A stretch of 24,000 nucleotides of DNA from an uncultured Candidatus Saccharibacteria bacterium (GTDB lineage: Bacteria > Patescibacteriota > Minisyncoccia > Portnoybacterales > GCA-002795985), in NCBI GenBank assembly GCA_964474765.1, contig CAYYTW010000012.1, positions 1 to 24,000 of the forward strand, in the 5' to 3' direction. The notes beneath the pieces are model-generated. The model searched no databases, had not been told where the DNA came from, and saw only the letters and a program-made list of their open reading frames with translations. Each line of letters begins with the position of its first letter. The first letter of the stretch is position 1. The position numbers and the translations under genes were made by a program. Shown in pieces: positions 1 through 24,000 of this stretch.

Positions 1-147
1 CATGCCAAATTTTAAAATACCTCAAGAGTCCAGAATAGGGTGGCATTATACAGTGTCTTTCTTTCTCGGATGATTTGTCGTAAAATACAGGAGCAATCCC
101 GTGCCAAGACTTTGTAGGAAAAATACGAACTTAAATAATATGTCTAT

Positions 148-855
148 ATGTATACGAATAATCTTCTTTTGGAAACAAAAAAACTTACGGTCCAGTTAGA
201 TGGAGACGTAATCATAGACAATCTCTCCTTTAGTGTCGCGGAGGGGGAAATCCTAACTATTTTAGGACCGAATGGTGCCGGAAAAAGTGTGCTTTTAAGG
301 ACTCTTTTGGGATTGTTGCCATACCAAGGGGAGATACAATGGTTTTATAGGCCAATTATTGGCTACCTTCCCCAGGGATTAAATCAGTTTTTGGTAAAAG
401 GGCTGCCCTTGACCGTTCAGGATTTCTTTGCGCTTAAAGGAAGACGCCCTACTTCAAAAGAAAGTATTAAATTTTTGGATTTAGTCGGACTTGATCAAAA
501 TATTTTAACCAAGAAAGCGGACAATCTGTCCGGCGGGGAATTTCAAAGAATGCTTGTCGCTTGGGTTTTAATTTCTAATCCGCAAGTTATTTTTCTTGAT
601 GAACCCACAACGGGTATAGATATCGGCGGAGGAGAAACCATTTATTCGCTTTTGCAACGCATCAAAAAAGAACAGAGCCTTACCATTTTTCTGGTTACCC
701 ATGACCTAAATGTCGTCTATGGTTATTCAACGAATGTCCTGTGCTTAAGTCGCAAAGGACATACTTGTTTCGGCCGGCCTAAAGAAGTTCTGAGTTCTAA
801 AATGCTTGAAGACATGTTTGGCGGAAATATTAAACTGTATGAACATAATCGATAA
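148..855 (+). CDS. ABC transporter ATP-binding protein, metal-uptake (ZnuC/MntB-like) type
   Basis: Full ORF with Walker A GPNGAGKS, ABC signature LSGGEFQR, Walker B IFLDEPTTGID and H-loop VTHD. An ABC-3-like permease follows 12 nt downstream. The metal specificity cannot be resolved by eye. Confidence 0.85.
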   Translation: MYTNNLLLETKKLTVQLDGDVIIDNLSFSVAEGEILTILGPNGAGKSVLLRTLLGLLPYQGEIQWFYRPIIGYLPQGLNQFLVKGLPLTVQDFFALKGRRPTSKESIKFLDLVGLDQNILTKKADNLSGGEFQRMLVAWVLISNPQVIFLDEPTTGIDIGGGETIYSLLQRIKKEQSLTIFLVTHDLNVVYGYSTNVLCLSRKGHTCFGRPKEVLSSKMLEDMFGGNIKLYEHNR

Positions 856-867
856 ATAATCAATGCC

Positions 868-1638
868 ATGAATTATCAATTAATACTTACTATTGTTAGT
901 GGCATTTTTATCAGCGGAATCGCCGCGTATCTGGGAACATTGATGCTCTCTAAAAAAATGTCGGTGGTGGCCGGCCCGCTGGCCCATTTGGCCCTGCCCG
1001 GAGTGGCACTGGCTCTTCTATGCGGATTTGAAATATCAATCGGGGTTTTTCCTTTCGTTATTTTGGGCGCGATTTTAATCTGGTTTTTAGAGAGAAAGAC
1101 CAATTTGCCCACGGAGAACCTGGCGGCTATTGTTTTTGCTTTTGGCGTTGGATCAGCTCTCTTAATTCTTCCTATCGGGAAAGCGGAAGAGGCGCTAGTG
1201 GGAAGTATTGATACGATAAATCTAGCGGAAACGATCACTATCGTTCTTTTGAGCATCGCCGTTTTTTTCTTAGTAAATTTTGTTTACCGAAAAATAATGC
1301 TTGTGAATATTCATGCGGAGATAGCAAAAGTGGAAGGGTTTAACGTTGATTCGCTTAATTTTCTCTACTTGCTCAGTATCGCCATGGTAGTTGGATTGGG
1401 CGTGTACTTAGTGGGGGGCCTGATTACTGCCGCGCTTATTGCAATTCCCTCTGCCACCGCAAAAAATGTTAGCAATGATTTATCTTCGTACAAACAACGA
1501 GCTGTTATTTTTGGTGTCGTGGCTACGATCGGAGGAATTTTTATAGCTCCCATCTGTCATTTTCCAATTGGCCCCGCGATTATCATTCTGGGAGCATTGT
1601 TCTTTCTCGTCACAGTCTTTTTAAATAAAAAATTGTAA
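868..1638 (+). CDS. ABC-3 family metal transporter permease (ZnuB/MntB/TroC-like)
   Basis: 256-aa polytopic hydrophobic ORF directly after the ATPase. Size and helix pattern fit ABC-3 permeases. No solute-binding protein gene is present in the window. Confidence 0.75.
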   Translation: MNYQLILTIVSGIFISGIAAYLGTLMLSKKMSVVAGPLAHLALPGVALALLCGFEISIGVFPFVILGAILIWFLERKTNLPTENLAAIVFAFGVGSALLILPIGKAEEALVGSIDTINLAETITIVLLSIAVFFLVNFVYRKIMLVNIHAEIAKVEGFNVDSLNFLYLLSIAMVVGLGVYLVGGLITAALIAIPSATAKNVSNDLSSYKQRAVIFGVVATIGGIFIAPICHFPIGPAIIILGALFFLVTVFLNKKL

Positions 1639-1639
1639 T

Positions 1640-1918
1640 ATGCCGAGACCAAGGCTTTGCAGAAAAATAACATTTAGTCCGGACATAACTTATTTTAAGC
1701 CGCAGGGCGTACCAATGCGGGAGCTTGAAATTGTGGAATTGACCGCTGAAGAAATGGAGGCCTATCGCTTGCGCCATGTGAAAGGGTTTGAACAGGTAGA
1801 AGCCGCCAAGAAAATGCGTACTTCCCAAAGCACTTATCAAAGGATATTATATTCCACTTATCGTAAAATTGCAGATGCCCTAACCAATGGCAAGGCGATA
1901 AAGATCGTAAAAAAATAA
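1640..1918 (+). CDS. DUF134/UPF0251 family small HTH protein (putative regulator)
   Basis: 92-aa ORF starting 1 nt after the permease stop. It has N-terminal MPRPRLCRK, then YFKPQGVP, then EEMEAYRL, and a sigma-70 region-4-like HTH (EAAKKMRTSQSTYQRIL). This is the pattern I recall for DUF134. Confidence 0.75.
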   Translation: MPRPRLCRKITFSPDITYFKPQGVPMRELEIVELTAEEMEAYRLRHVKGFEQVEAAKKMRTSQSTYQRILYSTYRKIADALTNGKAIKIVKK

Positions 1919-1928
1919 TTCAATATGT

Positions 1929-3083
1929 ATGGCTGAAAAAATAATCTATCCATTGTTTGTTGCGTTGTTTTGCTTGCCGGTTGTTGTTTGTGGGCAGACT
2001 ATTGAAGACGGACAATTGGCGGGCGGCCAGGACGAAGTTCGGGTACCGGCTAATCAAAGTGAGACTTTTGAGGCAAAAGTTTTGGAGGTTTTGGAGATAA
2101 AAGAAGTGATGGGCGAAGACGGAAAGAAAGTCACGTCGCAGGAGTTGAGGCTGGAGGGATTGTCGGGAAAATGGAAAAATAGAGAGCCTATTTTAGCGGG
2201 GGCGGAATTAGATTATTTTGCTAACAGCGCGTTTAAAAAAGGAGACGGGGTTGTGGTTTCTTACGACAAAGATGCCAATGGGCACGATATCTTTTACGTT
2301 ACGAATTTTATCCGCCGGGGCAAGCTTTATTTTCTGGCAGCTATTTTTCTTGCCATTATTTTGCTTGTCGGAAGGTGGTGGGGTTTCAGGGCTATTCTCG
2401 GGTTAGTTTTCAGCCTTTTAGTAATTATAAAATTTATAATTCCCAAAATTCTTACCGGCGGCAATCCGCTTTATATCAGCTTGGTGTATTCTTTTATAAT
2501 TATTATCGTCGGAACTTATCTTGTTTACGGATTAAACAAGAAGTCATCAGTTTCTATTCTTGGAATTTCTTTGAGTATTGCCGTGGTGGGTATTTTGTCC
2601 GTCTTTTTTGCGAATCTTTGCCGGTTGGCCGGTTTTGCCCAAGAGGAAACGATTTTCATTACGGGCTTAACAGGTGGCGCGATAGATCTGCGGGGATTGC
2701 TTCTAGCCGGATTTATCATCGGTGCTCTTGGTGTTTTGGATGATCTGGCTGTCAGTCAGGTCTCAGTGGTTCAGGAATTACATAAACTTAATCCAGGTCT
2801 TCCTAAAATGGAAATTTATAAACGGGCCATGAGGGTGGGCGTTGATCATATTTCTTCGATGGTCAATACCTTGTTTTTGGCTTATGCCGGCGTTTCGCTT
2901 CCACTCCTCCTCCTTTTTACCTTCAAACAGCCACCGTTTGAGACATTTGGGCAGGTCATAAATCACGAAGTTATTGCTATAGAAATAATCAGGACCCTGG
3001 TTGGCAGTATTGGTTTGGCTGTCGCAGCACCGATAACAACTTTTTTAGCCGCTCATTTTTACGCCAGAAAAATAAATAATTAG
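1929..3083 (+). CDS. YibE/F family integral membrane protein
   Basis: N-terminal signal/anchor, a soluble domain of about 110 aa, then at least 6 TM helices. The motif GALGVLDDLAVSQVSVVQEL is typical of YibE/F as I recall it. The ORF starts 10 nt after DUF134. Confidence 0.7.
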   Translation: MAEKIIYPLFVALFCLPVVVCGQTIEDGQLAGGQDEVRVPANQSETFEAKVLEVLEIKEVMGEDGKKVTSQELRLEGLSGKWKNREPILAGAELDYFANSAFKKGDGVVVSYDKDANGHDIFYVTNFIRRGKLYFLAAIFLAIILLVGRWWGFRAILGLVFSLLVIIKFIIPKILTGGNPLYISLVYSFIIIIVGTYLVYGLNKKSSVSILGISLSIAVVGILSVFFANLCRLAGFAQEETIFITGLTGGAIDLRGLLLAGFIIGALGVLDDLAVSQVSVVQELHKLNPGLPKMEIYKRAMRVGVDHISSMVNTLFLAYAGVSLPLLLLFTFKQPPFETFGQVINHEVIAIEIIRTLVGSIGLAVAAPITTFLAAHFYARKINN

Positions 3084-3140
3084 AACCTATTCCTCGGGCA
3101 ATGTTTTCTCCGAATTTTTTATTGATCAGCGAGAATAATT

Positions 3141-4190
3141 ATGTCACATCCCGCCCTATCCATAGGAATCGTCGGCCTGCCCAATGTCGGCAAGTCGACG
3201 CTGTTCCGGGCCATAACAAAAAAACAGGTTGATTGCGCCAATTATCCTTTTTGTACCATTGAGCCAAACGTGGGCGTTGTTGCCGTGCCTGATGAAAGGG
3301 TTGATAATCTGGCCGAATTAACGAAATCGGCCAAGAAAATCTATGCCACCGTTGAATTCGTTGACATCGCCGGTTTGGTTGAGGGCGCGCACAAGGGCGA
3401 AGGTTTGGGCAATCAATTTTTATCGCACATCAGGGAAGTTGACGCGATTGTTTATATTCTGCGCAATTTCGAAAATCCCAATATTGTTAATGTTAATCAG
3501 AGCATCGATCCCTGGCGGGATAAAGAAATTTTGGATACAGAACTGATTTTGAAAGATATTGAAACGGTTGATAAGATAGTCGGCAGGCTGCAAAAAGATT
3601 CGAAGTCAGGCGATAAAGATATCATTAAGGAGTTGGAGGTAATGACCAAAATTAAGGAAAGCCTTGATGCCGGCGTGGTTTTGTCAGAGCAGAATTTTGA
3701 CGAGCAAACGCTGAAAATTTTAAAACAATATCAATTACTGGCCATGAAGCCGAGATTGTATTTGCTGAACGGCGAATCAGGAGGGGGGGAGAAGCGTTCT
3801 CCTAATGTTTTGGTTTTGGATATTCTGGCTGAATCGGAGGCGGAAAGTTTCAGTCTAGAAGAAAAGGAAGAGCTTGGTTTTTCCAAAGAATCGCAACTCG
3901 ATGTTTTAATAAAAAAATCATACGAACTTTTGGGTCTGATAACCTTTTTGACGACCGGACCAGACGAAACGCGGGCCTGGACTATTCGCCGCGGCACCAA
4001 AGCTCCGCAGGCAGGCGGGGTCATTCATACTGATTTTGAAGATACTTTTGTCAAAGCCGAGGTTGTGAACTGGAAATATCTGCTGGATGCGGGTGGTTTT
4101 TCCGGAGCGCGGGAAAAGGGCTTAATCAGAACCGAAGGAAAAGAATATGTCGTTAAAGACGGAGATGTGATAGAGATTAAACATGGGTGA
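3141..4190 (+). CDS. ychF: Ribosome-binding ATPase YchF
   Basis: G1 motif GIVGLPNVGKSTLF, then NYPFCTIEPNVG, DIAGLV, GEGLGNQFL, and a C-terminal TGS-like GKEYVVKDGDVIEI. It is collinear with E. coli YchF from memory. Confidence 0.92.
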   Translation: MSHPALSIGIVGLPNVGKSTLFRAITKKQVDCANYPFCTIEPNVGVVAVPDERVDNLAELTKSAKKIYATVEFVDIAGLVEGAHKGEGLGNQFLSHIREVDAIVYILRNFENPNIVNVNQSIDPWRDKEILDTELILKDIETVDKIVGRLQKDSKSGDKDIIKELEVMTKIKESLDAGVVLSEQNFDEQTLKILKQYQLLAMKPRLYLLNGESGGGEKRSPNVLVLDILAESEAESFSLEEKEELGFSKESQLDVLIKKSYELLGLITFLTTGPDETRAWTIRRGTKAPQAGGVIHTDFEDTFVKAEVVNWKYLLDAGGFSGAREKGLIRTEGKEYVVKDGDVIEIKHG

Positions 4191-4203
4191 TCAATAATTA
4201 ATC

Positions 4204-4257
4204 TAATTATTCTAATTAACCTAATTTCTAATTAAATCCCAAACTCCAATTACCAAT
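4204..4257 (+). repeat. AT-rich intergenic repeat, copy A (downstream of the ychF stop)
   Basis: Contains cctaatttctaattaaatcccaaa (4220-4243), which is the exact reverse complement of 5179-5202. The flanks match partially. Confidence 0.85.
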
Positions 4258-4290
4258 GACCCAAAATTTTAGTCATTAAATAATATTTCT

Positions 4291-5019
4291 ATGCAGCAAA
4301 TAAAGCAAGATAATTTGCCCAAACACATCGTGGTTATTCCCGATGGCAACCGGCGCTGGGCGCGAGAGAAAGGATTGAATTCCTGGCGCGGACACTACGA
4401 AGGAGTTAAGGCGCTTGAAAAAATATTGGACGCGACTGATAATTTGGACATTTTTTGTTTTTCTTTTTGGGGCGCGTCAGTTGATAATATTTTAGAACGG
4501 TCAAAACGCGAGGCGGCTGTTTTGAAGGAATTATTTATAATCCATTTCGCCCGCTTGTTAAAGCAAAGACGGATTTTTGAGAAAGAAATCAGAGTTAATG
4601 TTTTTGGCGAATGGCAAAAATATTTTCCCGCCAAAGTCAAAGAGCCGATGGGGGAATTGATTAACGCGACCAAAGAATATAATAATTTTTTCCTGAATTT
4701 TTTCATTATGTATGACGGCAGGATTGAGATGGTTGAAACAATCAAAAAAATCGTCGCTTTGAGCGGACGGGATAAGAATTTGGAAATTACGCCGGAATTG
4801 ATAAAATCCAATCTTTATACTTTCGGACTTCCGCCGGTCGATTTGGTCATTAGGACCGGAGTTGAGGGAGATCCTCACAACAGCGCCGGTTTTATGATGT
4901 GGGACACGGCTTATTCGCAATTGTATTTTACAAAAACTTTATGGCCGGATTTCGGGGAGAAAGAATTCTTAAAGGCGATTGAGAGTTATCAAAAGAGAGA
5001 GAGGAGAATGGGAGCGTGA
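4291..5019 (+). CDS. uppS: Isoprenyl transferase / undecaprenyl-diphosphate synthase
   Basis: HIVVIPDGNRRWA catalytic motif, FSFWGAS (divergent form of the FS.EN motif), DLVIRTG, W, AYSQLYF and the C-terminal RERRMG. Length is 242 aa. Confidence 0.88.
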   Translation: MQQIKQDNLPKHIVVIPDGNRRWAREKGLNSWRGHYEGVKALEKILDATDNLDIFCFSFWGASVDNILERSKREAAVLKELFIIHFARLLKQRRIFEKEIRVNVFGEWQKYFPAKVKEPMGELINATKEYNNFFLNFFIMYDGRIEMVETIKKIVALSGRDKNLEITPELIKSNLYTFGLPPVDLVIRTGVEGDPHNSAGFMMWDTAYSQLYFTKTLWPDFGEKEFLKAIESYQKRERRMGA

Positions 5020-5126
5020 AAATTTCTAATTTTTAATTCACCCAATAAAATGACCAATAATCAAACCAGAATATCGAATAAATAACCAATATCCAATATC
5101 CAAATTGTGGCTTGAGTATTTTTTCG

Positions 5127-5163
5127 CCCGCCCGCAACGCTTCGCGTAGCAATGCGGGCAGGG
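5127..5163. repeat. GC-rich nested hairpin in the uppS-pcm spacer
   Basis: cccgcccgca (5127-5136) pairs with tgcgggcaggg (5153-5163) with one bulge. An inner hairpin acgc-ttc-gcgt lies at 5137-5147. AT-rich repeat arms flank it. Confidence 0.6.
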
Positions 5164-5164
5164 A

Positions 5165-5212
5165 ATTCGGGATTGGGATTTGGGATTTAATTAGAAATTA
5201 GGTAATTAGGTG
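5165..5212 (-). repeat. AT-rich intergenic repeat, copy B (inverted, upstream of pcm)
   Basis: tttgggatttaattagaaattagg (5179-5202) is the perfect reverse complement of 4220-4243. The flanks add about 7 nt on one side (with a 1-nt indel) and a degenerate match on the other. Confidence 0.85.
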
Positions 5213-5263
5213 AATTTGGAATTATTTCATGTTGTTTAATAGTTTGCGCCTTGAATTTATTTT

Positions 5264-5986
5264 ATGAGCAATGATTTCTTGATAAACAATCTTATTGAGC
5301 AGGGCTATCTCAAAACCTCCCGAATTATCGGGGCTTTTCGCAAGATCGACCGCCTTGATTTTGTGCCTGATAATTTAAAATCAGAGGCCTACGAAGATAT
5401 ACCATTGCCGATTGGCTGCGGCCAGACGATTTCGCAGCCGGCAACGGTTGCTTTTATGCTGGAGTTGCTGGAGCCGCGGGCGGGTGATAAAATTTTAGAT
5501 ATTGGTTTTGGTTCGGGGTGGACCACGGCGTTGATGGCGGAGATAGTGTCTTCCTCCGTCATTCTGAGTAAGGGCGAGTATTGCGAGCCGAAGCGAAGAA
5601 TCTCTGGTATGAAATCCTTCGGGCTACGCCCTCGGGACGACAGAGAGGAAGGTTCTGGCAAAGTCTGCGCCATTGAGCGGATTTCGGAATTGTGCGAGCT
5701 CGGCAAGAAAAATATTGAAAAATACGATTTTCTCGCTTCGGGGCGGGTTGAGTGTCTTTGTGCCGATGGAACGAAAGGGTGGGCGGGAAGAGCGCCGTTC
5801 GATAAAATTTTGGCTGGCGCCTCGGCTCATAAATTACCGTTGGCTTGGAAAGAGCAATTGAAAATCGGTGGTCGAATCGTGGCGCCGATAGAATGGAGCG
5901 TTTGGTTATTCATCAAAAAGAGCGAGACGGAGTTTGAGGAGATTGAGCATCCGGGATTCTCGTTTGTGCCGTTAATAAGCGACTAG
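5264..5986 (+). CDS. pcm: Protein-L-isoaspartate O-methyltransferase carrying an in-frame insertion of about 33 aa
   Basis: GQTISQPATVAFMLELL, SAM motif I ILDIGFGSGW and PFDKILAGA. The extra segment SSSVILSKGEYCEPKRRISGMKSFGLRPRDDREE lies between motif I and the expected G.GKV.AIER strand. Confidence 0.85.
   Translation: MSNDFLINNLIEQGYLKTSRIIGAFRKIDRLDFVPDNLKSEAYEDIPLPIGCGQTISQPATVAFMLELLEPRAGDKILDIGFGSGWTTALMAEIVSSSVILSKGEYCEPKRRISGMKSFGLRPRDDREEGSGKVCAIERISELCELGKKNIEKYDFLASGRVECLCADGTKGWAGRAPFDKILAGASAHKLPLAWKEQLKIGGRIVAPIEWSVWLFIKKSETEFEEIEHPGFSFVPLISD
5549..5650 (+). repeat. GC-rich rod-like palindromic element inserted in frame in pcm
   Basis: Nested inverted repeats: 5558-5568 pairs with 5631-5641, 5572-5576 with 5627-5631, and 5586-5593 with 5617-5625 (one bulge). 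The core is cattctgag...cgaagcgaagaatc. Confidence 0.75.
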
Positions 5987-5998
5987 AGAAACAATATA

Positions 5999-6040
5999 AC
6001 CTCCCCTCCTCAGTCGAGGAGGGGATTGGGGGGAGGAGGT
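5999..6040 (+). promoter_or_regulatory. Pyrimidine tract (anti-SD-like ACCUCC) with two alternative purine partners; the second is a perfect AGGAGGU
   Basis: Stem A pairs 6003-6011 with 6016-6024 (9 bp, tetraloop agtc). Alternative stem B pairs 5999-6010 with 6028-6040 (12 bp, one bulge, two G-U) and covers aggaggt at 6034-6040. Confidence 0.45.
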
Positions 6041-6058
6041 CTAGAATAATAGAAAAAC

Positions 6059-7063
6059 ATGGAACAACCGCGCGTACAACGAACAACAGAAATGCCGGAA
6101 GATTTTAAGTTGATTAGAGAAAATCTTTTAAGAGAATTTTCTGGAAAGAACGTTGAGGGCATTAACACTAAAAGAGCGGAAGAATTTATCAAAAAAGAAG
6201 GAATGGAAGTTAAGCCTTATGTTATTATTGAAAAAGGGGATTTGCCGAAATTACAGGAGATTGTTGGTGATTCGGAAAGTTTTAAGAGACACATTGAAGA
6301 GGGCGGCTTGGGAGTTTATGCCGCAGGGATAGATCTGGCTATTGTCTTTAGGGATGGGAATTATGAAGGGATAAATGGAGAAATTTTTACGGAAAGGTTT
6401 CTCGTGCATGAATTGGCGCACGCGAGCAGCAAGCACGGGGTTTATACTTCCGAACCCGGGTTTAATGATTTTCCGACGGTCTTGAGAATCGGTTTTTGCT
6501 TGCGTTCAGAGCAAAAAAACGGTTCCTGGGGAGAATTAATCGAGGAAGGTTGGGCCGAAATGCAGAGTGCTAATTATTTCGCCCGGTATGCCACTAAAGA
6601 AGATAAGGAGCGGCTCGAATCGATTTTGAAGCTCGGGTCCCTAGGTGTGAATGATACTATTCCAACTGGTATGTTTCTTGATGTACCAATGGTAAATGTT
6701 GGCGTTGGCGAGCCCCTACCGCTTCCGCTAAAGTATATTTTTTTGAATCCCGAAGGAAGACTGTCTGTAGCGAGGGCGGCCTTTGCCGGTTATGCCTTGG
6801 AAATACTTTGCCAGAATAATCTGTCTTTGGCACCGGCAATGATTGAGGCGCGAAAATCCCTCGGGGGATTGAGGAAATTTGCCCGAACCTTGTGGGAAAC
6901 CTCACCCGATTTATATAAGACTTTGCAGACCAGTGATTATTCGGCAAGAGGGTTTCGCAAAAAGCTGGAGGTGGTTATTAATAAAGTCGGCGGCGGCGTT
7001 GAAAAAGTAATTAAGGCAAGAGGGCCGCTAAAAGATAAGTGGGATAAAATTTTAAAGAAATGA
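6059..7063 (+). CDS. Hypothetical cytoplasmic HExxH (gluzincin-like) protein
   Basis: 334-aa ORF with no signal peptide. It has FLVHELAHASSKHG and a downstream acidic EEGWAEM about 45 aa later that could supply a third zinc ligand. Its stop overlaps the mltG start (ATGA at 7060-7063). An alternative start at M12 (6092) is possible. Confidence 0.6.
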   Translation: MEQPRVQRTTEMPEDFKLIRENLLREFSGKNVEGINTKRAEEFIKKEGMEVKPYVIIEKGDLPKLQEIVGDSESFKRHIEEGGLGVYAAGIDLAIVFRDGNYEGINGEIFTERFLVHELAHASSKHGVYTSEPGFNDFPTVLRIGFCLRSEQKNGSWGELIEEGWAEMQSANYFARYATKEDKERLESILKLGSLGVNDTIPTGMFLDVPMVNVGVGEPLPLPLKYIFLNPEGRLSVARAAFAGYALEILCQNNLSLAPAMIEARKSLGGLRKFARTLWETSPDLYKTLQTSDYSARGFRKKLEVVINKVGGGVEKVIKARGPLKDKWDKILKK

Positions 7064-8088
7064 AAAACATCATGCGAAGGTTGATTTTATACATTGTTTC
7101 TGTAATGGTGTTGATTTTAGTTATTGCCGCGGGCGGGTTTTTTTATGTTTATCATCGAATCCAGACACCGGCGGCAATGGTGGGGGAAAACAGGCAGATC
7201 ACTATAGAAAAAGGGTTGAGTATCAAACAGATCGCCGCCAGATTAGAGGGCGATGGTTTAATTAACAGCGTCTTTTATTTTGAAACCTATGTTTATTTTG
7301 AGGGAATCAACAGCTTGCAGGCTGGTGATTATGTGTTAAATCCATCCATGAGTATCCCCGAGATAGCCACGGCTTTGTCTGGCGGTTTGGTGAATCGCGA
7401 TGAAGTGCGCGTGACCATTCCCGAGGGTTTTACGGTTAAGCAAATAGATGAGCGGCTGGCGCAATTCGGCCTAATAAAGCCCGGCGAACTTCTCAACTTT
7501 GATGCTGGTCCTTTTTTGCCGCAGCCGCTCGGGTCTAATGGTTATCACAGACTCGTGTCGGAGGAGGAGGGGTATCTTTTTCCCGACACCTACATTTTTG
7601 ATAGGAATTCTTCGGCAAAGGATATCTGGCAGAAAATGTACGACAATTTCAATAAAAAGGTTGCTTTCGAGATGCTTACGGAAATTTTAGGCCAGCGGCG
7701 ATCCCTGTATGATATTGTCATCTTGGCGTCTATTGTCCAGCAAGAAGCTTCGATAACCGAAGAGATGCCGAGAATTGCCGGCGTGTTTTATAACCGGCTG
7801 GCAATTAACATGCCTCTGCAGTCCGACGCCACTGTCAATTATATAACCGGCAAGGGTATGCGCCGGGCTTCAATGGAAGACACTAAAATAGATTCGTCGT
7901 ATAATACCTATAAATACAAGGGTTTGCCGCCCGGCCCGATTTGCAACCCCGGGCTCGATGCCATCATGGCCGCCATTTGGCCCGAGAAAAGCGATTACTA
8001 CTATTTTCTCCATCCTCTTAACGCCCCGACGGTTTTCAGTAAAACCGAGGCGGAGCATCGGGCGAACAAAGCGAAGTGGCTGGAATGA
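7060..8088 (+). CDS. mltG: Endolytic murein transglycosylase MltG (YceG-like)
   Basis: N-terminal TM helix, then LASIVQQEA, GVFYNRL, PLQSDATVNY and YNTYKYKGLPPGPICNPG, ending in ANKAKW. This is the classical YceG pattern. Confidence 0.9.
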   Translation: MKNIMRRLILYIVSVMVLILVIAAGGFFYVYHRIQTPAAMVGENRQITIEKGLSIKQIAARLEGDGLINSVFYFETYVYFEGINSLQAGDYVLNPSMSIPEIATALSGGLVNRDEVRVTIPEGFTVKQIDERLAQFGLIKPGELLNFDAGPFLPQPLGSNGYHRLVSEEEGYLFPDTYIFDRNSSAKDIWQKMYDNFNKKVAFEMLTEILGQRRSLYDIVILASIVQQEASITEEMPRIAGVFYNRLAINMPLQSDATVNYITGKGMRRASMEDTKIDSSYNTYKYKGLPPGPICNPGLDAIMAAIWPEKSDYYYFLHPLNAPTVFSKTEAEHRANKAKWLE

Positions 8089-8273
8089 TGGCCGCATTGA
8101 GTTTAGTGAATAATATCTTTATTTGTCATATAAAAGAAGGAAACACAAAGGCATTATGCGTTTCATATTTTAGGAGCAAAGAATGGAGAATTCGAACGTT
8201 ACAGTCGGTTGATGAAAGAGAAAAAACAAAGGGGCGTTACATTGGATGGGACAAAAAGCATTGATGACAAAAA

Positions 8274-8720
8274 ATGAAATACAAAACTAAAATAATAATT
8301 ATAATATCTGTCATTGTTATTGGTTTAATCGGATTGGGTTTTTGGATTTTTGGGGGAGGGCAGAAAGTTACTTGGACTACGTCTGCGGGCGAACAACGAT
8401 CAATTGTGATGCCGAAAATTCCCGGGATGAAATTCATTTCCGAGGAAAGAGGCGAATGCTTTTGGCGCGCGACTTATGCCTATGAGTGGTATAAAGACCA
8501 GGATTTATCAATGCACATTAAAGATTTGTTGCAGTCTGTTTTTAGCCAACAGAATTGGGTATTGGAAAGCGATATAATGGAAGGAGGATTTCATGTTTTG
8601 CGTTTTTCTACAGAAAAATCCGGGTCGTATGAAACAATGGTGATGAAAATAATTTTTGAGCCGGGGCGGGGAACACTTTTTTCTCTTAATTATCAATGGC
8701 CGCCTTGTGCGGGCAAATAA
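8274..8720 (+). CDS. Hypothetical N-terminally anchored protein (148 aa)
   Basis: MKYKTK followed by the hydrophobic helix IIIIISVIVIGLIGLGFWIF, then a soluble domain with two Cys (C62 and C145). No family recognised. Confidence 0.55.
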   Translation: MKYKTKIIIIISVIVIGLIGLGFWIFGGGQKVTWTTSAGEQRSIVMPKIPGMKFISEERGECFWRATYAYEWYKDQDLSMHIKDLLQSVFSQQNWVLESDIMEGGFHVLRFSTEKSGSYETMVMKIIFEPGRGTLFSLNYQWPPCAGK

Positions 8721-8843
8721 AAATCGCATTAAGTTTTGATAAAATATAAAGATACTAATAGCTTAGATTTGGTAACGTGGGGCTTGCGGCGCGTCTGGCA
8801 ATATAACGAAGTTGTATTAGCCGGTGCGTCCAACCTCAAAAAC

Positions 8844-9725
8844 ATGAATAAAACACTTTTCATTCTTATTGGAACAGTAATTGTTTTTGGGATAGCCGCC
8901 TTTTTCTTATTTGCCAAAGAAGATCCGTTGGCAAGGCAAGCCAAAGAAGAAGTGCGGCAGGCCGAAGGAGTATATTCTAATTTCCAGAATACTGTAAACG
9001 CCATACCGATTTTAGAGCTTTCTTCTGACGTGAAGAATGATTTTAAAATACAAGCCGCCTATTTTGGTTTTATCGGATATCTTGAGCCAGACGTAGAGCC
9101 GCCTCCGGCTAGGGTGGTGATGCATGTAGGTAAACTAGCCGCGGCGCAAAACGCCAGGTCGTCTCCAAAGTTTATTGATGGTTTTGATCCAGAGAAGGAC
9201 TTCGGAGTTTTCTTAAAAGATATATTGATTGTGAAAGATATAACAAATGAAGATCTGGGATTTTTAGAAAAGATGACCAATGTTTTTGATGAGGCAGTCA
9301 AACATGCTAAGGCTAATGTCCCCGAACTCGTTCCCCCGACAATTGAAAGAAATAAGAAAACCGAGAAACATTTTTTGGAGTTTGAGAGAATTGACCAACG
9401 GCTCAAGGCATTAGCCGCTTCGCTAGACAGTTATTCCAGCGGCGAATTTCGGTCAAAGATGGAAAAATTGAAAGCCTCTAATGAAGTTTTTGGCGAGCTG
9501 GCTAATTATACTTATCAGCTTTATTCTGACAAGGGTTGGCCCTATAGTTTTGATATTGCGAAAACTTTTCCGGAGCTTGCCGGCGTGGAAGCGGCAGTTA
9601 AGCGATGTTCTCTATATAATCCTCGCACCGCGCCCACTGATTGTAAACCCACAGCTTTTATGCCGGGCCAATACCAGTCGTTGTTTCGTGAACTGACAAC
9701 AATCTATACGGGAGTTATTGAATAA
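8844..9725 (+). CDS. Hypothetical N-terminally anchored, largely helical protein (about 293 aa)
   Basis: I prefer the start at MNKTLFILIGTVIVFGIAAFFLFA (ATG 8844) over the ORF-track start at 8736, because the 36 upstream codons look non-coding. No family recognised. Confidence 0.55.
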   Translation: MNKTLFILIGTVIVFGIAAFFLFAKEDPLARQAKEEVRQAEGVYSNFQNTVNAIPILELSSDVKNDFKIQAAYFGFIGYLEPDVEPPPARVVMHVGKLAAAQNARSSPKFIDGFDPEKDFGVFLKDILIVKDITNEDLGFLEKMTNVFDEAVKHAKANVPELVPPTIERNKKTEKHFLEFERIDQRLKALAASLDSYSSGEFRSKMEKLKASNEVFGELANYTYQLYSDKGWPYSFDIAKTFPELAGVEAAVKRCSLYNPRTAPTDCKPTAFMPGQYQSLFRELTTIYTGVIE

Positions 9726-9821
9726 TTGTTTGAACCCAGCGTTATTATTGGTAGCATAGTTTTTTGTGGATAAGTTGAATCACGAAATAAAGGTCGAGGA
9801 TTTTCTCTGGTTTTTGTTTTA

Positions 9822-9830
9822 TGGTATAAT
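9822..9830 (+). promoter_or_regulatory. Extended -10 promoter element (TGgTATAAT) for the giant gene
   Basis: tggtataat is an exact TGnTATAAT. No good -35 is present. It lies 114 nt upstream of ATG 9944. Confidence 0.4.
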
Positions 9831-9864
9831 AAAAACAAGTTTCAAAGTAACTAAGTTATTTTGT

Positions 9865-9933
9865 GTCGTAATTTCCATTTTGACCGGTCTCGCAGAATTA
9901 TTTTGCGTAGCCGGCGGATGGAAATTCCGCGAC
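9865..9933 (+). promoter_or_regulatory. Structured 5-prime leader stem-loop of the giant gene
   Basis: aatttccat (9870-9878) pairs with atggaaatt (9918-9926), and gtcg (9865-9868) pairs with cgac (9930-9933). An inner helix pairs ccgg/cgca (9884-9894) with tgcg/ccgg (9904-9914). Confidence 0.4.
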
Positions 9934-9943
9934 GCGTGAAATT

Positions 9944-12900
9944 ATGTTTTCAAACAAATGTTTTTTTGTGTTTTTGATAGCATTTATTATAGCGCTATCT
10001 TTTGTTATTACGACGCAATGGGCGCCGGCGGCGGCGCAGGAAAATACAGGGCCGATTATTTCTGATATTCGAGTTGAAAATATTACGGGTTCGGGCGCGC
10101 AAATAAAATGGACAACTGATCAGCCTTCGGATTCTCGGGTTGCTTACGGAACGTCGCCTGGTCAATACGCTCTTTCTGATAATCGATGCGATGGAGGAGG
10201 CAATGTGACTAGTCATTGTGTTAACTTGATGAATCTTAACTATAATACTGTTTATTACTACAAAGTAAAATCGATGAATGCCATGGGTTTTGATAGCCAC
10301 AGCAACGAATTTCAATTTACTTCTGCCAGCGCTGCTAACGCGCCAGACACTCCGGGCAGCGTTCCGGCCGCGCCTTATAATTTAGTGGCCGATACTGACG
10401 GGGTAACCGTTAAATTAACTTGGTCAGACCCTTCGCTTAACAAAACAGAAACCAAAATTTATCGTCGTCAGTCGGATACGGCGTGGATGTATTTAAATAG
10501 TACGGGAATTGATATTACTTGGTACACTGATTCTTCTGTTCCTTCGGGCAATTATGAATATCAGGTTTTTTCTTGCAATTCTTACGGCTGTTCTAACGGG
10601 TCAAATATCGCCGCCATTAACATTGTCAGCGGGGGGGTGATCCAGGGGGAGGTGACCGACGGCGGGGGGGCAATCGTCGCTAATGCCCATGTTGAGGCGC
10701 AGGCAATTGATTCCAAAATGTCTTATTGGGGAAAAGCTGATAACCAGGGGCTGTATACTATTAATATTCCGGTCGGTACCTATAAAATAATCGCGCAGCC
10801 GCCGGAAGGAGCGAGTCTTCTTAGTTCTTTGCCAATCGAGATTACGATTGTCTCCGGCCAAACGCTGACGCAGAATTTAGTGTTGGCTAGCGCAAGCAAA
10901 ACTATTAGCGGCAAAGTGAGCCGGTCGGATGGCACAGCAGTGGCTAATGCCGGCATTCATGCTTATCAGTCGGCGTCGGGCAGGTCGGCTCAAGCCATCA
11001 CTGATGCTTCTGGTAATTACACTTTAGGGGTGGGTGGGGGAGCTTGGGAGGTGTCTGTTTTTTCTCAATCGCCATCAGATGACTGGAGATATAATCAACC
11101 GCCTCAAACATTGACTTTTGCCGTAGATGATGCGCCCGAAACAAAGACTTTAAATTTTACAGTTGTCACTGTTGACGCGGCTGTTAAGGGCAAAATATTA
11201 AAGCCCGACGGAACAGCGCCAGCGGCAAACGCGATTTCTATTAATTTGGACAACTCTCAAGGGTTTGCTTTTGGGGCTTCGGTTGACGCCACTGGTTCTT
11301 TCAGCATCGCTGTTCCGGCCGGAACCTATAATGTATTTATTCATAGCCAAGACCAGACGCTGATTGCTCCCGCGCTTTCCGCGATTACAGTATCTAGCGG
11401 CCAGACAAAAGACTTGGGGACAATTACTTTGGTCAAAGCAACTAAATCCATCAAGGGCAAGGTTGCTCGTCAGGATGGCCGGGCAGTAACTGACGCGGCA
11501 GTGGGCGCTTTTCACAAAGAAACTCAAAAATGGATAGAGACAAAAGTTGATGGCTCCGGCAATTACTCGCTTTTGGCAACGGGCGGTTCATGGGAAGTAT
11601 CCGTTCGCCCAATAACAGCGACTCCTAACTGGACATATGATAAGTCGTCTCAAATTGTTGTTTTTAACCAAGATACCACGGTTGAAGAAAAAATCATTAA
11701 TTTTACCGTTACCACTACCGACGTTTTTGTTAAAGGAAAAATTTTGCTTCCAGGCGGAACGATTCCGGCCGCAAACTCGGTGTTTGTTGATTTGCGAAGC
11801 GCGACTGGTTTCGGATTTGGCGGATCAATTGATTCAAGCGGCGCTTTTCGCATTTCTCTTACGGCTGGCACTTATAATATATTTATTCATAGCGAAAACC
11901 AGGATTTTTCGACTCCGGCGCTTTCTTCAATAACAGTAGTCTCCGGCGAGACAAAGGATCTTGGCGCAATATACCTTTTGGCAAGAGTAGATCATATTAA
12001 AGGCAGAGTGACTGATAAAAATGGGCAAGGAGTTGGGGGGATTATAATTGACGCTTGGATGCCGGAGGGATCTGATCATGCAATGACCAAAACTGATTCG
12101 ACGGGCAATTATGATTTATCTGTGATTCCTGGAAAATGGGAGGTTCAGGCCATGCCGGATGCGGCGTTTAATTTTTATAACCCTGAGCCGCCTAAACAAA
12201 TAAATGTGGTTTCGGGGACAGCGGCCGTGGTTAATTTTACTCTTTATCCGGCTGACGCAGGAATTTCTGGAACATTGGTAGACAAACAGGGGAATGTTCT
12301 GACGGAATTATATGGCTATGTTGGTCTTTCGCAGGAAGTAAAATTTGGTCCCGGATTGGGCGGTCCTATTGAACGGGGCAAATTTTTCTTCAAGGCGCCG
12401 GCTGGAACTTATGTTTTGTCTGTTTTTCTGCCTCCGGATTCGCTTTATACCATTGGTTTGCCGCAAACCGTGACTTTAGTTGCCGGCGAGACAATTTTTA
12501 CGCAGGTGGTTGTTGTTGCTAACACCTCAAAAATTACTGGAACGCTCAAAGATGAAGCTGGTAAGCCGGTAACCGGATTCGACGCTAAGGTTTTTGCCAC
12601 TACCCAAATAGGGGTTTGGCAGGGGGCTATTTTTGACAAAACTACAGGGCAATATACTTTAAGAGTAGCGGCTGGAATTTGGTATTTGGGGTATGATATT
12701 GATTCAACTTCTGGCTATATGTCGCTTCACAAGATGGATATTCAGGTTGTTATTGGCGAGGAGGAAACCATGCTTAAAGATCTAATTGTCATTAAGGCAA
12801 ATTCGGTTATTGCTGGTCGAATAACCGATCCTAACGGCATTGGTGTTTCTCGCGCTTTTGTCGGGGTAAGCAAAACGAGTTTTTCCGCGCTTACTCAAAA

Positions 12901-14593
12901 TCAAGAATTCAAAGATCCCATGGTAGCTGGCGCTGAAACGGATGGGAACGGTTTTTATCGGCTTAGTGTGCCGGCCGGATCTTATTTTATTAAAACGTTT
13001 GTCTCTCCCAAGCTCGGATTCATCAATTCGGAAGAAAAAAGCGTTTCTTTGACCGATGGTCAGACTTTGACCTTAAATTTGCAGTTGCGTTCGGCCAGCC
13101 TAAAGATTACCGGCAGGGCGCTATTGAATGATAGGCCGATTTCCGGCGCTTTTGTTTGGGGGTGGTCGCAGAAAGGCGGCTACCAGGAAACTTTTTCTCG
13201 TATAGACGGCGGTTTTCAGCTTAATGTTACGGCAAACGATGTTTGGACGATTGCCGCTGGAAGGGAAATTGAGGGAGTATTTTATAAATCAAGCGAAGTC
13301 GGTTTGCGGGTTGGCGATGCTGATTTGGCTCAGGATATTTATTTGGCCAAATTTGTTCAATTGCCGTCATCGGTGATTCAGACGGCTGAAGCAACCAAAC
13401 CGGCGGTGGTTGAGGTGATAAACGGGCCAACGGTGGTTGCTCCAGCGAATGCGGTATCTACCTCTGGTTCGATCAGTATTAGTATTGCTCCTGATAGCCG
13501 CGCTCCTTCTCAAGGAGAGATTAGGATTGTGGGCGTTGCTTACAATTTTGAAGCGCGCGATGCTAATGATCAACTTGTTCCTTTATTTAATACAGAAGTA
13601 GTTATCACCATTCCCTATAACACAAACGAAGTAACAAATCTTGGCACAAGGGAAGAAAATTTACTTATGGCTTTTTGGGACGAAACCAATGGAACTTGGA
13701 AAACAGTAGATAAGTCGGTAGTTAATCAGGATAAGAATTGTGTTACCGCCGCGGTTAATCATTTTACGCGCTTCGCGATTGTTTCGGCGGCCGATATTAT
13801 TCCGCCTTCGGCGCCGGCAAAAATAACGGCCATAGAGATAGCTCCTGGTCAGGTTAAATTAGGGTGGCAGAATCCGGTTCAGGATTTTCATCACGCCAAA
13901 ATTTATCGGTCAACCGAATCGGGAAAGTTGGGCGCGTTGATTTATAACGATTTGACAGGAACGAGCCGAATCGACTCGGGGCTTTCCGGCGAGAAAACTT
14001 ATTATTTCGTTGTTCGAGCAGTTGATCCGGCTGGAAATGAATCAACCAACCAAGACGCAATCGCGGTTTTGGTAGAAGTCGGCGGAGAACAAGTCGTTGC
14101 CGCCTCTTTGTTTAAGAGTTCTGGTTCAGCGATTTGGGTGGTCAATAATGGTTTGAAATCATTGATTCGGTCGGTCGCGGTTTTTAATGATTCCGGTTAT
14201 GATTGGGGCGCCGTGCAAACTATTTCCAATTCTCGATTAAACGCCATTCCTATTGCTAATTTGATTAAAACCGCTGATAGCCCCGATGTTTATCGGTTGG
14301 AAAAAAACTTCAAACGCAAGTTAGCTTCGATTGAGATTTTTGAATCGTATGGTTTAGATTGGAACAAGATTTCGATTGTCAGTCAGCCTATGATGGACTC
14401 CTTCTCTTACGCACCAATTTATCAAAAGAAGGGCGCAGGTGGTTTATACTGGAAAGACGCGAATAATGCTCTTCATCAATTCGTTTCAATGCCCGTCTTT
14501 GCTGCCTGTGGTTATAATGTTAGAGATTTGATTGCGGTTAATAAAATGGAATTTGGCAGTTTTGCGATCGGCGAGACGATTATCAAACCTTAA
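9944..14593 (+). CDS. Giant secreted surface protein: signal peptide, 2 FN3-like domains, about 10 CarboxypepD_reg-like beta-sandwich modules, a HFTRFA beta-sandwich domain, a third FN3-like domain and 3 C-terminal repeats
   Basis: 1549-aa uninterrupted ORF. The signal-like N-terminus ends AAAQ. FN3-like segments lie at about aa 36-127, 141-228 and 1287-1378. Recurrent modules follow G(K/R)V.D..G..V..A.V....TD..G.Y.L.V..G.Y.V. No LPXTG or PEP-CTERM motif is seen. Confidence 0.85.
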   Translation: MFSNKCFFVFLIAFIIALSFVITTQWAPAAAQENTGPIISDIRVENITGSGAQIKWTTDQPSDSRVAYGTSPGQYALSDNRCDGGGNVTSHCVNLMNLNYNTVYYYKVKSMNAMGFDSHSNEFQFTSASAANAPDTPGSVPAAPYNLVADTDGVTVKLTWSDPSLNKTETKIYRRQSDTAWMYLNSTGIDITWYTDSSVPSGNYEYQVFSCNSYGCSNGSNIAAINIVSGGVIQGEVTDGGGAIVANAHVEAQAIDSKMSYWGKADNQGLYTINIPVGTYKIIAQPPEGASLLSSLPIEITIVSGQTLTQNLVLASASKTISGKVSRSDGTAVANAGIHAYQSASGRSAQAITDASGNYTLGVGGGAWEVSVFSQSPSDDWRYNQPPQTLTFAVDDAPETKTLNFTVVTVDAAVKGKILKPDGTAPAANAISINLDNSQGFAFGASVDATGSFSIAVPAGTYNVFIHSQDQTLIAPALSAITVSSGQTKDLGTITLVKATKSIKGKVARQDGRAVTDAAVGAFHKETQKWIETKVDGSGNYSLLATGGSWEVSVRPITATPNWTYDKSSQIVVFNQDTTVEEKIINFTVTTTDVFVKGKILLPGGTIPAANSVFVDLRSATGFGFGGSIDSSGAFRISLTAGTYNIFIHSENQDFSTPALSSITVVSGETKDLGAIYLLARVDHIKGRVTDKNGQGVGGIIIDAWMPEGSDHAMTKTDSTGNYDLSVIPGKWEVQAMPDAAFNFYNPEPPKQINVVSGTAAVVNFTLYPADAGISGTLVDKQGNVLTELYGYVGLSQEVKFGPGLGGPIERGKFFFKAPAGTYVLSVFLPPDSLYTIGLPQTVTLVAGETIFTQVVVVANTSKITGTLKDEAGKPVTGFDAKVFATTQIGVWQGAIFDKTTGQYTLRVAAGIWYLGYDIDSTSGYMSLHKMDIQVVIGEEETMLKDLIVIKANSVIAGRITDPNGIGVSRAFVGVSKTSFSALTQNQEFKDPMVAGAETDGNGFYRLSVPAGSYFIKTFVSPKLGFINSEEKSVSLTDGQTLTLNLQLRSASLKITGRALLNDRPISGAFVWGWSQKGGYQETFSRIDGGFQLNVTANDVWTIAAGREIEGVFYKSSEVGLRVGDADLAQDIYLAKFVQLPSSVIQTAEATKPAVVEVINGPTVVAPANAVSTSGSISISIAPDSRAPSQGEIRIVGVAYNFEARDANDQLVPLFNTEVVITIPYNTNEVTNLGTREENLLMAFWDETNGTWKTVDKSVVNQDKNCVTAAVNHFTRFAIVSAADIIPPSAPAKITAIEIAPGQVKLGWQNPVQDFHHAKIYRSTESGKLGALIYNDLTGTSRIDSGLSGEKTYYFVVRAVDPAGNESTNQDAIAVLVEVGGEQVVAASLFKSSGSAIWVVNNGLKSLIRSVAVFNDSGYDWGAVQTISNSRLNAIPIANLIKTADSPDVYRLEKNFKRKLASIEIFESYGLDWNKISIVSQPMMDSFSYAPIYQKKGAGGLYWKDANNALHQFVSMPVFAACGYNVRDLIAVNKMEFGSFAIGETIIKP
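10898..11989 (+). repeat. Tandem duplication, 2 x 546 nt (2 x 182 aa), inside the giant gene
   Basis: aa 319-500 and aa 501-682 align without gaps. By eye about half the residues are identical, for example AGTYNVFIHSQDQ versus AGTYNIFIHSENQ. A third, more diverged unit follows. Confidence 0.8.
14123..14578 (+). repeat. Three C-terminal repeats of about 47-50 aa in the giant protein (putative wall/envelope-binding modules)
   Basis: The pattern V(Y/W)...N..(K)..I.S...F...GY.W..I..VS......P recurs at about aa 1394-1440, 1447-1492 and 1500-1545. Confidence 0.55.
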
Positions 14594-14619
14594 GGGGGCG
14601 TCTTCATCTTTTTCTCCAA

Positions 14620-15387
14620 ATGAACGGAGTGGCAAGTTATATTTACAAGACAGCCGTTGTTTTTATTGTCTTGGCTGGCGTTTGTGCGGGCGGGTATTTT
14701 GTTTTTATTCGGCGAGGCGATGATTTAGTTGAGGGTTTGCCGTCTTCGTCAGCGGTGCATTACTATAAAAATTCTACCCTTTCTTTATCGAAAATAAGAA
14801 TTAAAGCGGTTTATTTTGTGCCCAATGACAAAGGGGGCGACATTTTTTCTCAATGGCAATCTGCTTTGCCTCAAACCTTAGAAGATATCGTTCGATTCCA
14901 CAAAGTTATTTTTAAGGATTTGTCGCAAGTATCATTTGATATCTATCCACAGCCGATTATTGGCAGGGAGGACAGTAGTTTTTATGATACCGAAACGACT
15001 GGACGCGGCAATCCAGCGGCGTTGCGAAACGTCTATCGGGAGTTAGAGGCGCGGCTGTTAACTTACGGAGGGGATTTATTTGATGAAAGCTTTGTTGGGA
15101 GCGCAAGCGGCGAATATATTGTTTATTGCGTGTTATATGAAGGTGTGGGAGCGAGCGCCAGCGAAAATGTGATATTTCTCTCCAGTTCTTATTTGACCAA
15201 CGAAAGATATCAGGAAAGCGGCGCGACCATCTTTTATCATGAATTTGCTCATACTTTGGGCATCCCCGATCATTATGATGAGCAAGACGGCAAGTCCAGC
15301 TCTTTGGACATAATGGGCTTTGGCTTGGTGCGGCCTTTGGCATTTAATTATTTAGACGAAGAAATTTTAGAAGAGATGGGCTTGTGA
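14620..15387 (+). CDS. Membrane-anchored minimal metzincin-like zinc protease (snapalysin/M7-like motif)
   Basis: N-terminal TM helix AVVFIVLAGVCAGGYFVFI. The motif HEFAHTLGIPDHY (HExxHxxGxxD) is followed by SLDIMGFG, a candidate Met-turn. The ORF starts 26 nt after the giant gene. Confidence 0.7.
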   Translation: MNGVASYIYKTAVVFIVLAGVCAGGYFVFIRRGDDLVEGLPSSSAVHYYKNSTLSLSKIRIKAVYFVPNDKGGDIFSQWQSALPQTLEDIVRFHKVIFKDLSQVSFDIYPQPIIGREDSSFYDTETTGRGNPAALRNVYRELEARLLTYGGDLFDESFVGSASGEYIVYCVLYEGVGASASENVIFLSSSYLTNERYQESGATIFYHEFAHTLGIPDHYDEQDGKSSSLDIMGFGLVRPLAFNYLDEEILEEMGL

Positions 15388-15402
15388 TAGCCGCTATTAA
15401 TA

Positions 15403-17259
15403 TTGATGAACATGAACTTTAATATTTTTAGCCGATTGAAGATATTTTCTTTGATAAAAAGCCGTTTGGGTCGGCGATTTTTATTTTTCATGATATTGGT
15501 TTCCACTATCCCGATTATCCTAATGGGATTTGTGGCTATTAGTTTTTTGAACAGCAGCCACCGCCACAATATTGCCAGCTTAGAAAAACAAATTCTTTTG
15601 CAAAAAGAAGAGGAAATTCAAAATTTTGTTGAAGAAGTCGTAAGTATTTTTCAAATTAGCTTTAATCTGTCGATAGAACAACTTATTGTTGAAGAAGGAG
15701 GAAGAACGAAATATCTTATAAAAAAAGAGGACTTGGACAATGTATTGAATGGAATTGTTAAGGAAAATCAATGGATAGAAAGCGTTTATTTTGTGGATAT
15801 TTCCGGCAAGATCGCGTCTTTTGTCAATCGGCATGCGGGGGCGGAAATTTTAGATGAGGGCATAATTTCTAGCGATTTAGCGCGAGTTCCTTTTTGGAAT
15901 CGAGTGATAGGCGGCCAGGATTATTTTGGTCCGGTTAATTATACGCTCTCCGGTTCAATGATAATAATTGCCACGCCGGTACGGAACGTTAATGGTAAAA
16001 TTGTTGCCGCGCTTATCGGAGAGGTAAGTTTAAAACGCGTAGAGCAAATAATTGATAGGACGATGTTGGGCGTCAGTGGCTACAGTTTTCTGGTTGATGG
16101 CCGCGGAATTTTGTTTGCGCATTCTGTCCCCGGTTTGTTCCAAAAGCAACTCGATTTGTCTTTTCTTGTCAGGATTCAGAACATTTTGGCTGGTCAAGAA
16201 CAAACAGGATTAAAAAGGGAAGATAAATTCACCAGCGTTTTTGGCCAAGAGGTTATTGCGGCGGGCAAAAAAATACCTAACTTAAATTGGGGAATTTTTG
16301 TTGAATGGCCAACTTCTGATGCGGAAGCTATTATTGAGACGATTATGAAACAGATAGTAATATTTTCGTTTTTCAGCTTGGTTATTGTTTTGTTGGTCAT
16401 TTTTTTAATTATCAGCGAATTGATTTGGCCAATCAGAAAATTGGAGGAAGGGGTAAGAGCAATGGGTGCGGGCAATTTTGATTATAGGGTGAAAATTAAA
16501 ACTGGCGATGAACTGGAAGATTTGGGCGGCGCATTTAATTTGTTGGGCGAGGCATTAAAACAGGTGCAGACGTTAAGAAACGAATTTGTATTTATCGCCG
16601 CCCATGAACTTCGCGCGCCGGTTACGGTAATCAAAGGTTATCTTTCAATGATCGCGGGGGGAGCAATGGGTCGTGTGCCTGCACGAATCGAAGAGGCCTT
16701 GGTTCCGATTAATAAAGCCGGTGAGGGTCTTGGTAAGCTGGTTGATGATTTGCTCCAGGTGGCGCGTTCCGAAGCCGGCAAAATCGAAATTAAAGTTAAA
16801 CCGGTTGATCTAGTTGAAGAAACAAAAAGCGTTTTGGCAGAATTGAAAATTTTGGCCGATGAAAAATTCATAGAAACAATTTATAATCCCCAAAATGATT
16901 TGCCTAACATATTGGCCGATCAGGGAAAGCTGAGAGAAATACTTAAGAATTTAGTTGATAATGCGATTAAATACACGCTTGGTAAGGGGACAATCACTGT
17001 TAATCATGAAATAAAAGATAAAATGCTTATTACGCACGTTCGAGATACTGGTATTGGCATTACTAAAGAGAACCAGCTGAAATTATTTGAGAAATTTTCC
17101 CGCATTAAAGCCGAAGGGACAGAAAGTATTCCGGGTACCGGTTTGGGCCTCTGGATTATTAAACAGCTTGTGGAAAAAATGAATGGCAAAATTTGGGTGG
17201 TATCCGAAAGGGACAATGGTTCGACCTTTAGCTTTTCTTTGCCAATCGCCATTGCTTAA
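15403..17259 (+). CDS. Sensor histidine kinase (TM, Cache-like, TM, HAMP, HisKA, HATPase_c)
   Basis: Two TM helices flank an extracytoplasmic Cache-like domain of about 270 aa. HAMP is IWPIRKLEEGVRAMGAGNFDY. The H-box is FVFIAAHELRAPV, the N-box NLVDNAIKYT, G1 DTGIGI and G2 GTGLGLWI. Confidence 0.9.
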   Translation: MMNMNFNIFSRLKIFSLIKSRLGRRFLFFMILVSTIPIILMGFVAISFLNSSHRHNIASLEKQILLQKEEEIQNFVEEVVSIFQISFNLSIEQLIVEEGGRTKYLIKKEDLDNVLNGIVKENQWIESVYFVDISGKIASFVNRHAGAEILDEGIISSDLARVPFWNRVIGGQDYFGPVNYTLSGSMIIIATPVRNVNGKIVAALIGEVSLKRVEQIIDRTMLGVSGYSFLVDGRGILFAHSVPGLFQKQLDLSFLVRIQNILAGQEQTGLKREDKFTSVFGQEVIAAGKKIPNLNWGIFVEWPTSDAEAIIETIMKQIVIFSFFSLVIVLLVIFLIISELIWPIRKLEEGVRAMGAGNFDYRVKIKTGDELEDLGGAFNLLGEALKQVQTLRNEFVFIAAHELRAPVTVIKGYLSMIAGGAMGRVPARIEEALVPINKAGEGLGKLVDDLLQVARSEAGKIEIKVKPVDLVEETKSVLAELKILADEKFIETIYNPQNDLPNILADQGKLREILKNLVDNAIKYTLGKGTITVNHEIKDKMLITHVRDTGIGITKENQLKLFEKFSRIKAEGTESIPGTGLGLWIIKQLVEKMNGKIWVVSERDNGSTFSFSLPIAIA

Positions 17260-17262
17260 ATT

Positions 17263-17667
17263 ATGCCTTCTTCCCCAAAACATATTCTTATTATCGACGA
17301 CGACCCCTTAATTCAAAGGCTTTTCGGGGCTAAACTTTCGGCTAATGGTTTTGAGGTTTTGTATGCGGCTAATGGAGATGTCGGACGAGAAATGGCCCGA
17401 CGTTTTTTGCCAGATTTAATTCTTCTGGACTTTCGTCTGCCGGGTACGGATGGTTTTGTTGTCGCCAAACGACTAAAGGAAGAGCCGCGAACGGCGAATG
17501 TGCCAATAGTTTTTTTCACCAACGAAGATTTTTCGCTTGAAGCTGAAAAGGCGATAAAAGAGCTATGGGCGGTTGATTATATTCATAAAAGCATCGATCT
17601 TGATGAATTTATTGAGCGCGTAAAAAGGGTCATTTCATCTTTTAGAAAGAAACGAATTGTAAAATAA
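17263..17667 (+). CDS. Stand-alone response-regulator receiver (CheY-like, no output domain)
   Basis: ILIIDDD acidic pocket, phospho-acceptor DLILLDFRLPG, FFTN and a conserved K in IHKS. The ORF is 134 aa and starts 3 nt after the kinase stop. Confidence 0.9.
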   Translation: MPSSPKHILIIDDDPLIQRLFGAKLSANGFEVLYAANGDVGREMARRFLPDLILLDFRLPGTDGFVVAKRLKEEPRTANVPIVFFTNEDFSLEAEKAIKELWAVDYIHKSIDLDEFIERVKRVISSFRKKRIVK

Positions 17668-17677
17668 AAAAGTTTTA

Positions 17678-18595
17678 ATGGCCGCTGCCTTTAATGATTT
17701 TATATATGGAAGAATATGGAAGAATATGGAACAGAAGATTTCTAACAAAAAAATATTGATGATTATCGCCTTCCGCGATTTTAAAGACGAGGAGTATTTT
17801 ATCCCGCGGGAAATTTTGCAACGCCCATCCGTAGCCTTGCGCGAAGGAGGGGAGAAGGCGGGGGCGAAGATAACAGTTGCCAGCGATAAAAAGAGTGTAG
17901 CATTGGGCGTCAGCGGAGGAGAGGCGGTCGTGGATTTAACATTTAAAGAGGTTAATGTTGACGATTTCGACGCCGTTGTTTTCATCGGCGGGCCGGGGGC
18001 GCGGAAATACATTGAAAACTTGGAGTGTCATCGAATAGCGCGAGAGGCGGTTGAAAAAGACAAGATTTTGGCCGCTATCTGCATCGCGCCAGCCATTTTA
18101 GCCAAGGCCGGAGCGCTGAACGGAAAAAAAGCGACTGTCTGGTCGAGCCCGATGGATAAAACCGCAATAAAAATTTTAGAGGAAAACGGCGCGAAATATA
18201 TGAAAGAGCCAGTGGTGGTTGATGGAAAAATCATTACTGCCAATGGGCCAGAAGCGGCAGGGGAGTTTGGGGATAAGTTATTTGAAAGTGTTGACAGCCG
18301 GGCAATAAAACACATATACTACAGCTATATGGCAAAAAAGATTACTTTGGACAATTTGGCGGGAATGATAAAGTGTGGTTTTGATGGTATGGATAAAAGA
18401 TTTGGCGAAATAGAAAAGAGGATGTCTACTATGGAGGCGCGACTTTCTAATCTCGAGGTTGGTCAGGAAGACATAAAATTAAGGCTGGACAATGTTGCTT
18501 ATAGATTTGAAATTGTCGAATTGCAAAAACGCGTAGACTTTTTAGAAAAAATAATTTTGCCCAAAGCAAAAAAGAGCGATCCGGTGTTAAAATAA
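17678..18595 (+). CDS. DJ-1/PfpI family protein fused to a C-terminal coiled-coil module of about 90 aa
   Basis: DAVVFIGGPG, nucleophile elbow LAAICIAPAIL and VVDGKIITANGPEAA. From aa 218 the sequence is MAKKITLDNLAGMIKCGFDGMDKRFGEIEKRM followed by heptad-rich sequence. The start may be ATG 17726 (MEQKISNKKILMII) rather than 17678. Confidence 0.8.
   Translation: MAAAFNDFIYGRIWKNMEQKISNKKILMIIAFRDFKDEEYFIPREILQRPSVALREGGEKAGAKITVASDKKSVALGVSGGEAVVDLTFKEVNVDDFDAVVFIGGPGARKYIENLECHRIAREAVEKDKILAAICIAPAILAKAGALNGKKATVWSSPMDKTAIKILEENGAKYMKEPVVVDGKIITANGPEAAGEFGDKLFESVDSRAIKHIYYSYMAKKITLDNLAGMIKCGFDGMDKRFGEIEKRMSTMEARLSNLEVGQEDIKLRLDNVAYRFEIVELQKRVDFLEKIILPKAKKSDPVLK
17704..17731 (+). repeat. 10-nt tandem repeat (atatggaaga, 2.8 copies) at the 5-prime end of the DJ-1 gene
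   Basis: Perfect 10-nt periodicity from 17704 to 17731. It creates ATGs at 17706, 17716 and 17726, of which only 17726 is in the DJ-1 frame. Confidence 0.85.
18291..18320 (+). promoter_or_regulatory. Near-consensus sigma-70-type promoter inside the DJ-1 fusion ORF
   Basis: TTGACA (18291-18296), an 18-nt spacer and TATACT (18315-18320). The in-frame ATG at 18329 lies 8 nt after the -10. Confidence 0.35.
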
Positions 18596-18827
18596 TCAAA
18601 TAAAGGTCGAAGACAGCAGGTTTACCCGTCGTATCCGCCAACTGGCGGAGAAGGCGGGCAATAAAAAAATTTCTCCTTCGGAGGACAAGCCTGCCGAGAC
18701 ACATGAAGTAGAAGCTAAAAGACGCCAAAAAAGGCGCCAAAAAATGCCAAGTTGGCGTAAATTGGCGGATGATTTTTTAGCGTTAGCTGGCTTCTATGAG
18801 ATTGTCGCGGCGGGAGCCGTATTTTTT
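18585..18827 (+). promoter_or_regulatory. Putative rplJ promoter (extended -10 TGtTAAAAT) plus a structured L10-type leader of about 230 nt
   Basis: tgttaaaat at 18585-18593. Leader hairpins are ccgcc-aact-ggcgg, ttctcc-ttc-ggagga and acgccaa...ttggcgt. A final hairpin gcggc-ggga-gccgt (18807-18820) covers the GGGAG SD and runs into TTTTTT-ATG. Confidence 0.45.
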
Positions 18828-19346
18828 ATGCTTACGCGAAAACAAAAAGAAGAAACAGTCTCGGAGTTGAGCGAAAGACTGGATAAGATGAAAGCCCTGG
18901 TTCTAATTGATTATTCGGGAATGAAAGTTGGCAAAATGGCGGAGCTCAGAAGAGAATTGAAAAAGGTAGGTGCGGAATTGAAAGTTTTTAAACGGCGCTT
19001 GGTTGATTTGGCCATGAAAAAAAGCGGTTTAAGTTTTGATATTGCTCAAATAAAGGGGCAGCTTGCGTTAATTTTTGGCTACGGAGACGAGGTTGGAGCG
19101 GCTAAAACGACGCACAAGCTTTCGGAAGGAAATAAAATTTTTAAGATAATTGCCGGCATCGTCGGCGGGAATAGTCTTGACGCGGCATCTGTTAGCGCTC
19201 TGGCCAAGCTTCCGACAAGAGAAGAATTGCTGGCTAAGTTTGTTGGTACCGTATCGGCGCCAATGTCTGGCATGGTTAATGTTTTACAAGGCAATACCCG
19301 GGGATTGGTTCGAGTTTTATCCGCCTACGCGGAAAAACGCAACTAA
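18828..19346 (+). CDS. rplJ: 50S ribosomal protein L10
   Basis: MLTRKQKEETVSELSERLDKMKALVLIDYSGMKVGKMAELRRELKKVGAELKVFKRRL is a typical L10 N-terminus. GGGAG lies 11 nt upstream of ATG 18828. The ORF-track start at 18744 lies in the leader. Confidence 0.9.
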   Translation: MLTRKQKEETVSELSERLDKMKALVLIDYSGMKVGKMAELRRELKKVGAELKVFKRRLVDLAMKKSGLSFDIAQIKGQLALIFGYGDEVGAAKTTHKLSEGNKIFKIIAGIVGGNSLDAASVSALAKLPTREELLAKFVGTVSAPMSGMVNVLQGNTRGLVRVLSAYAEKRN

Positions 19347-19431
19347 GTTTGATAATCAAGTTTCAAGAATCGCCGAACAATAATTGCTTTTCGGCAATGT
19401 GCTTCGGTGGATAAAAGTCAAATTAAACAAT

Positions 19432-19499
19432 AGCTACGAAATACGAAAAGGTACGAATATACGAAAACGTATTTGTATATTCGTAAATCATTCGTAGCT
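19432..19499. repeat. 68-nt AT-rich palindrome with TACGAA repeats in the rplJ-rplL spacer
   Basis: The outer stem pairs 19432-19440 with 19491-19499 (9 bp). The inner stem pairs 19452-19462 with 19475-19485 (11 bp). TACGAA occurs at 19435, 19442, 19452 and 19460, and TTCGTA at 19480 and 19491. Confidence 0.8.
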
Positions 19500-19512
19500 C
19501 GTAGAGAAACTT

Positions 19513-19938
19513 ATGGTCGAAGAAACAAAAAAAGAGGACGCCGCCAAAGAGGTGGAAGTCCCCAAAAAATTTAAAGACTTAGTCAAACAGATTGAGGAAA
19601 TGTCTGTTTTGGATTTATCAGAATTAGTTAAGGTTCTCGAAGAAAAATTTGGCGTCAGCGCGGCCGCGCCGGTGATGGTGGCGGCAGCATCGACTTCCGC
19701 TGAAGCTGCGGCGGACAAGGAAGAGAAGACTTCTTTTGACGTGCATTTAATTGGCGTTGGTGACCAAAAAATCAACGTTATTAAGGTAGTCAGGGAAGTA
19801 ACAACCCTTGGTTTGAAAGAGGCCAAAGATTTAGTTGATGGCGCGCCGAAGGTGGTCAAAGAGGGTTTAAAGAAAGAAGAGGCGGAAGAAATCAAGAAAA
19901 AGCTGGAGGCGGCCGGAGCGAAGGCGGAATTAAAGTAA
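19513..19938 (+). CDS. rplL: 50S ribosomal protein L7/L12 (with an N-terminal extension of about 17 aa)
   Basis: [22 protein letters not shown], an Ala-rich hinge, and the C-terminal domain [56 protein letters not shown]. Confidence 0.93.
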
Positions 19939-19981
19939 TTTTTACCCGCCTTGGAACGCCCCGCATTTTTTTACACAAAAG

Positions 19982-20011
19982 CGGATCCGCGAAGATCCGA
20001 TTTTGTTTTTT
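19982..20011 (+). terminator. Rho-independent terminator after rplL
   Basis: cggatc (19982-19987) pairs with gatccg (19994-19999), with a 6-nt loop, followed by attttgttttttg. Confidence 0.7.
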
Positions 20012-20014
20012 GTC

Positions 20015-20043
20015 TTGAATTTTGGGGGCGGGCAGGATATGAT
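20015..20043 (+). promoter_or_regulatory. Sigma-70-type promoter for yvcK
   Basis: TTGAAT (20015-20020), a 17-nt spacer and TATGAT (20038-20043). Confidence 0.45.
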
Positions 20044-20050
20044 TGGAGTG

Positions 20051-20070
20051 TAAAAACATGAAAAAACATG
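20051..20070 (+). repeat. 10-nt tandem duplication (aaaaacatg) carrying two ATGs at the yvcK start
   Basis: taaaaacatg (20051-60) and aaaaaacatg (20061-70) are 9/10 identical. ATG 20058 is out of frame and ATG 20068 is the YvcK frame. Confidence 0.8.
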
Positions 20071-21096
20071 AAAAAGAAAAATATCGTTACAATTGGTGGA
20101 GGGACGGGCAGTTTTGTGCTCTTGTCCGGCTTGAAAAATTACCCGGTCAATATTTCGGCTATTGTTTCTATGACCGACAGCGGTGGATCAACGGGAATTT
20201 TAAGGGACGAATTAGGTGTTTTACCCCCCGGTGATGTTAGGCAGTGTTTGGTGGCATTGTCCGATTCTTCCATAACTTTGCGCAAGCTGATGAATTATCG
20301 GTTTGGCGGAGGAAGTTTAAGGGGGCATAATTTCGGCAATCTTTTTTTATCGGCTCTGGAAAAAATAGAAGGCAGCTTTTCGGATGGCGTGGAAAAAGCG
20401 GGGAAAATCTTAAACGTCGGGGGCGAGGTTATTCCCGTAACAGAAGATAACGTTGAGCTTTATATGGAGCTAAAAAATGGCGAGATTCTGGATGAGGAGA
20501 AAAAAATCAGCACTGATTTGTCAATCGAAAAAATCGGAATTAAAAAATATTGCTTAAGACCAAGAGCTAGGGCTAACCCCGGAGCTGTTAAGGCAATTTT
20601 AGAGGCGGATGTTATCGTGATCGGGCCTGGCAATCATTACAGCAGCGTCATGCCGAATTTGTTGGTAGGCGGCATTGCTGAGGCGATTGTAAAATCAAAA
20701 GCCAAAGTTATTTATAATTCCAATTTGGTCAACAAAAAAGGCCAGACGGAGAAATTTCACCTGGACGACTATGTTGATGCGGTTAATAACGCGCTAGGCG
20801 CGAAAAGAATAAATTTTGTAACCTATAATGTCAAGCGGCCAAATATGAAATTGATTGCCAAATATAACCGCCAGAGAGAGAGTCTTGTAGAATTTTGTGG
20901 GGAAGATCGAGCCAATAGGAAATATAAAGTTGTTTTAGCCGATCTTCTGGGTGCGAGAATTCCCCGTTATTCTAAGGACGACGCAATAGCTTCCCGCCGT
21001 TCTTTTATTCGTCACGACGGCAATAAGTTAGCTGTGGTGATTATGACTATCGCCGAGCGGGAAGGCAACGGGAGCTTGATAAAAGAGATTGTTTAG
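20068..21096 (+). CDS. yvcK: YvcK/GlmR-like (CofD-related, UPF0052) protein
   Basis: IVTIGGGTGSFVLLSGLK, AIVSMTDSGGSTGILRDELGVLPPGDVRQCLVALS and VIGPGNHYSSVMPNLLV. Confidence 0.8.
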   Translation: MKKKNIVTIGGGTGSFVLLSGLKNYPVNISAIVSMTDSGGSTGILRDELGVLPPGDVRQCLVALSDSSITLRKLMNYRFGGGSLRGHNFGNLFLSALEKIEGSFSDGVEKAGKILNVGGEVIPVTEDNVELYMELKNGEILDEEKKISTDLSIEKIGIKKYCLRPRARANPGAVKAILEADVIVIGPGNHYSSVMPNLLVGGIAEAIVKSKAKVIYNSNLVNKKGQTEKFHLDDYVDAVNNALGAKRINFVTYNVKRPNMKLIAKYNRQRESLVEFCGEDRANRKYKVVLADLLGARIPRYSKDDAIASRRSFIRHDGNKLAVVIMTIAEREGNGSLIKEIV

Positions 21097-21137
21097 AATA
21101 GACTTTCTTTTTAGGACTTTAACAAACGGAGGTTTAT

Positions 21138-21782
21138 ATGAAAATAGTTCTTGATTTTGACGATGTTATCTTCAATACAAAAACGTTTGTTCGAAACTAC
21201 AAGAAGATATTTCTTGCTTATGGGATTTCGGAAGACATTTTTAAAGAATGCTATTATGGTTCTGGTGAAGACGCGCAGCAAAAGAAATACGATCCCGCAA
21301 GGCATATTAAGGCGATAGAGGAGAAATTAGGAAAAAGTCTTGATGGATTAGGCGGGGCGGCGAGCAGATTCATTCATGGTGGTTGTGAGCAATATGTTTT
21401 TTCGGACGCACTAAGTTTTCTTCAGAGAAATCACGAAAGAGGTTTGCACCTTGTTTCTTTTGGCGATAGCGAATGGCAGTCTTCAAAAATAAGACGCAGT
21501 GGGATCGTCAGCTTTTTTAAGAAAGTCATTGTTTTAAGCGGTCCGAAATCAGCGGGGATCAAGACGATTCTTGAAGGCGATGAGAACAAAAACAAAAAGA
21601 TAATCTTTCTGGATGATAGAGCTGAAATTATCCGCGAAGTGAAGGAGAAATACCCGCAGGTAGTTACCATACTGATTAGGCGGGTTGGGGGACGGTATAG
21701 CGACAAAAAAAATGAACAATGCGATTTTGAAGCGGTAGATTTGAACGAAGCAGAAGCGATTATAAACAATGTTGGTAGCTAA
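21138..21782 (+). CDS. HAD-superfamily hydrolase (putative phosphatase)
   Basis: Motif I is LDFDDVIF (DxDxV), motif II LVSFG, a motif III Lys lies in SSKIRRSG, and motif IV is IIFLDDR. Confidence 0.7.
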   Translation: MKIVLDFDDVIFNTKTFVRNYKKIFLAYGISEDIFKECYYGSGEDAQQKKYDPARHIKAIEEKLGKSLDGLGGAASRFIHGGCEQYVFSDALSFLQRNHERGLHLVSFGDSEWQSSKIRRSGIVSFFKKVIVLSGPKSAGIKTILEGDENKNKKIIFLDDRAEIIREVKEKYPQVVTILIRRVGGRYSDKKNEQCDFEAVDLNEAEAIINNVGS

Positions 21783-21790
21783 CTTGATTT

Positions 21791-21820
21791 GGGGCTTGGC
21801 TTTTCCGGCCCCCATTTTTA
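21791..21820 (+). terminator. Rho-independent terminator after the HAD gene
   Basis: ggggctt (21791-21797) pairs with ggcccc (21807-21812) around a ttttcc-containing loop, followed by cattttta. The glmS RBS lies directly downstream. Confidence 0.55.
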
Positions 21821-21838
21821 CTAAATGAAGGAGGGTCT

Positions 21839-23668
21839 ATGTGCGGAATAGTCGGATACATCGGAAAGAATAAGGCCTATCCTATTTTAATGGATGGGTT
21901 AAAGAGGTTGGAGTATCGAGGTTATGATAGCGCCGGTTTCGCGGTGGCGGAGAACGGCGGAGTCGCGATGCTCAAAGCCGTCGGCAGAGTGGGGGAATTA
22001 GAAAAGCAAGTCGGTAATCGTGATTTTTCGGGAACAGCCGGAATTGCTCACACGCGTTGGGCAACTCACGGCAGACCGTCAAAAGAAAATGCCCATCCGC
22101 ATACCGACTGCCGCCAGGAAATTTTCCTGGTTCATAACGGGATTATCGAGAATTACAAAGAATTGAAGGAAAGCCTGAAAAAGCGTGGGCACCGATTTTC
22201 TTCGGAAACTGACTCGGAGGTTGTCGCGCATCTGATAGAAGAGTATTATCAGGAAGACTGTTTGGAAGAAGCGGTACGGAAAGCTCTTTTAAAAGTAGCG
22301 GGAACTTATGGCATAGCGGTCTTGAGCCGACGGGAGCCGAATAAGATTGTTGCCGCTCGCAAAGGCAGCCCGTTGATTTTGGGAGTCGGCAAAGACGAAT
22401 TTATTATTGCTTCTGATGTGGCGGCGATCATTCGCTACACCGATAGAGTGGTTTATTTGAACGACGGCGAGATGGTCGTGGTTAGCCGCGATGGCTACGA
22501 AGTAAGCAATTTGGAAAGAATCAGAATTGATAAGCGCGTCGATCGGGTTGATTGGAGTATTGAAGAAGCGGAAAAACAGGGATTCGCGCATTTCATGCTG
22601 AAAGAAATTTTTGAGCAGCCTGAGGCGATTGGAAACGCGATTCGGGGCCGCGTCTTGTCCACTGATGGCAATGCCAAGCTGGGCGGACTCGAAGATGTCA
22701 GGGAGCGTTTGAAAGAAATAAATCGGCTGGTCATTGTCGCCTGCGGCACGGCGTATTATGCCGGTTTGGTCGGTAAATATATGCTGGAAGAATACGCCGG
22801 GATTCGCGCCGATGTTGAATATGGTTCGGAATTTCGCTACCGAAAGCCGATTTTAGATTCTAAAACCGCGGTTCTGGCTGTTTCTCAATCCGGTGAAACG
22901 GCTGATACTTTGGCGGCGGTCAGGGAAGCGAAGAATAAAGGCGCGTTAGCTCTGGGCATTGTTAATGCCGTCGGTTCGACTATTGCCCGCGAAACCGAGG
23001 CCGGAATTTATAATCACGCCGGGCCGGAAATCGGCGTGGCCTCAACCAAGGCGTTTACTTCTCAGTTGGCTATTCTAGCGTTACTAACCGTTTTTCTGGG
23101 TCGCCAGCGACAAATGTCTTGCGTGATGGGAAAAAGAATTCTTAATGAATTGGCCGAAATAAAAAATTATATCAAGGCGATTCTGAAACAGGCGAAAGAG
23201 ATAGAAAAAATCGCGCGGAAATATTTCGGATTTTCCAATTTCCTATATCTCGGCCGAAAGTATAATTACCCGATTGCCCTTGAAGGCGCGCTCAAAATCA
23301 AGGAAATCGCTTATGTTCATGCCGAGGGTTATCCTTTCGGCGAAATGAAACATGGCTCAATTGCCTTGATCGACGAGGAATTTCCTTCAGTCGTCATTGT
23401 TACCAAAGATAGCGTTTATGAAAAAACGATTTCCGGCGTTCAGGAAATCAAAGCGCGAGGCGGAAAAATTATCGCTATTGCCACAGTTGGGGATAAAGAG
23501 ATAAAAAAACTGGTTGATGATGTCATCTATATCCCCAAAACTTTAGAAATGCTGACGCCGCTGATTTCTGTTGTTCCTCTCCAGCTGTTAGCTTACTATT
23601 TCGGCGTTCAAAAAGGTTTAGACGTGGATAAGCCCCGCAACCTTGCCAAAAGCGTGACGGTTGAATAG
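21839..23668 (+). CDS. glmS: Glutamine--fructose-6-phosphate aminotransferase (isomerising)
   Basis: MCGIVGYIG Ntn-amidotransferase start, HTRWATHG, two SIS domains (SQSGETADT) and the C-terminal PRNLAKSVTVE. A strong RBS GAAGGAGGG lies upstream. Confidence 0.95.
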   Translation: MCGIVGYIGKNKAYPILMDGLKRLEYRGYDSAGFAVAENGGVAMLKAVGRVGELEKQVGNRDFSGTAGIAHTRWATHGRPSKENAHPHTDCRQEIFLVHNGIIENYKELKESLKKRGHRFSSETDSEVVAHLIEEYYQEDCLEEAVRKALLKVAGTYGIAVLSRREPNKIVAARKGSPLILGVGKDEFIIASDVAAIIRYTDRVVYLNDGEMVVVSRDGYEVSNLERIRIDKRVDRVDWSIEEAEKQGFAHFMLKEIFEQPEAIGNAIRGRVLSTDGNAKLGGLEDVRERLKEINRLVIVACGTAYYAGLVGKYMLEEYAGIRADVEYGSEFRYRKPILDSKTAVLAVSQSGETADTLAAVREAKNKGALALGIVNAVGSTIARETEAGIYNHAGPEIGVASTKAFTSQLAILALLTVFLGRQRQMSCVMGKRILNELAEIKNYIKAILKQAKEIEKIARKYFGFSNFLYLGRKYNYPIALEGALKIKEIAYVHAEGYPFGEMKHGSIALIDEEFPSVVIVTKDSVYEKTISGVQEIKARGGKIIAIATVGDKEIKKLVDDVIYIPKTLEMLTPLISVVPLQLLAYYFGVQKGLDVDKPRNLAKSVTVE

Positions 23669-23680
23669 GGTTGCAAAAAA

Positions 23681-23700
23681 TAATTATTCTTAATTTCTAA
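23681..23700 (+). repeat. AT-rich intergenic repeat, short copy C (downstream of the glmS stop)
   Basis: taattattct + taatttctaa equals 4204-4213 + 4222-4231, which is copy A with 8 nt (aattaacc) deleted. Confidence 0.7.
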
Positions 23701-23704
23701 ACGG

Positions 23705-23727
23705 GCCGCGACCACGCGGCTTTTTTG
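23705..23727 (+). terminator. Rho-independent terminator after glmS
   Basis: gccgcg (23705-23710) pairs with cgcggc (23715-23720), loop acca, followed by TTTTTT. Confidence 0.8.
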
Positions 23728-23757
23728 TATTGAAAAACCGCCCTGACAATAGAGCGG

Positions 23758-24000
23758 TTACAGCGCGAATTCATAAACTCTTTTTTGGGGATTCCATTTG
23801 AAACCCATTCTTTTCGCGGTGACGTCATAGCGTAGTTTAAGCTGGGAGTAGCTGATCAGATCTCGCCACTCGTTTTTTTCGGCCGGAAGAATTTCAACCG
23901 TTTTGAATCCCAGTTGTCGCGCTATTTCGATAACCACCTTGACCAGCAGCTTTTCCCAACGCAACGGCAAGAGCTCTTCTTGCCGATAACGCGCTCCTTG
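23758..24000 (-). CDS. Hypothetical protein, C-terminal part (ORF open to the window edge)
   Basis: The frame stays open from 23971 to 24000 (QGARYRQEEL precedes the TTG used by the ORF track), so the true start is probably outside the window. No family recognised. Confidence 0.4.
   Translation of the reverse strand, partial: QGARYRQEELLPLRWEKLLVKVVIEIARQLGFKTVEILPAEKNEWRDLISYSQLKLRYDVTAKRMGFKWNPQKRVYEFAL

Follow-up and report, generated by a model that had tools for sequence, protein, structure and literature searches.

The window, by which we mean the whole 24-kb stretch of DNA that was analysed, contains a pcm gene whose product is matched by the Pfam PCMT profile in two stretches (E = 2.8e-52, profile search). 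Both the Pfam and the PDB alignments to this 240-aa protein stop at residues 97–99 and restart at residues 132–134, and the extra segment in the gap follows the helix that comes after SAM motif I and precedes strand beta-2. The gene yceG was assigned to 7060–8088; an open reading frame at 6059–7063 was considered for yceG and rejected because it lacks a Pfam match. The features are given here in window coordinates.

5264–5986, + strand: pcm, encoding protein-L-isoaspartate O-methyltransferase, 240 aa, the host gene (Pfam PCMT, PDB, AlphaFold2)
5549–5656, + strand: extra segment of 108 nt, 36 codons (SSSVILSKGEYCEPKRRISGMKSFGLRPRDDREEGS) (orthologue alignments, coordinates checked)
5550–5556, + strand: pyrimidine tract CTTCCTC, partner of GAGGAAG at 5645–5651 (7/7 pairs)
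5557–5604, + strand: left REP unit, fitting the family pattern GTCATTCYGAG-N-GARGAATCTY
5557–5560, + strand: tag C-GTC of the left unit (pattern match)
5561–5568, + strand: head of the left unit, ATTCTGAG (pattern match)
5569–5594, + strand: expanded internal segment of the left unit, 26 nt (6–7 nt in the commonest form)
5595–5604, + strand: tail of the left unit, GAAGAATCTC (pattern match)
5605–5610, + strand: spacer between the inverted units, TGGTAT (GTCCGT in locus L001)
5611–5642, − strand: right REP unit, inverted (loose-pattern scan of the − strand and pair check)
5611–5620: right unit as read on the + strand, GAAATCCTTC
5621–5631: hairpin of the right unit, GGGC-TAC-GCCC as read on the + strand
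5631–5641: right unit as read on the + strand, CTCGGGACGAC, followed by A at 5642
5645–5651, + strand: purine tract GAGGAAG, partner of 5550–5556
7060–8088: yceG

A homologue search found 5,155 Pcm proteins, the best 120 of which were used for orthologue comparisons. Among these 120, the stretch that joins the helix after motif I to strand beta-2 most often reads EIVG-EK-GK; in an alignment of 30 sequences, EIVG-x-x-GK is found in the nearest relatives and EIV-SSSVILSKGEYCEPKRRISGMKSFGLRPRDDREEGS-GK in the window. A preliminary description of this DNA had counted 33–34 extra codons in pcm; because 108 nt at 5549–5656 stand where empty-site orthologues have three codons (G-E-K, 9 nt), a net gain of 33 codons, that count was right. 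PDB, Pfam and orthologue alignments likewise confirm the boundaries of the insertion and, as had been claimed, the reading frame is open throughout and every downstream Pcm motif is found.

The nested pairings that the same description had listed are all real and correspond to the minimum-free-energy fold of the + strand, except that base 5631 had been used in two pairs; the core that it reported, cattctgag...cgaagcgaagaatc, was located at 5560–5568 and 5591–5604. Within the left unit, ATTCT at 5561–5565 pairs with AGAAT at 5597–5601 at all five positions (pair check). The palindrome is lengthened past the REP heads by the CTTCCTC/GAGGAAG pair. A TCN-rich tract opens all three C-type pcm inserts (3/3), and in the family as a whole the flanks of the REPs are weakly G-poor upstream and weakly C-poor downstream. 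By direct reading of the sequence, each arm holds a TGA in one of its three frames, so that read-through is possible for some insertions only.

The repeat family and its known relatives

Copies of the unit were sought in viral contigs with the monomer pattern GTCATTCYGAG-N(6–26)-GARGAATCTY and in genome contigs with a stricter dimer pattern. The former gave at least 120 matches and the latter at least 120 as well, the dimers being spread over more than 15 phyla, the Candidate Phyla Radiation (CPR) included. Dimer-bearing genome contigs belong to Omnitrophota, Acidobacteriota, Chloroflexota, Bacteroidota, Planctomycetota, Nitrospirota, several proteobacterial classes, Clostridia, Cyanobacteria/Melainabacteria, Rickettsiales, and Helicobacter; the CPR hosts among the matches listed are Komeilibacteria, Saccharibacteria, and Doudnabacteria. 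The element had been suspected of belonging to a dispersed repeat family, and a search for further copies had been suggested; it was indeed found hundreds of times in unrelated genomes. The link that had been drawn to VILSEAKNL-like peptides also fits: the commonest unit, GTC ATT CTG AGC GAA GCG AAG AAT CTC, translates to VILSEAKNL.

The consensus of the unit is (T/C)GTC-ATTCYGA-G[variable segment]C-GARGAAT-CTC, with a variable inner hairpin of 7–30 nt and, among the matches listed, GCGNAGC as the commonest internal segment. Terminal Watson–Crick pairs average 2.16 in 182 distinct internal segments, against 0.41 after shuffling. Of the 82 dimers from other genomes among the matches listed, 80% have T and 16% have C immediately before GTC. 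In the genome sample, the dimers have a median length of 82 nt without an excess of multiples of three (28/102) and, among the matches listed, 8 of 127 lie within frames that are open for at least 60 codons on both sides. In the viral sample, the share within frames of this kind is about one-quarter; many of these cases come from high-GC contigs, which have long open frames by chance. Judged by these distributions, the pcm copy of the window appears to be an uncommon intragenic survivor of a mostly intergenic family.

The window holds this single copy of the family. In approximately 103 kb of related CPR contigs, chosen for their insert-bearing pcm genes, the other copies are an in-frame dimer in yceG of L124, a dimer in the pcm–yceG spacer of the same locus, and a single intergenic unit in L128. 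The spacer dimer reads TGTC-ATTCCCGC-GAAA-GCGGGAAT-CCA and fits the published description of CGTC-1. Three other stretches (L002:3241–3286 and window positions 23316–23383 and 22344–22366) were examined as candidate copies and rejected as ordinary coding sequence having no partner arm and at least two mismatches per block.

REPs of the CGTC superfamily have an unpaired terminal CGTC, often TGTC or CCTC, a stem that opens with A-T pairs, and a short unpaired tail, and they frequently form inverted dimers (Di Nocera, De Gregorio, and Rocco 2013; PMC3733652). The superfamily includes RPE-4/RPE-6 of Rickettsia and dRS3 of Neisseria and has been reported from five phyla; it was concluded to lack a dedicated transposase, and REPs of both superfamilies are found in frame within genes, where dimers encode 20–30 residues (PMC3733652). 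The window element resembles these REPs in its (C/T)GTC tags (C5557-GTC on the left and TGTC, the reverse complement of 5639–5642, on the right arm), its ATTC...GAAT stem start, its short unpaired tail, its arrangement as an inverted dimer that forms one long hairpin, and, across the viral and genome contigs scanned, the mostly extragenic location of its family. The A-T stem start is present in all family copies by construction of the pattern. Families CGTC-1 to CGTC-4 are described as having an uninterrupted stem of 8–9 bp, a loop of 4–5 nt, and a tail that is mostly CCA (PMC3733652), whereas the unit found here has a tandem G-A/A-G interruption, a variable inner hairpin, and the tail CTC, its dimers have outward-facing tags, and its host range exceeds 15 phyla as against five. 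Because its stem and loop dimensions fall outside the descriptions of CGTC-1 to CGTC-4, we treat the unit as a putative further family of the superfamily, set apart from those four by their text descriptions.

In-frame palindromic repeats within genes are already known from Rickettsia and a few other bacteria. As presented in the passages on Rickettsia of the same paper, the RPEs are palindromic repeats of a reduced genome, poor in intergenic space, and lie in frame in genes that are still functional; RPE-4/RPE-6 are CGTC-tagged and give the in-gene peptides CHSRESGNP and DSRFRGND (PMC3733652). The insert described here is similarly in frame and apparently tolerated, and the HSE... and ...ND readings of its unit are the counterparts of the RPE peptides. 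However, in those passages the RPEs are defined within Rickettsia and have stems of the type ATTCCCGC...GCGGGAAT, in contrast to ATTCYGAG and a CPR host here, and the intragenic peptides of R. conorii (PMC3733652, supplement) imply ATTCCCGC-type stems, which places the window element outside the RPE family. A further difference is that one enzyme loop is here occupied by several repeat families across lineages. By analogy, the window element would work like an RPE without being one.

In the REPIN/RAYT system, GTAG-tagged REP doublets are mobilised by IS200/IS605-like tyrosine transposases. The window element shares with REPINs the two inverted units with a short spacer, a length of approximately 60–120 nt, the long hairpin, and a non-autonomous nature, but its tag is (C/T)GTC rather than GTAG and the window holds no RAYT, no transposase domain having been found in its 20 open reading frames. 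Bacterial MITEs (e.g. Correia/NEMIS) are characterised by IS-derived terminal inverted repeats and by target-site duplications. They resemble the present element in being small non-coding palindromic repeats that can enter genes and add a peptide; those of Coxiella have been cited as a bacterial example (PMC5896051). The preliminary description had proposed a MITE/REP-like element tolerated in a surface loop, of which the REP-like nature, the tolerance, and the loop hold up; the attribution to MITEs does not. Since there is no target-site duplication in the allele pair P0009/P0015 and there are no IS-type terminal repeats, we regard the element as a REP dimer. Our literature search found no paper on such palindromic inserts in CPR, and a full-text search with DNA strings returned primers and vector sequences only.

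The insert in related pcm genes

The Pcm of a Candidatus Portnoybacteria MAG (P0002; GCA_002795985.1; locus L001) is 82% identical to that of the window outside the loop and has an insert of near-equal length at the same site. This insert is a cleaner palindrome than that of the window, with the architecture TGTC-ATTCTGAG-[26 nt]-GAAGAATCTC-GTCCGT-GAGATCCTTC-GGCCTACGGC-CTCAGGATGAC, or in shorthand GTCATTCTGAG..GAAGAATCTC..GAGATCCTTC..CTCAGGATGAC. The two inserts probably stem from one event, since the unusual 26-nt internal expansion is common to both. Relative to the ancestral architecture, the window copy has kept 10 of the 11 positions of the outer stem (two as G-T), 8 of the 10 positions of the inner stem, and all four of the right hairpin; the latter reads GGCC-TAC-GGCC in L001 and GGGC-TAC-GCCC in the window, a compensatory double change of which both parts are synonymous. 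P0009 (locus L003) represents the short canonical form, GTCATTCCGAG-CGAAGC-GAGGAATCTT...AAGATTCTTCG-[hairpin]-CTCAGAATGAC, with TGTC tags as in L001. A sister type, GTCATTGCGAG...CTCGCRATGAC, occurs in P0022, P0043, P0090 (L124), and P0025 (L125).

Folding strength was assessed on 105 nt of the window insert against 200 dinucleotide shuffles. With RNA parameters, z was −2.0 on the + strand and −4.3 on the − strand (0/200 shuffles), and with DNA parameters −0.6 and −1.9, respectively; under the DNA parameters, the insert did not rank among the strongest hairpins of the 24-kb window. The palindromy of the window copy alone is thus only moderately beyond chance, and it is chiefly the other copies that argue for a palindromic element. 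In L001, L003, L124, and L125, the insert folds as a clean palindrome (z from −3.2 to −7), the sister-type folds being strongly significant (z from −5 to −7), and the conserved blocks of all four are common to hundreds of copies elsewhere.

Among the orthologues listed, the nearest (P0003–P0007 and P0012; 77–85% identical once the loop is masked) lack an insert, and in a neighbour-joining tree built with the loop masked, which rests on approximately 200 residues and is poorly resolved, insert carriers are scattered amid empty sequences. The closest comparison is that of P0009 (filled) with P0015 (empty). Their DNA is near-identical, and 105 nt in the former, consisting of a 12-nt Ser-rich linker, an 84-nt dimer (GTC...GAC), and 9 nt, take the place of GGCGAAAAA (9 nt) in the latter. 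One base differs in the 340 nt downstream, 4 nt past the insert, and two differ upstream, 16 and 25 nt before it. The junctions show neither a target-site duplication nor a direct repeat in this pair. Alleles of both types were seen in several samples each.

These observations bear on the idea that the segment is an ordinary lineage-specific loop that evolved in place, its palindromy being coincidental. The weak palindromy of the window copy under DNA parameters, taken alone, agrees with such an origin. However, the 11-nt and 10-nt blocks of the segment recur in a family with hundreds of copies in unrelated genomes, its orthologue in L001 forms a clean dimer, and there are near-identical alleles of which one carries such an insert and the other lacks it; we therefore consider an origin in place barely credible.

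The route of acquisition is a separate matter. A 9-nt replacement with 12 and 9 nt of non-palindromic flank is not what a simple insertion predicts, and a plain deletion could not turn the filled allele into the empty consensus, since the 9 nt are missing from the former. The P0009 insert may have been gained with a small replacement or may be part of a patch imported from another pcm allele, and the pattern of differences between P0009 and P0015 would be compatible with a short recombination tract. The patchy distribution might accordingly reflect a few old inserts moving between pcm alleles by homologous recombination as a cassette, with motif I and the beta-2 flanks serving as homology arms, an account that we hold possible but somewhat doubtful and that contests the acquisition step only. 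Besides the replacement (rather than interruption) of 9 nt without a target duplication and the differences that lie 4 nt after and 16 and 25 nt before the P0009 insert, it is favoured by P0001 and P0002, which share one insert and are not sisters in the masked tree, and by a Ser-rich linker of 9–12 nt that follows a Val codon in all five REP-type pcm inserts (5/5). Against this, the inserts differ in head type (GTCATTCYGAG versus GTCATTGCGAG), hairpins, spacers, and right-arm frame, so that at least three or four separate origins would still be required, and the tree itself, with its approximately 200 residues, is poorly resolved. A scan of metagenome contigs with the L003 spacer returned no non-pcm sibling of that element, only two more pcm copies, and gave no sign of a recent transposition burst.

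Constraint on the insert and its fate in the protein

AlphaFold2 models the window Pcm, using a 30-sequence alignment, with a mean pLDDT of 88.5 and above 90 in the Pcm core. Residues 97–132 are modelled as coil (pLDDT approximately 47–53) between a helix at 86–96 and a strand at 133–138. Structure modelling with the insert, which had been suggested earlier, therefore yields a confident core and a disordered insert. Rossmann-like methyltransferases bind their cofactor at the C-terminal ends of the strands, and a loop that leads from a helix into a strand therefore lies on the opposite face. Comparison of the window with L001 gives dN 0.26, dS 0.65, and omega 0.40 for the insert against dN 0.12, dS 1.15, and omega 0.10 for the flanks, and the insert peptide accordingly appears weakly constrained. 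Together with the compensatory change in the right hairpin, the lower dS of the insert hints, in what is one sequence pair with small numbers, at some constraint on nucleic-acid structure.

This hint leads to the proposal that the palindrome is kept as a nucleic-acid structure in the pcm transcript or the antisense strand, possibly as a processing or stability hairpin or as a translational pause between the halves of the fold, with the peptide as a by-product. The RNA-parameter fold that beats its shuffles, most clearly on the − strand (z = −4.3, 0/200), the change from GGCC/GGCC to GGGC/GCCC between L001 and the window, and the dS of 0.65 against 1.15 in the flanks all point in this direction, as does the argument that many REPs act as RNA elements (Di Nocera et al.; PMC3733652). 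Yet pairs are missing from both long stems of the window copy, which is not separable from shuffles with DNA parameters, close orthologues do without the insert, and the same loop elsewhere holds unrelated sequences, among them a non-palindromic A-rich one. Moreover, both compensatory changes are synonymous and come from one sequence pair, and there is no Rfam match. We therefore judge a retained structural role improbable.

Removal or regulation at the RNA level, which the preliminary description had offered as an alternative, found no support. Rfam gave no hit in the window at the gathering score and none for 5450–5750 at E ≤ 1; across eight loci with canonical copies, the one hit at the gathering score was an unrelated tRNA in L024. 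Neither promoter-like nor terminator-like sites were found within the insert. If the segment were removed after transcription or translation, like a small intron or intein, the mature enzyme would have a normal loop, and the position of a structured element exactly between two secondary-structure elements would suit this; nothing direct speaks for it. Even with E ≤ 1 allowed, no ribozyme or intron family was matched, 108 nt is far below the size of self-splicing introns, and the 36-residue, low-complexity peptide has no intein motifs. All recovered pcm inserts are also stop-free and a multiple of three in length, as opposed to 28 of 102 intergenic dimers, an argument weakened by the fact that the inserts were found through full-length protein hits. 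Excision of either kind is thus exceedingly unlikely.

We consider it likely that the segment is a selfish or neutral inverted pair of CGTC/TGTC REPs in a loop of Pcm, comparable to the RPEs of Rickettsia and most likely translated as a disordered loop. This reading is based on the membership of the segment in the family, its presence or absence in close orthologues, the position and disorder of the loop, and the relaxed protein constraint; the abundance of the family, the absence of the insert from the closest orthologues, the modelled disorder, and the relaxed constraint likewise agree with the earlier suggestion of a tolerated surface-loop insert. The REP pair would have entered the loop between helix alpha-A and beta-2 in an ancestor common to the window lineage and the Portnoybacteria CG11 lineage, either by de novo insertion or through homologous recombination with another pcm allele that supplied an insert-bearing patch. 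It would have persisted because its length is a multiple of three, because the frame in use avoids the TGA of each arm, and because the loop is on the face of the sheet away from the SAM/substrate site. Transcribed and translated with the gene as a disordered surface loop of approximately 36 residues, it would presumably do no harm, and in the window lineage it would be old and eroding.

The Pcm loop as a recurrent site of repeats

Extra sequence occurs in the same Pcm loop in many of the best 120 of the 5,155 homologues. In CPR, at least four kinds of structured insert occupy the loop, in addition to an A-rich one. There are two REP head types; the insert of L127 is a hairpin of the type GCCCGCAATGCTTCGC...GCGAAGCAGGCGGG, that of L128 is a tandem palindrome rich in TCTCCCCC/GGGGGA, and that of L126, which represents a large group, is A-rich, non-palindromic, and encodes NSKSEIRNPKQIQNSKF-like peptides.

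Comparable modules occur outside the loop. The window has an intergenic hairpin at 5126–5165 that shares GCCCGCAAYGCTTCGC with the insert of L127, and its uppS gene is bracketed by a 62-nt inverted repeat whose intergenic, CCAAAT-type AT-rich arms lie at 4196–4257 and 5165–5226. Arms of this kind also flank a REP dimer in L131.

The simplest reading of the loop inserts is that a permissive loop has been sampled many times in diverse streamlined genomes, with some allelic exchange. We also entertain, as rather unlikely, the notion that the loop serves repeatedly as a landing pad, at which five or more kinds of module (the two REP head types, the GCCCGCAAYGCTTCGC hairpin, the TCTCCCCC/GGGGGA tandem palindrome, and the A-rich AAATCCGAAAT) have been captured in frame and exchanged between alleles, with a conserved recognition factor involved. 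Were this so, there would be an active, site-preferring or recombination-driven route from repeat DNA to new protein segments in streamlined genomes, and the 21-nt REP core, near-universal in more than 15 phyla, would mark recognition by a conserved host or mobile factor.

Existing knowledge of the function of Pcm is unchanged by these findings. For annotation, they mean that VILSEAKNL-type stretches, and short open reading frames made of them, are repeat-derived, and they tie the VILSEAKNL-like motifs of ‘hypothetical proteins’ from CPR and groundwater to one REP superfamily of many phyla. What is new and noteworthy here is the CPR host lineage, to which the phenomenon of in-frame palindromic repeats is thereby extended, and the recurrence at one loop. 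Filled and empty alleles, together with a loop entered by several repeat families, provide a natural experiment on how REPs move and on how repeat DNA turns into protein sequence.

Inserts at the Pcm loop and downstream in CPR relatives

Other CPR lineages carry unrelated inserts at the same loop of Pcm, between the helix after SAM motif I and strand beta-2 (orthologues P0022-P0119; CPR pcm loci L124-L128). One kind is a hairpin of the GCCCGCAATGCTTCGC type, another is a tandem palindrome (TCTCCCCC/GGGGGA), and a common third is an A-rich, non-palindromic tract that codes for NSKSEIRNPKQIQNSKF-like peptides and is also present as shorter derivatives. Examples of loop inserts, and the REP dimers of one of these loci, are as follows.

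L126:5482-5571, insert in the pcm loop
L127:10268-10363, insert in the pcm loop
L128:2470-2592, insert in the pcm loop
L124:6613-6685, REP dimer at the pcm-yceG junction
L124:7117-7203, REP dimer inside yceG

The junction dimer of L124 is a textbook CGTC-1-like REP dimer, TGTC-ATTCCCGC-GAAA-GCGGGAAT-CCA, whose translation (SFPRKRES...DSRFRGND) falsely lengthens YceG at the N terminus; the second dimer, of the GTCGTTGCGAG type, lies in frame within yceG.

Further repeats and genes of the window

Several additional features of the window were recorded.

4196-4257 and 5165-5226, AT-rich CCAAAT-type inverted repeat (62 nt, 74% complementary), intergenic, around uppS
5126-5165, GC-rich hairpin, intergenic, around uppS
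5996-6030, G+C-rich hairpin CCTCCCCTCCTCAGTCGAGGAGGGGA, just 3' of the pcm stop codon
6059-7063, 334-aa ORF between pcm and yceG (7060-8088)
17678-18595, DJ-1/PfpI protein of 305 aa, domain at residues 24-203

The inverted repeat and the hairpin around uppS add at least two further repeat types to the window, both outside genes, and the latter has GCCCGCAAYGCTTCGC in common with the pcm insert of L127. The hairpin behind pcm has no T-run on the plus strand, and the terminator scan calls it on the minus strand only. In all related loci compared, yceG directly follows pcm, whereas in the window the 334-aa ORF, which has no Pfam match, intervenes. The DJ-1/PfpI protein is longer than its counterparts in related loci (305 versus 180–214 aa); its domain ends at residue 203 and is followed by a C-terminal extension of about 100 residues.

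Of all DNA hairpins in the window, those at 19411-19510 and 9841-9940 are the strongest: one is a TACGAA-rich near-perfect palindrome between rplJ and rplL, the other a long hairpin immediately 5' of a 1,549-aa surface-protein ORF.

Spread and copy number of the REP unit

Among the matches listed (L004-L123 from viral contigs, L130-L249 from genome contigs), the 21-nt core of the REP unit is kept in bacteria of more than 15 phyla and also on putative phage contigs, and some contigs (L057, L046, L041 and L034) hold four to six copies. A Pedobacter locus (L138) has four REP dimers in tandem, and on several of the putative phage contigs (L045, L075 and L093) a single unit immediately precedes a start codon with its ribosome-binding site.

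Follow-up and report, generated by a model that had tools for sequence, protein, structure and literature searches.

A (receiver)-giant-metzincin-Cache kinase-(receiver) gene cluster, in which the receiver gene may lie at either end, is a conserved operon of Patescibacteria. We arrived at it by following up an earlier note on a 24-kb stretch of DNA (hereafter the window) from an ultrasmall bacterium (CPR/Patescibacteria); that note had proposed a larger and less well-defined functional unit. The giant surface protein probably carries a self-cleavage site of the GAIN/MAIN type, as judged from its sequence and predicted structure.

Organization of the locus

The ORFs, membrane anchors, domains and short gaps named in the earlier note were all recovered by ORF listing, hydropathy scan and Pfam (Table 1). 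The hydropathy scan found one hydrophobic segment at the N terminus of each of the 148-, 293-, 1549- and 255-aa proteins, as expected for export or anchoring. The giant and protease genes are 26 nt apart, and 3 nt separate the kinase and receiver genes. The protease-kinase gap is 15 nt to TTG 15403 or 24 nt if the kinase starts at ATG 15412, as it may and as it does in the GenBank record. MltG (Pfam) is encoded just upstream within the window, and directly before the protease in another locus (L032).

The genes indeed share the + strand, but so do all large ORFs of the window; therefore, co-directionality does not delimit an island. Likewise, no terminator-like site lies between the genes from 9944 to 17667, although this absence carries no weight as evidence: a scan judged against shuffled sequence found 15 sites versus 15.3 expected, all within genes, and none after 17667 either.

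The two small genes are separated from the giant gene by a 218-nt gap (9726-9943). The element TGGTATAAT in this gap is identical in locus L004, inside a block of ~150 nt in which conservation exceeds that of the neighbouring proteins, and is a candidate promoter of the giant-protease-kinase-receiver transcript. The hairpin predicted for the giant gene's 5′ leader (z = -6.5 versus shuffles) is kept in L004, where seven one-sided changes preserve pairing and none breaks it. It had no Rfam match, and such leaders are not general among the other loci.

Table 1. Features of the locus; residue numbers refer to the protein named.
Feature	Position (nt)	Strand	Residues	Basis or remark
148-aa ORF	8274..8720	+		
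293-aa ORF	8844..9725	+		
Candidate extended -10 promoter element, TGGTATAAT	9822..9830	+		read from sequence
Long imperfect hairpin, 5′ leader of giant gene	9862..9936	+		MFE -42.7 kcal/mol
Giant ORF, 1549 aa	9944..14593	+		
Giant, predicted signal peptide			1-31	ends AAA↓Q, as in cleavable signal peptides
Giant, two fn3 domains			40-228	Pfam
Giant, CarboxypepD_reg (transthyretin-like) beta-sandwich array			233 to about 1139	Pfam
Giant, putative GAIN/MAIN-like module			1144-1282	
Giant, predicted autoproteolytic site and stub peptide, then RFAIVSAADIIPPSAP	13760..13816	+		triad H1273-F1274-T1275
Giant, fn3 domain			1292-1380	
Giant, three weak ~50-aa repeats	14111..14590	+	1390-1549	repeat alignment
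Protease ORF, 255 aa	14620..15387	+		
Protease, zinc site HEFAHTLGIPD	15238-15270	+	207-217	motif HExxHxxGxxD
Protease, candidate Met-turn DIMG			230-233	
Kinase ORF, 618 aa	15403..17259	+		
Receiver ORF, 134 aa	17263..17667	+		

Conservation of the gene order in CPR bacteria

We compared 68 non-redundant loci from many CPR lineages, whose record titles name Saccharibacteria, Parcubacteria, Uhr-, Doudna-, Jorgensen-, Brenner-, Wolfe-, Zambryski-, Gracili-, Lipton- and Sungbacteria. In all 59 assessable non-redundant loci, the gene directly after that of the protease encodes a Cache-HAMP histidine kinase. The gene directly before it encodes a giant homolog in 33 of 39 cases, and such a homolog is found within three genes in 38 of 39. 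Gaps within the unit are often -4 to +20 nt, and the protease and kinase genes overlap (-4 nt) in 13/59 loci. Distant CPR lineages share this order but differ in the flanking genes, and among the 833 ORFs at the loci only four families recur, namely the giant, the protease, the kinase and the receiver. These results bear out the view that the giant, the anchored protease, the Cache kinase and the receiver-only regulator belong together as a single conserved unit, and in the literature searched we found no description of a system with this composition, as the earlier note had supposed.

The receiver is the variable member: roughly half of the loci have it after the kinase or ahead of the giant, and about half have none beside the unit. 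In about 15 loci the kinase is directly followed by an ortholog of 58-75% identity, and in about 8 the giant is directly preceded by a member of a second class, of about 40% identity. Receivers that adjoin the unit lack an output domain in every case (25 of 26 are shorter than 170 aa).

By contrast, the 148- and 293-aa proteins, which had been counted in the unit, are lineage-specific neighbours outside it. Transmembrane (TM) segments were located by hydropathy scan at residues 1-30 and near residues 5-30, respectively. The former had no match in Pfam, NCBIfam or PDB, and the latter no Pfam family and no match in a PDB profile search. The mechanical ORF of the 293-aa protein opens at TTG 8736, while homologs of 287-294 aa support the ATG 8844 start chosen earlier. 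A homolog of the 148-aa protein was found in L004 alone (77% identity) and none in L009 or L011-L093; the 293-aa family is small, with 9 members found, and those in L009 and L010 occur without protease or kinase. Neither protein is present in any of the 83 loci L011-L093, or in the 66 non-redundant loci other than L004.

The protease, kinase and receiver

Rather than a novel fold, the 255-aa protein is, by its motif and predicted structure, a minimal metzincin, anchored in the membrane by a TM segment at about residues 10-32. Residues H207, E208, H211, G214 and D217 are invariant, and Pfam reported an HExxH match of M6/M7 type. The top Foldseek matches of the AF2 model (pLDDT 76) were adamalysin, ADAM, ADAMTS and fragilysin (probability 1.0, TM 0.4-0.5). 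The zinc motif aligns to snapalysin (M7) HETGHVLGLPDHY residue for residue over HExxHxxGxxD(H)Y, and immune inhibitor A (M6) is matched at 22.3 bits in Pfam and weakly by the NCBIfam M6 domain (27.8 versus a cut-off of 110.8). These matches span only ~35 residues at the active site, and the 255-aa protease differs from M6/M7 enzymes in its N-terminal anchor and in belonging to a separate family confined to CPR bacteria, with 267 representatives at 50% identity and lengths of 230-315 aa. An N-terminal TM segment was found in 78/78 family members and HExxHxxGxxD in 74/78.

The kinase consists of TM1, an extracellular dCache_1 domain (residues 64-301), TM2, HAMP, HisKA and HATPase_c, as defined by Pfam and hydropathy scan. 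Pfam found no cytoplasmic sensor domain besides HAMP, HisKA and the ATPase domain. Homologs align over the full length, including the sensor domain, at 31-44% identity, and the Cache domain has a mean identity of 35.6% across 53 kinases. The best NCBIfam match of the kinase core is WalK, at 191 bits versus a cut-off of 725 bits. In the receiver, Response_reg spans residues 8-121 with no other domain (Pfam), and the canonical D12/D13, D56, T86 and K109 can be read from the sequence. All three core proteins have outward-facing parts, i.e. the signal peptide of the giant, the N-terminal TM segment of the protease and the Cache domain between the two TM segments of the kinase.

A putative self-cleavage site in the giant

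Giant orthologs range from ~870 to 2200 aa; 38 of the 39 assessable loci have one upstream of the protease. The window's giant contains at least seven CarboxypepD_reg repeats in addition to fn3 (Pfam). Its C-terminal domain had no Pfam match; most orthologs carry PG_binding_1 at this position, and this positional equivalence suggests that the domain may bind the cell wall.

The most conserved element of the giants is H-[L/F]-T-R-F-A...A-D-x-x-P-P. The H-x-T triad was found in 39/39 giants, and all 36 aligned sequences share its H and T as well as F1277, D1284, P1288 and P1291; residues 1271-1291 have 71.5% mean pairwise identity versus 34-45% elsewhere in the giant. In the AF2 model of residues 1040-1400 (mean pLDDT 84.5), the triad is located in the turn between the last two strands of a predicted beta-sandwich. 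An H-x-T in the turn before the last beta-sandwich strand is the signature of GAIN/MAIN autoproteolytic domains, and the giant would thus be cut between F1274 and T1275 (nt 13763-13768). The best PDB profile match of the site was the GPS motif of ADGRF1, in register (E=0.022). Pfam GPS matched the window's giant at E=0.012, 5/35 members and, in a second set, 0/10; these GPS matches are marginal (E about 0.01-0.04). A homologous module with an aligned HFT was found in an SpvB/TcaC toxin protein. The giant in L009 has the same stub with no adjacent protease or kinase. The earlier note, which had missed the H-x-T motif, spoke of surface remodelling; with this motif, the likely mechanism shifts to autoproteolysis-based signalling or release.

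Adhesion GPCRs resemble the giant in the motif itself (...V.HLTRFAVV... here versus ...C.C.HLT.FAVL..., cleaved HL↓T and with a tethered agonist), in the position of the site before the last strand and after a large adhesive ectodomain, and in the post-cleavage peptide being most conserved. However, the giant lacks the GPS cysteines, the AF2 model has no helical GAIN_A subdomain, and no membrane receptor is fused to the stub; the candidate for receiving the signal is a separate histidine kinase. Homology to GAIN/GPS is not proven, as the E-values are marginal.

Another close parallel is offered by the MAIN (microbial GAIN-like) domain surface proteins such as Bacillus subtilis YfkN, for which HF↓S self-cleavage was shown experimentally and fn3, CarboxypepD_reg and SpvB are listed as partner domains (Brogan and Rudner, bioRxiv 10.64898/2026.05.12.724683). 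Both are large proteins with a signal peptide, adhesion or enzymatic domains, a beta-sandwich with H-x-(S/T) in the last beta-turn and a wall anchor, which in the giant is presumptive. The MAIN proteins studied came from RefSeq, mostly from Bacillota, with sortase or SLH anchors and no known signalling partner, and the preprint mentions no kinase, metalloprotease partner or Patescibacteria (bioRxiv 10.64898/2026.05.12.724683). The module described here differs in occurring in CPR bacteria, in having PG_binding_1 or a novel repeat domain as its putative anchor, and in the fixed position of the giant gene beside the metzincin and Cache kinase genes.

Discussion

We tentatively favour, as a possible explanation, that the operon is a sensor of surface contact or mechanical force made of a self-cleaved giant, a sheddase, a Cache kinase and a stand-alone receiver. 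The giant would be secreted by means of its signal peptide, and its C-terminal domain would keep it on the cell wall. The GAIN/MAIN-like beta-sandwich would cut its own chain, leaving the adhesive ectodomain of ~135 kDa, with its fn3 and transthyretin-like repeats, non-covalently on the wall-bound stub. Binding to a partner cell or surface would allow the ectodomain to be pulled off and the invariant stub, T-R-F-A-I-V-x-A-A-D-x-x-P-P, to be exposed, which may then serve as substrate of the anchored metzincin and/or as ligand of the extracellular Cache domain. The kinase would phosphorylate the stand-alone receiver, which may act via protein-protein contacts and not via transcription. Release-only MAIN proteins typically show conservation around the cleavage site as well, so that it is no proof of partner recognition. 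Against a sensing module stand the same-stub giant of L009, the absence of the receiver from about half of the loci and the marginal GPS matches.

Notch is a pre-cleaved heterodimer whose force-exposed S2 site is cut by ADAM10, a membrane-anchored metzincin. Like Notch and the RsgI SEAL-domain/RasP system, the proposed sensor would combine a self- or pre-cleaved extracellular domain held non-covalently with a second, membrane-anchored protease and transmembrane signalling, and the best fold matches of the 255-aa protein are the adamalysin and ADAM catalytic domains. The unit has neither an intramembrane protease nor a sigma/anti-sigma pair, its transducer being a two-component kinase; the likeness is an analogy only, with any homology limited to the metzincin fold.

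The same linkage and topology could also serve regulated shedding by inside-out signalling, which we consider rather unlikely. Here, the kinase would respond to a cue from the environment or the cell by holding or freeing the neighbouring protease through its HAMP and Cache domains, and cleavage of the wall-proximal stub would detach the cell from its partner, with the receiver tuning the kinase or acting as a phosphate sink. The precedent is Pseudomonas LapA/LapG/LapD, in which LapD signals inside-out via a HAMP domain and its periplasmic domain captures the protease LapG. Lap likewise pairs a giant repeat adhesin with a dedicated protease that cuts its cell-proximal end, and this protease is controlled by the outward-facing domain of a membrane receptor with a HAMP domain. 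However, LapG belongs to the cysteine proteases, LapD is a receptor for c-di-GMP, and LapA is a T1SS substrate in a diderm bacterium; Pfam and NCBIfam detected no Lap families here, and no Lap protein is homologous to proteins of the unit. The frequent 4-nt overlap of the protease and kinase genes suggests a stoichiometric pair, and release, not signalling, is what the MAIN preprint proposes (bioRxiv 10.64898/2026.05.12.724683). If the giant already cleaves itself, release needs no second protease, and an internal cue has no obvious entry point into this kinase. Outside-in signalling would be the simpler reading, because the kinase lacks a cytoplasmic sensor and an extracellular enzyme is hard to control from a receiver in the cytoplasm.

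We regard as unlikely that the genes are only loosely coupled in function and co-transcribed since all act in the envelope. The giant would then be a structural protein of the wall or of an S-layer-like kind, and the metzincin would serve as a maturase or as a housekeeping protease of the envelope. The kinase and receiver would be a general WalK-like envelope sensor of small molecules, and the H-x-T motif would be structural or merely permissive for passive release. Consistent with this, dCache_1 domains usually bind small ligands, WalK is the best match of the kinase core, MltG lies close by in the window and L032, and motif-bearing giants also occur away from protease and kinase. WalK/WalR with WalH/WalI is similar in that an extracellular Cache/PAS-type kinase is encoded beside single-pass modulating membrane proteins; in the unit, however, a protease takes the place of the accessory protein, the regulator lacks a DNA-binding domain and the WalK score is far under the cut-off. 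The three-gene linkage is nearly perfect across phyla amid unrelated flanks, overlaps of start and stop codons are common and none of the other envelope genes recurs, which argues for a specific functional dependence.

The seven-gene island spanning 8274-17667, with the 148- and 293-aa anchored proteins in the same regulated attachment module, is very improbable and already largely refuted by synteny: all six proteins do occur in the same order in L004 (64-77% identity) between different flanking genes, but L004 is a close relative, the small proteins are otherwise absent or found apart from the trio, and the gap before the giant holds a conserved promoter-like element and a leader.

If the operon does sense contact or force, the linkage of giant, metzincin and kinase would suggest a previously undescribed bacterial way of surface-contact sensing.

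Conservation of gene order across Patescibacteria

The window matches contig JACQYV010000052.1 of a Candidatus Falkowbacteria MAG (GCA_016208025.1), in keeping with the reduced, partner-dependent lifestyle suspected in the earlier note. All of the ORFs named in the earlier note are present in the window. A hydropathy scan found the single N-terminal hydrophobic segment ascribed to each of the 148-, 293-, 1549- and 255-aa proteins, and it placed two transmembrane segments in the histidine kinase. The gaps between the genes for the 1549-aa surface protein (giant), the 255-aa protease, the kinase and the receiver-only protein are 26, 15 and 3 nt, as previously described, and the second becomes 24 nt if the kinase begins at ATG 15412. 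Two other arguments for a co-directional island lost their force. Orientation carries no weight because all large ORFs of the 24 kb are on the + strand, and the apparent lack of terminators is powerless because terminator-like sites are no commoner than in shuffled sequences and all lie within genes. Apart from the last 1-kb bin, where it is zero, GC skew is positive throughout the window, and the cumulative skew never drops over the 24 kb; strand bias and skew are consistent with a long co-oriented gene stretch on the leading strand. Scans of the window for tRNAs and Rfam families gave no matches.

A word-indexed search with the 255-aa protein returned only 10 homologues. Pattern scans derived from the protease alignment gave 34 loci from species-representative genomes and another 49 from metagenomes, and an exhaustive profile search collected 267 representatives of the family at 50% identity, nearly all of 230-315 aa. 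Every named record among the protease loci belongs to the Patescibacteria (CPR), including Saccharibacteria, Parcubacteria, Uhr-, Doudna-, Jorgensen-, Brenner-, Wolfe-, Zambryski-, Gracili-, Lipton- and Sungbacteria. All loci were searched by tblastn with the window proteins, and their 833 ORFs were grouped by all-against-all clustering. Four families alone were recurrent, namely the protease (85 loci), the kinase (80), the giant (62) and the receiver (25), and any other ORF family occurred in at most eight loci.

Duplicates were removed, and 68 loci were kept for linkage counts. In this non-redundant set, the giant-protease-kinase order, which the earlier note had assigned to a single unit, is conserved across CPR lineages with flanks that are unrelated between lineages. 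The kinase gene directly follows the protease gene in 59/59 assessable loci. The giant gene directly precedes the protease gene in 33 of 39 loci and lies within three genes of it in 38, being absent only from L052. Gaps between the core genes are mostly -4 to +20 nt, many of them 4-nt overlaps, and the linkage is about as tight as that of genes encoding the subunits of one complex. Giant and protease are occasionally separated by small ORFs of 77-145 aa (L018, L020, L022, L038 and L007). In L007, a PG_binding_1 fragment overlaps the end of the giant ORF and probably represents the C-terminus of the giant itself, detached by a frameshift or an assembly error.

Coordinates and loci of the features discussed in the text
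Feature	Sequence	Position	Strand	Remarks
334-aa ORF	window	6059-7063		
148-aa protein	window	8274-8720	+	
293-aa protein	window	8844-9725	+	
Extended -10 box	window	9822-9830		
Leader hairpin	window	9862-9936		MFE -42.7 kcal/mol, z -6.5; seven one-sided changes between window and L004 keep pairing
Giant, 1549 aa	window	9944-14593	+	
Protease, 255 aa	window	14620-15387	+	
Cache-HAMP histidine kinase, 618 aa	window	15403-17259	+	
Receiver, 134 aa	window	17263-17667	+	
DJ-1/PfpI-family gene	window	17678-18595		
PG_binding_1 fragment	L007	3133-3528		
Paralogous giant of more than 2000 aa	L009	12956-19232	-	
Paralogous giant of more than 1700 aa	L059	15663-20855		
Locus of the SpvB/TcaC N-terminal domain protein	L094 (NZ_CP080777.1)	62654-63577		
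Receiver directly before giant	L017, L021, L028, L033, L042, L057, L059			
Receiver directly after kinase	L004, L018, L020, L029, L030, L032, L044, L053, L061, L066, L069, L070, L076, L082, L083			

Upstream and downstream neighbors

The 148- and 293-aa proteins had also been counted as members of the unit, which did not hold. All six proteins recur together, at 64-77% identity and between different flanks, only in L004, a close relative of the window, and a gap of 218 nt separates the 293-aa gene from the giant. The 293-aa family is also found in L009 and L010, there without protease or kinase and without a counterpart of the 148-aa protein; a regular partnership of the two small proteins elsewhere was thus rejected. 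Both proteins are absent from all of L011-L093, and neither has a match in Pfam, NCBIfam or the PDB, even with a nine-member profile. We conclude that their genes are lineage-specific neighbors outside the transcription unit.

The 218-nt gap carries a promoter-like extended -10 box, TGGTATAAT. From this and the synteny data, we conclude that the transcription unit begins at the giant or at the receiver. The non-coding region in front of the giant (window 9800-9943, L004 4520-4648) is ~85-90% identical between the two loci, compared with ~70-75% for the flanking proteins, and contains, besides the -10 box, a long hairpin that has no match in Rfam. At most other giants, 100-460 nt of non-coding DNA lies upstream unless a receiver gene is located 2-23 nt in front. 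A structured 5′ leader as a general feature of the operon was rejected, since a strong hairpin occurs only in the window and L004.

Downstream of the receiver, the DJ-1/PfpI-family gene starts after 10 nt, or after 58 nt with the GenBank start at 17726, and its product carries ~100 additional C-terminal residues, which give a weak coiled-coil-like match to FlaC. No terminator was found between the operon and this gene, and no counterpart of the gene follows the unit in L004 or the other loci. Elsewhere in the window, the 334-aa ORF, which runs 4 nt into the start of the MltG gene, contains the HExxH motif VHELAHA, has neither a Pfam or NCBIfam family nor a transmembrane segment, and may encode a second metallopeptidase-like protein.

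The anchored protease represents a distinct metzincin family

In the 255-aa protein, noted previously as an HExxH protease, Pfam gave a short HExxH match of M6/M7 type. The zinc site HExxHxxGxxD reads HEFAHTLGIPDHYD at residues 207-217, aligns with HETGHVLGLPDHY of snapalysin, and is present as a motif in 74 of the 78 family members; H207, E208, H211, G214 and D217 are invariant in a 10-member alignment. A candidate Met-turn follows, in which D230, I231 and G233 are invariant and M232 is found in at least 90%, in a region where the AF2 pLDDT is only 50-64. All 78 members have an N-terminal membrane anchor. When the AF2 model (pLDDT 76) was compared with the PDB by Foldseek, the top 50 matches were adamalysins, ADAM, ADAMTS and fragilysin (probability 0.98-1.0, TM 0.36-0.53), pointing to a moderate likeness of the predicted fold to metzincin catalytic domains.

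Membership in the M6 (InhA) or M7 (snapalysin) families was rejected, since no full-length match attains the curated cut-offs and the active-site motif alone is shared. Pfam M6 scored 22.3 bits over 31 residues only and Pfam M7 15.6 against a cut-off of 25, while in NCBIfam the M6 domain scored 27.8 against 110.8 and snapalysin 13.1 against 300. With a metzincin-like fold and motif and no full-length M6 or M7 match, the protease constitutes a distinct minimal metzincin family, apparently restricted to CPR.

A conserved H-x-T module in the giant

The giant consists of a signal peptide, an array of fn3 and CarboxypepD_reg repeats (at least seven of the latter in Pfam), a module described below, another fn3 domain and, lastly, a C-terminal domain (PG_binding_1 in most orthologues). 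We aligned the last 560 residues of 36 non-redundant giants. Conservation peaks outside the repeats, in the short segment V-x-H-[L/F]-T-R-F-A-[IL]-[VI]-A-A-A-D-x-x-P-P-x-x-P; residues 1271-1291 show 71.5% mean pairwise identity compared with 34-45% in each other segment, and H1273, T1275, F1277, D1284, P1288 and P1291 are invariant in 36/36 sequences. The H-x-T triad (H1273-F1274-T1275 in the window) is present in all 39 giants, with L or F as its middle residue. An AF2 model of residues 1040-1400 (mean pLDDT 84.5) comprises three beta domains, and the triad (H234-F235-T236 of the model) is predicted to occupy a tight turn between strands 227-232 and 237-243, the last two of the middle sandwich, with local pLDDT of ~96.

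The H-[L/F]-T motif corresponds to the GPS cleavage-site pattern of GAIN domains (HL|T). The best PDB match of the module profile was adhesion GPCR F1 (ADGRF1) with its HLT in register (E=0.022). Pfam GPS scored 16.6 bits on the window giant (cut-off 22.5, E=0.012) and matched 5 of 35 members (best E 2.2e-5) and none of ten further members, so that the GPS assignment is marginal at the sequence level. Foldseek with the three-domain model returned fn3 strings. The same arrangement was described in 2026 for microbial GAIN_B-like sandwiches (MAIN), which self-cleave at H-x-(S/T), as shown for Bacillus subtilis YfkN at HF|S, which superposes on GAIN_B with a reported TM of about 0.6 (Brogan and Rudner, bioRxiv 10.64898/2026.05.12.724683). 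MAIN proteins are built of a signal peptide, adhesion or enzymatic domains, MAIN and a wall anchor, and SpvB, fn3 and CarboxypepD_reg are among their tabulated partner domains (bioRxiv 10.64898/2026.05.12.724683). The window giant has this architecture, and its module probably belongs to the MAIN/GAIN_B group (ECOD ZU5/Nup98-C/GAIN-B).

Outside CPR, the sole family match in the plasmid collection is a very large alphaproteobacterial protein with an SpvB/TcaC N-terminal domain, encoded on a plasmid of Aliiroseovarius crassostreae. Its ~125-aa module is homologous to that of the giant (27% identity, HFT on HFT), and this SpvB/TcaC toxin protein is the nearest annotated non-CPR relative. Paralogous giants in L009 and L059 have the same HLTRFALVSAADI.PP stub, the peptide after the predicted cleavage site, and no adjoining protease or kinase; that of L009 lies ~4 kb from the 293-aa homologue and near a 490-aa PG_binding_1 protein.

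The Cache kinase and the receiver-only regulator

The domain assignments made previously were borne out by Pfam: dCache_1-HAMP-HisKA-HATPase_c in the kinase, all above cut-offs, and Response_reg alone in the 134-aa protein. No cytoplasmic sensor domain was found in the kinase with Pfam. The H-box, HELRAP in the window, is present in 60 of 63 family members. The sensor domain is alignable across all 53 kinases at 35.6% mean identity, the kinase core reaching 55-58%, and conservation of the sensor would be compatible with a shared ligand. Identity with WalK/WalR was rejected, as the kinase scored 191 bits against the 725-bit WalK cut-off and the regulator has no output domain.

The receiver retains D12/D13, D56, T86 and K109. 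With a single exception, the 26 receivers have fewer than 170 aa and therefore lack an output domain. The receiver gene directly follows the kinase in about 15 loci (58-75% identity to the window receiver) and directly precedes the giant in about 8 (about 40% identity); it is not adjacent in the remaining loci. These alternative positions suggest either two receiver lineages or relocation during CPR evolution. The 3-nt gap, together with the recurrence in about 15 loci, suggests that the kinase and its adjoining receiver may be cognate.

In the genetically tractable Saccharibacterium Southlakia epibionticum, SEML1_0245-0247 encode a PsbP/Mog1p-like protein, a short kinase and a receiver-only regulator of 121 aa (PMC10633639, Tables S1 and S2), and these genes were scored as essential or growth-defective by Tn-seq in the only CPR bacterium with such data (PMC10633639). 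They were rejected as a counterpart of the operon: the kinase has no Cache domain, and the proteome table of this species contains no Cache match. Because it is a different system, its Tn-seq essentiality does not apply here. The pairing of kinases with receivers that lack an output may be widespread and important among CPR.

Possible signaling by the operon

The giant, the protease and the kinase sensor all act outside the membrane. We favor signaling from the outside to the inside, because the kinase has no cytoplasmic sensor and a cytoplasmic receiver has no obvious hold on an extracellular enzyme. In the proposed scheme, the giant would self-cleave and remain assembled on the wall, until binding and pulling strip its ectodomain. 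The anchored metzincin would then trim the bared invariant stub, the Cache domain would read it, or both, and the kinase would phosphorylate the stand-alone receiver. The operon could tentatively be a CPR counterpart of adhesion-GPCR/Notch mechanotransduction, in which host contact strips the self-cleaved giant, the ADAM-like metzincin trims the stub, the Cache domain of the kinase reads the peptide or its loss, and the receiver controls attachment, pili or division; in this specific form we regard the scheme as rather unlikely. Against the favored scheme, a paralogous giant with the same stub has no adjoining protease or kinase (L009), about half of the units have no adjoining receiver, and conservation of the cleavage site is also typical of release-only MAIN proteins.

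The main rival is regulated shedding of the Lap type, in which the signal would run from the inside to the outside. The likeness to LapA/LapG/LapD is functional only, and neither a LapG-type cysteine protease, a LapD GGDEF-EAL receptor nor an RTX adhesin was found in the window with Pfam and NCBIfam. A loosely coupled envelope operon is a weaker rival.

Functionally, adhesion GPCRs, Notch with ADAM10, RsgI-SEAL with RasP, and LapADG come closest, and no one of them is homologous as a system. The MAIN survey was based on RefSeq and mentions no Patescibacteria, kinase or partner protease, and according to its authors no signaling mechanism has been tied to the wall-bound fragment or stub (bioRxiv 10.64898/2026.05.12.724683). 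Searches of the literature library covered, CPR genetics papers included, found no earlier account of this CPR cluster. The components are of known kinds, namely a MAIN-type surface protein, a metzincin and a two-component system, and their fixed combination is described in none of these sources.

Patescibacteria account for much of bacterial diversity, and their cells are believed to be attached to those of other organisms. Across dozens of distant CPR lineages, the operon ties a MAIN-type giant to a sensor kinase and an anchored metzincin. Its four genes are all amenable to heterologous expression and provide a concrete test of whether microbial GAIN-like domains signal. If the proposed scheme is right, force-gated autoproteolytic signaling of the aGPCR/Notch/SEA type could not be regarded as an invention of eukaryotes, and the operon would give microbial GAIN-like domains their first signaling role and episymbionts a sensor of host contact. 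It would also flag host-contact genes in uncultured episymbionts. Even on the most conservative reading, the locus yields a new metzincin family, apparently confined to CPR, and an envelope operon that is strongly conserved.
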